Below are positions 1 to 64,000 of a stretch of 64,000 nt of DNA, one piece after another. The DNA comes from Gammaproteobacteria bacterium. GTDB lineage: Bacteria; Pseudomonadota; Gammaproteobacteria; Steroidobacterales; Rariloculaceae. The notes beneath the pieces were generated by a model. It ran no database searches. It was not told where the DNA came from and saw nothing but the letters and a program-made list of their open reading frames with translations. Where the stretch lies: positions 7,012 to 71,011 of the forward strand of contig DATCLY010000043.1 of the NCBI GenBank assembly GCA_036563665.1, given 5' to 3'. Position numbers and translations under genes: made by a program. Position 1 is the first letter of the stretch, and each line of letters opens with the position of its first letter.

Positions 1-1643
1 CCGACCTCGCGCACCACCCGCACGGAGACCAGGTTCATCGATTCGACGAGAGCCTCGCGGAGCCGCGTCTCGCCGTGCCAACGGCCCGTGTAATTCTCCG
101 GCCGCCACACCGTCTCGAGCCCCGGATCGTACTGCGGCGGCAGCGGCGCATCGTTCACGATGCTCGCGGTGGTGAAGCCGTTCTCGAGCGCCGCCGAGTA
201 CACGAACGGCTTGAACGCGGAGCCGGGCTGGCGCTTCGACTGCACGGCGCGGTTGAAGTTGCTGAGCCCGAAGTCGATGCCGCCCGCGAGGGCCACGACG
301 GCGCCGTCCTGCGGGTCCACCGAGACGAAGGCGCCTTGCACGTCGGGCACCTGCGCGAGCCGCAGCTTGCCCTCCGAGTCCAGCCGGAAACGCACGATGT
401 CGCCCCGCGCGAGCACGTCCGTCACGGCCTGGGGCCGGGCACCGACCGCGTTGTCATTGATATAAGGGGCGGCCCAGGCGACCGCGTCGAGGCCGATCGT
501 CTGCACGCCGCGGCTGCGCAGGAACACGCGGGCGGAGTCCGGCTGCACGTCGAGCACGAGCGCCGTCTCGAAGCCGAGCAACGACGGGTAGTCGCCGAGC
601 AGCGCCGCCCACTCGCTTTCCGCCGCCGCCGCGTCGCCGCCCTCGTCCTCGGGCAGCGTCACGCGCGCCACCGGCCCGCGATAGCCGTGGCGCTCGTCGT
701 AGGCGATGAGCGCCTGGCGCACGGCGCGATTGGCCGCGGTCTGCAGGCGGCTGTCGATGGTCGTGGTGACCCTCAGGCCCGCGGTGTAGGCGGCGAGGCC
801 GAAGCGTCGCACCATCTCGGCGCGCACCATCTCGGCCACGTACGGGGCGTCGAGCTCGGTCTTCGGGCGGTGCAGCTTCGACAGGATGGGCTCGGCGAGC
901 GCCGCCTCGCGCTCCGCGTCCGTGATCATGCCGAGCTCCCACATGCGGCGCAGCACGTAGGCGCGCCGCGCCGCCGCGTTGGTGGGGCTCGACACGGGAT
1001 TCATGATGGACGGCCCCTGCGGAATGCCCGCGAGAATCGCCGCTTCCGACAGCGTGAGCTCGTGCAGGTCCTTGTCGAAATAGGTGCGCGCGGCCGCCAC
1101 CACGCCGTAGGAGCGCTGGCCGAAGAAGAAGGTGTTGAAGAAGAGCTCGAGGATCTGCTCCTTGGTGAGCTCGCGCTCGATCTGCAGCGCGAGGATCCAC
1201 TCCTTGAATTTCCGCACGACGGATAGTTCGCGCGACAGGAAATACTCCCGAGCCACCTGCTGGGTGATGGTGCTGCCGCCCGGCACCCGCTCGCCGCCCG
1301 TGCGGATGAAGTTGAAGACGGCTCGCGCCGTGCCCACGAAGTCGAGGCCCGGGTGCTCGAAGAAGCGATCGTCCTCGGCCGCGATGAGCGCGTCGATCAG
1401 CACCTGGGGGATGTCCTCGTAGGCAACCGGCGTGCGCCGCTGGTCGCCGAATTCCGCCATGAGCCGGCCGTCGCGGCTGTAGACGCGCAGCGGGATCTGG
1501 AACTGCACGTCGCGCAGCTCCTCGGCATTCGGCAGCGTGGGCGCAACATAGTAGTAGCCGCCGATCACGACCGCCGCCAAAGCGACTCCGCAGGCCGCCA
1601 AACCGGTCAAAAAAGCCAGCGGAATCCGTAGGTAATTACGCAT
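1..1643 (-). CDS. mrcA: Penicillin-binding protein 1A (transglycosylase/transpeptidase), truncated by the left window edge
   Basis: Manual translation from ATG at 1643: MRNYLRIPLAFLTGLAACGVALAAVVIGGYYYVAPTLPNAEELRDVQFQIPLRVYSRDG...AEDDRFFEHPGLD, with transglycosylase motifs GGSTITQQVAR and LSEAAILAGIPQGPS. Divergent from pilM, the usual arrangement. Absent from the ORF track because it runs off the edge. Confidence 0.95.
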   Translation of the reverse strand, partial: MRNYLRIPLAFLTGLAACGVALAAVVIGGYYYVAPTLPNAEELRDVQFQIPLRVYSRDGRLMAEFGDQRRTPVAYEDIPQVLIDALIAAEDDRFFEHPGLDFVGTARAVFNFIRTGGERVPGGSTITQQVAREYFLSRELSVVRKFKEWILALQIERELTKEQILELFFNTFFFGQRSYGVVAAARTYFDKDLHELTLSEAAILAGIPQGPSIMNPVSSPTNAAARRAYVLRRMWELGMITDAEREAALAEPILSKLHRPKTELDAPYVAEMVRAEMVRRFGLAAYTAGLRVTTTIDSRLQTAANRAVRQALIAYDERHGYRGPVARVTLPEDEGGDAAAAESEWAALLGDYPSLLGFETALVLDVQPDSARVFLRSRGVQTIGLDAVAWAAPYINDNAVGARPQAVTDVLARGDIVRFRLDSEGKLRLAQVPDVQGAFVSVDPQDGAVVALAGGIDFGLSNFNRAVQSKRQPGSAFKPFVYSAALENGFTTASIVNDAPLPPQYDPGLETVWRPENYTGRWHGETRLREALVESMNLVSVRVVREV

Positions 1644-1667
1644 TGCCAAATATGGATCCTACGCCCT

Positions 1668-1676
1668 TGCTAAGGT
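1668..1676 (+). promoter_or_regulatory. Candidate extended -10 promoter (TGC-TAAGGT) that would transcribe the riboswitch leader
   Basis: TGn followed by TAnnnT, predicting +1 near 1681-1683, just upstream of the aptamer. No good -35. Confidence 0.35.
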
Positions 1677-1688
1677 TGGGACCTTTGT

Positions 1689-1810
1689 GCATAGTCCGGC
1701 GCGTTGGGCAAACCCATCGAAAGGTGGGGACGCAAAGCCTCCGGTCTAAGGGCTGCATGCGGGAGCGGCTTCCAGCCGTCACCAGCCTAGGATAGCGGGG
1801 CTGCCGATGC
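1689..1810 (+). ncRNA. Cyclic di-GMP-I (GEMM-I) riboswitch aptamer in the pilM leader
   Basis: GGGCAAACCCATC-GAAA-GGTGGGGACGCAAAGCCTCCGGTCTAAG...TAGGATAGCGGGGCTGCCGATG follows the V. cholerae Vc2 aptamer (GGGCAAACCAUUCGAAAGAGUGGGACGCAAAGCCUCCGGCCUAAAC...GUAGGUAGCGGGGUUACCGAUGG) almost base for base. GAAA tetraloop and receptor, G20 (1707), A47 and C92 equivalents are present. Confidence 0.93.
1756..1783 (+). repeat. Degenerate REP-like copy inside the riboswitch variable loop
   Basis: GCGGGAGCGGCTTCCAGCCGT (1759-1779) versus the family GCGGGAGCGGCTTTCCAGCCGCGAT at 17191-17215. Confidence 0.6.
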
Positions 1811-1973
1811 AGTTGAACAGTGTCGCGTTTCCGAGACTGCTCGCCGCTTCGCAGCATTGCGAATCCTTTCCGCCCCTCGACCGAGTCCCTTGCCCACCGG
1901 AAATCCTGTTGCAACCGGGAGGTTCGTTGCACGCATGCTCGCTCGGCTCGAAATACGCTTCGGACCGCGCGCA

Positions 1974-2019
1974 TTAAGTGAGGCTGGTCACAACCTCCCG
2001 TGGCCGCATCGGTTATAGT
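1974..2019 (+). promoter_or_regulatory. CRP/Vfr/Clp-type box with downstream -10 (class II promoter geometry)
   Basis: AGTGA-GGCTGG-TCACA at 1977-1992 (one mismatch to TGTGA-N6-TCACA) and TATAGT at 2014-2019. The box centre falls at -41.5 relative to the predicted +1 (2026). Confidence 0.6.
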
Positions 2020-2085
2020 TAACCGGGGGACTTGAGAGCTCGTATAGGATTCTAACCCAACCGCCCGAGTTGGAAAGGAAAAGCC

Positions 2086-3147
2086 GTGTTCGCCAAGCGT
2101 AGACGGGGCTCCCTCATCGGCCTCGATATCACCACGTCCTCCGTGAAGCTGATCGAGCTCGCCGAGAGCGGCCGGGGCTATCGGGTCGAGGCGTACGCCG
2201 CCGAGCCCACGCCGCCGAACGCCGTCAATGACAAGACCATTGTGGACGCGGAAGCGGTGGGCGAGGCCATTCGTCGCGCGGTGAAGCGCTCCGGCACGAA
2301 GTCGCGCGAGTGCGCCATCGCCATCAGCGGCGACGCCGCGATCACGAAAGTGATCCAGATGCCCAAGAACCTGAGCGAGAACGAGCTCGAAGGCCAGGTG
2401 GAGCTGCAGGCCGATCAGTACATCCCCTTCCCGATGGAAGAGGTGAGCTTCGACTTCGAGGTGCTGGGCGAGAGCGAGCGCGATCCCGACATGATCGACG
2501 TGCTGCTCGTGGCCACCCGCACCGAGAACGTGGAGCAGCGCCAGGCAGCAGTCGAGGCCGCGGGCCTCATGGCGCGGGTCGTGGACGTGGAGGCGTTCGC
2601 GGTGGAGAACGCCTGCCAGCTGCTCACGCATCAGATGCCGGACGGCGGCGCGGACAAGTACATCGCCGTCGTGGACTTCGGCGCGAGCACCACGACCTTC
2701 AGCGTGCTGAAGAACCTCAAGATCATCTACACGCGCGACTTCGCGTTCGGCGGGCAGCAGCTCACCGAGGAGATCATGCGGACCTACGGGCTCAGCATGG
2801 AGGACGCGGGCCGCGCCAAGAAGGAGGGCGGCCTGCCGAGCAACTACCACTCCGAGGTGCTCGACGCCTTCATCGACGACATGTCGCAGCAGGTGAGCCG
2901 CTCGCTGCAGTTCTTCCTCGCCTCCGGCAGCGGCCGGGAGCAACCGGACCAGATTCTCGTGTGCGGCGGCTGCGCCAACATCCCGGGCGTGGCCGACGTG
3001 ATCGGCAGCCGTGTGGGCATCCCGACGGAGATCGGCGATCCGCTCGGCCAGATGAAAGTCTCGTCCCGAGCCAAGTCGATGGGTGTGGACAAGGACGCGA
3101 CGGCGCTCTTGACGGCGTGCGGGCTGGCGTTGAGGAGCTTCGACTGA
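2086..3147 (+). CDS. pilM: Type IV pilus assembly protein PilM
   Basis: IGLDITTSSVKLIEL actin-like N-terminus and ACGLALRSFD end. GTG start with GGAAAGGA SD. Confidence 0.97.
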   Translation: MFAKRRRGSLIGLDITTSSVKLIELAESGRGYRVEAYAAEPTPPNAVNDKTIVDAEAVGEAIRRAVKRSGTKSRECAIAISGDAAITKVIQMPKNLSENELEGQVELQADQYIPFPMEEVSFDFEVLGESERDPDMIDVLLVATRTENVEQRQAAVEAAGLMARVVDVEAFAVENACQLLTHQMPDGGADKYIAVVDFGASTTTFSVLKNLKIIYTRDFAFGGQQLTEEIMRTYGLSMEDAGRAKKEGGLPSNYHSEVLDAFIDDMSQQVSRSLQFFLASGSGREQPDQILVCGGCANIPGVADVIGSRVGIPTEIGDPLGQMKVSSRAKSMGVDKDATALLTACGLALRSFD

Positions 3148-3148
3148 C

Positions 3149-3739
3149 ATGCCAAGAATCAACCTACTCCCGTGGCGCGCAGAGCTGCGCCAGCGGCGTA
3201 AGAAAGAGTTCTTCACGGCCCTGCTCGCCACCGTGCTCTTCGGAGGCCTCTTGGTCTACGCCTCGAAGCTCACGGTGCAGGGCTGGATCTCCACGCAGAA
3301 CAAGCGCAACGAGCTGCTGCGCACCGAGATCGCCGAGCTAGAGCGGCAGATCAAGGAGATCGAGAACCTCGAGACGCAGAAGGCGCGCCTGATCGCCCGC
3401 ATGGAGATCATCGACCGCCTGCAGCGCTCGCGGCCCGAGGTGGTCCACCTCTTCGACGAGATCGTGAACGCGGTGCCGGAAGGCGTGTACCTCACGCAAG
3501 TCACCCAGAGCGACTCGCGCATCCAGATCAAGGGCATGGCGGAATCGAGCACGCGCGTGTCCACCTTCATGCGCAACATCGACAACTCCGAGCACCTGCG
3601 TGACCCGGGCCTCGACGTGGTGGAGACCGTCTCCAGCGGGCCCGGCCGCAGCTCGCAGTTCACGATCTTCGCCAGGCAGGTGCCGATGGCGGAGGAGGAA
3701 CCGGCTGAGGCCCAGACAACGGCGAGGGCGCGGCGATGA
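3149..3739 (+). CDS. pilN: Type IV pilus assembly protein PilN
   Basis: MPRINLLPWR signature (INLLP motif); operon position. Confidence 0.97.
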   Translation: MPRINLLPWRAELRQRRKKEFFTALLATVLFGGLLVYASKLTVQGWISTQNKRNELLRTEIAELERQIKEIENLETQKARLIARMEIIDRLQRSRPEVVHLFDEIVNAVPEGVYLTQVTQSDSRIQIKGMAESSTRVSTFMRNIDNSEHLRDPGLDVVETVSSGPGRSSQFTIFARQVPMAEEEPAEAQTTARARR

Positions 3740-4335
3740 ACATCATCGAAGAACTTCGAACGCTCGACGTCAACGATCCCGGCCGTTGGCCGCTCCCGAT
3801 CCGTATCGGCGCGCTCGTTCTCGCCTTCATCGCCGTGGTCGCGTTCGGCGTGTACATGTTCGTGGTGAAGACCGACATGCCGATCCTCGAGCGCGCGCAG
3901 CAGGACGAGCGCACGCTGCGCGCGACGTTCGAGGAGCGGCAGCGCAAGGCGGCCAACTTCGACGCCTACCGGGCGCAGCTCGCGGAGATCGAGCGGTCGT
4001 TCGGCGCGATGCTCCGGCAGCTGCCCGGCAAGACCGAGGTGCCGAGCCTGCTGGTGGACATCTCGCAGACCGGCCTCGGCGCCGGCCTCGAGGAGAAGCT
4101 CTTCCAGCCGCTCGGCGAGATCCAGAAGGACTTCTACGCCGAGCTGCCGATCAAGATCAGGCTCACCGGCAGCTATCACGAGTTCGGCGACTTCGTGAGC
4201 GGCATCGCGGCGCTGCCGCGCATCGTGACGCTGCACGACATCTCCATCACCCCGGTCGGGAACGGCACTTTCGACGAGCTCCAGCTCGACGTGACGGCGA
4301 AGACTTATCGATACCTCGAAGAGGAAGGGGCATAG
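3736..4335 (+). CDS. pilO: Type IV pilus assembly protein PilO
   Basis: PGRWPLPIR, MLRQLPGKTEVPSLLVDISQTG, FYAELPI, ALPRIVTLHD and AKTYRY motifs; ATGA overlap with pilN. Confidence 0.96.
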   Translation: MNIIEELRTLDVNDPGRWPLPIRIGALVLAFIAVVAFGVYMFVVKTDMPILERAQQDERTLRATFEERQRKAANFDAYRAQLAEIERSFGAMLRQLPGKTEVPSLLVDISQTGLGAGLEEKLFQPLGEIQKDFYAELPIKIRLTGSYHEFGDFVSGIAALPRIVTLHDISITPVGNGTFDELQLDVTAKTYRYLEEEGA

Positions 4336-4337
4336 CC

Positions 4338-4913
4338 ATGAGAGGCACGCGAACCCCCGCCGGTGCGCCCGCACGCAGTGCGAATCGCGTGTGCGCCGCG
4401 CTAGCACCCTCGCGCCCGTGGCGGGCCATCGCCGCGCTCGCGCTCACGGCCGCTCTGGCCGGCTGCGGCAACGACATGGACGACCTGCGCGCCTACATCG
4501 ACGAGGTGAAGGCGCGCCCCGGCGGCCGCATCGAGCCGCTGCCCGAGATTCGCCCGGCGCCGAGCTTCGTGTACGAGGCCGGCAACCGCCGCTCGCCGTT
4601 CGTGCCCGACCGGCCGCAGCGGCGCATCGATCCCGACAACCCGGGCGTGCCGGGCCCGGATCCCGACCGTCCGCCCGAGTTCCTGGAGCAGTTCCCGCTC
4701 GACACGCTGCGCATGGTGGGCACGTTGAACAACTACGGCCTCGTGCGCACGAGCGACGGCCGCGTCCACCGCGTCACGGTGGGCAATCACATGGGCCAGA
4801 ACTACGGGCGCATCACCGCGATCACCGAGTCCGAGATCCGGCTGGTGGAAATCGTCCCCGACGGCTTGGGCGGCTACCTCGAGCGCCCGGCCGCCGTCGG
4901 GCTGGCCGATTGA
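4338..4913 (+). CDS. pilP: Type IV pilus lipoprotein PilP
   Basis: C-terminal part of ORF 3600..4913 from ATG 4338. Lipobox LAGC, then PGGRIEPLP, RRSPF, EFLEQFPLDTLRMVGT and GNHMGQNYG. Confidence 0.93.
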   Translation: MRGTRTPAGAPARSANRVCAALAPSRPWRAIAALALTAALAGCGNDMDDLRAYIDEVKARPGGRIEPLPEIRPAPSFVYEAGNRRSPFVPDRPQRRIDPDNPGVPGPDPDRPPEFLEQFPLDTLRMVGTLNNYGLVRTSDGRVHRVTVGNHMGQNYGRITAITESEIRLVEIVPDGLGGYLERPAAVGLAD

Positions 4914-4937
4914 GCACCGGGCCACAGGTTTTAGGGA

Positions 4938-7070
4938 GTGAACCTTATGAATGAGTCAACTGCCGGCCGGCTCCGCCGGATCGTCGCGACCGCGGGCCTG
5001 CTCGCGAGCGCGGTTTTCTCCTGGTCCGCCGTGCAGGCGCAGAGCTTGCGCCTCGAAGCGATCGACGTGCAGCCGCTTCCCGGGCAGCAAGTCGAGCTCC
5101 GGCTGCGGCTGAACGGTAACGCGCCCGAGCCGTTGTCGTTCACCGTGGACGATCCGGCCAGGATCACCCTCGACCTGCCGGGCACCAGCATCGGCATGTC
5201 GTCGCGCCGCCGCGACGTGAACGTGGGGCCGGTCAACTCCGTGCTCCTGGCGGAGGCGGACGGCCGCACGCGCGTGGTGCTCAACATGTCGGCCCTGGCG
5301 CCCTATCAGACGCGGGTGGCGGGCGACAGCGTGTATGTCACCGTCGGCCAGGGGGTCGCGGCCTCGGCGCCGCCCTCGTTCGCGGGCCAGCCGTCGCGCG
5401 CCACCGCGGGCAGCGGCGGCGTCGTCGCGCAGGGGCCGCGGGCCATCAACAACATCGACTTCCGGCGCGGCCCCGACGGCGCCGGGCAGATCGTCGTGGA
5501 CCTGTCCGACCCGCGCACCACGGTGGACGTGCGGCAGGAAGGCGGCCGCATCGTGGTCGACTTCCAGGACACGACGCTGCCGACCGAGCTCATGCGGCGG
5601 CTCGACGTGACCGACTTCGCGACGCCGGTGTCGACGGTGGATGCGCTGCGCAGCGGCAGCAACGCCCGCCTCGTGGTGACGCCATCGGCCGACTACGAGC
5701 AGCTCGCTTACCAGTCGGACAACGTGTTCACCCTGGAGCTCAAGCCGCCGGTCGAGCAGGAGCGGGAGCCGGGCCTGTTCGACGAGACGAAGGAGTACAC
5801 GGGTGAGCGGCTCACCCTGAACTTCCAGGACATCGAGACGCGCGCGGTGCTGCAGCTGCTCGCCGAGACCAGCGGCCTCAACATCGTCGTGAGCGACACC
5901 GTGCAGGGCAGCGTGACGCTGCGCCTGCAGAACGTGCCGTGGGACCAGGCCCTGGACATCCTCATGACGACCAAGGGCCTCGACATGCGCCGCAACGGCA
6001 ACGTGATGATCGTGGCGCCGGCGGCAGAGATCGCGGCCCGCGAGCAAGCGGAGCTGCAGGCGCGCCAGGCCCTGCAGACGCTCGAGCCGCTGCGTTCCGA
6101 GTTCATCCAGGTGAACTACGCGAAGGCTTCGGAGATCGCCGACTTGATCCGCGGCAGCGGCGGCAAGCCGCTGCTCTCGGAACGGGGTAGCGTCGCCATC
6201 GACGCCCGCACCAACACGCTGCTCGTGCACGACACGAGCGAGAGCCTGGCGAACATCCGCCGGCTCGTGCAGACGCTCGACATCCCCGTGCGTCAGGTGC
6301 TGATCGAGTCGCGCATCGTCATCGTCAACGACGACTACCGGCGCGAGCTCGGCTCGCGCTTCGGCATCACCACGCGCGACGACAACGACCGGCTCGTCGG
6401 CTTCACCGGCAGCGGCTCCGGGGCGAGCCAGCTGCTCACGAATCCGACGCTGACGAGCGTGCCGCTCAGCTCCCGCTACAACGTGAACCTGCCGATCGCG
6501 AGCCCCGCCGGCCAGTTCGGGCTCGCCATCCTGAACGGCGACTACCTCGTGGACCTCGAGCTGTCGGCGCTGCAGGCGGAAGGCAAGGGACGCATCGAGT
6601 CCATGCCGCGCGTCATCACGGCGAACGGCCGCGAGGCGCGCATCGAGCAGGGCGTGGAGATCCCCTATCAGGAGTCCTCGTCGAGCGGCGCCACCACCAC
6701 CCAGTTCAAGGAGGCCGTGCTGTCGCTCACCGTGACGCCGCAGATCACGCCGGACGACCGGATCATCATGGATCTGCTGGTCACCAAGGACTCCGTGGGC
6801 GACGTGGTGCCGAGCGCCACGGGCGGCTTCGTGCCGAGCATCGACACGCGCTCCATCACGACCCAGGTGCTGGTCGACGACGGCGACACCGTCGTGCTCG
6901 GCGGCATCTACGAGAACGAGCGTCGCGACGACGAGAACAAGGTGCCTGTGCTCGGCAACATCCCCGGCATCGGCTACCTGTTCCGGAGCCGCAGCCGCGT
7001 GGACGCCAACGCGGAGCTCCTGATCTTCGTCACGCCCAAGATCCTGCGCGAGGGCGCGCGGGTCAACTGA
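4938..7070 (+). CDS. pilQ: Type IV pilus secretin PilQ
   Basis: Signal peptide, AMIN-like N-terminus, YTGERLTLNFQDIETRAVLQLLA, VPWDQALD, secretin C-domain KVPVLGNIPGIGYLF and ELLIFVTPKI. Start may be GTG 4938 or ATG 4947. Confidence 0.97.
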   Translation: MNLMNESTAGRLRRIVATAGLLASAVFSWSAVQAQSLRLEAIDVQPLPGQQVELRLRLNGNAPEPLSFTVDDPARITLDLPGTSIGMSSRRRDVNVGPVNSVLLAEADGRTRVVLNMSALAPYQTRVAGDSVYVTVGQGVAASAPPSFAGQPSRATAGSGGVVAQGPRAINNIDFRRGPDGAGQIVVDLSDPRTTVDVRQEGGRIVVDFQDTTLPTELMRRLDVTDFATPVSTVDALRSGSNARLVVTPSADYEQLAYQSDNVFTLELKPPVEQEREPGLFDETKEYTGERLTLNFQDIETRAVLQLLAETSGLNIVVSDTVQGSVTLRLQNVPWDQALDILMTTKGLDMRRNGNVMIVAPAAEIAAREQAELQARQALQTLEPLRSEFIQVNYAKASEIADLIRGSGGKPLLSERGSVAIDARTNTLLVHDTSESLANIRRLVQTLDIPVRQVLIESRIVIVNDDYRRELGSRFGITTRDDNDRLVGFTGSGSGASQLLTNPTLTSVPLSSRYNVNLPIASPAGQFGLAILNGDYLVDLELSALQAEGKGRIESMPRVITANGREARIEQGVEIPYQESSSSGATTTQFKEAVLSLTVTPQITPDDRIIMDLLVTKDSVGDVVPSATGGFVPSIDTRSITTQVLVDDGDTVVLGGIYENERRDDENKVPVLGNIPGIGYLFRSRSRVDANAELLIFVTPKILREGARVN

Positions 7071-7078
7071 TCCGAGGT

Positions 7079-7123
7079 GCTCCCGGCGGGACGATCGTGC
7101 AAGCCGGTCGTCCCGCCGGGAGC
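7079..7123. terminator. 16-bp perfect GC-rich hairpin after pilQ (terminator, pause or mRNA-stabilising element)
   Basis: GCTCCCGGCGGGACGA (7079-7094) / TCGTCCCGCCGGGAGC (7108-7123). No U-tract. Confidence 0.45.
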
Positions 7124-7171
7124 CGAAGCCCCGCCCCGCGGCCACGCACTCGTCATAATGTGGCCGCCCCA

Positions 7172-7239
7172 CCGCTCGTCGGCCCGCCCGCGCCGCTCAT
7201 CGGGCGAGCCGCCGCACAGCCAGACACCCCTCGTATAGT
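7172..7239 (+). promoter_or_regulatory. Putative LytTR (AlgR-like) activated promoter of the minor pilin operon
   Basis: Direct repeats CCGCTCGTC (7172-7180) and CCGCTCATC (7193-7201) with a 12-bp spacer, resembling the AlgR box CCGTTCGTC. -10 TATAGT at 7234-7239; no -35. Confidence 0.5.
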
Positions 7240-7246
7240 CGCCGCC

Positions 7247-7900
7247 ATGAGCATGCGAGAACAGCGCGGTTTCACTTTGTGGGAACTGATGGTGGCCGTA
7301 GCCGTCGCCGGCGTGGTGCTGGGCATCGGCATTCCCAGCTTCCGCGAGTTCCAGCGCAACAGCGCGATGGCGAGCGCCGCCAACGAGCTCGTCACGGCCG
7401 CGCTGCTCGCGCGCGCCGAGGCCGTCAAGAGGCAGGTGCCGGTGACGCTCTGCCTGAGCACGAGCTTCGATCAGGCCTCGCCCGCATGCGACGACGCGGC
7501 GGCCGCCAACAGCTCCACGGCGGGCTTCATCGTCTGGGTGGACGAAAGCGGGCCCCGGGATGCCAACGGCAGCCCCGTGATCACGGATGCAACCGATGGC
7601 AATCACGAGGTGGACGCGGGCGAGACCGAGATCCTGCGCCGCAGCCCGCCGCCGGGCGGCGCCATCACCATTTCGGCCGACGCAGGATTCGTCACCTACA
7701 TGCCGAGCGGCTATCCGCGCCGGCCTTTCGACGGTCGAGTGGTGCTCTTCTGCGACGACCGCGGCAACCGCGCCGCAGCCGGGCAGTCGAGCGCGCGCGC
7801 CGTGCGCATCGACGCCACGGGCCGGGCGCAGGTCTTCTCCGAGATCGACGACATCAGCGCCGCGCTCGCCGACATCGGCGGCGGAGCCGCTTGCCCTTGA
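7247..7900 (+). CDS. fimT: FimT/FimU (GspH-like) minor pilin
   Basis: Class III prepilin site QRG|FTLWELM, then IGIPSF and ARAEAVKRQVPVTLC. Start trimmed from ORF 7097 to ATG 7247. Confidence 0.9.
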   Translation: MSMREQRGFTLWELMVAVAVAGVVLGIGIPSFREFQRNSAMASAANELVTAALLARAEAVKRQVPVTLCLSTSFDQASPACDDAAAANSSTAGFIVWVDESGPRDANGSPVITDATDGNHEVDAGETEILRRSPPPGGAITISADAGFVTYMPSGYPRRPFDGRVVLFCDDRGNRAAAGQSSARAVRIDATGRAQVFSEIDDISAALADIGGGAACP

Positions 7901-7924
7901 TCCACTGAGCGACGCAGTCGAGTC

Positions 7925-8398
7925 ATGCAACGAGAACGTGGACGATTTCCGACGGGCCACCGCGGCTTCAGCCTGATCGAGGTGATGGTGGCGCTGCTCG
8001 TGTTGTCGGTCGGGCTGCTCGGCATCGCCGCGCTGCACGGGCAAGGGCTCGGCGCGAGCCGCGTCGCCATGTACCGCACGGTGGCGGTCAACCTCGCGGC
8101 CGACATGGCGGAACGCATTCGCGTCAACCGGCTCGGCGGCGGCGCGTACGGCGGCTCGCCGGCCGACAACGAATGCGACCCTCAAACGGGCAGCGGGGTC
8201 GATTGCACGCCGGCCGAGATGGCCGCGCACGACCTCTTCGTCTGGCAGGAGCAGGTCGCGGAGCAGCTGCCGAACGGTTCCGGCGAGGTGCAGTTCGCCG
8301 CCGGCACGCCGCCGACGTACACGATCACCGTGACGTGGGACGAGACCGGCATCGGCGAGACGTCGTACACGACTACCATCGAAGTTCCGGATATCTAG
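7925..8398 (+). CDS. pilV: Minor pilin PilV
   Basis: HRG|FSLIEVMVALLVLSVGLLGIAAL, AADMAERIRVN, DLFVWQ and LPNGSG motifs. Confidence 0.93.
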   Translation: MQRERGRFPTGHRGFSLIEVMVALLVLSVGLLGIAALHGQGLGASRVAMYRTVAVNLAADMAERIRVNRLGGGAYGGSPADNECDPQTGSGVDCTPAEMAAHDLFVWQEQVAEQLPNGSGEVQFAAGTPPTYTITVTWDETGIGETSYTTTIEVPDI

Positions 8399-8401
8399 GC
8401 C

Positions 8402-9409
8402 GTGACCAACATGTGCAACAACAGCGCGGCGATCGGCCGCCTCGGGCAGTGCCGCGGAATGACGCTCGTCGAGCTCATGGTGGCGCTCGCCATCGGCCTG
8501 TTCCTGATGATCGGCGCCATCACCGTTCTGCTGCAGGGCCGCATGACCTTCCGGGTCTCGGAAACGATATCGCGGCTGCAGGAGAACGCCCGCTTCGCGC
8601 TCGACGCCCTCGAGCCCGACATCCGCATGGCGCATTACTGGGGGCTCACGACGCGGCCGCAGAACATCGAAGGGCGCGCGCTGCAGGGCGGCACGGCCTC
8701 CGTGCTGGGGCCGCACGATTGCGGCAACAACTGGCACCTCGACGTCGAGCTCGCCGTGCAAGGCACCGACGGCACCTACACGTGGGCATGCCTCCCGGCC
8801 GTCGGCAACGCCATGGCCGGCGCCGATACGCTCGTCATTCGCCGCGCGAGCCAGAACCCCGTGGTGCCGGCGGCCGGCTGGCTGCACCTGCAATCCGCCC
8901 GCGTCCAGGACTCGAGGATATTCCTCGGCGCGACCGTTCCGGCGGGCTACATCCCGGCCACGTCGCAGACGCACCGGCTCGTCGTCAACGGCTACTACGT
9001 GAGCACCGCGTCCTCGCTCGGCAACACGGTCCCGTCGCTGCGCAGAAAGACGCTCGGCGCCGGCCCCGCCATCCGCGACGAGGAGATCCTGGCGGGCGTC
9101 GAGGACATGCAGATCCAATTCGGCGTGGACACCGATATCGCCGGAGCGGTGAACCGCGGCGTGATCGACCGGTACGTGGATCCGGACGATCCCATCCTCG
9201 ACCGGTCGCACCCGTCGTACATGGAGGATGCCGAGATCCTCGCCGTCCGCATCTGGCTGCGCATTCGTTCGGACCGCCCCGAAACCGGCTACACGGACAC
9301 GGCGACCTACAGCTACGCCGGGCAGAACGTGGGCCCGTTCAACGACGGCTTCCGGCGCCTCGTCGTGTCGAAAACGATCTACCTGCGGAACGCCCGTCCG
9401 CCCATGTAG
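8402..9409 (+). CDS. pilW: Minor pilin PilW
   Basis: CRG|MTLVELMVALAIGL, SRLQENARFAL, DIRMA, GVEDMQIQFGVD and AVRIWLRIRS. Confidence 0.93.
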   Translation: MTNMCNNSAAIGRLGQCRGMTLVELMVALAIGLFLMIGAITVLLQGRMTFRVSETISRLQENARFALDALEPDIRMAHYWGLTTRPQNIEGRALQGGTASVLGPHDCGNNWHLDVELAVQGTDGTYTWACLPAVGNAMAGADTLVIRRASQNPVVPAAGWLHLQSARVQDSRIFLGATVPAGYIPATSQTHRLVVNGYYVSTASSLGNTVPSLRRKTLGAGPAIRDEEILAGVEDMQIQFGVDTDIAGAVNRGVIDRYVDPDDPILDRSHPSYMEDAEILAVRIWLRIRSDRPETGYTDTATYSYAGQNVGPFNDGFRRLVVSKTIYLRNARPPM

Positions 9410-9423
9410 AGGAGTCGAGATCC

Positions 9424-9879
9424 ATGCGACGACATCCCCGCGGCACCCCGCACGGACAGCTTCGGCGACAGACCGGCGCCACGCTGGTCGTCGGGCTCGT
9501 CCTGCTGCTCGTGCTCACGGTCCTCGGCGTCTCCGGCATGAACATGGCGACGCTCGAGATCACGATGGCGAGCAATACCCAGTTCCAGCAGGACGCGTTC
9601 CAGGCCGCCGAGACCGGCATCGACGTGCCGATCGCGCAGCGCAACTTCACGACGTTCGAATCGAGGACGAACGAGGGCACCGTCGGCGACGGCTCCTACG
9701 AGTCGGAGACCGTGTTCGTGGACACCACGCCCGTGCCCGACATCGCGTTCAGCATGGGCACGAGCACCGGAAGCGTCCAAGCGTTTCATTTCAACGTTCG
9801 TTCCGTGGGAACGGGACCGCGGAATGCGGTTTCCACTCACGTGCAGAGCTTTTACATCGTCGGCCCGGGCGGCCCCTGA
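9424..9879 (+). CDS. pilX: Minor pilin PilX
   Basis: QTG|ATLVVGLVLLLVLTVLGVSGM (no Glu5, typical of PilX) and AFQAAETG. ATG 9424 within ORF 8173..9879. Confidence 0.9.
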   Translation: MRRHPRGTPHGQLRRQTGATLVVGLVLLLVLTVLGVSGMNMATLEITMASNTQFQQDAFQAAETGIDVPIAQRNFTTFESRTNEGTVGDGSYESETVFVDTTPVPDIAFSMGTSTGSVQAFHFNVRSVGTGPRNAVSTHVQSFYIVGPGGP

Positions 9880-9901
9880 TCGTAGCTGTGGAGAGGCAAA
9901 G

Positions 9902-10264
9902 ATGAGACGAATGACGCTGGCTGTGGCCGCCGCGTTGCTGTGCGGCGAAGTCTGGGCAGCACGCACGCTCGAGCCGATCGAAGGGGCCCACGAGGTGCGC
10001 CTGACCGATATCGTCCTGCCGCCGGGCCCGGTGGGCTCGCTCATCGTGAGGCCGTGCCCGGAATGCGATCCCGTGTCGCTCCTGGTGGACGGCAACACGA
10101 CGTACTCGCTGGCCGGGCAACCGCCCATCGCGCTGGCCGACTTCACGGTCATCGCGCAGCAGCTCCTGGCGTTGGAGAGCGAAGAAACGAGCTCGAGCGT
10201 GGGGGTGTTCTACTTGCCCGGCTCGATGCGGGCGACTCGGATCGTGCTGTACCCGGCGCGATAG
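9902..10264 (+). CDS. Small secreted protein with CxxC between pilX and pilY1 (possibly PilY2-like)
   Basis: SD GGAGAGG before ATG 9902, signal peptide ending VWA, PCPECDP motif, GC3-rich codon usage. Confidence 0.8.
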   Translation: MRRMTLAVAAALLCGEVWAARTLEPIEGAHEVRLTDIVLPPGPVGSLIVRPCPECDPVSLLVDGNTTYSLAGQPPIALADFTVIAQQLLALESEETSSSVGVFYLPGSMRATRIVLYPAR

Positions 10265-10309
10265 TCGACGTCGCCGGGAGCGCAACGGACTGCTATCGAG
10301 GAATTCCCT

Positions 10310-13300
10310 ATGGAACGCATGACTGCCAAAGTAGCGTCACTGGCCTTGGGCTGCCTCTGGTCGACGGTGGCGATGCTGCCGGCCGTCGCGGAGGACATCG
10401 AGCTGTTCGTCGGCACGACGAACTTCTCGAACTCGGCGCGACCGAACGTCCTGCTGATCCTGGACGACTCGATCAGCATGGACGCCACCCTGATCACGCA
10501 GAACAACTACGATCCGACCAAGACCTACAGCGGTCCGTGCAGCAAGGACTACGTGTACTGGGCTTCCGGGAGCAGCACGACGCCGCCTTCCTGCGGCAGC
10601 AGCAACCGGTTCCGCCTTTCGGACTTGAAGTGCAAGGCCGCGCTCGACGCCTTTGCGGCGCCCGGCGGCGGACTCTACCGCGACATGCTCGCGAGCTACG
10701 ACAGCGGCACGCAAAAGAGGTGGGAAAGCCTCGCGTCGGGCCGGCCGGTGGAATGCAAGGCCGACTGGGGGATCCACGGCGAAACCACGGGCAGCAGCGC
10801 CGTCTATCCCCGTAACGGCAACACCAGCGCGCTATGGACGTCCGGCACCACCAATCGGATAACGTGGGGCCAGAATCCGACCAACACGCACTACTGGATC
10901 TACCACGGCAACTGGCTGAACTGGTATTACAGCCCCGGCACGACGGCGACCCGGCTGCAGGTCGTGAAGGACGTGGCCAACAGCCTGGTGGCTTCGATCG
11001 ACGGCATCAACGTCGGTCTCATGCATTTCAGTCAGACGTCGTCGTCGGGGCCGCACGGCGGGCGCGTCGCGTACGCGATGGAGGACGTGACGACCGCCCG
11101 TTCCGGCATGCAGTCCGCCATCAACGCCTTGACGGCCAGCAAGTGGACGCCGCTGTCCGAGACGCTGTACGAAGCGGCGCTGTACATGCTGGGCAGGCCC
11201 GTCGATCACGGCCTCGCCAACCCGAAGAGCGTGCCCGAGTCGCATTCCGGCGGAACGGCGCCCGTCTATAACTCGCCCATCGACTACTCCTGTCAGAAGA
11301 ACTACATCGTGCTGCTCACCGACGGCGCGCCCACGGGAGACGACGACTCCGACAGCGACATACTCGCGCTGACGGACGCGGAAGGCACGGACTTCCGCAG
11401 CCTGGCGAACATCCCGAGCGGCGGCGTGTGCGATGCCGAGAGCTACGCGGGCATCGACCTGAGCCCGGAACCGGAGGGCGGCGACTGCCTCGACGACCTG
11501 GCCGAGTTCATGTTCAAGGGCGACATGTCGCCGCTGCCCGGCAAGCAGAACGTCGTGACGCACGTCGTCGGCTTCGCCCTGGAGGACCGTAACGGTCAGG
11601 TCGTGAGGCTGCCGGTGCTGCTCGATACGGCGCAGCGCGGCGGCGGCAAGTACTACGAGGCCGTCGACAGCGCCTCGCTGTTCACGACCTTGACCGGCAT
11701 CGTCACGGAGATCCTGCAGACGCAGTCGACCTTCACCTCGCCTGCCGTGTCGGTGAACAGCTTCAACCGCACGCAGAACCTCAACGACCTCTACATCACG
11801 CTGTTCGAGCCGTCCGGCACGGAGCACTGGCCCGGCAACCTCAAGAAGTTCCGCCTGCGTCCGTCCGATGCGGCCATCGTCGACGCGACCGGAAAGCCGG
11901 CGGTCGACCCGGCGACGGGCTTCTTCATCGCCGACTCCCAGAGCCTCTGGGCCGACACCCCGGACGGACAGGACATCAAGGACGCCGGCGCGGCCCACAG
12001 GATCCCGGCCGCGCGCAAGGTGTACACCCATCTGGTCGGCACCGACCTCACGGCCGACGAGAATCGAGTCTCCCTCGACAACATGGACCTCGACGACGGG
12101 CTGTTGAACACCGGCGATCCCGACCAGCCGACGCGCGAGCAGGTAATCAACTTCATCAACGGCCTCGATGCGTCGGACATCGACAACGACGGCGACGTGA
12201 CGGAGCGGCGCAATCAGATGGGAGATCCGCTGCACTCGCAGCCTGCGTCCGTCGTCTACGGACCCACCGTCGACGATGCGATCATCTTCGTCGCCACCAA
12301 CGACGGCTTCCTGCATGCGATCAATGCCCAGGACGGCGTCGAGCGTTGGGCGTTCCTGCCGCCGGAGTTCCTCAAGCAGCAGGTGAACCTGTTCCTCGAC
12401 CAGACCACGCCCATCAAGACGTACGGCATCGACGGCAACGTTCGCGTGCAGGTGCTGGGCAACAACGACGGCGTGATAGACCCGGACGCCGGCGAACGGG
12501 TGTTGCTGTTCTTCGGCATGCGGCGCGGCGAGCACGTCTACTACGGCCTCGACGTCACGAACCCCGATGCGCCGCAATTCCTGTGGCGGCATGACGAGTC
12601 GACGCTCCCCGGCCTCGGGCAGACCTGGTCTTCGCCGGCCCCCACTCGGATCGAAGTGGACGGCTCGGGCCAGAACGAGCACCACCTGGTGGTGGTGCTC
12701 GGCGGCGGTTACGAGCCGGACCAGGACAACTCGGCGGCCAGCACGGACACCGTTGGCAACTCGATCTACATCGTCGACTCCATCAACGGCACGCTGCTCT
12801 GGCACGGCAGCAAGGACGGCCGCGATGCCGATTTCGACCAGAGCGGCAAGAGCATGGACTACTCCATTCCCGCCGACGTCAAGGTCGTGGACTTCGACGG
12901 CGACGGCTATGCCGACCGGATGTACGCGGCCGACATGGGCGGCCAGATCTGGCGCTTCGACGTCTACAACGGCCAGTCGGCGGCCAACCTCGTCACCGGC
13001 GGCGTCATCGCCCAGCTCGGCGCCGCCCCCGCGGCCTCGCCGGCGCTCGCCGACGTGCGGCGCTTCTACTATTCGCCCGACGTCGCGCTCGTGAGCACCT
13101 CGGACGTCCGTTTCATCCACATCGGCATCGGCTCCGGGCACAGGCCTCACCCCCTGAGCAAGGAGAATGCCGACCGGTTCTACGCGCTGCGCGACTTCAA
13201 CGCCCTACGCAAGCTCACGCAGACGGAGTACAACGCGATCACGCCCATCACGGAAGATGATCTCGACATCATCACCGGTGTCAACACGACCGTGGCGAAC

Positions 13301-13741
13301 AACTCGGCCGGGTGGATGCTCCAGCTCGACGCCGCGGCCGGCGAGAAGGTGCTCGCCGAAGCCAGGACGTTCAACAACCAGGTGTTCTTCACGACGTTCA
13401 CTCCGAGCGCGGGTCCCGGCGCAGACCCCTGCGCGCCCACGCTCGGCACGAGCCGCCTGTACGTCGTGAGCCTGTTCGACGCCGCCCCGGTCACGAACCT
13501 CGATGGCTCGGTCGATGATTCGAACCTGACCGAAACCGACCGGTACGTCGAGTTCGGCGGCTCGATCGCGGCCGAGGTCGTGTTCCTGTTCCCGTCGCCG
13601 GAGGATCCGCAGAACTGCACGGGCAGCGAATGCACTCCGCCGCCCGTGGCCTGCGTCGACCTGTTCTGCATGCCGACGGGCTTCGCGAACAACCCCGTGC
13701 GCACGTTCTGGCGTCAGGAGAGCGTCGACAGTTTCGACTGA
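10310..13741 (+). CDS. pilY1: Type IV pilus tip adhesin PilY1 (vWA plus beta-propeller)
   Basis: Signal peptide, RPNVLLILDDSISM (MIDAS), TPLSETLYEA, YIVLLTDGAP, GDPLHSQP, TNDGFLHAI, Ca-loop DFDGDGYADRMYAADMGGQIWRFD. Confidence 0.95.
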   Translation: MERMTAKVASLALGCLWSTVAMLPAVAEDIELFVGTTNFSNSARPNVLLILDDSISMDATLITQNNYDPTKTYSGPCSKDYVYWASGSSTTPPSCGSSNRFRLSDLKCKAALDAFAAPGGGLYRDMLASYDSGTQKRWESLASGRPVECKADWGIHGETTGSSAVYPRNGNTSALWTSGTTNRITWGQNPTNTHYWIYHGNWLNWYYSPGTTATRLQVVKDVANSLVASIDGINVGLMHFSQTSSSGPHGGRVAYAMEDVTTARSGMQSAINALTASKWTPLSETLYEAALYMLGRPVDHGLANPKSVPESHSGGTAPVYNSPIDYSCQKNYIVLLTDGAPTGDDDSDSDILALTDAEGTDFRSLANIPSGGVCDAESYAGIDLSPEPEGGDCLDDLAEFMFKGDMSPLPGKQNVVTHVVGFALEDRNGQVVRLPVLLDTAQRGGGKYYEAVDSASLFTTLTGIVTEILQTQSTFTSPAVSVNSFNRTQNLNDLYITLFEPSGTEHWPGNLKKFRLRPSDAAIVDATGKPAVDPATGFFIADSQSLWADTPDGQDIKDAGAAHRIPAARKVYTHLVGTDLTADENRVSLDNMDLDDGLLNTGDPDQPTREQVINFINGLDASDIDNDGDVTERRNQMGDPLHSQPASVVYGPTVDDAIIFVATNDGFLHAINAQDGVERWAFLPPEFLKQQVNLFLDQTTPIKTYGIDGNVRVQVLGNNDGVIDPDAGERVLLFFGMRRGEHVYYGLDVTNPDAPQFLWRHDESTLPGLGQTWSSPAPTRIEVDGSGQNEHHLVVVLGGGYEPDQDNSAASTDTVGNSIYIVDSINGTLLWHGSKDGRDADFDQSGKSMDYSIPADVKVVDFDGDGYADRMYAADMGGQIWRFDVYNGQSAANLVTGGVIAQLGAAPAASPALADVRRFYYSPDVALVSTSDVRFIHIGIGSGHRPHPLSKENADRFYALRDFNALRKLTQTEYNAITPITEDDLDIITGVNTTVANNSAGWMLQLDAAAGEKVLAEARTFNNQVFFTTFTPSAGPGADPCAPTLGTSRLYVVSLFDAAPVTNLDGSVDDSNLTETDRYVEFGGSIAAEVVFLFPSPEDPQNCTGSECTPPPVACVDLFCMPTGFANNPVRTFWRQESVDSFD

Positions 13742-13762
13742 TGACGCTCGACGACCAAGGAA

Positions 13763-14212
13763 ATGCCTGAGATGGTGGTCAGTATGGATATTGCCAACGT
13801 CTTCCGCGGCAACCGCCGCCGCATGGCAGGCGTCACGCTGCTCGAGCTCATGATCGTGGTGGTGGTGGTTTCGCTGCTCGCCACGATCGCCATCCCGAGT
13901 TACCGCCAGTACGCCATTCGCGCGCAGCGAACGGAGGCGAAGTCGGCGCTGCTCCAGCTCGCGGCCAATCAGGAGCGCTACTACACGAGCAACGGCAACA
14001 CGTTCGTGAACGACCTGGCGCGCATCAACATGCCGGCGACGACGGAGGGCAACCGGTACGCCCTGGCAGTCACCCATGCGGACACCACGTCGTTCACCGC
14101 GACGGCCACGGCCATCAACGGAATGACGGACGACGACGAATGTCAGGTGTTCCAGATCGATTCCGAGGGACGGCGCTCCGCCTCACCGGATCCGCGCGGC
14201 ACCTGCTGGTAG
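13763..14212 (+). CDS. pilE: Minor pilin PilE
   Basis: MAG|VTLLELMIVVVVVSLLATIAIPSYRQY, RTEAKSALL, QERYY, C-terminal Cys pair ending CW. Confidence 0.92.
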   Translation: MPEMVVSMDIANVFRGNRRRMAGVTLLELMIVVVVVSLLATIAIPSYRQYAIRAQRTEAKSALLQLAANQERYYTSNGNTFVNDLARINMPATTEGNRYALAVTHADTTSFTATATAINGMTDDDECQVFQIDSEGRRSASPDPRGTCW

Positions 14213-14351
14213 CCCGGGGCCCGTTCCGCGCCGGCCGCGCGGGATCCGGCGGGCCTCCACTCCGCTGAGCTGACGGCGCGCGGCTTCCACGCCCCGAGGG
14301 CACGGCCGGCGAGCGCCCGGGCGGCAGCCCGCGCCGTGTACACTGCGCGCC

Positions 14352-14894
14352 ATGCTCACCCGGCGCGACAACGTCTATCTCGTGGGCCCCATGGGCTCCG
14401 GCAAGACCGCGGTCGGCCGAGAGCTCGCGCGGCTCCTCGGCAAGCGGTTCTGCGACAGCGACGCGGAGATCGAGCGCCGCACCGGGGTGGACATCCCGTT
14501 CATCTTCGAGAAGGAAGGCGAGCCCGGCTTCCGGGAGCGGGAGCGCGAGGTGATCGCCGACCTCTGCGCGCTGACCGGGATCGTGCTCGCCACGGGGGGC
14601 GGCGCGGTGCTCCATCCGGACAACCGCCAACGGCTCGTCGCGAACGGGGTCGTCGTGTACCTGCGGGCCACCGTGGACGAGCAGCTCAAGCGCACGCGCC
14701 GCGCCAGGAACCGCCCGCTGCTCGCGACCGAGAACCCGCGCGCCGTGCTGGAACGCCTCATGGCGATCCGCGGCCCGCTCTACGAGGAGATCGCCGATCT
14801 CACGGTGGACACCACCGGCCGGCAGGTCAGGAACGTGGCCGCCACCGTCCGCAAGCTGCTCGACGAGCATCGCGCCGCTCCGTTGCAAAGTTAG
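14352..14894 (+). CDS. aroK: Shikimate kinase
   Basis: [11 protein letters not shown]-loop, [23 protein letters not shown] and [10 protein letters not shown]. Confidence 0.97.
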
Positions 14895-14918
14895 AGCGCC
14901 CCTGCGAACCTTCGCCGC

Positions 14919-15995
14919 GTGGACACGGTCGACGTTCGCCTCGGAGAGCGCAGCTACACCATCCGCATCGGCCCGGGGCTGCTGCGGGACGCCGCCGTGC
15001 TCGGCGACGCCGTGCGGGCCCGCCAGGTGCTCGTGGTCAGCAACGACGTCGTCGCTCCCCTCTATCTCGGCCTCGTCGAGCGCGCCCTGGCGGGCCGCGA
15101 GCTCCGCACGCTGATCCTGCCGGACGGCGAGCAGCACAAGACGCTCGCCACCTTCGAGCGCATCGTCGACGAGCTGATCGACGCCCGCTTCCACCGCGAC
15201 GCCTGTCTCGTGGCCCTGGGCGGCGGCGTGGTGGGCGACGTGACCGGCTTCGCGGCCGCCTGCTTCCAGCGCGGGGTGGACTTCGTGCAGGTGCCGACCA
15301 CGCTCCTCGCGCAGGTCGATTCCTCCGTCGGCGGCAAGACGGCGGTCAATCACCCGCGGGCGAAAAACATGATCGGCGCGTTCCACCAGCCCGTGGCCGT
15401 GATCGCGGACACCGACGTGCTGCGCACGCTGCCGGCGCGCGAGCTCGCGGCGGGCCTCGCGGAGGTGGTGAAGTACGGCCTGATCCTCGACGAGAAGCTG
15501 TTCGCCTGGCTCGAGGAGCGCGTCGACGACCTCCGGGCCCTCGACGGGCAGGCTCTCACCTTCGCCGTGCGGCGCAGCTGCGAGATCAAGGCGGAGGTGG
15601 TGGGCGGCGACGAGCGCGAGCACGGCCGGCGCGCGCTGCTCAATCTCGGCCACACGTTCGGCCACGCGCTCGAGGCGCTCGGCGACTACCGGCGCTGGCT
15701 GCACGGCGAGGCCGTGGCGATCGGCCTCTCGCTCGCGGGCCGCACGTCGGCCGCGCTCGGCTGGCTCGGCGAGGGCGACTGCGAGCGGATCGAGGCCCTG
15801 CTCGAGCGCTGCGGGTTGCCGGTCCGCGCGAGCGGCATCGACCCGGACGCGCTGCTCGAGCGGATGTCGCTCGACAAGAAGGCCCGCCAGGGCGGGCTCA
15901 AGATGGTGCTCCTCGAACGGATCGGGCGGGCCGTGGTGACGGATGCGCCGCCCCGCGAGCTGCTCGCGCGGGTGGCGGAGGAGAGGCTCCGCTGA
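14919..15995 (+). CDS. aroB: 3-dehydroquinate synthase
   Basis: [43 protein letters not shown] and [11 protein letters not shown]. Confidence 0.98.
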
Positions 15996-17143
15996 CGCTC
16001 GCGCTCGCAGAGCTTGCGCCTTACGCCGCGCGCAGCGAGACGAGCCGCGGCCGGCGGTACCCCGAGGAGCCGCCGGCGTACCGCACCGAGTTCCAGCGCG
16101 ACCGCGACCGCATCATCCATTCCACGGCCTTCCGGCGCCTGCTCTACAAGACGCAGGTGTTCGTCAACCACGAAGGCGACCTCTACCGCACGCGCCTCAC
16201 CCACTCCCTGGAAGTCGCGCAGATCGCGCGCACCGTGGCGCGGGCGCTCAGGCTCAACGAGGACCTGGTCGAGGCGATCAGCCTCGCCCACGACCTGGGC
16301 CACACCCCGTTCGGCCACGCGGGCCAGGACGCTCTGAACGAGTGCATGCGCGACTTCGGCGGGTTCGAGCACAACCTGCAGTCGCTGCGCGTGGTGGACG
16401 AGCTCGAGGAGCGCTACGCCGCCTTCCCCGGCCTCAACCTCACGTTCGAGACCCGCGAGGGGATCCTCAAGCATTGCTCGCTCAAGAACGCCCGCGAGCT
16501 CGGCGACGTGGGCCTGCGCTTCATCGAGCGGCGCCAGCCGGGGCTCGAGGCGCAGATCGCCAACATCGCGGACGAGATCGCCTACAACAACCACGACGTG
16601 GACGACGGCCTGCGCGCCGGCCTCATCACGCTCGAGCAGCTCGCCGAGATCCCGTTCTTCGCGGAGCAGCTGGCGCGGGTGGAGAAGCTCTACCCGGGCA
16701 TCGATCCGCAGCTCAAGGGCCGCGAGGTGGTGCGGCGCATGATCGACGCGCTCGTCACGGACCTCTACCACGCGAGCGCGCGCGCCATCGAGGCCGCGGC
16801 GCCGGCCGACATCGACGCGGTGCGCGCGCAGCCCGCGCCGCTCATCCGCTTCAGCGAGGAGTACCTGGACGCGCAGCGGACGCTCAAGCGCTTCCTGCAC
16901 GAGCGGCTCTACAAGCACCCGCACGTGCGCGAGATGACGGAGCGTGCGCACGTGACGATCCGGGAGCTGTTCGACGCGTTCCTCGCCGACTACGACCGCA
17001 TGCCCCCGAGCCACGCGGCGCGGGCACGCGAGCGGGAGCGCGAGCTCGGCACGGCCGGCGCGGCGCGCGTGGTCGCCGACTACATCGCCGGCATGACCGA
17101 CCGCTTCGCCCTGCAAACCCACGCGGCCCTTCACGGCGCGTAG
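15992..17143 (+). CDS. dgt: Deoxyguanosinetriphosphate triphosphohydrolase-like HD-domain protein (probable CTG start)
   Basis: [64 protein letters not shown] and [11 protein letters not shown]. No in-frame ATG/GTG/TTG near the homologous N-terminus; CTG at 15992 follows GGAGG and overlaps the aroB TGA. Confidence 0.93.
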
Positions 17144-17145
17144 GA

Positions 17146-17215
17146 ATCGCGGCTGGAAAGCCGCTCCCACAGGCTTCGTTCGACGCCCGGGCGGGAGCGG
17201 CTTTCCAGCCGCGAT
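17146..17215. repeat. REP doublet (REPIN-like): two inverted 25-nt GTGG-type palindromic units
   Basis: ATCGCGGCTGGAAAGCCGCTCCCAC (17146-17170) and GCGGGAGCGGCTTTCCAGCCGCGAT (17191-17215) are reverse complements with one mismatch. Each has an internal GCGGCT/AGCCGC stem. Confidence 0.85.
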
Positions 17216-17237
17216 CTTCTCTCTCTAGAATGCGCTG

Positions 17238-17960
17238 GTGTCACCGATGCCCGCCCACGACATCCCCGCCCGCGAGCGGTTGATCTTCGCGCTCGACGTG
17301 CCGAGCTTCGCGGCGGCCCGCCCGCTCGTCGAGCGGCTCGGCGACGCCGTCCAGTTCTACAAGATCGGGCTCGAGCTCGCCATGTCGGGCGAGTACTTCG
17401 ACCTCATGCGGTGGCTCATCGAGCGCGACAAGAAAGTGTTCGCGGACGTGAAGCTGTACGACATCCCGGCCACGGTCGCGAGGGCCGTGCGTCAGCTCGC
17501 GCGCAGCGGCGCCACCTTCTGCACCGTGCACGGCGAGCGCGGCGTCACCGAGGCCGCGGCCGCGGAGAAGGGCGACACGCTCAAGATCCTCGCCGTCACC
17601 GTGCTCACGAGCGTCGAGCAACGCGACCTCGAGCAGGTGGGCATCACGGCCGATCTCGCCACGCTCGCCATGCGGCGCGCGGAGGTGGCCGTCGCGAGCG
17701 GCTGCGACGGCGTGATCGCCTCCGGCCACGAGGCGGCGGCGCTGCGCGCGCGGCTCGGGCCCGGGCCGCTGATCGTCACGCCGGGCATCCGGCCCGCCGC
17801 GCAGCGCGGCACCGACGACCAGAAGCGCGTCATGGGGCCCGCCGAGGCGCTGCGGGCCGGCGCGGACTACATCGTGGTGGGCCGCCCCATCCGAGACGCC
17901 GCCGATCCCTACGCCGCCGCCGTCGCCATCCAGGACGAGATCGCCGCCGCCGTCGCATGA
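17238..17960 (+). CDS. pyrF: Orotidine-5'-phosphate decarboxylase
   Basis: LIFALDV, YKIGLEL, DVKLYDIPATV, AVTVLTS, IVTPGIRP and DYIVVGRPI. Start GTG 17238 or ATG 17247. Confidence 0.97.
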   Translation: MSPMPAHDIPARERLIFALDVPSFAAARPLVERLGDAVQFYKIGLELAMSGEYFDLMRWLIERDKKVFADVKLYDIPATVARAVRQLARSGATFCTVHGERGVTEAAAAEKGDTLKILAVTVLTSVEQRDLEQVGITADLATLAMRRAEVAVASGCDGVIASGHEAAALRARLGPGPLIVTPGIRPAAQRGTDDQKRVMGPAEALRAGADYIVVGRPIRDAADPYAAAVAIQDEIAAAVA

Positions 17961-19207
17961 CGGACGCCGAGCGCGAGCTTCGCGAACGCCTGCGCCGCAT
18001 GAAGCTCGTCGCCACGGGGCTCCTCGTGGCCATGGCGGGGCTCTACGTCGTCACGAGCCTCGCGCTCGCGCGCTACCCGGCGCTCGGCTGGGTGCGCGCC
18101 TTCGCGGAGGCGGCCATGATCGGCGGGCTCGCGGACTGGTTCGCCGTCACGGCGCTGTTCCGCCGCCCGCTCGGGCTGCCGATCCCGCACACGGCCATCG
18201 TGCCCACGCGCAAGGACGAGATCGGGCGCGCGCTCGCCCGCTTCGTTCGCGACCATTTCCTCGTGCGCGAGGCCATCGAGCGCCGCCTGGCCCGCGTGGA
18301 CCTCGCGAGCCGCATCGGCGCGTGGCTCGATCAGGAGGCGACGGCCGCGCGGCTCGCGCGCGACACGAGCCGCGCGCTCGACTGGTCGATGCAGGCGGTG
18401 GACAGCGCAGAGCTGCGCACGGCCGTGAAGGACAGCCTGCGCGAGGCGCTCGACCAGGCGCCGCTGCACGTGGCGCTCGCCCTGCTCGTCGACGTGCTGC
18501 GCTCGGAGAATCACGCCCAGGCGCTCATCGACCAGCTCGTGCAGTTCGGGCGCGACCAGCTCGACGCGCACCGCGACGACATCCGCCGGCGCATCGGCGA
18601 GCGCAGCCCGTGGTGGCTGCCCAAGTTCGTGGACGAGCACATCTACGATCAGCTCGTGGGAGAGTTCGAGCGGATCCTGAACGAGATCGGCACCAACCCC
18701 GAGCACCCGGCGCGCGTCGGCCTAAACGAGCGGCTCGAAACCCTGCGGCGCGGCCTCGCGGAGGACCCGGCCCTCATCGAGAAAGCGCGCGCGCTCCAGC
18801 ACGAGTTCCTCGAGCACCCGACGGTGCACGCGTACGTGCGCGACCTCTGGGACCGCATCCGCGCGTACCTGCACGAGTCGTTCACGTCGCCGCAGTCCAC
18901 GCTCCGGACGGGGCTCGAGCGGGAGATCAGGAGCATCGGCCGGTCGATCGCCGCGGACCCCGAGGTGGGCGCGCGGCTCAACCACTGGCTCAAGGAAGGG
19001 CTGATCTATCTCGTCGAGAACTATCGCAACAGCCTGTCGGAGATCATCTCCGAGACCGTGGCGCACTGGGACCCGAAAGCCACCGCCGCCCGCGTGGAGC
19101 TGCACATCGGCAGCGACCTGCAGTACATCCGCGTGAACGGCACGCTCGTGGGCGGGCTCGTGGGCGTGCTGATCTACGCGGGCTCGCGCGCGCTCGCCCT
19201 CTCCTGA
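17957..19207 (+). CDS. DUF445 family membrane protein
   Basis: AEAAMIGGLADWFAVTALFRRP, IPHTAIVP and [20 protein letters not shown] 17957 overlaps the pyrF stop. Confidence 0.92.
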   Translation: MTDAERELRERLRRMKLVATGLLVAMAGLYVVTSLALARYPALGWVRAFAEAAMIGGLADWFAVTALFRRPLGLPIPHTAIVPTRKDEIGRALARFVRDHFLVREAIERRLARVDLASRIGAWLDQEATAARLARDTSRALDWSMQAVDSAELRTAVKDSLREALDQAPLHVALALLVDVLRSENHAQALIDQLVQFGRDQLDAHRDDIRRRIGERSPWWLPKFVDEHIYDQLVGEFERILNEIGTNPEHPARVGLNERLETLRRGLAEDPALIEKARALQHEFLEHPTVHAYVRDLWDRIRAYLHESFTSPQSTLRTGLEREIRSIGRSIAADPEVGARLNHWLKEGLIYLVENYRNSLSEIISETVAHWDPKATAARVELHIGSDLQYIRVNGTLVGGLVGVLIYAGSRALALS

Positions 19208-20880
19208 TCCTGCGCCGCGCGCGCCTTGAGCTCGCGCCGCAGCACCTTGCCCACGTTGCTCTTCGGCAGCTCCTCGATGAACTCGACGTAGCGCGGCACC
19301 TTGTATGGCGTGAGGTGCTCGCGGCAGTGCGCGAGCACGTCCTCGCGGGTGACGGTGGGGTCGGAGCGCACCACGAAGAGCTTCACGGCCTCGCCGGAGC
19401 CGCGGTCCGGCACGCCCACGGCCGCCGCCTCGACCACGCCCGGATGCCGCGCGACGACGTCCTCCACCTCGTTCGGATACACCTTGAAGCCCGAGACGAC
19501 GATGACGTCCTTCTTGCGGTCTTCGATGTAGAGGAATCCGGCCGGATCCATGCGCGCCAGGTCGCCGGTGCGCAGCCACCGCCCCGGGAAGAACACGGCC
19601 TCGGTCTCCTCCGGCCGGTTCCAGTAGCCCGCCATGACCTGCGGCCCGCGGACGCAGAGCTCGCCCACCTCGCCGAGCGGCAGGTGATTGCCCTCGTCGT
19701 CGCAGATCGCGACGTCGGTCGAGGGGAACGGCAGGCCGATCGAGCCGTTGAACTCCTTCAAATCCAGCGGATTGCCGGAGACGATGGGCGACGCCTCCGT
19801 GAGGCCGTAGCCCTGCGCGATCGGCACCCCGGTCACGCGCTGCCAGCGCTCGGCCACCTCGCGCTGCACGGCCATGCCGCCGCCCATGGCCACGCGCAAC
19901 GCGCTGAAGTCGAGCTCGGCGAAACCCGGCGTGCGCAGCAGCGCGTTGAACAGCGTGTTCACGCCCGTCATGAACGCGAAGCGCACCTTCGCGAGCTCGC
20001 GCACGAAGCCGCGCGTGTCGCGCGGGTCGGTGATCAGCAGGTTGTGCCCGCCGAGCTCCATGAAGCAGAACAAGTTCGCCGTGAGCGAGTAGACGTGGTA
20101 GAGCGGCAGCGGCGTCACCACGACCCCCGCGTCGTGCTCATAGAACGGCCGGGCCCATGCGGCCGCCTGGAGCGTGTTCGCGACCAGGTTGCGATGCGTG
20201 AGCATCGCGCCCTTCGAACGGCCCGTGGTGCCGCCCGTGTACTGCAGGAATGCGATGTCGCTGCCTCGCGACTCCACCGGCGTGAAGGCGCGCGCGGCGC
20301 CCTGGCGGAGCGCGTCGCGGTAGCGGATCGCCCCCGGCAGGCGCCATTCCGGCACGAGCCGCTTCACGTGCTTCACGGCGAGGTTCACGATCGCGCGCTT
20401 CGGGAACGGAAAGAGGTCGCCGACCTCCGTGACGATCACCGTCTCGACGGCCGTGCCCGCGAGGGCGTGCTCGACGGTGTGCGCGTAGTTCTCGAGCACC
20501 ACCACCGCCCGCGCCCCGCTGTCCGCGAGCTGCACCTGCAGCTCCGGCGCGGTGTAGAGGGGATTGGTGTTCACCACGATCATACCGGCCCGCAGCACGC
20601 CGAACACCGTCACGGGCGACTGCAGCAGGTTCGGCAGCATGACGGCCACGCGGTCGCCACGCTGGAGCCCGGGCAGCCCTTGCAGGAACGCGGCGAACGC
20701 GCGCGAGAGCCGGTCCACCTCCGCGAACGTGAGCGTCACGCCCATGTTGGTGAACGCCGGCCGGTCGGCGAAGCGCTCGAGGCTCGAGTCGATGAGCGCC
20801 GTGAGCGAAGGGTAGACGTCCGGGTCGATCTCGGCCGGGACGCCGGGCGGGTAGGCCGCGAGCCAGGGCTTGGCCGTCAT
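19174..20880 (-). CDS. fadD: Long-chain fatty acid-CoA ligase
   Basis: KPWLAAYPPGVP start, LQYTGGTTGRSKGAMLTH, QGYGLTEASP, WLRTGD and PKSNVGKVLRR. Confidence 0.95.
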   Translation of the reverse strand: MTAKPWLAAYPPGVPAEIDPDVYPSLTALIDSSLERFADRPAFTNMGVTLTFAEVDRLSRAFAAFLQGLPGLQRGDRVAVMLPNLLQSPVTVFGVLRAGMIVVNTNPLYTAPELQVQLADSGARAVVVLENYAHTVEHALAGTAVETVIVTEVGDLFPFPKRAIVNLAVKHVKRLVPEWRLPGAIRYRDALRQGAARAFTPVESRGSDIAFLQYTGGTTGRSKGAMLTHRNLVANTLQAAAWARPFYEHDAGVVVTPLPLYHVYSLTANLFCFMELGGHNLLITDPRDTRGFVRELAKVRFAFMTGVNTLFNALLRTPGFAELDFSALRVAMGGGMAVQREVAERWQRVTGVPIAQGYGLTEASPIVSGNPLDLKEFNGSIGLPFPSTDVAICDDEGNHLPLGEVGELCVRGPQVMAGYWNRPEETEAVFFPGRWLRTGDLARMDPAGFLYIEDRKKDVIVVSGFKVYPNEVEDVVARHPGVVEAAAVGVPDRGSGEAVKLFVVRSDPTVTREDVLAHCREHLTPYKVPRYVEFIEELPKSNVGKVLRRELKARAAQDQERASAREPA

Positions 20881-20890
20881 GCCGGAGGGC

Positions 20891-21505
20891 TCAGAGCAGC
20901 CCCTCGAGAACGCTCCACACGTTCTCGAGCATGCGCGGCTGGCCGGCCGCGTTCGGATGGATGCCGTCCGCCTGCATGAGGCTCGGGTCGAGCGCCACGC
21001 CTTCGAGCAGGAACGGCACGAGGGGCACGTCGTAGCGCTCCGCGAGCTCCGCGTAGACGTTGGCGAGGGCGGTGGTGTAGGCGCTGCCGTAGTTCGGCGG
21101 CAGCCGGATGCCGGCGAGCAGCACCATCGCGCCGTGGGCCTGGGCGAGCTCGATCATGCGCGCCAGGTTGTCGCGCAGCGTCTGCACGGGCAGGCCCCGG
21201 AGGCCGTCGTTGCCGCCGAGCTCGATGATCACCCACGCGGGCGCGTAGGTCTCGATGAGCTTCGGCAGACGCGCGAGGCCGCCGGCCGAGGTGTCGCCGG
21301 CGATGCTGGCGTTCACGACCTCATATTCGTACCCTTGCGTGCGCAGGCGCTCATCCAGCATCGCTACCCAGGATTGCTCCGCGGCCAGCCCGTAGCCGCT
21401 GCTCAGCGAGTCGCCTACCACGACGATCGTCGCCTCGGCCCGCGTGAGCGCGGGCGTGGAGATCAGTGCGGTCGCCGCCGCGGCCGCGAGGAAGAGTCGA
21501 CGCAT
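20891..21505 (-). CDS. tesA: Arylesterase / acyl-CoA thioesterase I (GDSL-SGNH)
   Basis: Signal peptide, VVGDSLSSGYG, NASIAGDT, ELGGNDGLRG and DGIHPN. ATG at 21505. Confidence 0.95.
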   Translation of the reverse strand: MRRLFLAAAAATALISTPALTRAEATIVVVGDSLSSGYGLAAEQSWVAMLDERLRTQGYEYEVVNASIAGDTSAGGLARLPKLIETYAPAWVIIELGGNDGLRGLPVQTLRDNLARMIELAQAHGAMVLLAGIRLPPNYGSAYTTALANVYAELAERYDVPLVPFLLEGVALDPSLMQADGIHPNAAGQPRMLENVWSVLEGLL

Positions 21506-22202
21506 GAGCACCCGAGAGGATTTGCTGCGAGCCGAGAGCTTGACGAAAAAGGTTACCAGCCCCGAAGGCGAGCTGACCATCCTCGACGACGTGAGCCTCG
21601 CCATCGCGCGGGGCGAGACCGCGGCCATCGTGGGGCCTTCGGGCGCGGGCAAGTCGACGCTGCTCGCGTTGCTCGCGGGCCTGGACGAGCCGTCGTCCGG
21701 GCGCGTGTGGCTGAACGGGGTGGAGCTCACGGCGCTCGACGAGGACGGGCGCGCGGCGCTGCGCAATCGCGAAGTGGGCTTCATCTTCCAGTCGTTCCAC
21801 CTGTTACCGTCGCTCACGGCGCTCGAGAACGTGCTGCTGCCGCTCGAGCTCGCCGGCGCCGCCCATGCGGCCGAGCGCGCGCGCCGGGCGCTCGCCGAGG
21901 TGGGCCTCGAGCACCGTCTCAAGCACTATCCGCGGCAGCTCTCCGGCGGAGAGAAGCAGCGGGTCGCCATCGCCCGCGCGTTCGTGACGGAGCCGTCGCT
22001 GCTGTTCGCGGACGAGCCTACGGGCAACTTGGACAACAAGACGGGCGCCCGGATTCTGAACCTGCTGTTCGACCTGAACGCCGCCGCCGGCACCACGCTC
22101 GTGCTCGTCACCCACGACCTCGACGCCGCCGCCCGCTGCAACCGCATCATCGAGCTCGCCGCCGGCCGCATCGCCTCCTCCACCGCCCCCGCGCCCGCGT
22201 AA
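21504..22202 (+). CDS. ybbA: YbbA-type ABC transporter ATP-binding protein
   Basis: GPSGAGKSTLL, VGFIFQSFHLLP, LSGGEKQRVAIARA and LFADEPTGNLD. Divergent and overlapping with tesA as in enterics. Confidence 0.9.
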   Translation: MSTREDLLRAESLTKKVTSPEGELTILDDVSLAIARGETAAIVGPSGAGKSTLLALLAGLDEPSSGRVWLNGVELTALDEDGRAALRNREVGFIFQSFHLLPSLTALENVLLPLELAGAAHAAERARRALAEVGLEHRLKHYPRQLSGGEKQRVAIARAFVTEPSLLFADEPTGNLDNKTGARILNLLFDLNAAAGTTLVLVTHDLDAAARCNRIIELAAGRIASSTAPAPA

Positions 22203-22300
22203 GCGGCTCGCCCCTGGGGCCGGCGTCCGCAGGCGGGCCTGTGGACGGCTTGCTGCGTGGCTCGACGGCCGAATGTGAAGACGATTCGGCGACAGCGGCA

Positions 22301-22419
22301 GGCGGACCTGCCTGACCTGGCCCCATGCGGGGACGGCGTGAATCCATCCCTGGAGCCTCGCGCGGCGCACGTCCTGTGCGCCGCGCGCCCCGCATGGGGC
22401 CAGGTCAGGCAGGTCCGCC
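22301..22419 (+). repeat. 119-bp hairpin/MITE-like element A: 32-bp perfect inverted repeat around a 55-nt structured core
   Basis: GGCGGACCTGCCTGACCTGGCCCCATGCGGGG (22301-22332) / exact reverse complement (22388-22419). Core contains TCCA-TCCC-TGGA and a 12-bp CGCGCGGCGCAC/GTGCGCCGCGCG stem. No target-site duplication seen. Confidence 0.85.
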
Positions 22420-22560
22420 GATCCCGACCCGCGTCCCGCGCCCCGGTTTCGTGCCGCCGAAGACGAGGACCGCGAGAGACACGCCGCGGCAACACCGAGC
22501 GCCCGACGCGCCACCGACGCCTACGCGCGACACTGCACGGACGCCCAGCGCGAGCGCGCA

Positions 22561-22631
22561 GACGTCTCAGCGCGGCGCGGACGTCCAACGCGACGCCCCG
22601 CGGACGTCAAACGCGACGCGCTGCAGACGTC
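22561..22631. repeat. Degenerate ~23-bp tandem repeat with GACGTC cores
   Basis: CGCGGACGTCCAACGCGACGC (22576-22596) and CGCGGACGTCAAACGCGACGC (22599-22619). GACGTC at 22561, 22580, 22603 and 22626. Confidence 0.6.
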
Positions 22632-22647
22632 GAAGAGGCGACGTGGA

Positions 22648-22742
22648 TCGCGATGGCCTGCTCCAGGGCGCTCGCGCGCAGGGATGCGCGCGCGCGAGCT
22701 ACAGGGACGTATTCACCGCGTCCCTGGAGCAGGCCATCGCGA
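22648..22742 (-). repeat. 95-bp hairpin element B: 21-bp perfect inverted repeat around a 53-nt core homologous to element A (opposite strand)
   Basis: TCGCGATGGCCTGCTCCAGGG (22648-22668) / CCCTGGAGCAGGCCATCGCGA (22722-22742). The minus-strand core ACGCGGTGAATACGTCCCTGTAGCTCGCGCG...GCATCCCTGC aligns with the element A core. Confidence 0.85.
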
Positions 22743-22896
22743 GCCGCGTCGCCGCCCGCGATGAGGTCGACCGCGTCGCACCCGCCAGCGCCCACCCGCG
22801 TCGCGCCTGCGCACACGTCCACCCGTCGCACGCGCCACACGCAGGCGCGTCGCGCTCGGACACGCAGGCGCAACGCGCGACGAAGCAAGGAGAAGG

Positions 22897-23871
22897 TCAG
22901 ACGACGCGGCGGAGGCGCTCGCCGCGGAGGTAGGCGGCGATGTTCTCGGTGACCTGGTCCAAAGCGCGCTGGCGCGCCTCCTTCGCCGCCCAGGCGATGT
23001 GGGGCGTCACGATGAGGTTCGGCAGCTCCGCCGCCGCGCGCAGCAACACGTCGTCGGGCGTCGGCGGCTCCGTCGGGAGCACGTCGATGCCGGCCCCGGC
23101 GAGGCGCCCTTCCCGCAGCGCTTCGACCAGCGCCTCGTTGTCGACCAGCGCCCCGCGGGCCGTGTTGATCAGCAGCGCGTCGCGCTTCATGCGGCCGAGC
23201 TCCGCCCGTCCGATCATGTGGTGCGTCGCCTCCGTCAGCGGGCAGTGGAGCGTCAGCACGTCCGCCTGCTCGAGCACCGTCTCGAACGGCACGCGGCCCG
23301 ACGGCACCTGGTCGGGCGCGAGCCCGCGGCGCGCGGCCACGGCCAGGCGCATGCCCAGCGACTCCCCGAGCCGCCCCACCGCCTGCCCGAGCGAGCCGTA
23401 GCCGATGATCCCGAGCGTCCGTCCCGCGAGTTCGCGGATCGGGTAGTCGAACAGCGCGAAGGAGCGGCTGCGGGTCCACTCGCCGCCCACGACCAGCGCG
23501 TGATACCGGCCGACGTGCTGCGTGAGCCCGAGCACCAGCGCGAACACGTGCTGCACCACCGAGGTGCTGCAGTAGTCCCGGATGTTGGCGACGGCCACGC
23601 CGCGCTCGCGGGCGACGGCGGTGGCCACGTTGTCCGTGCCCGTGGCCGACACGACGATGAGCTCGAGGTCCGGAGCCCCGGCGATGGCGTCGCCGCTGAT
23701 CGGCGCCTTGTTGGTGATGGCGATCTTGCAGTCGCGGATCCGCTCCGCCACCTCCGCGGGCGTCGAGTACGGGTAATACTCCGCATCGACCAGCGCATCG
23801 AGCTTGCCGGTATCGATCCCGGGCCCGAGCGTGGCGGCGTCCAAAAAGACGGTTTTCGGTCGGGTCGCCAT
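22897..23871 (-). CDS. hprA: D-glycerate / hydroxypyruvate reductase (D-2-hydroxyacid dehydrogenase)
   Basis: VFLDAATL, ITNKAPI, SATGTDNV, ELAGRTLGIIGYGSLG, LHCPLT, INTARGALVD and TPHIAW. ATG 23871 within the long ORF 22897..26805. Confidence 0.9.
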   Translation of the reverse strand: MATRPKTVFLDAATLGPGIDTGKLDALVDAEYYPYSTPAEVAERIRDCKIAITNKAPISGDAIAGAPDLELIVVSATGTDNVATAVARERGVAVANIRDYCSTSVVQHVFALVLGLTQHVGRYHALVVGGEWTRSRSFALFDYPIRELAGRTLGIIGYGSLGQAVGRLGESLGMRLAVAARRGLAPDQVPSGRVPFETVLEQADVLTLHCPLTEATHHMIGRAELGRMKRDALLINTARGALVDNEALVEALREGRLAGAGIDVLPTEPPTPDDVLLRAAAELPNLIVTPHIAWAAKEARQRALDQVTENIAAYLRGERLRRVV

Positions 23872-23903
23872 GGCGACCAAGCTTACACCACGGCGGCGCG
23901 CGC

Positions 23904-26639
23904 TCAGCCGGTGCTCTGCATCCCGTGCGCGATGCCGTTCACGCTCGCGAGCAGCGCCTCGAGCAGCGCGTCCGCGGGCCGGCCCGCGCGGCGCCAGCGC
24001 GCGAGCAGGTTCACTTGAAGAAAACTCATCGGATCGACGTAGGGATTGCGCAGCCTGATGGAGCGCGCGAGCGTGCGCGACTCCTCGAGCAGCTCGCTCT
24101 GGCCGGAGAGCTTGAGCACGAGCTCCACCGCGCGATCGTACTCGGCGCGGATCGCCGGGAAGAACCGCTCGTGCAGCGGCCCCGCGAGGCGCGAGTACTG
24201 CTCCGCCACGTCGAGGTCGGCCTTGGCGAGCGCGGTGGCGGCATCGGACACGAGCACGCGGAAGAAGTGCCAGCGCTGGAACATGTCGTGCAGAGCCTCC
24301 TCGCCGTAGCGCTCGATGCCGTGCGCGAGGCCCGATGCGAAGCCGAACCAGGCGGGCAGCAGGCAGCGCGTCTGCGTCCACGCGAAGGCCCACGCCACCG
24401 CGTGCAGCTCCTCGATGCTCGTCGCCTCTTCGCCCGCGCCGCGCCGTGAGGTCACGCCAAGCCGCTCGATCACGTCGATGGGCGTCGCCGCGCGGAAGTA
24501 GGCGAAGAAGTCGCTCGAGTCGTACACGAGCGCCTGATACGTCTCGCGGCTGCGCTCCGCCATCGCTTCCATGATCTCGAACCACCGGGCCTCGCCGTCG
24601 TGCTCGGACGCGGGAAGCCCCGTCACGAGGATCACGGAGGAGAGGGTCTGCTCGAGGCTGCGCAGCGCGATGCCGCGCAGGCCGTATTTCTCGTTGATGG
24701 TCTCGCCCGGCTCGGTCATCCGCAGCCGCCCCGCGACGGCGCCGCGCGGGGCGGCGAGCACGGCCTCGTGCAGCCGGCCGCCGCCGCGGCTCACGGTGCC
24801 GCCCCGGCCGTGGAACAGCGTGAGCTCCACGCCGAGCCGCCCGAGCGTGGCGACCAGCGCGCGCTGCGCCTGGTGCACGGTCCAACGGGCCGACATGAGG
24901 CCGCCGTCCTTGGCGCTGTCGGAGTAGCCGACCATCACGATCTGGCGATCGCCGCGCGAGCGCAGGTGTCGCCGATAACGCTCGTCGCGGACCAGCCGCT
25001 CCATGATCGTGGGCGCGTTGGCCAGGTCCTCCACCGTCTCGAAGAGCGGCGCGACGTCGAGCGCCACGTCGTCGCCGGGCCGGCCCAGGTGTCCCCAGTG
25101 CGCGAGCAGCAGCACCGACAGCACGTCGTCGGGGCCGTGCGTTCTGCCGACGATGTAGGGGCCGATCGAATCGGGGCCGTACTTGCGCCGGGCGTGAGCG
25201 ATGGCCTGGAACACGCCGAGCGTGCGGCGCGCCTCGGACGACAGCGTGCCGAGCGGCGACTCGCGGCGCTCGAGCGCCTCGTCGAGGCGCCGCGTGCGCT
25301 CCTCGCTGCCGAGCTCGAGCCAGCGCGCCTCCTGCAGCCCTTCGCCCACCACGCGCCGGTGCGCGAGCGCGTTCTGCTTGATGTCGAGCGTGGCCACGTG
25401 GAAGCCGAAGGTCTGCGCCCTGCGGAGCAGCCGCTGCACCGCGAACAGCCCCGCGTTGCGGCCCTTGTTGGCGCGCAAGCTGTCCGCGATGGCCTCGATG
25501 TCGGCGATGAACTCCTGCGGCGATTCGTACGGGAACGCGGCGTCGTCGTAGGTGGCCTTGAGCCGCGCGGCCACGAGCCGCAGGAAGACCCGATACGGCA
25601 TGTCGCGGTGGCGCGCCGGCACGGAGGCCGCGGCTTCGGGGAAGTGCCCGGCGTAGAGACGGCTGCGGCTCTTGATCTCCTCCGCCACACCGATCCGGCT
25701 CTCGCTCTGCGAGAGATCGCGCGCGAGGTAGTGGCACTCCTTGTAATAGAGGTCGAGGATCACGGCCCGGTGCCGCGCGAGCGTCTCGCGGATGCTCTTC
25801 GCGGTGACGTCGGGGTCGCCGTCGAGGTCGCCGCCCACCCACGAGCAGAAGCGCACCACCGTCGGCACGCGAATCCGGCCCGCGTGCTCGGGGAACACGG
25901 CCGCGAGTGCGCTCTCGAGGCTCTCGTAGAACGCCGGGATCACGCGATAGACCACTTCCGTGAGGAAGAACAGCACCTGCTCGGCCTCGTCGCGCAGCCG
26001 CGCCCCGTGCGCCTTGTGCTCCGCCGTCTGCCAGGCGGTGGTCATCTCCATGCGGATGCGGCCGAGCGTCGACTCGAGCTCCTGCGGCGTCAGGTAGGGG
26101 TCGAGCATGTCCACGAGGTGCCTGGCGATCCGCTGCTGCTTGCGGAGCAGCGTGCGACGCGTGACGTCCGTCGGATGCGCCGTGAAGACGGGCTCCACGC
26201 AGATGCGCCCCACCACGCGCTCGATCTCGTCCGCGTCCACCCCCGCGGCCTTGAGCCGGCTCAGGATGTCGACGAAACCGAAGGGCTGCGGCGCCTTCGC
26301 GTCGCGCAGGTACTCCCGGCGCCGCCGGATGCGGTGCACCTTCTCCGCCAGGTTGACCACCTGGAAGTAGGTGGAGAAGGCGCGGATGAGCTCGCGGGCC
26401 GTGCTCGGCGCGAGCGCTCCGAGCACCTCGGCGAGCTTGCCGTGGGCCGCGGGGTCCCCTTCGCGCCGGGCGATGGCGGCGCGCCGGGCGGCCTCCACGA
26501 GGTCGAAGAGCGCCTCGCCGCCTTGCTCGCGCACGAGCTCCCCCACGAGCTCGCCCAGGCGATGCACGTCCTCGCGCAGCGCGCGATCTTTCTCGGCGAA
26601 GAAGAGGTTGGCGCGGGCCGGCGGGGTAGGAGTGGCCAT
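23904..26639 (-). CDS. ppc: Phosphoenolpyruvate carboxylase family protein with divergent active-site motifs
   Basis: VFTAHPT, APLFET, MVGYSDSAKDGG, FHGRGGTVSRGGG and RNPYVDP are intact. GGDLDGDP, TEPGE, LHAVAW and the C-terminal QSTG deviate from consensus. Confidence 0.92.
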   Translation of the reverse strand: MATPTPPARANLFFAEKDRALREDVHRLGELVGELVREQGGEALFDLVEAARRAAIARREGDPAAHGKLAEVLGALAPSTARELIRAFSTYFQVVNLAEKVHRIRRRREYLRDAKAPQPFGFVDILSRLKAAGVDADEIERVVGRICVEPVFTAHPTDVTRRTLLRKQQRIARHLVDMLDPYLTPQELESTLGRIRMEMTTAWQTAEHKAHGARLRDEAEQVLFFLTEVVYRVIPAFYESLESALAAVFPEHAGRIRVPTVVRFCSWVGGDLDGDPDVTAKSIRETLARHRAVILDLYYKECHYLARDLSQSESRIGVAEEIKSRSRLYAGHFPEAAASVPARHRDMPYRVFLRLVAARLKATYDDAAFPYESPQEFIADIEAIADSLRANKGRNAGLFAVQRLLRRAQTFGFHVATLDIKQNALAHRRVVGEGLQEARWLELGSEERTRRLDEALERRESPLGTLSSEARRTLGVFQAIAHARRKYGPDSIGPYIVGRTHGPDDVLSVLLLAHWGHLGRPGDDVALDVAPLFETVEDLANAPTIMERLVRDERYRRHLRSRGDRQIVMVGYSDSAKDGGLMSARWTVHQAQRALVATLGRLGVELTLFHGRGGTVSRGGGRLHEAVLAAPRGAVAGRLRMTEPGETINEKYGLRGIALRSLEQTLSSVILVTGLPASEHDGEARWFEIMEAMAERSRETYQALVYDSSDFFAYFRAATPIDVIERLGVTSRRGAGEEATSIEELHAVAWAFAWTQTRCLLPAWFGFASGLAHGIERYGEEALHDMFQRWHFFRVLVSDAATALAKADLDVAEQYSRLAGPLHERFFPAIRAEYDRAVELVLKLSGQSELLEESRTLARSIRLRNPYVDPMSFLQVNLLARWRRAGRPADALLEALLASVNGIAHGMQSTG

Positions 26640-26680
26640 CGGAGGCTCCGGGGCGGAATTCTACCCCAGCGTCCGCGCCA

Positions 26681-28552
26681 CTACCGGTAAGCGCGCGCCT
26701 GCAGCTCGAACAGCCGCGCGTAACGGCCGCCGCGCGCCATGAGCTCGTCGTGCGTGCCCTGCTCGACGATGCGGCCCTGATCGAGCACCACGATGCAATC
26801 GGCATGGCGCACGGTCGAGAAGCGGTGCGAGATCAGGATCGAGATCTTGCCGCGCGTGAGCTCGCGAAAGTGCTCGAAGAGCTCGGCTTCCGTCTCGGCG
26901 TCGAGCGACGCCGTGGGCTCGTCGAGCACGAGGATCTCCGCGCCGTCGCGCATGAACGCGCGGGCCAGCGCGATGCGCTGCCACTGGCCGCCGGAGAGCT
27001 CCTGACCGTCCTCGAACCAGCGGCCGAGCTGCGTGTGATAGCCCTGCGGCAGCCGCTCGATGAACTCCGCCGCGCGGCCCTTCTCCGCGGCCTCCGCCCA
27101 GCGCCGTTCGTCGTCGAACGCGGCCACGTCGCCCGCGCCGATGTTCTCGCCGACGGCGAACTGATAACGGTTGAAGTCCTGGAAGATCACGGCGTACCGC
27201 CGCTTGAGCGCCGCCGGGTCCCACTCCGCGAGGTCGCGGCCCTGGTAGCGAACGGTGCCCCGGTCCGGCCGGTAGAGGCCGGCGAGGAGCTTCACGAGCG
27301 TGGTCTTGCCCGAGCCGTTCAGGCCCACGAGCGCCAGGCTCCCGCCCGGCGGAATCGTGAGCGTGACGTCCCGGATCGCGGGGGTCTCCGCGCCCGGATA
27401 GGTGAACGTCACGCCCTCGATCTCGAGCCCGGCCGACGGATCCGGGCCGCTCGTCGCCGTGCCCTTCGGCACGAGCGAGGGCTGCTCGAGGTACTCGTAG
27501 AGATTCGACAGATACAGGTTGTCCTCGTACATGCCGCCGATGGCGCTCAGCATGGCGGACACGGACGTCTGGCCCTGCTTGAACACCAGCAGATACATCG
27601 TCATCTGGCCGAGCGTGATGACGCCCTGGATCGTGGCCACGGCGATCCACGCATACGCGCCGTAGAAGGCCGCGTTGCTCACGAGGCCGAGCGCGAACCC
27701 CCACGTGTCGCGTCGGATGGTGAGCCGCCGCTCCTCCGCGTAGAGGCGGCGGAAGATGGCCTTGTAGCGGTCGAGCAGGCGCGGCCCGAGCTCGAAGAGC
27801 TGCACCTCCTTGGCGTGGTCCTCGCGCGCGAGCACCACCTCGAGGTAGGCGAGCCGGCGCCGCTCCGGCGAGCGCCACTTGAACACGCGGAAGCGCTCGC
27901 CCGAGAAACGCGTCTCCGCGAGGAACGCGGGCAGGCCGGCGACCACCAGGATCACCACGGCCCAGGCGGAGAACTGCAGCAGCAGCCCCGCGTAGCTCAC
28001 GAGCGCGATGCCGTTGCGCGCGAGCGTGAACGTGCGCGTCACGAGCGACAGCGGCCGGGCCGACGCCTCCTGCCGCGCCCGCGTGAGCTTGTCGTAGAAC
28101 TCCGAGTCTTCGAACTGGGCGAAGTCGAGCGTGAGCGCCTTCTCGAGGATCAAGATGTGCACGCGCTGCGACAGCAGCACGCGCAGCAGCGACTGGCAGA
28201 AGTCGATGCCGCGCTCGGCGCCCGCGAGCCCGGCGACGAGCACCCCTTCTGCGCCGACGAGCAGCAGGACGCCCGCGTAGTCCGGCGTGCCGCCTGCGGA
28301 GAAGGCGCCGATGGCGGCGACCACGGCGTCGACGATGAGCTGGCCCACGTAGGCGATGCCCGCCGGCGCGAGACCCGCGGCGATCGTCAGCAGCGCGAGC
28401 GACACGGTGAGCCCGCGGTGCGTGGACCAGACGAGCGCCACCGCCCGGCGGCTGTAACGCCAGAAGCCGAGGTAGCCTTCGAGAGGAGGCGGCTGCTCGG
28501 CGCGGGACGCGGGCGCGCGCCGTCCCGCCAGCTCCGCGTGACGGACGCTCAC
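26681..28552 (-). CDS. ABC exporter (fused TMD-NBD, HlyB/MsbA-like)
   Basis: Multiple TM segments, FEDSEFYDKLTRA, GLNGSGKTT, LSGGQWQRIALARA, LVLDEPTASLD and ILISHRFSTV. Confidence 0.93.
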   Translation of the reverse strand: MSVRHAELAGRRAPASRAEQPPPLEGYLGFWRYSRRAVALVWSTHRGLTVSLALLTIAAGLAPAGIAYVGQLIVDAVVAAIGAFSAGGTPDYAGVLLLVGAEGVLVAGLAGAERGIDFCQSLLRVLLSQRVHILILEKALTLDFAQFEDSEFYDKLTRARQEASARPLSLVTRTFTLARNGIALVSYAGLLLQFSAWAVVILVVAGLPAFLAETRFSGERFRVFKWRSPERRRLAYLEVVLAREDHAKEVQLFELGPRLLDRYKAIFRRLYAEERRLTIRRDTWGFALGLVSNAAFYGAYAWIAVATIQGVITLGQMTMYLLVFKQGQTSVSAMLSAIGGMYEDNLYLSNLYEYLEQPSLVPKGTATSGPDPSAGLEIEGVTFTYPGAETPAIRDVTLTIPPGGSLALVGLNGSGKTTLVKLLAGLYRPDRGTVRYQGRDLAEWDPAALKRRYAVIFQDFNRYQFAVGENIGAGDVAAFDDERRWAEAAEKGRAAEFIERLPQGYHTQLGRWFEDGQELSGGQWQRIALARAFMRDGAEILVLDEPTASLDAETEAELFEHFRELTRGKISILISHRFSTVRHADCIVVLDQGRIVEQGTHDELMARGGRYARLFELQARAYR

Positions 28553-28562
28553 CGCTCGGGGC

Positions 28563-28901
28563 TCAGCCCGTGCCGCCCCGGGCCGCTTCCAGCTCCGCGC
28601 GCTTCTGCCGGGTGAGGGCGAGGAACCGCGGCATCGGCCCGCGATCCTCGTACACCGGGTCGCCGTACTCGTCCTCGCGGATCACCTTCGGGCCCGGCTC
28701 GTACGGCATGGCCTCGGTCAGCTCGTCGAGGGCGGTGCGCAGCAGGTCCGTGATCACCGCCTCTTTCGATAAGTGGTACATCTCCGCGAGCGCGAGCACG
28801 CGGGCCGCGTCCTCGATGGGCAGCCGCACGGCGAACTGTTCCGCCGTGAGCTCGGTCTCGGGATGGTTTTGCCAACGGCGCAACAGCGCCTTGAAGCTCA
28901 T
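28563..28901 (-). CDS. Small conserved protein with a ribbon-helix-helix-like core (homologues often labelled pilin assembly protein)
   Basis: FAVRLPIEDAARVLALAEMY...ITDLLRTALDEL...PYEPG.KVI..DEYGDPVYEDRGPMPRFLAL resembles a Pseudomonas/Marinobacter family (recalled, not searched). Confidence 0.8.
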   Translation of the reverse strand: MSFKALLRRWQNHPETELTAEQFAVRLPIEDAARVLALAEMYHLSKEAVITDLLRTALDELTEAMPYEPGPKVIREDEYGDPVYEDRGPMPRFLALTRQKRAELEAARGGTG

Positions 28902-29041
28902 GAGGTGCTTACTCCGTGACTAACAGACTCGGGGGTCGGCGCCGGGGTGTCAAGCCGGCCCGCCGACCGCCGCGGCCCCGATTCTGTCACGTGGCGCGAG
29001 CGTCCGACGCCGGCCACGCGCCGGGGTCCCGGCCGTGCCGC

Positions 29042-29071
29042 TTGACCCCCGACGGCGGGCAAGCCCATACT
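29042..29071 (+). promoter_or_regulatory. Sigma70-type trp operon promoter
   Basis: TTGACC (29042-29047), 18-nt spacer, CATACT (29066-29071); predicted +1 within 1-2 nt of the trpL ATG. Confidence 0.65.
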
Positions 29072-29079
29072 GCCGCGGC

Positions 29080-29160
29080 ATGAGCGGACAGCGCGATCTG
29101 CGAGCCGAGAACAACCGTTGGTGGCGCCGCCTACCAGCGGAGAGGCTTGCGCGCGCGTAA
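29080..29160 (+). CDS. trpL: Trp operon leader peptide MSGQRDLRAENNRWWRRLPAERLARA
   Basis: 26-codon ORF with tandem TGG TGG (29119-29124) directly upstream of the attenuator and trpE. Confidence 0.85.
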   Translation: MSGQRDLRAENNRWWRRLPAERLARA

Positions 29161-29194
29161 TCGTACACTCCACTTTCGTTTTCGACTCCAGAGC

Positions 29195-29235
29195 AGGCCC
29201 ACTCCGCTACGACGGAGCTGGGCCTTTGCCGTTTT
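29195..29235 (+). terminator. trp attenuator terminator hairpin
   Basis: AGGCCCA-CTCCG / CGGAG-(C)-TGGGCCT stem followed by TTGCCGTTTT. Its 5' arm can alternatively pair with CGGAGAGGCTTGC (29138-29150) as an antiterminator. Confidence 0.75.
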
Positions 29236-29289
29236 AGGAGATCGGTTTTCCGCTCGCGGAGCGCGGCGAGAAGGACGAAGAGAGCGACC

Positions 29290-30675
29290 ATGCAGACAGC
29301 GTTCGACATCACCGCCGACCTGGATACGCCGGTGTCGGCGTACCTGAAGCTCGCGCCGTTCGAGCCGCGTTTCCTGCTCGAGAGCGTGGAAAGCGGCGAG
29401 CGCCTCGCGCGCTACTCCTTCCTGGGGCTCGGCGACGGCCTGCGGCTCGAGCTCTCGCCCGAGGGCGCGGTGCTTGACGGCCGGCGGCTGTCGGCGCCCA
29501 CGACCGCGGCCGAATGGCGCGCGCTCATGCGCGACGCGCTCGCGCGCTGCCCGGAGCTCACGCCGTCCATCCCCGGCCTGCCGTTCACGGGGGGCCTCGT
29601 CGGCGCCACCGGGTACGACGTCGTGCGCTACTTCGAGCGGCTGCCGGCGCACCGCGCGCCGCTGCCGGGGCTGCCGCTCGGCACCTACGTGGCCCCGCGG
29701 TCGCTGCTCGTGTTCGACCATCTGACCCGACGCCTCGCGCTGCTGCACCAGGGGCCCGAGAGCGAGCGGCAGGCGCTGCGGGCCGAGGTCGTGCGGGCTC
29801 TGCGGGGCGGCATCGACAACGGCGGCGCGCGCAGGGGCTTCTCGCCCGCGGAGGCGAGCGCCACGGAGGAGGAGTTCGTCGGCGCCGTGGTCCGGGCCCA
29901 GGACCACATCCGCGCCGGCGACATCTACCAGATCGTGCTGTCCGTGCGCTTCAAGGGCCGCACCGACCTCGACGCGTTCCAGATCTATCGGGGCCTGCGG
30001 CTGCTGAACCCGTCGCCGTACATGTTCTTTCTCGACCTCGGGCAGCTCAAGATCGCGGGCTCCTCGCCCGAGGCGCTCGTGCGGCTCGCGGGCCGCGAAG
30101 CTTCCCTGCGGCCCATCGCGGGCACGCGCCCCCGCGGCGCCACGGACGAGCTCGATCAGGCGCTCGAGCGCGAGCTGCTCGCGGATCCGAAGGAGAACGC
30201 GGAGCACGTCATGCTCGTGGACCTGGCCCGCAACGACCTGGGCCGCGTGGCCCGCTCGGGCTCGGTGCACGTGGACCCCTACCGGCGCATCGAGCGCTAC
30301 AGCCACGTGATGCACATCGTGAGCGGCGTCAAAGGCGAGCTCGACGCCGGCAAGGACGCCTTCGACCTGTTCGCGGCCGCGTTCCCGGCCGGGACGCTCG
30401 TGGGCGCGCCGAAGGTGCGCGCCATGGAGCTCATCGCGGATCTCGAGCCCGTGGGCCGCGGTCTCTACGGCGGCACCGTGGGCTACTTCGCGAAGAACGG
30501 CAACATGGACCAGGCCATCACCATTCGCACGCTGGTGCTCGACGGCGACGAGTACAGCTTCCAGGCCGGCGCCGGCATCGTGGCCGACAGCGTGCCGAAG
30601 CGGGAATACCAAGAAGTGCTGGCGAAGAGCGCCATCCTGCGTCACGCGCTCGAGCTCGCGGAGGAAGGACTGTGA
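29290..30675 (+). CDS. trpE: Anthranilate synthase component I
   Basis: [63 protein letters not shown] and [15 protein letters not shown]. Confidence 0.97.
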
Positions 30676-31259
30676 GCGCCCGTGTGCTGCTGATCGACAA
30701 CTACGATTCTTTCACCTACAACCTCGTGCAGGCGTTCCTCGTGCTCGACGCCGAGGTGCTCGTCTACCGCAACGACGCGCTCACGCCGCAGCAGGCGCTC
30801 GAGCTCGATCCCTCGCACGTCGTGATCTCTCCGGGGCCCGGCCGCCCGGAGGACGCCGGCGTGTCGCTCGCGATCATCGAGACGTTCGCGGGCCGGAAAC
30901 CCCTTCTGGGCGTCTGCCTCGGCCACCAGGCCATCGTGCACCACTTCGGCGGTCGCATCGTGTCGGCCGCGGCGCTCATGCACGGCAAGACGTCGCTCGT
31001 GCAGCACGACGGGGCGACGGTGTTCCGCGGGCTCACGAATCCGTTCGAGGCCGGGCGCTACCACTCGCTCGCCGCGGACCGCACCAACGTGCCGCCCGCG
31101 CTCGAGGTGTCGGCCCGCACGGCCGACGGCGAGATCATGGCCGTGCGCCACCGCGAGCTTCCGGTCGAGGGCGTGCAGTTCCACCCGGAGAGCGTGCTGA
31201 CGCCGGAAGGGCCGCGGCTGCTCGAGAATTTCCTCTACCCGGAACGGGCATCGTCATGA
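30672..31259 (+). CDS. trpG: Anthranilate synthase component II (glutamine amidotransferase)
   Basis: [38 protein letters not shown] and [11 protein letters not shown] 30672 overlaps the trpE stop. Confidence 0.96.
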
Positions 31260-32290
31260 GCGTGAAGGGCAACGAGCTCCTCGAGCGGCTGCTCGCGGGG
31301 CAGGACCTGGACGAGGCGACCGCGGCGGCGCTGCTGCGCGCGCTCGCGAGCGCCGAGATCGAGCCCGCGCTCGCGGGCGGCCTGCTGGTGGCGCTCCGGC
31401 GCAAGGGCGAGAGCGCGGCCGAGATCCGCGGCTTCGCGCAGGCGATGCGCGAGCTCGCCCGGCGCCCCGACATTCCCGCGGACGGGCCGTACGTGGACGT
31501 GGTCGGCACGGGCGGGGACCGCTCCGGCAGCCTGAACCTGTCCACGGGCGCCGCGTTGCTCGCCGCCGCCTGCGGCGCGCGCGTGGTGAAGCACGGCAAC
31601 CGCTCGGTCTCGAGCCGCTGCGGCAGCGCCGACGTGCTGCAGGCGCTCGGCCTGCCCGTGCCGCTCGAGGAGCAGGGCGCAGGGCGCTGCCTCGAAGCGC
31701 TCGGGTTCACGTTCCTGTTCGCGCCGCACTACCACCCCGCGATGAAGCACATCGCGCCCGTGCGGGCGGCGCTCGGCGTGCGCACGGTGTTCAACATCCT
31801 GGGGCCGCTCGCGAATCCCGCCTCGCCGCCGTTCCACGTGATCGGCGCCTACAGCGACGCCGTCGCGGCCCTCATGGCGGAGACACTGTCGGGCATGGCG
31901 TGCACGCGCGCGTTCGTGATCCACGGCGCGGACGGCTGGGACGAGGCGACGCCGATGGGACCGTTCGTCTGCTACGAGGTGACACCGGGCCGGGTCACGC
32001 GCACGGTGCGCGACCCGCGCGATTACGGCATCGAGCGTTGCAACGGCGACGGGCTCGTGGGCGGCGACGCCGCCGAGAACGCGCGGCGGCTGCGGGCCGC
32101 CCTCGAAGGCGGCGACACCGCGGCCCACCGCGACGCGCTCGCGCTCGGGGCCGCCCTCGCGCTCGAGGTGACCGGGCTCGTGCCGGACACCGCGGCCGGC
32201 GTCGCCTGCGCGCGCGAGGCGATCGCGGACGGCCGCGCCGCGCGGCTGCTCGAGCGGCTCGACGAGTTCGCCCGCCGGGAAGCGGCATGA
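31256..32290 (+). CDS. trpD: Anthranilate phosphoribosyltransferase
   Basis: [36 protein letters not shown] and [13 protein letters not shown]. Confidence 0.97.
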
Positions 32291-33123
32291 GCGGCTTTCT
32301 GGAGCGCATGGCCGAGGCGAGCCGCGTACGCGTGCGGGACGCCCGCGCCCGCACGCCCGAGGCGACGCTGCTCGCGCGCGCGCGGGCCGCCCCGCCCCCG
32401 CCCCGGCTCGCGCTCGGCGCCTTCGACGTCATCGCGGAGCTCAAGCTGCGCTCGCCTTCGGCCGGCGCGCTCGCCCCCGACACGCTCGATCTCGCCCGGC
32501 AGGTCGAGGGCTACGCCCGCGGCGGCGCGGCCGCGGTGTCCGTGCTGACCGAGCCCGACGCGTTCGGCGGCTCGCTCGAGCACCTCGGGGAGGCGGCCGC
32601 GCGGCTCGCGCCGCTCGGCGTGCCCGTCATGCGCAAGGACTTCCTCGTCGACCCGTACCAGGTGCTCGAGGCCCGCGCGGCCGGGGCAGGCGGCGTGCTC
32701 GTCATCGTGACCATGCTGTCTGACGACGCCGTGCGCGCGCTCGTCGCGAGCGCCGCGGAGCTCGGTCTCTTCGTGCTGCTCGAGGCGTTCGACGCCGCGG
32801 ACCTCGAGCGCATCGCGCGCCTCGAGCGTCCGGCCGGGGCGGCGCTGCTCGCGGGCGTGAACTGCCGCGACCTGCGCACGCTGCAGGTGGACGCCGGGCG
32901 CTTCGCCGATCTCGCGCCCCATCTGCCGCCGGGGCTGCCTGCGGTCGCGGAGAGCGGGCTCGAGCGCGCGGAAGACGCGGCGCGCGTGGCGGAGCTCGGC
33001 TATTCGCTCGCCCTGATCGGCTCGGCGCTCATGCGCGCGGGCGACCCGGCCGCGGGCGTCGCGGCGTTCGCCGCCGCCGGCCGCGGCGCGGCGGCGCGCC
33101 GCGGGGAGGCCGCGTGTTCGTGA
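32287..33123 (+). CDS. trpC: Indole-3-glycerol phosphate synthase
   Basis: [42 protein letters not shown] and VAESG. ATG 32287. Confidence 0.95.
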
Positions 33124-33728
33124 AGATCTGCGGCATCACGACGGCGGCCGCGCTCGAGGCCGCCGTCGAGGCCGGCGCGGACGCCGTGGGCTTCGTGTTC
33201 GCGGACTCGCCGCGGCGCGTGACGCCCGAGGCGGCGGCGCGCCTCGCCGCGGACCTGCCCCAGGGCGTGCTGCGCGTGGCCGTCATGCGCCATCCGCCCG
33301 CGGAGCTGTGGCTGCGCGTGCACGAGGCGCTCGCGCCCGACTGGCTGCAGACGGACGCCGAGGACTTCGCCGCGCTCGACGTGCCCGACGGCTGCACGCC
33401 GCTGCCGGTCTATCGCAGCGGCGCCGTGCAGCCCGCGGACCTGCCGCCGCGCCTGCTCTTCGAGGGCCCGCGCAGCGGCAGCGGCGAGACCGCCGACTGG
33501 GCCGAGGCGCGCGCGCTCGCGCGCCGGACGAAGCTCGTGCTGGCAGGCGGCCTCGGCGTGGGCAACGTCGCGGCCGCCATCGCGGCGGTGCAACCCTGGG
33601 GCGTGGACGTCTCGAGCGGCGTCGAGCGCCGTCGAGGCGAGAAGGATCCGGCGCTCATCAAGGAATTCGTGGCGCGGGTGCGCGCGCTCGAGCGCGAGCG
33701 CGCCGCCGCGGCCGAGGAGGAAACGTGA
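33114..33728 (+). CDS. trpF: Phosphoribosylanthranilate isomerase
   Basis: [29 protein letters not shown] and [11 protein letters not shown]. Confidence 0.96.
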
Positions 33729-34978
33729 TGCTCGAGGACGAGACTCAACACGAGGCGCTGCTCGGCGCGCTGCTCGACGGCCGCCTGCCGGACGCCCAGG
33801 GACGGTTCGGGCCGTACGGCGGCCGCTACGTGCCGGAGACGCTCATGGTGGCCGTGAACCGGCTGGCCGACGGCGTGCGCGACATCCTGCCGTCGCCCGA
33901 CTTCCAGCGCACGCTCGAGCGGGAGCTCAAGACCTGGGTGGGCCGGCCCACGGCGTTGACCCACGCGCCGCGGCTCGGCGCCCGCTGGGGCGCGGAGGTG
34001 TGGCTCAAGCGCGAGGATCTCGCCCACACGGGCGCCCACAAGATCAACAACGCCATCGGGCAGGCGCTGCTCGCGCGCGCGCTCGGCGCCAAGCGCATCG
34101 TGGCGGAGACGGGCGCGGGCCAGCACGGCGTGGCTTCGGCAGCCGCCTGCGCACGGGTGGGGCTGCCCTGCACCGTGTACATGGGCGCCGTCGACGTCGA
34201 GCGGCAGGCGCCGAACGTCGATCGCATGCGGCGCCTTGGCGCCCGCGTCGTGCCCGTCGAGTCCGGCGACCGGACGCTGCGGGCCGCCATCGACGAGGCG
34301 ATCCGCGACTGGGTCTCCGACCCCGAGGGCACGTACTACCTGCTGGGGTCGGCGGTGGGGCCGCATCCCTACCCGTACCTGGTCCGGGAACTCCAGGCCG
34401 TCATCGGCCGCGAGGCCCGCGACCAGATCCGCATGGCCGCGGGCCGGCTGCCGGACGCCGTGTTCGCCTGCGTGGGCGGGGGCTCGAACGCCATCGGCCT
34501 GTTCCACGGCTTCCTCAAGGACCGCGAGGTGGAGCTCATCGGCGTGGAGGCCGGCGGCACGGGCACGGCGCTCGGCGAGCACGCGGCCACGCTCGCGGGC
34601 GGCCGCCCCGGCGTGCTGCATGGCGCATACTCCATGCTGCTCTACGACGAGCACGGGCAGGTGCAGGAGACGCATTCGGTGTCCGCGGGCCTCGACTATC
34701 CGGGCGTGGGTCCGGAGCACGCGTTCCTCAAGCTCGTGGGGCGCGTCGAGTACGTCACCGCGAGCGATCGCGAGGCGCTCGAGGCGCTGGACGAGCTCTG
34801 CGAGACCGAGGGCATCCTGCCGGCGCTCGAGAGCTCGCACGCGCTCGCGGGCGCGCGGCGCTACGCGGCGGAGCATCCCGGCCGGCGTCTGCTCGTCGGG
34901 CTCTCCGGGCGCGGCGACAAGGACATGCCGATCCTCGCCCGATACCCTCGCGCGGAGGCGACCCATGCAGCCGCGTGA
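33728..34978 (+). CDS. trpB: Tryptophan synthase beta chain
   Basis: [62 protein letters not shown] and LSGRGDKD. Confidence 0.98.
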
Positions 34979-35738
34979 GGCGATCCGGCGGGCGCTCGCC
35001 CGCGACCTCGCGGCCGGCGACCCGGCGCTCGTTGCGTTCGTCACGGCCGGCTACCCGCGCCCCGAGGGGTTCCTCGCCACGCTCGAGCGCGTGGCCGAGG
35101 CGGCGGACGCGATCGAGATCGGCGTGCCGTTCAGCGACCCGATGGCGGACGGCGTCACGATCCAGCGCGCGAGCCGCGAGGCCATCGCGAACGGCGTGAC
35201 GCTCGCGTGGATCTTCGCGGAGCTCGAGCGCCGCACGGGCGCGCGCGACACGCCGCTGCTGCTCATGAGCTATCTGAACCCACTGCTCGCGTTCGGCTAC
35301 GAGCGGCTCGCCGCCCGGGCGGCGGAAACGGGCGTCGCGGGGTTCATCGTGCCGGACCTGCCGTACGAGGAGAGCGGCCCGCTGCACGAGGCGCTCGCGC
35401 CGCACGGCCTCGCGCTCGTGCAGCTCGTGACGCCGGCGACGCCGCGGGAGCGGCTGCGCGCGCTCTGCGCGGCGAGCGAAGGCTTCGTCTACGCGGTGAC
35501 CCGCACGGGGATCACGGGCGACGCGCGGCTGCCCGCGGAGCTCGCCGAGTATCTCGACGCCGTGAAGGCCGCGAGCCCGATCCCCGTCTGCGCCGGCTTC
35601 GGCGTGCGCCGGCCGGAGCAGGTGGCGCTGGTCGGCGCGCATGCGGACGGCGTCATCGTGGGCTCGGCGCTCGTGGAAGCGCTCGAGCGCGGCGAGGATC
35701 CGGGCGCGTTCCTGCGCGCCCTGCGACGCGAGGGATGA
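34965..35738 (+). CDS. trpA: Tryptophan synthase alpha chain
   Basis: [50 protein letters not shown] and [10 protein letters not shown]. Confidence 0.96.
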
Positions 35739-36682
35739 GCGGGGCGCTGCGGCTCGCCGAGATCGTGCTGCTCGCCGCGGCCGCGGCGTCCGTGGGCGTG
35801 ACCGTCGCCGCGTTCGCGGGCGAAGCCTCGTGGCTCCTCGACCTCACGACGCACTTCCGCTGGCAGTACGTCGCCGTGCAGGTGCTCCTGCTGCCCGCGC
35901 TGCTCGCGCTGCGCCGCCGCCGCTTCGCAGCGGCGACGGCCGCGGCGCTCGTGCTGAACCTCGCGGCCCTGGGACCTTATCTGCCCCGCTTCGCGACCGC
36001 CGCGGCGGCCCGCGACGAGGCGCTCGGCGTGCTGGTCGTGAACCTCCTCTGGGAGAACGAAGACGCCGCCGCGCTGCTCGAGACGGTCGCCCGCGAGCCG
36101 CACGACGTGCTGGTGCTCACCGAGTTCACGCACGACTGGGCCGCGCGGCTCGCGCCGCTCGAGGAGCGCTACCCGTATCGCGTGGAAGAGCCGCGCGGAG
36201 ACGCGTGGGGCATCGCGCTGCTCTCGCGGCTGCCGCTCGCGGACGCGGGCGTGGTGGATCTCGAAGGCATGCCCGCGGTCGACGCGCGCGTCGTCGCGCC
36301 CGCCGGCACGTTCAGGCTGCTCGGCGTGCATCTGCGGCCGCCCACGCGGCCCCAATGGGCGCGGCAGCGCAACCGCCAGCTCGCGACGCTCGGCCGCTGG
36401 GCGGCCGACGCCGCCGAGCCCCTGGTCGTGGCCGGCGACTTCAACAGCACGCCGTACTCGCCGCATTTCGCGGCGATGCTCGAAGCGGGCGGGCTGCGCA
36501 CCACCGGCGCGGGCCGCGGCTTCCACTTCACCTGGCCCTCCTTCTTGCCATTGCTCGGCATCCCCATCGATCATTGCGCCGTGAGCGGCGAATTCACCGT
36601 GCTCGAGCACCGGCGGCTGGCGCCCGTCGGCTCGGACCACTACCCACTCCTCGCGCGGCTCGCGCTCGCGGAGCGCCGATGA
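35735..36682 (+). CDS. Endonuclease/exonuclease/phosphatase (EEP) family membrane protein
   Basis: N-terminal TM helices, VVNLLWEN, DVLVLTE, GVHL, VAGDFNSTP, IPIDH and GSDHYP. ATGA overlap with trpA. Confidence 0.9.
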   Translation: MSGALRLAEIVLLAAAAASVGVTVAAFAGEASWLLDLTTHFRWQYVAVQVLLLPALLALRRRRFAAATAAALVLNLAALGPYLPRFATAAAARDEALGVLVVNLLWENEDAAALLETVAREPHDVLVLTEFTHDWAARLAPLEERYPYRVEEPRGDAWGIALLSRLPLADAGVVDLEGMPAVDARVVAPAGTFRLLGVHLRPPTRPQWARQRNRQLATLGRWAADAAEPLVVAGDFNSTPYSPHFAAMLEAGGLRTTGAGRGFHFTWPSFLPLLGIPIDHCAVSGEFTVLEHRRLAPVGSDHYPLLARLALAERR

Positions 36683-37416
36683 CGCAGAAAACCCCGACGG
36701 CCTGCGTGCTGCTCATCGGCAACGAGCTCCTGTCCGGCAAGACGCAGGACGCGAACCTGAAATTCCTCGCCGTGGAGCTCGGCAAGCTCGGGATCCGGCT
36801 CGAGGAAGCGCGCGTGATCCGCGACGAGCGCGACGCCATCGTCGCGCACCTGAACGAGTGCCGGCGCAAGTTCACGTACGTGTTCACCACGGGCGGCATC
36901 GGCCCCACGCACGACGACATCACGGCGGAGTGCGTGGCCGCCGCGTTCGGCGTGGACCTCGTGGTGGATCCCGAGGCGAAGCGGCGCCTCGAGCAGCGCT
37001 ACGAGCTCAACGAGGCCCGGCTCAAGATGGCCCGCGTGCCCCGCGGCGCCACGCTCATCGACAACTCCGTGAGCCTCGCGCCCGGCTTCCGGATGGGCAA
37101 CGTGTTCGTGCTGGCCGGCATCCCCGCCATCGCGCAGGCGATGTTCGCGGCGGCCGCCCGCGAGCTCGAGACCGGCGCCGAGATTCGCTCGGCGTCGGTG
37201 GACGCGCTGCTCAAGGAAGGCGACTTCGCGGAGTCGCTCACCCGCATCGCGGAGGCGCACCCCGAGGTCGAGATCGGCAGCTACCCGTTCCACCGCGACG
37301 GCGTGTACGGCGCCACGCTCGTCGTGCGCGGCACCGACGAGCGCGCCATCGCGGCCGTGCTCGAGGAGATCAAGGCGGCCATCGTCGCCATCGGCGGCCC
37401 GGCCGCGCTCGGCTGA
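36679..37416 (+). CDS. CinA-like molybdopterin-binding (COG1058) protein without the C-terminal PncC domain
   Basis: LLIGNELLSGKTQDAN, TTGGIGPTHDDIT, NSVSLAPGF, LAGIP and EIGSYPF. Confidence 0.88.
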   Translation: MTQKTPTACVLLIGNELLSGKTQDANLKFLAVELGKLGIRLEEARVIRDERDAIVAHLNECRRKFTYVFTTGGIGPTHDDITAECVAAAFGVDLVVDPEAKRRLEQRYELNEARLKMARVPRGATLIDNSVSLAPGFRMGNVFVLAGIPAIAQAMFAAAARELETGAEIRSASVDALLKEGDFAESLTRIAEAHPEVEIGSYPFHRDGVYGATLVVRGTDERAIAAVLEEIKAAIVAIGGPAALG

Positions 37417-37426
37417 GCGGCTCGGG

Positions 37427-39043
37427 TCAGCGACCGTCGCGCGGCCAGAAGAGCAGCGCGACCCCGAGCCCGGCGCCCACGTAGCCGACCCAGGCGGGCG
37501 CGACGAGGCCCGCCCAGAGCACGCCCGCGATCAGCAACGCGCCGGCCGCGAGCGTGCGCTCGGGTCGAACGTTCGCGCGCCGCTCGACCGGCAGCCGGTA
37601 GGGCGGCCGCACCGGCGCCTCGGCCGCGTCCGCCCTGCGGATGGCCCGGTGCAGCAGGCCCGGCAGCAGGCTCAGGTCCTCCTGCACGGTGGGCCAGGCG
37701 CGATAGAGCTCGGCGAGCCGCGTGCGCGGGTCGTGCCGCTGCGCCATCCACTCCTCGAGCACCGGCTGCGCGGTCTGCCAGAGGTCGAGGTCCGGATAGA
37801 GCTGGCGGCCCAGGCCTTCGATCGCGAGCAGCGTCTTCTGCAGCAGCACGAGCTGCGGCTGCACCTCCATGTGGAACGCGCGCGCCGTCTGAAAGAGCCG
37901 CAGCAGCACGAGGCCGAACGAGATGTCCTTGAGGGGCTTGTTGAAGATCGGCTCGCAGACGGCCCGGATGGCCGATTCGAGCTCCACCACGCGCGTGCCG
38001 CGCGGCACCCAGCCCGAGTCCACGTGCAGCGCGGCCACGCGGCGGTAGTCGCGGCGGAAGAAAGCGAGGAAGTTCTCCGCCAGGTAGTGCTGGTCGCGGG
38101 CGTCGAGCGTGCCCACGATGCCGAAGTCCACGGCGATGTAGCGCGGCCACTCGGGGTCCGTCACGTCCACGAAGATGTTCCCCGGGTGCATGTCGGCGTG
38201 GAAAAAGTTGTGGCGGAAGACCTGCGTGAAGAAGATCTCCACGCCGTTCTCGGCCAGCCGCTTGATGTTCGTGCCGCGGCGCTTGAGCTCCTCCACGTGG
38301 CTGATCGGCACGCCGCTGATGCGCTCCATGGTCAGCACGTTCGGCCGGCAGTAGTCCCAGTAGACGGCGGGCACGTAGAGCATGTCGGAGCCCGCGAAGT
38401 TGCGCTTGAGCTGCGCCGCGTTGGCGGCCTCGCGCATGAGGTCGAGCTCGTTCGCGAGCGTGCGCTCGAACTCGGCCACGACCTCGATCGGATGGAGCCT
38501 GCGCGCCTCGGGCCAATAGCGCTCGGCCAGCCCCGCGAGCGCGTACAGCACCTCGAGATCGCGCGCGATGAGCTCCGCCACGTGGGGCCGCAGGATCTTG
38601 ACGACTACGCGCTCCCCGCCCGTGAGCTCCGCGCCGTGCACCTGCGCGATGGACGCGGCCGCGATCGGCGTCTCCTCGAACGAAGCGAACACCTCGGCGA
38701 GCGGACGGCCGAAGGCGCGCTCCAGGATGGCGACGGCCTCCGCGGACGGGAACGGCGGCACCTGGTCCTGCAGCTTCGCGAGCTCGTCGGCGATGTCGGG
38801 CGGCAGCAGGTCGCGGCGTACCGAGATCGCCTGGCCGAACTTCACGAAGATCGGCCCGAGCTCCTCGAGCGCGAGGCGGATGCGCACGCCGAGCGGCGCG
38901 CGGCGGGCCCTGCCCGGCAAGAGCCGCAGCAGCGGCGCCACCGGCCGGAACAGATGCGTGCGCCAGACGATCTCGTCGAGGCCGTGACGGATCAGCGCCC
39001 GCTGGATGGCGAGCAGCCGAAACAGCAGCCGCAGGCGCCGCAT
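37427..39043 (-). CDS. ubiB: Ubiquinone biosynthesis kinase-like protein UbiB
   Basis: [48 protein letters not shown] and [15 protein letters not shown] 39043. Confidence 0.97.
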
Positions 39044-39051
39044 GGCCCCCG

Positions 39052-39768
39052 TCAGGCGCCGTGCCGGGCGGCGAGCCGGCGCAGGCGCTCGGCGGCGCGC
39101 TCGACGTCGTCGCGCAGGCGCTCCACGTCCGCGAGGAAGGCGCGCGCCTCGGCGGGCGCGGGCAGCGCGCGGCGCTCCTCCTGGAGGTATTCCGCCGCAT
39201 CGGTGAGCAGCGCGCGGTGCGCGCGCGCGACCCAGCCCGCCGCGCCCCGGGCGAGCGAGCCCAGGTCGTGCGCGGCCAGGTCGCCGATCCACCGCGCGAG
39301 CTCTTCCTCGAGGTCGGGCCGCGCGTGCGCGAGCAGCGCCACGTAGCGCTCCGCGACGTCGACGCCGCCCGTGAGCTCCGCGCGCGTGCGTTTCAGCGCG
39401 GCGAGGTCGCCCGCGCGCACGAGCCGCAGCAGATCGAGCGGCGCCGCACGCAGCAGGGCGCGCCGCCTCGCCGCAGCGGCCTCCGGCAGCTCCGGCGCTC
39501 CCGCTCCGGTCAGCGCGAGGGTCACGCGGCCGCCGTCGCTCGCGAGCACGACGGCGAGCGACAGGCCTTCGACGATCACCGTGAGAGCGGCGCCTTCGAG
39601 CTCGGCCACGAGCCGGCGGGCCGGCGTGGACTCTGCGATGCAGCGCGCGAGCAGCCGCTCGGCCGCGCGCACCGCGCGCTCGCCGGCCGCAGACGCGGCC
39701 TTTCCACCGAGCCGCGCCGGGACGAAACCCGCGCGCAGCGCCGCCCGGCTAAAGCTTGTAACCCACAT
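39052..39768 (-). CDS. ubiJ: Ubiquinone biosynthesis SCP2-domain protein UbiJ (start uncertain; GTG 39672 also possible)
   Basis: [23 protein letters not shown] and [11 protein letters not shown]; sits between ubiE and ubiB. Confidence 0.85.
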
Positions 39769-40519
39769 GCAGAGCGACGATGCCCCCGGAGAGATTGAAA
39801 TACCGGCACCGCTCGAGGCCGCTCTCCTCCATGAGGGCGCGCAGCGACTCCTGGTCGGGATGGCGACGGATGGATTCCGCGAGGTAGCGGTAGCTCGCCG
39901 AGTCGCCCGCGAGCCAAGACCCGAGCCTCGGCAGCACCTGGAAGGAATACAGGTCGTAGAGCGGCTCGAGGGGTCCCAGGTGCGGCTTCGAGAACTCGAG
40001 CACGAGCAGCCGCCCGCCCGGCTTGAGCACTTCCCGCATCGAGCGCAGCGCGGCCGCCTTGTCGGTCACGTTGCGCAGGCCGAAGCCGATCGTCACGCAG
40101 TGGAACGTGTTGGGCTTGAACGGCAGCCGCTCGGCGTCGGCCTGCACGTAGTGGACGTTGCCGACGAGCCCCTCGTCGACGAGGCGGTCGCGCCCGAGGG
40201 AGAGCATCCGGGCGTTGATGTCGGTCACGACCACGAGGCCCGTCCTGCCCACGCGGCGCGCGAGCCCCACCGCGAGGTCGCCGCTGCCGGCGGCGACGTC
40301 GAGCGCGCGGTCGCCGGGCCGGAGGCCCGTCTGCTGCACCGTGAAGCGCTTCCACAGACGGTGGAGCCCGACCGACATGACGTCGTTCATGAGGTCGTAG
40401 CGCGGCGCCACGGAGTCGAACACCCCGCGCACGCGCCGCTTCTTCGCGGTCCACGGCACGCGCTCGTAGCCGAAGTCCGCGAACCGTGCCTCGGAAGCTG
40501 GATCGTCGCTGGTCGTCAT
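39749..40519 (-). CDS. ubiE: Ubiquinone/menaquinone C-methyltransferase
   Basis: [54 protein letters not shown] and [12 protein letters not shown]. Confidence 0.97.
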
Positions 40520-40563
40520 GGTCGCCCGTCGCGGGAGCGTTCCGCCCGGCGCGCCGGGCCCCG

Positions 40564-40986
40564 TCATTCGTCTTCCTGAGCCGCTCGAGGCCGCGCCGGG
40601 CCGCCGGCCGGCCGCTCGCGGCTCTTTCCCGCCCGCTCGAGGCGCTCGAGGTAGCGGCGCCAGTTCGCGTCGTGGTGGCGGCAGAGGTCGTAGAGTATAG
40701 GCCAGGTGTAGAGGCCGGTATTGTGGCCGTCGTCGAATACGAGCCGCACGGCATAGTGGCCCACGGGCTCGATGCGCTCGATGCCGACGTCCTTCTTGCC
40801 CGCCACGAGCACGCCCTCTCCGCCGCCGTGGCCCTTGACCTCGGCCGAAGGCGAGTGCACGCGCAGGTACTCGGCGCTGAGCCGCCCGCGCACGCCGTCC
40901 GCGAACTCGATCTCGAGCTCGCGCGAGCGCTTGTGCAGCTTGATCTCGATCGGCGGCGAAGACGCGTCGGCCACGCGAGCCCTCAC
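40564..40986 (-). CDS. DUF971 / gamma-butyrobetaine hydroxylase N-terminal-like protein
   Basis: [41 protein letters not shown]; usual hslU-DUF971-ubiE order. Confidence 0.92.
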
Positions 40987-42293
40987 AGGATGTAGCGCGT
41001 CAGGTCCTCGTCCTTGACGAGGTCGCCGAGCTCGCGGTCCACATAGGCGGCGTCGATGACCACGGTCTGGCCGCCGCGGTCCGCCGCCTCGAACGACACC
41101 TTCTCGAGCAGCCGCTCGAGCACGGTGTGCAGCCGCCGCGCCCCGATGTTCTCGCTGCGCTCGTTCACCTGGTACGCCACCTCCGCGATCCGCCGAATGC
41201 CGGACGGAGCGAACTCGAGGTTCACGCGCTCGGTGGCGAGCAGCTCTCTGTACTGCTCGGTGAGCGAGGCGTCGGGCTCGGTCAGGATGCGCTCGAACTC
41301 CTCGATGCCGAGCGAGTCGAGCTCCACGCGGATCGGGAAGCGGCCCTGGAGCTCCGGGATCAGGTCGGACGGCTTCGCGACGCTGAACGCCCCCGAGGCG
41401 ATGAACAGAATGTGGTCGGTGCGCACCATGCCGTAGCGGGTGGACACCGTCGAGCCCTCCACGAGCGGCAGCAGGTCGCGCTGCACGCCTTCGCGCGAGA
41501 CGTCGGCGCCGTAGGACTCCGAGCGGCGGGCGATCTTGTCGATCTCGTCGAGAAACACGATGCCGTTCTGCTCCACCGCCCGCACGGCCTCGAGCTTGAT
41601 CTCTTCCTCGTTCACGAGCTTCGCCGCCTCCTCGTCCTTGAGGAGCTTCATCGCGTCCTTGACCTTGAGCTTGCGCCGCCGGACGCGGCCGCCGCCGAGG
41701 CTCCGGAACATGCTCTGCAGCTGCTGGGTCATCTCCTCCATGCCGGGCGGCGCCATGATCTCGACGCCGAGCGTGGGCGCCTGCACCTCCACCTCCACCT
41801 CGCGCTCGTCGAGCGCGTGCTCGCGCAGCATCTTGCGGAAGCGCTGGCGCGTGTCGCGGCCCTCGCCCGCGTCGAGGCGCGAGCCGGGCAGCAGCGCGTC
41901 GAGCAGCCGCTCCTCGGCCAGGTCCTCGGCGCGGGTGCTCACCTTCTGCATGGCTTCCTCGCGGAGCATCTTCACGGCCATGTCCACGAGGTCGCGGATG
42001 ATCGAATCCACGTCGCGGCCGACGTAGCCCACCTCCGTGAACTTGGTGGCCTCCACCTTGATGAACGGCGCGTTCGCGAGCTTCGCGAGCCGGCGGGCGA
42101 TCTCGGTCTTGCCGACGCCCGTGGGGCCGATCATGAGGATGTTCTTCGGCGTGATCTCGCTGCGCAGCGGCTCCGGGATCTGCGCCCGGCGCCAGCGGTT
42201 ACGCAGCGCGATCGCCACGGCGCGCTTCGCCTCGTGCTGGCCGACGATGTGCTTGTCGAGCTCCTCGACGATCTCGCGAGGCGTCATCGACAT
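40983..42293 (-). CDS. hslU: ATP-dependent protease ATPase subunit HslU
   Basis: [49 protein letters not shown] and [10 protein letters not shown]. Confidence 0.98.
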
Positions 42294-42309
42294 GGTCCGC
42301 TCCCGTCCA

Positions 42310-42852
42310 TTAGAGCTCCTCGATCACCACTTCGCGGTTGGTGTAGATGCAGATGTCCCCCGCGATGGCGAGCGCCTTCTCCACGATAGCGCGGGCGTCG
42401 AGCTCCGTGTTCTCGAGGAGCGCGAGCGCGGCGGCCTGTGCGTACGCGCCGCCCGAGCCGATGGCGAGCAGGTCCCGCTCGGGCTCGATGACGTCGCCGG
42501 TGCCGGAAAGGAGCAGCGACTGGTTCTTGTCCGCCACGATGAGCAACGCCTCGAGCCGCCGCAGCATGCGGTCCGTGCGCCAGTCCTTGGCGAGCTCGAT
42601 GGCCGCCCGCGTGAGGTTGCCGTACTGGTCGAGCTTGCCCTCGAAGTGCTCGAACAGCGTGAACGCGTCGGCCGTGGCGCCCGCGAACCCGGCGAGCACC
42701 TTGTCGCCGTGCAGCCGGCGCACCTTGCGGGCGTTGCCTTTGACGACCTTGTCGCCGAGCGTGACCTGGCCGTCGCCGCCGAGCGCCACGCGGCCGTTGC
42801 GCCGCACGCACAGGATGGTGGTGCCGTGAAAAACGTCGCTGCCTTTGGCCAT
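42310..42852 (-). CDS. hslV: ATP-dependent protease subunit HslV (with short propeptide)
   Basis: FHG|[30 protein letters not shown] and ICIYTN. Confidence 0.97.
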
Positions 42853-42891
42853 GCGTGGAGTCTTCCTCTCTGCCGGGCTCAGCGGCCCGGA

Positions 42892-43812
42892 TCAGCCTTG
42901 GCGGCGCCGGGCGCGGGGATGGGCTCGGTCGTAAATGTGGGCCAGATGCTGGAAATCAACGTGGGTGTACACCTGGGTGGTGGACAGGCTCGCGTGCCCC
43001 AGCATCTCCTGCACCGCCCGCAGGTCGCCGCTCGACTCGAGCAGGTGCGTGGCGAACGAGTGGCGCAGCATGTGCGGGTGAACGTGCATCGGCGCGCCCT
43101 GGCGGCGGGCCCAATGGGCGACCCGCGCCTGGATCGTGCGGTGCGCGAGCCGCCGCCCCCGCCCGCTCACGAAGAGCGGCCCCGTGGCCGTATCCGCGCC
43201 GGCGCCCACCTCCCGCAGCCGCCGCGCCCGCACGGGCAGCCACGCCTCGAGCGCTTCCCGGGCCCGGCGCCCGACGGGCACGATGCGGGCCTTGGAGCCC
43301 TTGCCCAGGACCCGCACGGTGCCGTCCGCGAGGTCCACGTCCGGCACGTCGAGCCCGGCGAGCTCCGCGAGCCGCAGGCCGGACGAGTAGAAGAGCTCGA
43401 GGACCGCCCGGTCGCGCACGGCCTCGAAGCCGTCTCCGCGGATCTCGAGCAGGCTCGCGACCTGGTCGACGTCGAGGGTCTTCGGCAGCCGCCGGCCGGC
43501 CTTCGGCGCCTGCACGTGCACGGCCGGGTTCGACTCGAGCCGGCCGCGCTCCACGAGGAAGCCGAGAAAGGTCCGCACGGCCGAGAGCCGTCGCGCGAGG
43601 CTGCGCGGCTTGAGGCCGCGGCGATGGCCTTCCGCCACGAAGCGGCGGATGGCGTAGGAGTCGAGCGCGGCGAACGACTCGATGCCGAACCGGCGGCAAT
43701 GCTCGATCAGCGCCGCGACGTCGCGCCCGTAGGCGGCGACCGTGTGGCGGGAGAGCCGCCGCTCGGTGCCGAGCCTCGCGAGAAACTCCGCGAGGTCCCG
43801 CTCCGCGTTCAC
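42892..43812 (-). CDS. xerC: Tyrosine recombinase XerC
   Basis: RDRAVLELFYSSGLRLAEL, VLGKGSKAR, HPHMLRHSFATHLL and LGHASLSTTQVYTHV. Usual dapF-DUF484-xerC-hslV context; GTG 43812. Confidence 0.95.
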   Translation of the reverse strand: MNAERDLAEFLARLGTERRLSRHTVAAYGRDVAALIEHCRRFGIESFAALDSYAIRRFVAEGHRRGLKPRSLARRLSAVRTFLGFLVERGRLESNPAVHVQAPKAGRRLPKTLDVDQVASLLEIRGDGFEAVRDRAVLELFYSSGLRLAELAGLDVPDVDLADGTVRVLGKGSKARIVPVGRRAREALEAWLPVRARRLREVGAGADTATGPLFVSGRGRRLAHRTIQARVAHWARRQGAPMHVHPHMLRHSFATHLLESSGDLRAVQEMLGHASLSTTQVYTHVDFQHLAHIYDRAHPRARRRQG

Positions 43813-44531
43813 CGCGCGGGTGCCGGGAACAGCGCGACGGTGATGAGCTCGCCCAGGCGGCTCAGGAAATCCATGCGCTTGCCCGGGTGGAAGTGCTCGG
43901 GGTCGCGGTTGCCGATGATGAGGAAACCGCCCTCCGGGTGCCCCGCCTCGGTCAGGGGGCCGAGCGGCACCATGGCGGCGGACCCGAGCACCTCGCCGTC
44001 GCGGCCGAAGAGGTCCTTCTGGCGGTCGCGCAGCACGCCGCACCGCGGCCGCCCGGCACGCAGGAAGGTGGCGAACGGCTTCAAGGCCGCGTCGTCCGGA
44101 TCGAGCCGGAGCACGAAGCCGTCGCGCACGAGCGCGGGGTCCGCCTGCGGGAACAGCACGAGCAGCGCCCGCTCGGCCAGGAAGTCCTCGCGCAGGCTGG
44201 TCTCGATGCGCTCGAGCAGGGCGGCCGGGGAGTCCGCCGCGAGGAGCCCCGTGGCGAGCCGGTGCAGCTTCTCGACGAGCGCGTCGTTCTCCTTGGCCAC
44301 GGCCACGAGGTCCTTGAGCTGCCGCTCGAGCTGCGCGTTGCGCTCGCGCAGCACCGCCACCTGGCGCTCGATGAGCGAGATGGTGGCGCCGCCGCTACGG
44401 TGCTGCAGCCTGAGCCCGAGCAGCAGGAGCGGATGGCGCTCGAAGAAGTCGGGATGGGTTCGCAGGTACTCGGCGATTTCGGCCTCCTGGAACGAATCGC
44501 CGACCGCGGCTTGGCTCTTCGGTTGACTCAT
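43809..44531 (-). CDS. DUF484 (YigA) family protein
   Basis: IAEYLRTHPDFF, SLIERQVAVLRERN and FHPGKRMDFL. ATG 44531 overlaps the dapF stop. Confidence 0.92.
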   Translation of the reverse strand: MSQPKSQAAVGDSFQEAEIAEYLRTHPDFFERHPLLLLGLRLQHRSGGATISLIERQVAVLRERNAQLERQLKDLVAVAKENDALVEKLHRLATGLLAADSPAALLERIETSLREDFLAERALLVLFPQADPALVRDGFVLRLDPDDAALKPFATFLRAGRPRCGVLRDRQKDLFGRDGEVLGSAAMVPLGPLTEAGHPEGGFLIIGNRDPEHFHPGKRMDFLSRLGELITVALFPAPAR

Positions 44532-45343
44532 AGATCGATTCGACCCTCGTACACCGTGGTCGCGGGGCCCGTCTGTTGCAGCGACGCGCCCGGCCCCGGC
44601 CAGCGCACCGTCAGCGAGCCGCCGGGCAGCGCCACCTCGACTTCGGGCTCGAGCAGGCCCCAGCGCCTGCCCACCGCCACGGCCGCGGCTGCGCCGCTGC
44701 CGCACGCGAGCGTCTCGCCCGCGCCGCGCTCGAAGACGCGCAGACGGATGCGCGAAGGCGTCACGCGCTCCATGAATCCGACGTTGACCCCTCTCGGAAA
44801 AGCAGCATGTGCTTGCAGCTCCGGAGCCAGTATACCGACGGGCGCGCGTTCCACCGAATCCACCGGGATGACCGCGTGCGGGTTACCCATCGACACGGCG
44901 CCGAGCTCCACCTCGCCGCTCGCGACGCGCAGCCGGTACCGCTCGCGCTCCTCGTCCGCGACGAACGGCAGCGACGCCGGGCGGAAGTCCGGCACGCCCA
45001 AGTCCACGGTGACGAGGCCGCGCTCGTCCACGCGGGCCGTGATACGCCCGGCGCCGCCTTCGAGCAGCACCTCGCCGCCGCCGGACGGCGCGAGGTAGCG
45101 GGCGAGGCAGCGCACGCCGTTGCCCGACTGCTCGGCCTCGCCGCCGTCCGAGTTGAAGACGCGGTAGGTGGCCGTCACGCCCGGACGACGGCCGATCAGA
45201 AGGAGCTGATCGAAGCCGATGCCCCGGCGGCGGTCGCCCAGGCGCCGGATGCGTTCGGGCGCGGGGGCCGGCACGCCTTCGGGCCACTCCATGAGCACGA
45301 AGTCGTTGCCGAGCGCCTCCATCTTGGTGAACGGCAGCCGCAT
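44528..45343 (-). CDS. dapF: Diaminopimelate epimerase with Ser replacing the first catalytic Cys
   Basis: FTKMEALGNDF, GIGFDQLL, FNSDG, EQSGNG (normally EQCGNG), SMGNPH, GVNVGF, RVFERGAGETLACGSG. Confidence 0.92.
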   Translation of the reverse strand: MRLPFTKMEALGNDFVLMEWPEGVPAPAPERIRRLGDRRRGIGFDQLLLIGRRPGVTATYRVFNSDGGEAEQSGNGVRCLARYLAPSGGGEVLLEGGAGRITARVDERGLVTVDLGVPDFRPASLPFVADEERERYRLRVASGEVELGAVSMGNPHAVIPVDSVERAPVGILAPELQAHAAFPRGVNVGFMERVTPSRIRLRVFERGAGETLACGSGAAAAVAVGRRWGLLEPEVEVALPGGSLTVRWPGPGASLQQTGPATTVYEGRIDL

Positions 45344-45478
45344 GCTGTCTGTCGCGGGCCGCGCGCGGCCGCGTTTCCCCCTCTGCTCTGGTAATGCCCG
45401 GTATGGAAGGTTAATGTCGCCCGCCGGCGCGCGTTTCGTGGACGCGGCGGCAACGCGGATTATAGTGGTTAATCGATA

Positions 45479-46972
45479 GTGGATTCGATCTGGCAGCGGC
45501 CGCACGCCACCTACCGGGACCTGCGCGAGTTCCTGGACGCGCTGCGCGCGCGAGGCGAGCTTCGCGAGATCGCCGCGCCCGTGAGCCCCGTGCTCGAGCT
45601 CACCGAGATCTCGCGCCGGGTGCTCGCCCGCGGCGGCCCGGCGCTGCTCTTCACGCACGTGGGCGACGGTCGCGTGCGCACGCTCACCAACCTCTTCGGC
45701 ACGCCCGGCCGCGTGGCCGCCGCGCTCGGCGCGGACGACACGCGGGCGCTCGCCGAGCTCGGCAAGCTGCTCGCGGCGCTGCGGGCGCCCGAGCCGCCGA
45801 AGGGCATCGCCGAGGCCTTCCGCACCCTGCCGCTGATCCGCGAGGCGCTCAAGATGGCGCCCCGCACCGTGCGCAGCGCGCCCTGCCAGGAGGAGCGCGT
45901 GGAAGGCGCCGCCGTCGACCTCGCCCGCTGGCCCGTGCAGACCTGCTGGCCCGAGGACGCGGGCCCGCTGATCACCTGGGGCCTCACCACCACCCGGGGT
46001 CCCGACGGCGGCCGCCAGAATCTCGGTGTCTATCGCCAGCAGGTCATCGGCCCCAACAAGGTCATCATGCGCTGGCTCGCCCACCGCGGCGGCGCCGGGG
46101 ATTACCGGGCGTGGCTCGCGGCCCGTCCCGGCGAGCGCTTCCCCGTGGCGGTCAGCATCGGGGCCGACCCGGCCACGATCCTCGCGGCCGTCACGCCGAT
46201 CCCGAACACGCTGTCGGAGTACTCGTTCGCGGGGCTGCTGCGAGGCGAGAGGACGGAGCTCGTGCGGTGCCTGGGCTCCGATCTCCTCGTGCCCGCCAGC
46301 GCCGAGATCACGCTCGAGGGGTACATCGAGCCCGGCGAGGAGGCGCCCGAAGGGCCGTTCGGCGACCACACCGGCTACTACAACGAGGTCGAGCGCTTCC
46401 CGGTGATGACGATCGAGCGCATCACCCACCGCCGCGACCCGATCTACCACACCACGTACACGGGGCGGCCCCCCGACGAGCCGGCGGTGCTCGGCCTCGC
46501 CCTGAACGACGTGTTCGTGCCGATCTTGAAGACGCAGTTCCCGGAGATCGTGGACTTCTACCTGCCCGCCGAGGCCTGCTCCTACCGCCTGGCCGTGGTC
46601 AGCATCCGCAAGGAGTACCCCGGGCACGCGCGGCGCATCATGTTCGGGGTGTGGTCCTACCTGCGGCAGTTCATGTACACGAAGTTCATCATCGTGGTGG
46701 ACGACGACATCGACGCCCGCAACTGGCAGGACGTGATCTGGGCGGTGTCCACGCGCGTCGACCCCGCCCGCGACACGGTGCTGGTGGAATCGACGCCGAT
46801 CGACTACCTCGATTTCGCCTCGCCGACCGCCGGCCTAGGCTCGAAGCTCGGCATCGACGCCACCACGAAGTGGCCGGGGGAGGTCACGCGGACGCAAGGG
46901 CGCCCGATCACGATGACCGCGGACGTCGTGGCGCGCGTCGATCGGATGTGGAGCGAGCTCGGCCTCGAGTGA
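45479..46972 (+). CDS. ubiD: 3-polyprenyl-4-hydroxybenzoate decarboxylase
   Basis: [44 protein letters not shown] and YLDFASP. Confidence 0.97.
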
Positions 46973-46981
46973 CCGCTCTTG

Positions 46982-47007
46982 AAATGTCCAACCGATTGGA
47001 CATTTTT
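46982..47007. promoter_or_regulatory. AT-rich 10-bp inverted repeat: operator upstream of parA-like gene or weak ubiD terminator
   Basis: AAATGTCCAA-CCGA-TTGGACATTT followed by TT. Confidence 0.45.
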
Positions 47008-47087
47008 CATAACCCTGATTACTTTATGCGCACGCCGTGGGGGGCGGCCGCCGCCAGCACAATCATCCGAATCGCCCGGAGAAGCCG

Positions 47088-47732
47088 ATGCGACACATAT
47101 TGGTGACCAACGCCAAGGGAGGCTGCGGCAAGAGCACGATCGCCACGAGTCTCGCCGCGTACTACGCCTCCGAGGGCTACGCCACGGCGCTCGTGGACTT
47201 CGATCCGCAGGGCTCGGCGCTCGCGTGGCTGGAGCAGCGGCCCGAGGACTACGCGCCGATCACCGGCGTGTCGGGGCTCGACGGGGGCCTGCGCAACGTG
47301 CCCCGCAACACCGAGTACCTCATCATCGACTCGCCGGCGCGGGCCCACGGCAAGGAGCTGGTCGAGCTCGTGCGGCGGGCCGAGACCATCATCGTGCCCG
47401 TCCTGCCGTCGCCCATCGACATCAAGGCCGCCGAGAGCTTCGTGGACGAGCTGCTGTCGATAAACAAGGTGGCCGAGAAGAAGGCCAAGGCCGCGCTGGT
47501 GGCGAACCGCATCCGGGAGAACACGCTGATCTTCGAGGAGCTCGACGAGGTGCTGACGCGGCTCAAGGTGCCCTACGTCGCCACCCTGCGCGAGGCCCAG
47601 AACTACATCCGCGCCTACCAGCGAGGGCTCGGCATCCACGAGCTGCCGCCCTATCTCGCCTGGCCCGACTGGGAGCAGTGGGACCCGCTGCTCGAGTGGC
47701 TCGACTCCCGCCGCTCGCAGCCCCGCGCCTAG
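47088..47732 (+). CDS. Orphan ParA/CbiA family ATPase
   Basis: Deviant Walker A NAKGGCGKST, DFDPQGS, IIDSPA and PVLPSPID. No parB nearby. Confidence 0.92.
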   Translation: MRHILVTNAKGGCGKSTIATSLAAYYASEGYATALVDFDPQGSALAWLEQRPEDYAPITGVSGLDGGLRNVPRNTEYLIIDSPARAHGKELVELVRRAETIIVPVLPSPIDIKAAESFVDELLSINKVAEKKAKAALVANRIRENTLIFEELDEVLTRLKVPYVATLREAQNYIRAYQRGLGIHELPPYLAWPDWEQWDPLLEWLDSRRSQPRA

Positions 47733-47753
47733 CGCAGGAAGGCGCCGCGCGGC

Positions 47754-48965
47754 TCAGGGCTTGGCGTCCGCCGCCGGCGGCGACAGCGCCGGTGCCTCGA
47801 GCGGCACGCGGCTCGTGAGGGCCAGCCCCGACTTGAACGCCTGCGCGGCGCGCTCCGCCTCGCCGAGCTGGGTCAGCAGCCTCCCGTAGAGCGCATAGGC
47901 GTCCGCATCGGGCGCGATGGCGATGCTCGACTCGAGGTAGCTGCGCGCCTTGCCCCAGAGCTCGTTGGCGATGCAGAGCTTCGCGGCCGTGGCGAGCAGC
48001 ACGGGGTCCTCCGGATGCGTCTCGAGCCAGGCCTCCGCCTGGCGGAGCTGCTTCAGCACGTCGCTGCTTCGCACCTCGCCGTAGGCCGCGACGAGCGGCG
48101 CCGCGAACGAGCGCTTCAGGGCGGCCTTGAGCTCGCGCTCGGCGTCGTCGGGCCGCCCCACTTGCTGTAACGCGAGCGCGCGGCGGGCCACGAGCGCCGG
48201 CGACCGGCGCAGCGCCGGCGGCAGGGCCGCCCACAGCGCCTCGAGCTTCTCCGCGGTGAGGTCCGGCGCCTCGACGGCGGCCGCGAACGCCTCGGCCGCG
48301 AGCGCTTCGAGCGCGCCGGCGTCGAGCGCGGCGTTCTTGAGCCGCGGCAGGAGCTCCGCGAGCTGCCGGCGGTCGCCCAGGGCCGCGTGCGCGCGCGCGA
48401 GGAGCGCCACCGCGCCCGGATGGTCCGGCGCCCGCCGCAGCAGCGGCTCGAGCACCGTGCGGGCCCGCGCCGCGTCGCCGCTCTCGAGCGCGAGCTCGGC
48501 CTCGGTGAGCGCGACGGCCGCGGCCGCGTCGGGCATGCGCTCTGCCGCGAGCTTGAGCCAGCGATCGCGCCGGTCCGGGGCCCCCTGGCGGTGCGCGGCC
48601 CGGGCCGCGAGCAGGTAATTCGCGAGCGGCGCGTCGCTGCCCTTGAGCCCCTGCGTGAGCACCCGCTCCGCGCGCCGCCAGTCGCCCTCCACGAGATGCA
48701 CGAGGCCATGCGTGAGGCGGCCGCCCGCCCGGCGCAGCTGCCGCTCGGCGAGCGCGCCGCGGAGCCTGCGGGGCGCGCGCGCCACCGCGATCAGCGCCCG
48801 CACGGCGGCATAGAGCAGCACGAGGCCCATGACGAGCGCGGGCACCGATGTCTCGATCACCCAGCCCTTGAGCCCGATCAGCACGTAGCCGCGGTCCTCC
48901 AGGAGGAAGTGAGCGAGAAACGCGCCGACGAACAGCGCGGCGAGCGCGGCCACTCCGAGGCGCAT
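47754..48965 (-). CDS. hemY: HemY family membrane protein (HemY_N plus TPR)
   Basis: DRGYVLI, IETSV, LVEGDWRRAE, YLLAARAAH and LCIANELWGKARSYLE. ATG 48965. Confidence 0.92.
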   Translation of the reverse strand: MRLGVAALAALFVGAFLAHFLLEDRGYVLIGLKGWVIETSVPALVMGLVLLYAAVRALIAVARAPRRLRGALAERQLRRAGGRLTHGLVHLVEGDWRRAERVLTQGLKGSDAPLANYLLAARAAHRQGAPDRRDRWLKLAAERMPDAAAAVALTEAELALESGDAARARTVLEPLLRRAPDHPGAVALLARAHAALGDRRQLAELLPRLKNAALDAGALEALAAEAFAAAVEAPDLTAEKLEALWAALPPALRRSPALVARRALALQQVGRPDDAERELKAALKRSFAAPLVAAYGEVRSSDVLKQLRQAEAWLETHPEDPVLLATAAKLCIANELWGKARSYLESSIAIAPDADAYALYGRLLTQLGEAERAAQAFKSGLALTSRVPLEAPALSPPAADAKP

Positions 48966-50065
48966 CAATCGCCCTCTGCGGCGGCCGCCCCGCGCAGCAA
49001 CGTGAGCGAGCGGCCGATGGCCGGCCGCTCCGGGTCGATGTCGATACGGAGCATGCCCTGGAGCAGCTCCATGGCGCCCTCCACCTCGGCGGCGGTTGTG
49101 TCGAAGCGGCCTTCGAGCAGATCGAGCGCCCGGCGGAGCGCCGACTCGAACGCCTCGGCCCGGCCGTCGAGCGCGGCGAGCCGCGCCAGCGCGAGCTCGA
49201 GCGCGAGCTCCCGGCGCGTGAGCAGCCGCTCCGCGGCCGTGAGCTCGGGCCCCACGGGCTGGTCGCGGCGCTCCACGCGCACGAGGCCGAGCAGCGCCTG
49301 CTTCACGCTGGCCCAGAGCCGGCCGAGCCCGGGCTCCGCTTCCGCCGGCGCCTCGGGCGCGAGATCGTAGGCGGCCGGCGAGTCGGCCTCGAGCGGCAGC
49401 TCGTCCACGCGGGCAGCGAGCCGCCCCAGGCTGAAGACCAGGCCGTCGATGTCCGGCAGCCGCACGGCCCTGAGCGACAGCAGCTCGTCCGCGATCGCGG
49501 CCCGCACGGCGTTGAGCTCCGGGTCCGCGAGCTCCGCGAGCCGCTCGTCCGCGAGCGCGAGCGCGCGAATCGCGTTCTCCCACCGCCCCGCGAGCGCGAG
49601 CTCGGTGTTGGCGACGGTGAGGTAGTACTCCGCCTCGGCCCTGAGCCAGCTCGCGCGCGCCTCGAACGAGGCGCCCTGCGCGGCGGCGATGCGCCGCTCG
49701 AGGTCCGCGAAGCGGGTCGGCAGCGCGGCGAGCCGCTGCTCGAGGTCGCCGCGGGCGGCGCGCTCCGTCGCGATGCCGCCCTCGAGGTCTTGCAGGCGGT
49801 CGTCGAAGGCGCGCAGCTCCGCTCGCACGCGCTCGAGCGCCGCGGCGGTCTCGTCGTCCGCGCTCGCGAGCGCCACGTAGAACTGGCGGTACTGCCACCA
49901 CAGGAAGCCCGCGATCATCACGGCAACGAGCGCCACCGCGAGCGTGAAGATCGCGACGGGCGGCAAGCGCGGCCGGCCGCCGGCGGGCGGCGGCGCCGGC
50001 TCCTCCGGCGTCGCAGGCGCAGTGACGGGGCTCGGCGCGTCGTCGGTGGTCGGTGGATCGCTCAT
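48965..50065 (-). CDS. hemX: HemX family protein
   Basis: Pro-rich N-terminus, one TM helix, coiled coil, WLRAEAEYYLTVAN, ALALADERL and VRAAIADEL. TGATG coupling to hemY. Confidence 0.88.
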   Translation of the reverse strand: MSDPPTTDDAPSPVTAPATPEEPAPPPAGGRPRLPPVAIFTLAVALVAVMIAGFLWWQYRQFYVALASADDETAAALERVRAELRAFDDRLQDLEGGIATERAARGDLEQRLAALPTRFADLERRIAAAQGASFEARASWLRAEAEYYLTVANTELALAGRWENAIRALALADERLAELADPELNAVRAAIADELLSLRAVRLPDIDGLVFSLGRLAARVDELPLEADSPAAYDLAPEAPAEAEPGLGRLWASVKQALLGLVRVERRDQPVGPELTAAERLLTRRELALELALARLAALDGRAEAFESALRRALDLLEGRFDTTAAEVEGAMELLQGMLRIDIDPERPAIGRSLTLLRGAAAAEGD

Positions 50066-50108
50066 CGGCTGGGCGGGTGATCGTCCGGTGGTCGCACCTT
50101 TTACCACT

Positions 50109-50861
50109 TTAACGCCCGGCGAGCCGCCGCTTGAGCTCGCCGAGCTGGCGGCGGCTCACCGGCAGGGGCTCCGCGTGCCCCCGCAGCCGCAGGCAGTGCC
50201 CGCCGTCGGCCGTGCGCTCGAGCGCCTCCACGTGTGCCACGCTCACGAGCAGGCTGCGGTGCGCCCGCACGAAGAGCTCGTCGAACTCCTCCTCGAGCTG
50301 GCGCAGCGACTCGTCGGTGAGATCTTCGCCGCCCGCGTGGCGAATCACCACGTATTTCTGCTCCGCCCGGCAGAAGACGATGTCCCGCACGGCGATGAGC
50401 TTCAGGCCGTCGCGCACGCGGATCGCGAGGTGCTGCCGCCGCGCGAGCGGCGCGCGCCCGGCCACGAGCCCCTGCAGCTGCCGGGCGCTCAGGCGCGCGG
50501 CATGGGCGAGCGCGTCCTGGAGCCGCTCGCGCCGCACGGGCTTCAGCAGATAGCCCACGGCGCGCGACTCGAATGCCTCGAGCGCATATTCGTCGTAGGC
50601 CGTGGTGAACACCACGGCGGGGGGCTCGTCGAGCGCGTTCATGTGGCGCGCGGCTTCGATGCCCGTCATGCCCGGCATGCGGATGTCGAGCAGCACCACG
50701 GCCGGCCGCAGCGCCGCCACCTGCTCGAGCGCCTCGCGTCCCGTGGCGCACGTGCCCACCACGCGAAAGCCGTCGAGCTCGGTCACGAGCCGCTCCAGGC
50801 GCTCGCGCGCGGGCGGCTCGTCGTCGACGATCAGCACCCCGAGGCGCTCGTCCGACCGCAT
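50109..50861 (-). CDS. algR: LytTR family response regulator (AlgR-like)
   Basis: LIVDDEPPARERL, LLDIRMPG, VFTTAY, YLLKP, AEQKYV and FVRAHRSLLV. Confidence 0.9.
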   Translation of the reverse strand: MRSDERLGVLIVDDEPPARERLERLVTELDGFRVVGTCATGREALEQVAALRPAVVLLDIRMPGMTGIEAARHMNALDEPPAVVFTTAYDEYALEAFESRAVGYLLKPVRRERLQDALAHAARLSARQLQGLVAGRAPLARRQHLAIRVRDGLKLIAVRDIVFCRAEQKYVVIRHAGGEDLTDESLRQLEEEFDELFVRAHRSLLVSVAHVEALERTADGGHCLRLRGHAEPLPVSRRQLGELKRRLAGR

Positions 50862-50865
50862 GAGC

Positions 50866-51984
50866 TCATTCCTGCCGCGGGAAGCGGATCGTCACCGCGA
50901 ACTCGCCGGGCCGCTGCTCGACGGAGAGGCCGTCCTGCTCGCCGTAGGCGAGCTCGAGCCGCTGGCGGATGTTGTCGAGCGCGAGCCGATTGCCCGGCCG
51001 CTCCGGACCGGCCGTCGGCATCGGGTTGGTCACCGTGATGCACACGCGGTCGTTCTCGAGCCGGCCGTCCACCGTGACCGTGCCGCCGCCGGCGAGCCGC
51101 TCGATGCCGTGGTAGATGGCGTTCTCGAGCAGGGGCTGCAGGGTGAGCCCCGGGATCCGGCAGCGCATCGGCAGCCCCTCCACGTTCCACCTGACCTCGA
51201 GCCGCTCGCCGAGCCGCGCTTCCTCGATGCGCTGGTAGATGCGCGCGAGCTCGAGCTCCTCCTTGAGCGTGAGGAGGTTGTCGGAGTCGCGCAGCGTGGC
51301 CCGGAAGAGGTCCGCGAGGTCCTCCACGGCCTCCTCCGCGCGCGCCGGATCGCTGCGCGTCAACGCCGCGATGGTGTTCATGCTGTTGAAGAGGAAATGC
51401 GGGCGGATCCTGGCCTGCAGGGCATCGATGCGCGAGCGCGCCTCGGCCCGCACGTGCCGCCGCCACTCGTGCGTGACGAAGAAGTAGCGCAGCAGCATCG
51501 CGGTCACGATGAGGCAGATGCCCTCGTTGCGCAGCAGGAACGCCCAGCGCTCGGCCGGGAACAGCAGATCGGCGGCGCCGCGCTCGATGGCTCGCCGGCC
51601 GAGCCATACTGCCGCCTCCGAGATCACCGCGGTGTTCGCCATGAGCAGCACGAACACGGCCGCGGACGCCCACGCCACGGGGAGGGCGGCGAGCCGCGGC
51701 CGGGCGAGGCACAGCAGGCCCGCGCTCGTGAGGCCGAGCCACTGCACGAACAGCGACACGCGCGCGAGCTCCGTGAGGAACGGCTGCGACGGCCGGGCGA
51801 GCGCGAGCACCACGGCCAGCAGCTCCGCGAGCAGCACCACGGCGAAGACCATGCGCGGCGCGCAGAAGTCCGGCAGGAAGAACTCCGCCGGGCGGCCCGC
51901 CTCGGCTGCGGGCTCGGCGCGCGTCAGGCATTCCTGCGGCGGCGTGGAGGCGTTCGGAAGGTCAGTCGCACCAGAGTTCGACAT
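50866..51984 (-). CDS. algZ: LytS-type sensor histidine kinase (AlgZ/FimS-like)
   Basis: FFLPDFC, TM helices, LQARIRPHFLFNSMNTIA, LFRATL, LQPLLENAIYHG and ALDNIRQRL. Confidence 0.9.
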   Translation of the reverse strand: MSNSGATDLPNASTPPQECLTRAEPAAEAGRPAEFFLPDFCAPRMVFAVVLLAELLAVVLALARPSQPFLTELARVSLFVQWLGLTSAGLLCLARPRLAALPVAWASAAVFVLLMANTAVISEAAVWLGRRAIERGAADLLFPAERWAFLLRNEGICLIVTAMLLRYFFVTHEWRRHVRAEARSRIDALQARIRPHFLFNSMNTIAALTRSDPARAEEAVEDLADLFRATLRDSDNLLTLKEELELARIYQRIEEARLGERLEVRWNVEGLPMRCRIPGLTLQPLLENAIYHGIERLAGGGTVTVDGRLENDRVCITVTNPMPTAGPERPGNRLALDNIRQRLELAYGEQDGLSVEQRPGEFAVTIRFPRQE

Positions 51985-52405
51985 TCGCCGCGGCTTGTGC
52001 TCGGGCTTCGTCGATCTCTGCGTCCGTGAGATATTCGCGCCCGCCGTTCGGGAGTTGACGGTAGAGGCGATTCGTCGCGGCGTAGCGCTGCACGCGCTCC
52101 CGGGCGATCTCGCAGTTGCGGGCCCGGATCTCGGCCTCTTCCTCGGGCGTGCGCTGCGGCGCGGGCCGCTGCGCCTGCTCCGCCGCGGGCTGCTGCGCGG
52201 GCGCGGCGGCCTGCGTGGTCGCGGGCGGCGGCGCAGACGGCGTGCTCGACGGCCGAGCCATGATGATCGAGACGACCTCGGCGCGGCTGCTCAGCGGGCG
52301 ATCGCTGTAGGCGACGTTGCCTTGCTCGTCGGTCCAGCGATACACCTCGGCCGAGAAAGCGGCCGTCGCGAGGAAGGACACGAGGATGGAGCCGATGAGT
52401 CGCAC
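51962..52405 (-). CDS. DUF4124 domain secreted protein
   Basis: Signal peptide, then VYRWTDEQGNVAYSDRP, Pro/Ala linker and NCEIARE. Confidence 0.88.
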   Translation of the reverse strand: MRLIGSILVSFLATAAFSAEVYRWTDEQGNVAYSDRPLSSRAEVVSIIMARPSSTPSAPPPATTQAAAPAQQPAAEQAQRPAPQRTPEEEAEIRARNCEIARERVQRYAATNRLYRQLPNGGREYLTDAEIDEARAQAAANVELWCD

Positions 52406-52632
52406 TGCGGACGCCTCCGGATGGCCGAATGGAGTCTAGCACCGGGTGTTGCGCCCGCCGCGTGACCCATTTCGCCTTTTGCCTGTCCCGGCGCGCGTCC
52501 CTGGGCGCCGGGGCGCCCTTACGTTAAATCAGCCGGGTCCGACAGTACAGGTTATGATCGATGTCCGCGACGCGCATTCCCGTGCCGATGCACGCGAATT
52601 CCGGCTCGTCACCGCGCGCGGAGGGAAGTGAA

Positions 52633-52911
52633 ATGAGCGATCAGTCGCCCCGATTCAACTTGGATGAGCTCGCGAGACAGCTGGCCCAGTCGGTGCCGCA
52701 GAACCTCAAGGTTCTCGGCGAGGACCTCGAGCGCAACTTCAAGGCGCTGCTCAAGTCGGGACTGGAGCGCATGGAGGTGGTCACGCGGGAAGAGTTCGAC
52801 GTGCAGCGCGCGGTGCTCGAGCGCACCCGCGAGAAGCTCGAGGCCCTCGAGGCGCGGCTCGCGGAGCTCGAGAAGAGCCTCTCCGACAAGAGCCCGCCCG
52901 CCGGCGGCTGA
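52633..52911 (+). CDS. ubiK: Accessory factor UbiK (YqiC/BMFP) family
   Basis: VVTREEFDVQRAVLERTREKLEALEARLAELE. ATG 52633 after SD GAGGGAAG. Confidence 0.92.
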   Translation: MSDQSPRFNLDELARQLAQSVPQNLKVLGEDLERNFKALLKSGLERMEVVTREEFDVQRAVLERTREKLEALEARLAELEKSLSDKSPPAGG

Positions 52912-52962
52912 CGCCCAGGGCGCCGCGCAGTCCCGCCGCGGCCCGTAAGGCCGCAGCTCCGC

Positions 52963-54504
52963 GTGGCGCTCGCGAGGCTCCTCTCCCGCGGCCAGTCCGG
53001 TCTCGACGCCTACGAGGTCACCGTCGAGGTTCACATCGCGAACGGCTTGCCCGGCTTCGCGGTGACGGGCCTGCCGGCCGCCGCCGTGCGCGAAAGCAAG
53101 GACCGCGTGCGGGCGGCGCTCGACACCTGCGGCTTCGGCGCGCCGACTCGCCGCGTGACCGTGCATCTCGGGCCGGCCGACGTGCCGAAGGAGGGCGGCC
53201 GGTTCGACCTCGCCATCGCCCTCGGAGTGATCGCGGCGGAGCGGCACCGCGGCTGGGACACGCGGGACTACGAGTTCCTCGGGGAGCTCGCGCTGAACGG
53301 CGAGCTGCGCCCCATCGTGGGCGCGTTGCCGGCCGCGCTCGCGGCGCACGGGGCCGGCCGGAAGCTCGTGCTGCCGGTCGGCAACGCCGCGGAAGCGGCG
53401 CTCGTCACCGGCGGCGAGATCTACGCGGCGAGAAGCCTCGTCGAGGTGGTGGAGCACCTCGACGGCGGACAGCCGCTCGAGCGCGCGCGCGCGGATCAGC
53501 GACCGGCCGCCGCGCCGAAAATCCTCGATCTCGCGGACGTGCGGGGACAGGCACACGCGAAGCGCGCGCTGGTCATCGCGGCGGCTGGCGCCCACTCGCT
53601 GCTGATGGTAGGTCCGCCCGGCAGCGGCAAGAGCATGCTCGCCGAGCGGCTGCCCGGGCTGCTGCCGTCGCTCACGCTCGATGAGATGTTCTGCGCGGCC
53701 AGCATCGCGTCCGTCGCCGGCCAGCCGCTGCCGGGCGTGGTGAGCTTGGCGCGGCCGTTCCGCGCGCCGCACCATACGACGTCGCCGCAGGCGCTCGTCG
53801 GGGGCGGCTCGCACCCGCGGCCCGGGGAGGTGTCGCTCGCCCACCTCGGCGTGCTGTTCCTCGACGAGCTGCCGGAATTCTCCCGCACCGCGCTCGAGGC
53901 GCTGCGCGAGCCCATCGAGACCGGCGTCGTGCGCGTGTCGCGCGTGCGCGGGCAGGTGACATTCCCGGCGGAGTTCCAGCTCGTGGCCGCCATGAATCCC
54001 TGCCCGTGCGGCTACCGGGGCGACGGCACGGAGCGCTGCCAGTGCTCGCCGCCGCGCGTGGAGCAGTATCGCGCGCGGATCTCAGGCCCGCTGCTCGACC
54101 GCTTCGACCTGCAGATCGAGGTGCCGCGGGTCGGCTTCGCCGAGATCGCGGCGCCGCCGCCGCAGGGCGGCGAGTCCGCGGCGTTGCGCCGCGTGGTGGA
54201 GCGCGTTCGACGCCGGCAGCTCGAGCGGCAAGGCACCGTCAACGCCCGGCTGTCCGCGGCCGACGTGTGGCGGTCGATCCCGCTCGGGCGCGAAGCGCGC
54301 GCGCTGCTGAAGCGAGCAGTCGATCGGTGGCAGCTCTCGGGCCGGAGCGTGGTCCGCATCATCAAGGTGGCACGGACCATCGCCGATCTCGCCGAGAGCG
54401 ACGCCGTCGAAGCGCGGCATTTGGGCGAGGCCATCCAGCTCCGTTGCCTCGACCGGGCGCAGCCGGCCCCGCTGCCGCTGCCCCAGCGTAGCGAGGGGAC
54501 CTGA
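52963..54504 (+). CDS. comM: YifB/ComM family Mg-chelatase-like AAA+ ATPase
   Basis: VRESKDRVRAAL, KEGGRFDLAIALG, GPPGSGKSML, RAPHHT, GEVSLAHLGVLFLDELPEF, AMNPCPCG and ISGPLLDRFDL. Confidence 0.96.
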   Translation: MALARLLSRGQSGLDAYEVTVEVHIANGLPGFAVTGLPAAAVRESKDRVRAALDTCGFGAPTRRVTVHLGPADVPKEGGRFDLAIALGVIAAERHRGWDTRDYEFLGELALNGELRPIVGALPAALAAHGAGRKLVLPVGNAAEAALVTGGEIYAARSLVEVVEHLDGGQPLERARADQRPAAAPKILDLADVRGQAHAKRALVIAAAGAHSLLMVGPPGSGKSMLAERLPGLLPSLTLDEMFCAASIASVAGQPLPGVVSLARPFRAPHHTTSPQALVGGGSHPRPGEVSLAHLGVLFLDELPEFSRTALEALREPIETGVVRVSRVRGQVTFPAEFQLVAAMNPCPCGYRGDGTERCQCSPPRVEQYRARISGPLLDRFDLQIEVPRVGFAEIAAPPPQGGESAALRRVVERVRRRQLERQGTVNARLSAADVWRSIPLGREARALLKRAVDRWQLSGRSVVRIIKVARTIADLAESDAVEARHLGEAIQLRCLDRAQPAPLPLPQRSEGT

Positions 54505-54547
54505 CCCTTGCGCTATACTGGCGCCCGCTCGAGACAGGGGTCCGGTT

Positions 54548-55063
54548 GTGCGCCAACACGATCAGCAATTCTTCGACAGCTTCATGCTCGTTATCGGCAT
54601 CCTCCTCGGCGTGACCGTGGGGCTCATACTCCTCGCGCGCGCCGTGCAGCTGGACACGCAGAGCCAGTTCATGCTCGAAGACCCGGTCGTGCAGGCGGCG
54701 ATCGAGGAACGCATTCGGCCCGTCGGCGAGGTGGCGCTGATCGGCGAGGTGGAGCAGGAGGCGGCCGCCGCGGCCGCCGTGCAGCCGGAGCAGGTGGCCG
54801 CGCCGATGTCCGGCCCGCAGGTCTTCAACGCGGCCTGCTATCTCTGTCACTCCGCGCCCGGCGTGGGCGGCGCACCGGTGGTCGGCGACGCGTCCGCCTG
54901 GGGGCCGCGCATCGAGCAAGGCCTGGACGTGCTGGTGCAGCACGCGCTCAACGGCTACCAGGGCCAGGCCGGCTTCATGCCTCCCAAGGGCGGCCGCGTG
55001 GACCTCTCCGACGAGGAGGTCAGGGCCGCCGTGGAGTACATGGTCGAGCAGGTGCAGCAGTAA
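54548..55063 (+). CDS. Cytochrome c5 family protein
   Basis: N-terminal TM helix, ERIRPVG, CYLCH heme motif, GAP and MPPKGG. Confidence 0.93.
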   Translation: MRQHDQQFFDSFMLVIGILLGVTVGLILLARAVQLDTQSQFMLEDPVVQAAIEERIRPVGEVALIGEVEQEAAAAAAVQPEQVAAPMSGPQVFNAACYLCHSAPGVGGAPVVGDASAWGPRIEQGLDVLVQHALNGYQGQAGFMPPKGGRVDLSDEEVRAAVEYMVEQVQQ

Positions 55064-55080
55064 GGCGCGAGCGCGCTACC

Positions 55081-55106
55081 GCGGGCGGCTTTCCAGCCGC
55101 GGTCTT
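55081..55106 (+). repeat. Degenerate REP copy between cytochrome c5 and tRNA
   Basis: GCGGGCGGCTTTCCAGCCGCGGTCTT versus GCGGGAGCGGCTTTCCAGCCGCGATCTT at 17191. Confidence 0.7.
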
Positions 55107-55171
55107 TGCGCCAGAGCCCGGAGTTGCGCCTCTAAAGACGCTTGCCTTGCGCGGCTTCGCCGCCGGGTGAT

Positions 55172-55247
55172 TGGCGCGCCCGGAGGGATTTGAACCCCCG
55201 ACCCCTGCCTCCGGAGGGCAGTGCTCTATCCGCTGAGCTACGGGCGC
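55172..55247 (-). tRNA. tRNA-Arg (anticodon CCG)
   Basis: GCGCCCGTAGCTCAGCGGATAGAGCACTGCCCTCCGGAGGCAGGGGTCGGGGGTTCAAATCCCTCCGGGCGCGCCA folds into a 76-nt cloverleaf with encoded CCA. Confidence 0.97.
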
Positions 55248-55329
55248 GGCGAGCGCCAGTATAGCGGACTCGACCCGCGCGGCGCCCGCCGCGCGGCCCG
55301 CTCACCGCTCGGGCCTCTCCGCTACGGCG

Positions 55330-55761
55330 CTACGGCAGCAGCCAGCCCCAGAGGTTGCCGTCGGGCGCGGCCTCGCTGTCGATCTGCAGGTACAGCCTGC
55401 GCTCCCGCAGCGCTTCCACGAGCTCCCGCGTGAGCTCGACTTGCGCTTCGAACGAGCCGTCGGTGGCCGCGGGCACGGGGACGTCCGCCACGGCGGGGCC
55501 GCGCACGCCGAGCACGGGGCCACGGTGCAGCCGCGCGGCGACGGCGGGTCCCTTGAGCCCGGCGAACCGGCCGGACAGCGTGAGGCGGCGCCCGTCGAGC
55601 GTGGCGGTCGCCTCGCCCGCGCCCGTGACGTTGGCGCGGGTCGCGGTCTCGATGGGCACGGTCGTGAGGCGGACGCGGAAGGTTTCCTGCGCGGACGCCG
55701 CGAAGCTCGCGAGAGCGAGGCTCAGCAACCCGGCAGCCGTCGCGACGCGCCGAACGTTCAC
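55330..55761 (-). CDS. CHRD domain secreted protein
   Basis: Signal peptide, GAGEATATL, AARLHRG and LYLQIDSEAAPDGNLWGWL. Confidence 0.85.
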   Translation of the reverse strand: MNVRRVATAAGLLSLALASFAASAQETFRVRLTTVPIETATRANVTGAGEATATLDGRRLTLSGRFAGLKGPAVAARLHRGPVLGVRGPAVADVPVPAATDGSFEAQVELTRELVEALRERRLYLQIDSEAAPDGNLWGWLLP

Positions 55762-55765
55762 GCGT

Positions 55766-56029
55766 TCACTCCCGCGTCGCGAGACGCCCGGAGTTCCACA
55801 GCGATTCGAACTCCGCTTGCGACACGTTGCTCGTCAGCATGGGCAACGAGAGCCGCACGAGACCGAACCAGCCCGGCCGGCGGTCGGTGGGCACGAGCTG
55901 ATGCGTGACGAGACCGTGATCGTCCACGCCGACCTCGCGCTGCACCCAACCGTCCTCGTCCACCTCGGTGTACAGCGCCTGCATGTCCAGCGTGGCGAGG
56001 TCGCTCGAGGTCCACTTGAGATAGATCAT
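55766..56029 (-). CDS. Small hypothetical protein (88 codons)
   Basis: MIYLKWTSSDLATLDMQALYTEVDEDGWVQREVG...SQAEFESLW; protein-like composition from ATG 56029. Confidence 0.7.
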   Translation of the reverse strand: MIYLKWTSSDLATLDMQALYTEVDEDGWVQREVGVDDHGLVTHQLVPTDRRPGWFGLVRLSLPMLTSNVSQAEFESLWNSGRLATRE

Positions 56030-56244
56030 GGTGCCGCCGTCGACGCGTGAGGAGCGTAGGCGAGAGTATACGTCGGCGTCACGGCGGACGGTGCGCGGGA
56101 CGCAATCGGGCGTGGGACGCGAGATCGTACTATGCCGCTGTCGCCGCCGACATCGAAACCGCTTCGACGCCTCGCGCCGAAGCGCGAACGAACTCAAAGC
56201 GCGGGTGGTCGGCGCGTCAAGCGCCGCTCACCCGGCTGCGCGGC

Positions 56245-56496
56245 TCAACGCCGCTCGCGGGGGCGAGCCTCGTTGATGCGCAGCGTGCGTCCGCCCAGGT
56301 CCTTGCCGTTCAGTTGCGCGATCGCAGCTTCGGCTTCGCTTTGGTTCGGCATCTCGACGAAACCGAACCCCCTGGAGCGACCCGTCTCGCGATCGATCAA
56401 GATCTTGACCGAAGAAACTTCCCCGAATGCGGCAAAGGCTTCGCGAAGCTCCCCCTCGCTCATGCCGTATGACAGGTTCCCGACGTAGATATTCAT
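56245..56496 (-). CDS. Single-RRM RNA-binding protein
   Basis: RNP2 IYVGNL, RNP1 RGFGFVEM, DRETGRSRG and LRINEARP. Confidence 0.96.
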   Translation of the reverse strand: MNIYVGNLSYGMSEGELREAFAAFGEVSSVKILIDRETGRSRGFGFVEMPNQSEAEAAIAQLNGKDLGGRTLRINEARPRERR

Positions 56497-56503
56497 TCCA
56501 AGC

Positions 56504-56570
56504 TCTCACGCCGTTGCCACAACGCACTTCTCTAGCAGCTCAATCGACGGCGTGAGATCAAGCGCTAGAG
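56504..56570 (-). promoter_or_regulatory. Structured 5' leader of the RRM gene with H-type pseudoknot topology
   Basis: 11-bp stem 56547-56557 / 56504-56514 interleaved with a 7-bp stem 56564-56570 / 56530-56536; ends 7 nt before the AUG. Confidence 0.45.
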
Positions 56571-56735
56571 CGGTGGATCAATTTCTTTTGTCGTTATTGT
56601 GTGAGCGCACTGTTCCGCAAGCGCCAGACCTTGACCTACCGAACCGCGCCCTCGCTTCGTTGCTCGGGCGTGTCCTGACTCTACGGCGGCCCACCCCGAC
56701 CGGTCAATCCCGCATCCGGTACCGCACGACCGGGT

Positions 56736-57176
56736 TCAGTTTTCGTCCCGACGCCTCCGCCGATCGCACGCGACATAAGCCCAGGACCACGTGCAGAGCG
56801 CGGCGAGCGCCGCGAGCCAAACGTAAAATCCAACTCGCCAGTCAAGTTGCGGCACCGCCATGCCCGCCGCGCGTGCGGTGTCCGCGGCGAAGAAGCTGCT
56901 CAACCCGAGCAGCAACGCAACGGCGGACAGCACGCCGGCGGCGCGCGCCATTCCTGCGGCACCGAGCAGCGCCGCGACGACGAACAGCGGATTGGCATAC
57001 CACGCGTAGACGTGCGCGCGCGCGGCGCGAAAGCCGCCGAGCAGCAGATCGAGCCCCGCATACGTCTGACCGGACGACGCGATTTGCACGGCGGGGAGCG
57101 CGAGCGACGCGGCCCAGAGCACGGCGATCGCGACGAACGCCGCGCGTCGCGGCGGCAAGCGCCACGCCGACGGCAC
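56736..57176 (-). CDS. Hypothetical four-TM membrane protein
   Basis: Hydrophobic helices, AWYANPLF and GFYVWLAA. GTG 57176 overlaps the upstream TAG. Confidence 0.75.
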   Translation of the reverse strand: MPSAWRLPPRRAAFVAIAVLWAASLALPAVQIASSGQTYAGLDLLLGGFRAARAHVYAWYANPLFVVAALLGAAGMARAAGVLSAVALLLGLSSFFAADTARAAGMAVPQLDWRVGFYVWLAALAALCTWSWAYVACDRRRRRDEN

Positions 57177-57652
57177 TAGGGGGAGAGCCGCTCCACGCGC
57201 GTGAGCCGCAAGTCGAGCTCGTCGCCGATGAACTCGGCGTCGTAATCGATGTAGAGCTCGGCCGGATAGCCCAGGGTCGCATCGTAGCGCGCGCGCACCG
57301 TGGCGCCGCGCTCGATCGCGCTCTCGAGCAGATCGAAGAGACCTTCCATGGTCCAGTAGTACTGCAGGTTGCGGTCCTCGGCCGGCACCTCGAGCGCGTA
57401 ATCCTGGGGCCGGTGACGCACGCGCACGACCTCGCCGCCGCGAATCGTCACCAGCGTCTCGGGCGGCGCCTCGCGATGGCATTCGCAGAACTTGCGGTAG
57501 CCGTACTCGTAGTCGCCGAGCGCCGCGGCCCGCCACCGCGCGCGGGCGGCCTCGAGCTCGGCCGCGGGCCCTTCGGCGGCCGCGGCGGCGCCGGCGAGCG
57601 CGCCGCCGAGCACGAGGAGGCTTAGGAGCATTCGCGTCGTCATCGGTTGCAC
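57176..57652 (-). CDS. DUF6174-like secreted protein
   Basis: Signal peptide, W...DYEY....CEC, TMEGLFD, YDATLGYP and IGDE pattern. Confidence 0.8.
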   Translation of the reverse strand: MQPMTTRMLLSLLVLGGALAGAAAAAEGPAAELEAARARWRAAALGDYEYGYRKFCECHREAPPETLVTIRGGEVVRVRHRPQDYALEVPAEDRNLQYYWTMEGLFDLLESAIERGATVRARYDATLGYPAELYIDYDAEFIGDELDLRLTRVERLSP

Positions 57653-57706
57653 CGGCTTCGCTTCACGACCGCCGCATGATACAGCGCGTCCGCGCCGTGC
57701 GGCATC

Positions 57707-57889
57707 TCACTCGAGGATGCAGTGCCGCGCGAAGTCGAGCGCTTCGTTCGCCGTCCAGTCGCCCCGCGGCTTCTCGCGCATCGCCTCGCACCAGCGCGGC
57801 GAGCCCACCTCGGGCGCGCAGCCGGCGAGGACCGCGACGCCGAGCGCGCAGAGCCATACGAGCCTCAGAGCAGGCAGCAGCGTGTGCAT
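57707..57889 (-). CDS. DUF3012 family lipoprotein
   Basis: Lipobox LAGC, then APEVGSPRWCEAMREKPRGDWTANEALDFARHC. Confidence 0.9.
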   Translation of the reverse strand: MHTLLPALRLVWLCALGVAVLAGCAPEVGSPRWCEAMREKPRGDWTANEALDFARHCILE

Positions 57890-57925
57890 GTCGTTTCCTT
57901 CTGCAAAAAGCCGGCGCACGGGCGC

Positions 57926-58306
57926 TCAAGGCAGCGGCGGCAGCTCCGCGACGTGCTGCTCCCAGTGCGCGCCGTCGAACGGGGTGACGGTCATGCCGCG
58001 CACGGTGCCGGGGTCCAGGCAGCGGGCGTTCACGCTGATCCCGTCGGGATGCGAGCGCGGCACGTAGAACGATTTGACGCCGCAGTAGCGGCAGAACAGG
58101 TGCCGCGCGGTGCCGGTATTGAAGCGGTAGCACGTGAGATGCTCTTCCCCCGTGAGCAGCGTGAAATCGCTGCGCGGCACGATGAAATGCAGGTACCCCA
58201 CCTTGGAGCAGATCGAGCAGTTGCACTCCGTCACCGCGAGCTCCGCCGGCCCGCGCACCGCGAAGCGCACGCGGCCGCAATGGCAGCCGCCGAAATGCGT
58301 GGTCAT
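57926..58306 (-). CDS. GFA (glutathione-dependent formaldehyde-activating / CENP-V) family protein
   Basis: GGCHCGRVRF, CNCSICSK, FCRYCG and VNARCLD. Confidence 0.93.
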   Translation of the reverse strand: MTTHFGGCHCGRVRFAVRGPAELAVTECNCSICSKVGYLHFIVPRSDFTLLTGEEHLTCYRFNTGTARHLFCRYCGVKSFYVPRSHPDGISVNARCLDPGTVRGMTVTPFDGAHWEQHVAELPPLP

Positions 58307-58683
58307 TGCCGCACCTCACCGCCCGCCTCGGCGGGCACCTTGTCCGTCATGCGGCGCGCGGCGAAGACGAGCGCCGCCGCGACCGGAAACCCGAAGTCGA
58401 GCATCGCGACGTAGCGCAGCCAGTGATCCGTCGTGAGCCAGAAGAAGCCCACGGGGAAGAACGACGCGAGGAACACGAGCACGAGCACGACCGCGTGCCC
58501 GCGATGCGCGGCGATGGCGCCGATCAGCGCTAACAGCGCCATCAGCAGCGCGCCGACGAAGCTCACGCCCGACAGCCGGATGCCGGCCGACGGCACCCAC
58601 ATGGCGTAGCTCCACGCGAGCGCCGCCACCCCGCCGCAGCCGACGCCGACGATCCGGGCGATCCAGAGGAGGGTGCGCGCCAC
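58303..58683 (-). CDS. Hypothetical membrane protein
   Basis: Four hydrophobic segments; ATGA-type overlap with the GFA gene. Confidence 0.7.
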   Translation of the reverse strand: MARTLLWIARIVGVGCGGVAALAWSYAMWVPSAGIRLSGVSFVGALLMALLALIGAIAAHRGHAVVLVLVFLASFFPVGFFWLTTDHWLRYVAMLDFGFPVAAALVFAARRMTDKVPAEAGGEVRQ

Positions 58684-58684
58684 G

Positions 58685-59011
58685 TTAGCTTCCCTGCGCG
58701 CCGAACAGGCGCAGCCCCGCGATGCCCATGACGATGAGCACGATGCTCACGATCCGCAAGGCGTCGCGCGACTCGCCGAAGAACGCCATCCCGAGCGCGG
58801 CCACGCCGACCGCGCCGATGCCGGTCCACACCGCGTACGCCGTGCCCACCGGGATCGAGCGCATGGCGAGCGCGAGCAGCCTGAAGCTCGCCACCATGGC
58901 GACGATCGTGAAGACCGACGGCCACAGCCGCGTGAAGCCGTTGCTGAGCTTGAGGCCGACGGCCCAGGCGCACTCGAGGAGGCCCGCGACGACCAGATAG
59001 AACCACGCCAT
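58685..59011 (-). CDS. sugE: SMR family exporter, Gdx/SugE subtype
   Basis: [21 protein letters not shown] (conserved membrane Glu), [13 protein letters not shown] and GE...RI. Confidence 0.92.
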
Positions 59012-59054
59012 GGTGCGGGGAGTGTAGCCGCGCTGCGGCACGCCGCGCGACGGC

Positions 59055-59261
59055 TCAGTCGGTCGCGATGACGAAGGCGGCCGCGAGCAGCGCGATGCCG
59101 ACGCCTATGCCCAACCCCGCGCCGATCGCGCCGCCGATGGCCGCGTTGCCGAGCACGGCGCCGACGAGCAGGCCCACCACGGGGCCCCAGAGCGCGCCGA
59201 CCGGCAGGGCCCACGCGCCCCAGCGGGGAAACCGCCTCCGCCTGTCCGTCTCGCGGCCCAT
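59055..59261 (-). CDS. Small glycine-zipper-like membrane protein
   Basis: Basic N-terminus and two Gly-rich hydrophobic helices. Confidence 0.6.
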
Positions 59262-59325
59262 CGTGCCGTCCCGCCGGGCGATGACTCCATCATACGCCCC
59301 CGGAGCGCGGGCGTCGGCGGGGCGG

Positions 59326-59631
59326 CTAGTACGGCGGGACGTCGCGGCCTTCGACGATCTCCGTGCGGCGGAAGATGCGCGCCCGGCGCTCGGCCAGGGC
59401 CTGCATGCCGGGATCGGCGCGGTACGCGGCGAGGCTCGCGGCGTCGGGGAAGCTCACGACGTGCACCTCGAACGGGGCATCCGGCGAGCCCGAGGTGATG
59501 CGGATCGCCCGCTCGATCTTGCCGCCGTGGCGCTGCTGGATCTTCGCGATCTCGCGCTCGAACTCCTCGAATGCGGCCACTTGCCCTTCCTGCAGCCACA
59601 CGCTCACCACCAGCACCACGCGTTCGCTCAT
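59326..59631 (-). CDS. DUF1330-like dimeric alpha-beta barrel protein
   Basis: QRHGGKI, VHVVSFPD and AYRADP pattern. Confidence 0.75.
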   Translation of the reverse strand: MSERVVLVVSVWLQEGQVAAFEEFEREIAKIQQRHGGKIERAIRITSGSPDAPFEVHVVSFPDAASLAAYRADPGMQALAERRARIFRRTEIVEGRDVPPY

Positions 59632-59680
59632 CGGTCCTCCTCACGATCAGGCCGGGACGCCGATTGTGCCCGAAGACGCG

Positions 59681-59719
59681 GAAGATCGCGGCTCGAAAGC
59701 CGCTCCCACCGGCTTCGTT
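59681..59719 (+). repeat. REP copy between GGDEF and DUF1330 genes
   Basis: ATCGCGGCTCGAAAGCCGCTCCCACCGGCTTCGTT (59685-59719) matches 17146-17180 at 33 of 35 positions. Confidence 0.85.
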
Positions 59720-59746
59720 GGGCGCCTGCGAGAACCGCGAACGTCG

Positions 59747-60808
59747 TCAGCGCCGCCTGAAGATCAGCTTGCCCTTGGGGGGCTCGCGGAGCTCCTTGTC
59801 CTTGTACATCGCCCGGTCCGCGGCCGTCATGACGGTCTGGAGCGCGATGCCGTCCCGGGGGAACGTGCCGACGCCGACGCTCACTTTCACCCGGACGATC
59901 TTCACGTCCACCTCGAGCGTGGTGGAGAACACCACGTTGCGAATCCGCTGCGCGATCTCCTCGGCGGCCTCCGCGTTCGCCCCGGGCAGCAGCACGATGA
60001 ACTCGTCGCCGCCGAAACGCGCCGCGACGTCCGTTTTGCGCGTGATGCGCAGCAGCGCGTCGCCCACGAGCTTGATCGCGCGATTGCCGGCCTCGTGCCC
60101 GAACGTGTCGTTGATGGCCTTCAACCCGTCGAGGTCCACCATGAGCACGGAGTACGACCCGCCCCCGCGGCTCGCGAGCTCGTGCTCGCGCTCCGCGACC
60201 CGTTTGAACGCGCGCATGTTGTAGAGCCCGGTGAGCTCGTCGCGGTCGGACAGCGCGCGGATGCGCTCCGTGGCCGTGTTGATGCTCTCGGCGAGCCGCG
60301 TGGTGAGCAGCGCCACCAGCACGAACGGCGCGAGCACCGTGAACGCGCCGGTCGCGACCGCCGGGGTGAGCCCTTGGGCCTCGAGCGCCGCGCTCCCGAG
60401 ATAGCTCATGGCCACGAGCAGCACGACGAGCACCGTGGCGCGCCTGCCGAGCGCGAGCGCCGCCGTCACGATGGGCAGCAGATACAGGTTCACCAGCGCG
60501 CTCGAGGCCGCCCCGGCGAGCACGACCACGCCCGTCACGAAGGCGATCATGAGCGCGACCTCGACGCACAGCTTGAGCCGCGGCCGGCCCGCGAGCGGCT
60601 TCGCGTAGCGGAACACGAGCACGAGCCCCGCGAACGTCACGAGCGTAGCCAGCATGAGCACGTCGGCGGCCAGGTTCGGACTCGCCACGAACAGGTACAG
60701 CAGCACGAGGATCAGCAGCAGCCATTCCACCTCGACCACGCTGCGGGCAAAGCCCTGGAGCTGCGCCTGCTCGATCTCGACGCTGCGAGGCAACGAATCG
60801 CGGCTCAT
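59747..60808 (-). CDS. Membrane-bound GGDEF (diguanylate cyclase family) protein
   Basis: N-terminal TM bundle, DELTGLYN, VDLDGLKAINDTFGH, RxxD I-site (RKTD) and RFGGDEF. Confidence 0.94.
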   Translation of the reverse strand: MSRDSLPRSVEIEQAQLQGFARSVVEVEWLLLILVLLYLFVASPNLAADVLMLATLVTFAGLVLVFRYAKPLAGRPRLKLCVEVALMIAFVTGVVVLAGAASSALVNLYLLPIVTAALALGRRATVLVVLLVAMSYLGSAALEAQGLTPAVATGAFTVLAPFVLVALLTTRLAESINTATERIRALSDRDELTGLYNMRAFKRVAEREHELASRGGGSYSVLMVDLDGLKAINDTFGHEAGNRAIKLVGDALLRITRKTDVAARFGGDEFIVLLPGANAEAAEEIAQRIRNVVFSTTLEVDVKIVRVKVSVGVGTFPRDGIALQTVMTAADRAMYKDKELREPPKGKLIFRRR

Positions 60809-60841
60809 CCGGGTCTTTCGAGACGGGATCGGACGCGCCCG

Positions 60842-62089
60842 TCAGTGGGCGCGGCTCAACGATATCGCATTCTCGTAGCCCAGGATGCGAAGTGCTTCGA
60901 GAAGCTGGGGGTCTTCGTCCGGTTCCGCGCCGCCCGGCACGCCGCGGTACAGGCGCCGCGGCTCGGGGGTCGGCACGAGGAGGTCGGGCTCGATGCCGGC
61001 GCCGTTGATGGAGCGCCCGGCGGGGGTGATGTAGAGCGACGTGGTGAGCTTCAGCGCGCTGCCTTCACCGAGCGGCATGACGGTCTGGACCGAGCCCTTG
61101 CCGTAGGTGCGCTCCCCCACGAGCCGCGCCCGGGCGTGATCCTGCAGCGCGCCCGCGACGATCTCCGACGCCGAGGCCGAGCCGCCGTTCACCAGCACCA
61201 CGAGGGCCACGTCCTCGAGCTCGTCGCCCGGGCTCGCGTAGCGCTCGAACCGCGCCTGGCGCACCCGGCCGTTGCCGCGCACGATGAGGCCGCGGGCGAG
61301 GAACACGTCCGCCACTTCCACGGCCGCGTCGAGCACGCCGCCGGGGTTGTTGCGCAGATCGAGCACCACGCCGCGGAGCCCGCCGCGCTCGGACTTGCGC
61401 CGCAGCTCCTTGGCGGCCGCCGCGAGCTCCTCCCCCGTGCCCTCCGAGAACGAGTTCACGCGCACGTAGCCCAGGCCGTTGCCCAGGTACTCGGTGCGCA
61501 CGGATTTGACGAGGATGGGCGCGCGAGTCAGGGCGAAGCGCAGCGGTCGGTCGACGCCGGGCCGCAGAACATCGAGCGTGACGGAGGTGCCGGGCGTGCC
61601 GCGCATCCGGCTCACGGTGGCCTCGACGTTGTTCTCGTCCACCGGCACGTCGTCCACCGACACCACGATGTCGCCTGGCAGGATGCCGGCCCGCTCGGCG
61701 GGCGCGCCGTCGAGCGGCGCCACGACCGTGAGCTTGCCGTCGTCCACGGTGACGTCGAGCCCGACGCCCGTGTAGTTGCCCGTGGTGCTGATCAGGATCT
61801 CTTCGTACTGCTTCGCGTCGAGATAGCGCGAGTGGGGGTCGAGCCCCTCGAGGATGCCGCGGATGGCGCCCTCCACCAGGCGCCGGTCGTCCACGTCGTC
61901 CACGTATTCGCGCCGCACGCGGTCGATCACCTCTGCGATCAGCGCCGCGTGCTCGCTCGTGAGGTCGCGCGTGCGGTGGGCGGCGCGCTCCGCGCGCAGG
62001 TCGTTCAGCAGGTTGCCGCCCGCCGATACCGCGAGCCCGAGGACGGTGCCCGCCACCAGTACGACGATGCTTCGCGCGCGTAAGCTCAT
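60842..62089 (-). CDS. ctpA: S41 family carboxyl-terminal processing protease
   Basis: LDPHSRY, PDZ, DLRNNPGG, NGGSASASEIVAGALQDH and GKGSVQ. Confidence 0.95.
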   Translation of the reverse strand: MSLRARSIVVLVAGTVLGLAVSAGGNLLNDLRAERAAHRTRDLTSEHAALIAEVIDRVRREYVDDVDDRRLVEGAIRGILEGLDPHSRYLDAKQYEEILISTTGNYTGVGLDVTVDDGKLTVVAPLDGAPAERAGILPGDIVVSVDDVPVDENNVEATVSRMRGTPGTSVTLDVLRPGVDRPLRFALTRAPILVKSVRTEYLGNGLGYVRVNSFSEGTGEELAAAAKELRRKSERGGLRGVVLDLRNNPGGVLDAAVEVADVFLARGLIVRGNGRVRQARFERYASPGDELEDVALVVLVNGGSASASEIVAGALQDHARARLVGERTYGKGSVQTVMPLGEGSALKLTTSLYITPAGRSINGAGIEPDLLVPTPEPRRLYRGVPGGAEPDEDPQLLEALRILGYENAISLSRAH

Positions 62090-62191
62090 GCTCCGCGTCT
62101 TCTTGTCTCCGGCTCCCCCTGCGGGACCGAATCCACCTTAGCACAGCGTTTCGGGACGAGGAAACGCGCGCGCCGTCGGTGCCGAATTTCT

Positions 62192-63349
62192 TTACGGTGC
62201 CGCCTTCGCGATCCAGGGGTGGGGGTTCACGGGCTCGCCGTCCTGGCGGATCTCGAAGTAGAGCGCGGGCCCGGCCCGTCCGCCGCTGTCGCCCACGCGC
62301 GCGAGGGGTTCCCCCGGCGCCACCCAGTCGCCGGGCTCCTTGAGCAGCGCCTCGTTGTGCCCGTAGAGGCTCATGAAGCCGTCGCCGTGATCCACGATGA
62401 TCAGAAGGCCGAGCCCCGCGAGCCAGTCGGCGAACACCACGCGGCCGTGGTACACGGCCCGCACGGGCGCGCCACGCTCCGCCTCGAGCAGCACGCCGTT
62501 CCACTTGAGCCCCCCCGCGCGGGGCTTGCCGAAGTCCTCCACGATGCGGCCGGCCACGGGCCAGGCGAGGCGGCCCTTCAAGCGCGGGAACGGCTCGTCC
62601 GAGTCCACGGGGAAGGGGGCGAGCGCCTTGGTGAGCTCCGCCACGAGCTCCGCGAGCCGCGCTTCCTCGCCTCTGAGGCGCTCGACCTCGGCGTCGCCGC
62701 GCTGGATGTCGCGTTCGAGCGCCGCGAGCGCGGCTCGCCGCTCGTCGCGGGCGGCTTCCAGGGCGGCGGCTTCCCGGGCGCGCTGCTGCTCGAGCGCGGC
62801 CAGGCGCCGGCCGACCTCCTCGCTCTCGGCCCGCAGCGCAGCGAGGCGCCCGAGCTCCGCCCGGACCCGCGCGATGCGCTCGCCGCGGGCCCGGTTCACG
62901 TAGTCGTAGTAGATCATCATGCGGCCGAGAGACGCCGGATCCTGCTGCGACAGGAGCACCTTGGCGAGCTCCCCGCGCCCGGTCACGTAGCTCATGCGGA
63001 CCTGCGCTGCGAGCGCGGCGCGCTCGGCGTCGAGGCGGCGCTCGGCGGCCGCGTGCTCCGCCGCGAGCTCGCCCTGGCGCGCCTCGGCGGCCGCGAGCTC
63101 CGCGCGCACCGCCTCGAGGGCCCGGGACGCCTCGGCCACCTGGAGCTCGCTCTCGCGCAAGGCCCGGCTGCTGCGCTCCCGCTCGGCCCGGCTCCGCGAG
63201 AGCCGCTGCTCGAGCGCCGCGATCTCGGCTCGCACCGCCTCGAGCGCCTGCCGTTCGTCGCGCTGGCCGGACGCGGGCACCGCCGCGAGGCAAGCGGCGG
63301 CCGCCGCGCACGCAGGGAGCAGGCGCCGAATGGTCGCGGGACGATGCAT
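62192..63349 (-). CDS. envC: Murein hydrolase activator EnvC (coiled coil plus degenerate LytM/M23)
   Basis: Signal peptide, long coiled coil, KGRLAWPVAG, WNGVLL, VVFADWLAGLG, SLYGHN and LYFEIRQ. ATG 63349. Confidence 0.92.
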   Translation of the reverse strand: MHRPATIRRLLPACAAAAACLAAVPASGQRDERQALEAVRAEIAALEQRLSRSRAERERSSRALRESELQVAEASRALEAVRAELAAAEARQGELAAEHAAAERRLDAERAALAAQVRMSYVTGRGELAKVLLSQQDPASLGRMMIYYDYVNRARGERIARVRAELGRLAALRAESEEVGRRLAALEQQRAREAAALEAARDERRAALAALERDIQRGDAEVERLRGEEARLAELVAELTKALAPFPVDSDEPFPRLKGRLAWPVAGRIVEDFGKPRAGGLKWNGVLLEAERGAPVRAVYHGRVVFADWLAGLGLLIIVDHGDGFMSLYGHNEALLKEPGDWVAPGEPLARVGDSGGRAGPALYFEIRQDGEPVNPHPWIAKAAP

Positions 63350-63451
63350 CGGGGAGGGCAGTCTAGTGCGTCGGACGGCCGAACTCACGCGTCGGGCGGC
63401 CGCAACGGCGCTGCTATACTCTGCGCCTTTGCCGGACGGCCGCTTTCGGGC

Positions 63452-63874
63452 ATGGGCCAGCTTGCCGAGTTCATCAGCAATCATCCCTGGTTGATCACAG
63501 GCCTCGTCGTGAGCTGGCTCGCGGTCATGACCTACGAGCTCCGGCTCAAGAGCCAGAGCCTCACCCACGTGTCGGTCAACGACGCGGTGCGGCTCATCAA
63601 CAACAAGGGCGCGCTGGTCATCGACGTCCGGGAGCCCGAGGCCTACGCGGCCGGGCACATCGTGAACTCGCGGAACATCCCGCTCAAGCAGCTCATGTCG
63701 GGCGAGGACGTGGTCAAGAAGCAGAAGAACAAGGTGTTGCTCACCGTCTGCGACCGCGGGACGATTTCCGGCAAGGCCGCGATCGCCTTGCGCAAGGCCG
63801 GCTACCAGAGCACTTTCAGCTTGAAGGGCGGCCTCGCGGGCTGGCGCGCCGAGAACCTGCCGCTGGTGAAATAG
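63452..63874 (+). CDS. Rhodanese-like membrane protein (YibN-like)
   Basis: EFISNHP, TM helix, VIDVRE, GHIVNSRNIP and LKGGLAGWRAENLPL. Confidence 0.92.
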   Translation: MGQLAEFISNHPWLITGLVVSWLAVMTYELRLKSQSLTHVSVNDAVRLINNKGALVIDVREPEAYAAGHIVNSRNIPLKQLMSGEDVVKKQKNKVLLTVCDRGTISGKAAIALRKAGYQSTFSLKGGLAGWRAENLPLVK

Positions 63875-63876
63875 CC

Positions 63877-64000
63877 ATGCCCCGACCCGCCGTCGTGGTC
63901 TATTCTTCGCCTTTCTGCGGCTACTGCGCGGCCGCCAAGCGTCTGCTCACGTCCAAAGGCGTGGAGTTCACCGAGGTGGACGTCCTGGCGGACCCGGAGC
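63877..64000 (+). CDS. grxC: Glutaredoxin 3, truncated by the right window edge
   Basis: MPRPAVVVYSSPFCGYCAAAKRLLTSKGVEFTEVDV with a CGYC active site; follows the rhodanese gene as in yibN-grxC-secB. Confidence 0.9.
   Translation, partial: MPRPAVVVYSSPFCGYCAAAKRLLTSKGVEFTEVDVLADPE

What the first reader, a model, noticed from the sequence alone, without database searches (positions are those of the whole stretch)
45100..45140. DapF has Ser instead of the first catalytic cysteine
Seen: EAEQSGNGVRC with codon TCG, two changes from TGC/TGT, so unlikely to be a single read error. The second site (ETLACGSG) keeps Cys. Established: DAP epimerase uses a Cys73/Cys217 thiol-thiolate pair, and Cys-to-Ser single mutants retain only weak activity. 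In the related proline racemase fold, swapping one Cys converts epimerases into dehydratases or changes substrate. The gene sits in the canonical dapF-DUF484-xerC operon, so it is the orthologue. Inference: a natural Ser/Cys epimerase, a unidirectional or altered enzyme, or a relaxed gene complemented by another meso-DAP route.
Basis: partly seen in the sequence, partly recalled or inferred. Interest (0 to 1): 0.55.

Follow-up and report, generated by a model that had tools for sequence, protein, structure and literature searches.

The report
Natural serine/cysteine DapF epimerase variant
The only diaminopimelate epimerase gene of this uncultured soil gammaproteobacterium really has serine in place of the first of its two catalytic cysteines; the same swap has arisen at least ten times among its relatives and is conserved like the normal form, so it is probably a working enzyme and a half-way version of the all-serine DapFs first reported in 2025.

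Summary
The dapF gene (window 44528-45343, minus strand) reads EAEQSGNGVRC, with Ser73 encoded by TCG, and keeps the second catalytic Cys (Cys214, equal to E. coli Cys217).

It is not a read error. Two other sequences, 93% and 90% identical, also carry Ser. At least 30 further DapFs do too, using three different Ser codons (TCC, TCG, AGC).

- **Recurrence:** a tree of 115 DapFs needs 10-12 Cys/Ser switches. Almost all lie in this gammaproteobacterial order, and in one family 5 of 15 species carry Ser.
- **Asymmetry:** the second cysteine is never replaced.
- **Rest of the site:** 14 other active-site residues are invariant in the 10 Ser-type sequences checked.
- **Selection:** dN/dS is the same for Ser-type pairs (median 0.145) and Cys-type pairs (0.167).
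- **No bypass:** the Ser-type genomes checked have one DapF, no Ddh and no extra Alr/DapF2-type racemase, but they do have dapD, dapE, lysA and a DAP-type murE.

Best reading: a functional Ser/Cys DAP epimerase, perhaps slower and immune to active-site disulfide inactivation. The "relaxed gene with a bypass" reading is not supported.

Natural Ser/Ser DapFs were reported active in 2025, and this scan has seen them in other genomes. The mixed pair is therefore a new variant of a known kind.

The parts
44528..45343 (-). dapF, diaminopimelate epimerase, 271 aa (P0001); the only DapF-family gene in the genome
   Evidence: TIGR00652 equivalog at 241 bits and two PF01678 domains. Single PF01678/TIGR00652 locus in G000. 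Best PDB match is E. coli DapF, E 1e-74.
45107..45139 (-). First catalytic motif, EAEQSGNGVRC (canonical form is ..QCGNGxRC)
   Evidence: Translation. All 30 DapFs read from relatives of this genome have QCGNG at this place.
45125..45127 (-). Ser73 codon TCG, in place of catalytic Cys73 (the base acting on the L-centre of LL-DAP)
   Evidence: Aligned to Cys73 of E. coli DapF. LL-aziDAP alkylates this cysteine in solved structures (PMC12039745).
44702..44704 (-). Cys214 codon TGC, the retained second catalytic cysteine (E. coli Cys217) in ETLACGSG
   Evidence: Cys in 114 of 114 aligned DapFs.
43809..44531 (-). DUF484 (yigA-like) gene; its ATG overlaps the dapF stop (ATGA)
   Evidence: PF04340, E 6e-37. 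Overlap read.
42892..43812 (-). xerC tyrosine recombinase; its GTG start overlaps the DUF484 stop (GTGA). The start is inferred.
   Evidence: PF00589 and PF02899. Overlap read.

Best explanation
This is the organism's working housekeeping diaminopimelate epimerase. It converts LL-DAP from the succinylase pathway into meso-DAP for LysA and MurE.

The acid/base acting on the L-centre is a serine hydroxyl (Ser73) instead of a thiol. The acid/base acting on the D-centre is still Cys214. Substrate binding, domain closure and the two-base 1,1-proton transfer are otherwise as in canonical DapF.

The enzyme may be slower than a Cys/Cys enzyme. It cannot be switched off by the Cys73-Cys217 disulfide that inactivates oxidised Cys/Cys DapFs.

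In this gammaproteobacterial order the Cys and Ser states at position 73 are close to interchangeable and have been swapped repeatedly.

**Shown:** gene identity, reality and recurrence of Ser, conservation of the rest of the site, purifying selection, and absence of known bypasses.

**Inferred:** that Ser73 takes part in catalysis, the rate, and the redox advantage.
For: 1. **Sole route.** There is one DapF locus and no Ddh in G000 and in four other Ser-type genomes. Each of these genomes has one Ala_racemase_C gene, the same as five Cys-type relatives, so no DapF2-like extra copy exists. dapD, dapE, lysA and murE are all above cut-off, and MurE carries the DNPR motif.
2. **Rest of the site.** All 14 other active-site positions (N11, F13, Q44, N64, G74, N75, N157, H159, N190, E208, R209, C217, G218, S/T219) are kept in all 10 Ser-type sequences checked.
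3. **Selection.** dN/dS of ten Ser/Ser pairs has median 0.145 (range 0.07-0.24), against 0.167 for six Cys/Cys pairs.
4. **Only Ser replaces Cys73 here.** The 115 DapFs give 85 Cys, 30 Ser and nothing else, although Gly, Arg, Tyr, Phe and Trp are equally one step from TGC. This points to a retained proton-transfer role.
5. **Recurrence and persistence.** The tree needs 10-12 switches. The Ser codons are TCC (18), TCG (5) and AGC (3). Ser is kept across species pairs down to 63% identity, and Cys-type genes are nested inside a mostly-Ser clade.
6. **Precedent.** Natural Ser/Ser DapFs are reported active (Lamer et al. 2025, via PMC13728532). Cys/Cys DapFs are inactivated by an active-site disulfide (same paper).
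Against: - Engineered Cys-to-Ser mutants of DapF-fold enzymes "hinder catalysis" or are "greatly reduced" (PMC12039745; PMC11602996).
- No first-shell change and no convergent second-site change accompanies the swap that could re-tune the site.
- An E. coli dapF deletion has no growth defect (PMC13759103), so a weak enzyme could be tolerated and the genome evidence cannot give the rate.
- Every Ser-type sequence whose source title I saw is a MAG or metagenome contig, and none could be tied to a cultured strain. No biochemical or cell-wall data exist for them.
- Raw reads were not seen.
Confidence: 0.65

Rival explanations
1. The variant is crippled but tolerated. Ser73 lowers activity by orders of magnitude. 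The change is nearly neutral because these slow-growing soil bacteria need little flux, or because accumulated LL-DAP is turned over by residual activity plus a promiscuous racemase, as proposed for E. coli dapF mutants. The swap therefore drifts in and out.
For: - Cys-to-Ser mutants are strongly impaired in studied DapF-fold enzymes.
- E. coli lacking dapF grows normally.
- Distribution is sporadic and patchy, with apparent reversions to Cys.
- No compensatory substitutions were detected.
- The frequency is low, about 0.75% of 401 genomes in the order.
Against: - Purifying selection on the whole gene and on the active site equals that of the Cys type.
- Only Ser is ever seen at position 73, and position 217 never changes.
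- Ser persists across deep splits: G041 and G044 are 63% identical.
- In one family a third of the species carry it.
Confidence: 0.2
2. The role has changed. The protein no longer serves as the DAP epimerase and is kept for something else. Candidates are a moonlighting partner function (E. coli DapF activates RppH), a different substrate such as lanthionine, or elimination chemistry as in the Cys/Thr hydroxyproline dehydratases of the proline racemase family. Meso-DAP would then come from an unknown enzyme.
For: - DapF moonlights as an RppH activator in E. coli (PMC6061791 and PMC4227774, listed; PMC13728532).
- Loss of one catalytic Cys converts relatives in other families into dehydratases or enzymes reported as one-way (PMC8142540).
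- Earlier scan notes describe one-cysteine DapF domains fused to CarB with presumed non-epimerase roles.
Against: - Every DAP-binding residue, including those for the distal L-centre, is kept.
- The gene stays in its orthologous operon.
- No known alternative meso-DAP source is present, yet lysA and DAP-type murE are.
- A non-catalytic role would not restrict position 73 to Ser.
Confidence: 0.1
3. The Ser is a sequencing, assembly or binning artefact, and the living organism has Cys73.
For: The genome is a 95-contig assembly that earlier scan notes call an uncultured soil gammaproteobacterium, and reads were not available.
Against: - The codon needs two base changes.
- The identical protein occurs in three sources, including the independent Logan assemblies.
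- Variants 93% and 90% identical also have Ser.
- More than 30 other DapFs from unrelated projects have Ser with three different codons.
Confidence: 0.02

Closest known systems
Canonical Cys/Cys diaminopimelate epimerase DapF (EC 5.1.1.7; TIGR00652, PF01678; E. coli 4IJZ/5YGU, H. influenzae 1GQZ/2GKE/2GKJ, P. aeruginosa 8QZY)
   Same: It is the orthologue: same length, same two-domain architecture, same operon (dapF-DUF484-xerC), all substrate-binding residues and the second catalytic Cys. The full-length phmmer match to E. coli DapF has E 1e-74; an identity figure was not computed.
   Different: The first catalytic cysteine (Cys73, the base for the L-centre) is Ser. No thiol-thiolate pair and no active-site disulfide is possible.
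Natural Ser/Ser DapFs
   Same: A natural DapF in which serine occupies a catalytic cysteine position. The same oxidative-stress rationale has been proposed.
   Different: Only one of the two positions is Ser here. The gene sits inside the canonical gammaproteobacterial Cys/Cys clade rather than in a separate Ser/Ser branch. The state toggles between close relatives instead of being fixed over whole classes. The 2025 paper could not be read, so I do not know whether it mentions mixed pairs.
Engineered H. influenzae DapF C73S (PDB 2Q9H; Pillai et al. 2007) and HisR C67S / CntK C72S
   Same: The same residue change at the same position in the same fold. 2Q9H scores slightly higher with this query than the wild-type chain does (240 against 238 bits).
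   Different: Those are laboratory mutants used because the change slows catalysis. This one is a naturally selected sole copy. That 2Q9H is the C73S mutant is from memory; only the molecule name was returned by the tool.
One-cysteine members of other cofactor-independent racemase families (EcL-DER and MMP0739 Asp/Glu racemases with Thr/Cys; trans-3-hydroxy-L-proline dehydratase with Cys/Thr)
   Same: Natural replacement of one of two catalytic cysteines by a hydroxyl residue (PMC8142540).
   Different: They have a different fold or family and use Thr, not Ser. In those cases the change goes with altered reaction or directionality and a distinct paralogue, not with the housekeeping orthologue.

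Membership tests
DapF, diaminopimelate epimerase (TIGR00652 / PF01678) | Full-length match to the equivalog model above its curated cut-off, with two DAP_epimerase domains | tested here: met
   TIGR00652 at 241.4 bits (cut-off 114.65), covering residues 5-269. PF01678 in two stretches, 159.6 bits.
DapF, diaminopimelate epimerase (TIGR00652 / PF01678) | First catalytic cysteine (Cys73, xCGNG) | tested here: not met
   Ser73, codon TCG.
DapF, diaminopimelate epimerase (TIGR00652 / PF01678) | Second catalytic cysteine (Cys217, ACG[ST]G) | tested here: met
   Cys214 in ETLACGSG, aligned to E. coli Cys217.
DapF, diaminopimelate epimerase (TIGR00652 / PF01678) | DAP-binding residues N11, Q44, N64, G74, N75, N157, N190, E208, R209, G218, S/T219 (plus F13, H159) | tested here: met
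   All present in the window protein and in all 10 Ser-type sequences compared. The residue list comes from the published structures and is my own knowledge; the mapping uses the alignment.
DapF, diaminopimelate epimerase (TIGR00652 / PF01678) | Orthologous genomic position and pathway context | tested here: met
   dapF-DUF484-xerC with overlapping stops and starts. dapD, dapE, lysA and murE (DNPR) are in the genome.
DapF, diaminopimelate epimerase (TIGR00652 / PF01678) | LL-DAP to meso-DAP epimerase activity | not testable with these tools
   Needs an enzyme assay or complementation.
Ser/Ser DapF class (Lamer et al. 2025) | Serine at both catalytic positions | tested here: not met
   Position 73 is Ser but position 214 is Cys, and it is Cys in 114 of 114 aligned relatives.
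Bifunctional DapF/glutamate racemase (NF038284) | Score above the model's cut-off | tested here: not met
   81.7 bits against a cut-off of 350.

The most novel reading that the evidence does not exclude
Ser73/Cys217 DapFs are fully competent epimerases. In an otherwise unchanged Cys/Cys scaffold the first catalytic thiol can be replaced by a hydroxyl without any compensating substitution. That makes them the viable evolutionary bridge between thiol-based and all-serine DapFs. The state is favoured where active-site disulfide formation (oxidative inactivation) is a cost, which would explain why it keeps re-arising, and sometimes reverting, in this soil gammaproteobacterial order.
Probability: 0.35. 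Interest if true: 0.7.

Novelty: new variant of a known kind. Interest (0 to 1): 0.5.

Why it matters
DapF is the textbook two-thiol, cofactor-independent epimerase and an antibiotic target whose covalent inhibitors (aziDAP) depend on the two cysteines. Natural all-serine DapFs were reported only in 2025.

A mixed Ser/Cys pair is found here as the sole housekeeping copy. It arose many times among close relatives with no other visible change. This gives matched natural Cys/Ser enzyme pairs, 69-87% identical in the sister pairs compared here.

Such pairs could be used to measure what each catalytic residue contributes. They could show how the pKa mismatch is handled, and whether the swap buys resistance to oxidative inactivation. 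They could also show how a Cys/Cys enzyme can evolve into a Ser/Ser one without passing through a dead intermediate.

The variant also warns annotators and pathway-gap tools not to call such genes inactive.

Tried and rejected
- **The look-up of encoding contigs was closed.** The DNA of the 93%-identical P0002 could not be fetched, so no dN/dS or codon check within the window's own lineage was possible.
- **The first collection-wide DNA pattern was too loose.** It gives a lower bound, not a census.
- **Both pattern scans have blind spots.** They miss AGY-coded Ser and motifs without Q, or without EQ for the strict pattern.
- **Literature gaps.** Searches for C73S kinetics found nothing. Pillai 2006/2007 and Lamer 2025 are not held. 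What I say about them comes second-hand from PMC13728532 or PMC12039745, or from memory.
- **Compensatory or convergent second-site substitutions: none found.** I compared Ser-type with Cys-type sequences and 11 independent sister pairs.
- **DapF-specific acceleration on the window's long stem branch: rejected.** DUF484 and XerC of this species are just as divergent from the genus; the ratios are 0.87-0.90 for all three genes.
- **Bypasses sought and not found:** Ddh, a second DapF, and an extra Alr/DapF2-like racemase.
- **Structure prediction was not run.** The tool returns no coordinates, so it could not add to the sequence-level mapping of the active site.
- **A class-wide census was not run,** because few hits were expected and the output would be very large.

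Full report
**What is in the window**

The minus-strand ORF at 44528-45343 encodes a 271-aa protein, P0001.
- It matches the DapF equivalog TIGR00652 at 241 bits (cut-off 115) over its whole length and has two PF01678 domains.
- Its best solved relatives are E. coli DapF chains, E 1e-74.
- In that alignment residue 73 falls on Cys73 and residue 214 on Cys217.
- Residue 73 is Ser, codon TCG, the reverse complement of 45125-45127. Residue 214 is Cys, codon TGC, at 44702-44704.
- The dapF stop overlaps the ATG of a DUF484 gene (ATGA). That gene's stop overlaps the GTG of xerC (GTGA).
- A ubiD gene diverges upstream.

**Not an artefact**

- The identical protein is on record from NCBI, ENA and the independent Logan assemblies.
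- A 93%-identical protein from another Logan assembly (P0002) and a 90%-identical fragment (P0220) also read QSGNG.
- TCG is two steps from either Cys codon. In relatives the commonest Ser codon is TCC, one step from TGC. This fits a path TGC to TCC to TCG, meaning a Ser old enough to have taken a silent change.
Raw reads are not available to me.

**How common it is**

*Sequences found*
- All 30 DapFs read from genus, family and order relatives of this genome have Cys.
- Among 272 homologues from the two big protein searches, position 73 is C in 261, S in 6, and G, D and A once each. Position 217 is C in 267, and S and T once each.
It still gave four Ser-type DapFs, all in MAGs:
  - a Steroidobacteraceae MAG (G041);
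  - a complete gammaproteobacterial chromosome, OZ244928.1 (G042);
  - a Pseudomonadales MAG (G043);
  - a Danish soil MAG (G044).
- Reading DapF in the relatives of these four added G054 (next to G042) and G452, G456, G457 and G465 (next to G041).
- Around G041, 5 of 15 readable species have Ser. None of 13 do around G044, and none of 20 around G043.
- A strict pattern scan of JGI metagenomes gave 19 contigs. Every one is a DapF with Ser73 and Cys217.
- In an even sample of 401 genomes of the window's order, 3 carry a TCN-coded Ser73 DapF.

*Unpublished genomes*
- G039, G456, G473 and G474 are unpublished genomes.
- The Ser call for G456, one dN/dS pair (L240/L242) and four tree tips (L029, L242, L251, L257) rest on them.
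- The conclusions hold without them.

*Phylogeny*
- A maximum-likelihood tree of 115 DapFs, built without the trait's own column, holds 30 Ser-type sequences.
- It needs 12 Cys/Ser changes, at least 10 of them forced by well-supported branches (smaller trees).
- Three separate Ser lineages lie inside the window's own genus: the window plus P0002; P0095; and P0088/P0122/L220.
- Around G041 there is a mostly-Ser (TCC) clade with nested Cys-type genes (G458 TGT, G460 TGC) and an AGC-coded Ser (G465). Switches therefore seem to go both ways.
- Metagenome sequences were selected for Ser. That can only hide switches, not create them.
- Position 217 is Cys in 114 of 114 sequences, and position 73 is never anything but Cys or Ser.

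**Is the gene still under selection as an enzyme?**

- All 14 other active-site positions are identical in the 10 Ser-type sequences compared.
- Nei-Gojobori dN/dS for ten Ser/Ser pairs has median 0.145 (0.07-0.24). For six Cys/Cys pairs from the same clades it is 0.167 (0.13-0.18) (one search agrees).
- The window lineage sits on a long stem, but its DUF484 and XerC are just as divergent from the genus. The own-versus-genus over genus-versus-genus identity ratio is 0.89, 0.87 and 0.90 for the three genes. There is no DapF-specific acceleration.
- No second-site substitution goes with the swap in 11 independent Ser/Cys sister pairs.

**Is there a bypass?**

I checked the window's genome (100% complete by marker genes) and G041-G044.
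- Each has one DapF locus and no meso-DAP dehydrogenase.
- Each has one alanine-racemase-type gene, the same as five Cys-type relatives. There is therefore no extra DapF2/Alr2-like epimerase of the kind validated in PMC13759103.
- All five have dapD, dapE and lysA above cut-off, and a MurE with the DNPR motif of DAP-adding ligases. The meaning of that motif is my own knowledge.
- These cells therefore make LL-DAP and need meso-DAP, and this protein is the only known way between the two.

**What is known**

- DapF uses a thiolate/thiol pair. LL-aziDAP labels the first cysteine and DL-aziDAP labels the second (PMC12039745).
- Laboratory Cys-to-Ser mutants of DapF-fold enzymes are made because they slow catalysis (PMC12039745; PMC11602996).
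- Oxidised Cys/Cys DapFs of P. aeruginosa and C. glutamicum are inactivated by a disulfide between the two catalytic cysteines (PMC13728532).
- The same paper reports Lamer et al. (J Mol Biol 2025) as finding natural DapFs with two catalytic serines. Changing those serines to cysteines inactivated the Anabaena enzyme, and a link to oxidative stress was suggested.
- I could not obtain that paper, so I do not know whether it treats mixed pairs.
- Earlier agents of this scan found many Ser/Ser DapFs in other phyla. One unfollowed first-reader note records another Ser/Cys DapF-like gene in a different genome.
- In other racemase families, natural Thr/Cys pairs go with altered directionality or dehydratase activity (PMC8142540).
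- An E. coli dapF deletion grows normally but secretes DAP (PMC13759103).

**Reading**

Three facts argue that the residue still does acid/base work and that the protein is the working epimerase (about 0.65):
- Ser is the only replacement ever seen at position 73.
- Position 217 is fixed.
- Constraint is unchanged, and no bypass exists.

How fast the enzyme is cannot be read from sequence. It may be much slower and simply sufficient (rival, about 0.2). A changed or moonlighting role is unlikely given the intact DAP site (about 0.1). An artefact is very unlikely (about 0.02).

The repeated swaps without compensation, concentrated in one soil order, suggest that Cys and Ser are near-equivalent there. 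Immunity to active-site disulfide formation is a plausible but untested advantage.

**Verdict**

The "relaxed gene with a bypass" reading is not supported. Because serine-based DapFs are now published, this is a new variant (a mixed pair, recurrent, inside the canonical clade) of a known kind, of moderate interest.

Noticed in passing
window 43809-44531 and 42892-43812 (minus strand): dapF, DUF484 and xerC are chained by 4-nt stop/start overlaps (ATGA, then GTGA with a GTG start for xerC). This suggests translational coupling of three functionally unrelated genes.
   Followed up: partly
P0244 and P0201 (proteins): Two distant DapF homologues (about 40% identity) carry other states. P0244 reads EQDGNG and LASGTS (Asp at 73, Ser at 217). 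P0201 reads QMGGNG (Gly at 73) with the second Cys kept.
   Followed up: no
L241 (G457) and L243 (G465): Two Ser-type DapFs also have Leu instead of the usual Gln just before the Ser (ELSGNG). They use different Ser codons (TCC and AGC).
   Followed up: no
G008, G010, G015, G016, G019, G002: Several genus relatives, assembled into few long contigs, show dapF split into pieces or with an in-frame stop (G010 TAA, G008 TGA). These look like frameshift errors of long-read assemblies rather than real pseudogenes, but this was not checked.
   Followed up: no
G042:C1:2410600-2411670: The best lysA match of the Ser-type genome G042 contains one in-frame TAG, and its second lysA-like match contains a TGA. 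It is unclear whether these are assembly errors or matches that run across gene borders.
   Followed up: no
G043:C107:19826-21975: In the Pseudomonadales Ser-type MAG, lysA lies directly upstream of the Ser-type dapF (the classic lysA-dapF arrangement). In the window's genome lysA is on another contig (C71).
   Followed up: no
window 42037-44526 (+) and 44528-46627 (-): ORFs of 829 and 699 aa overlap real genes on the opposite strand or run far upstream of dapF. They are open frames of the kind expected in 71% G+C DNA, not genes.
   Followed up: partly
P0001 residue 79 (window 45107-45109): The only other cysteine in the protein is Cys79, in GNGVRC, six residues after Ser73. From published DapF structures (my own knowledge) it should lie on the helix that starts at residue 73. 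It is conserved in Cys-type relatives too and is Ala in two divergent ones (L171, L191), so it is unlikely to be a substitute base. This was not tested structurally.
   Followed up: partly
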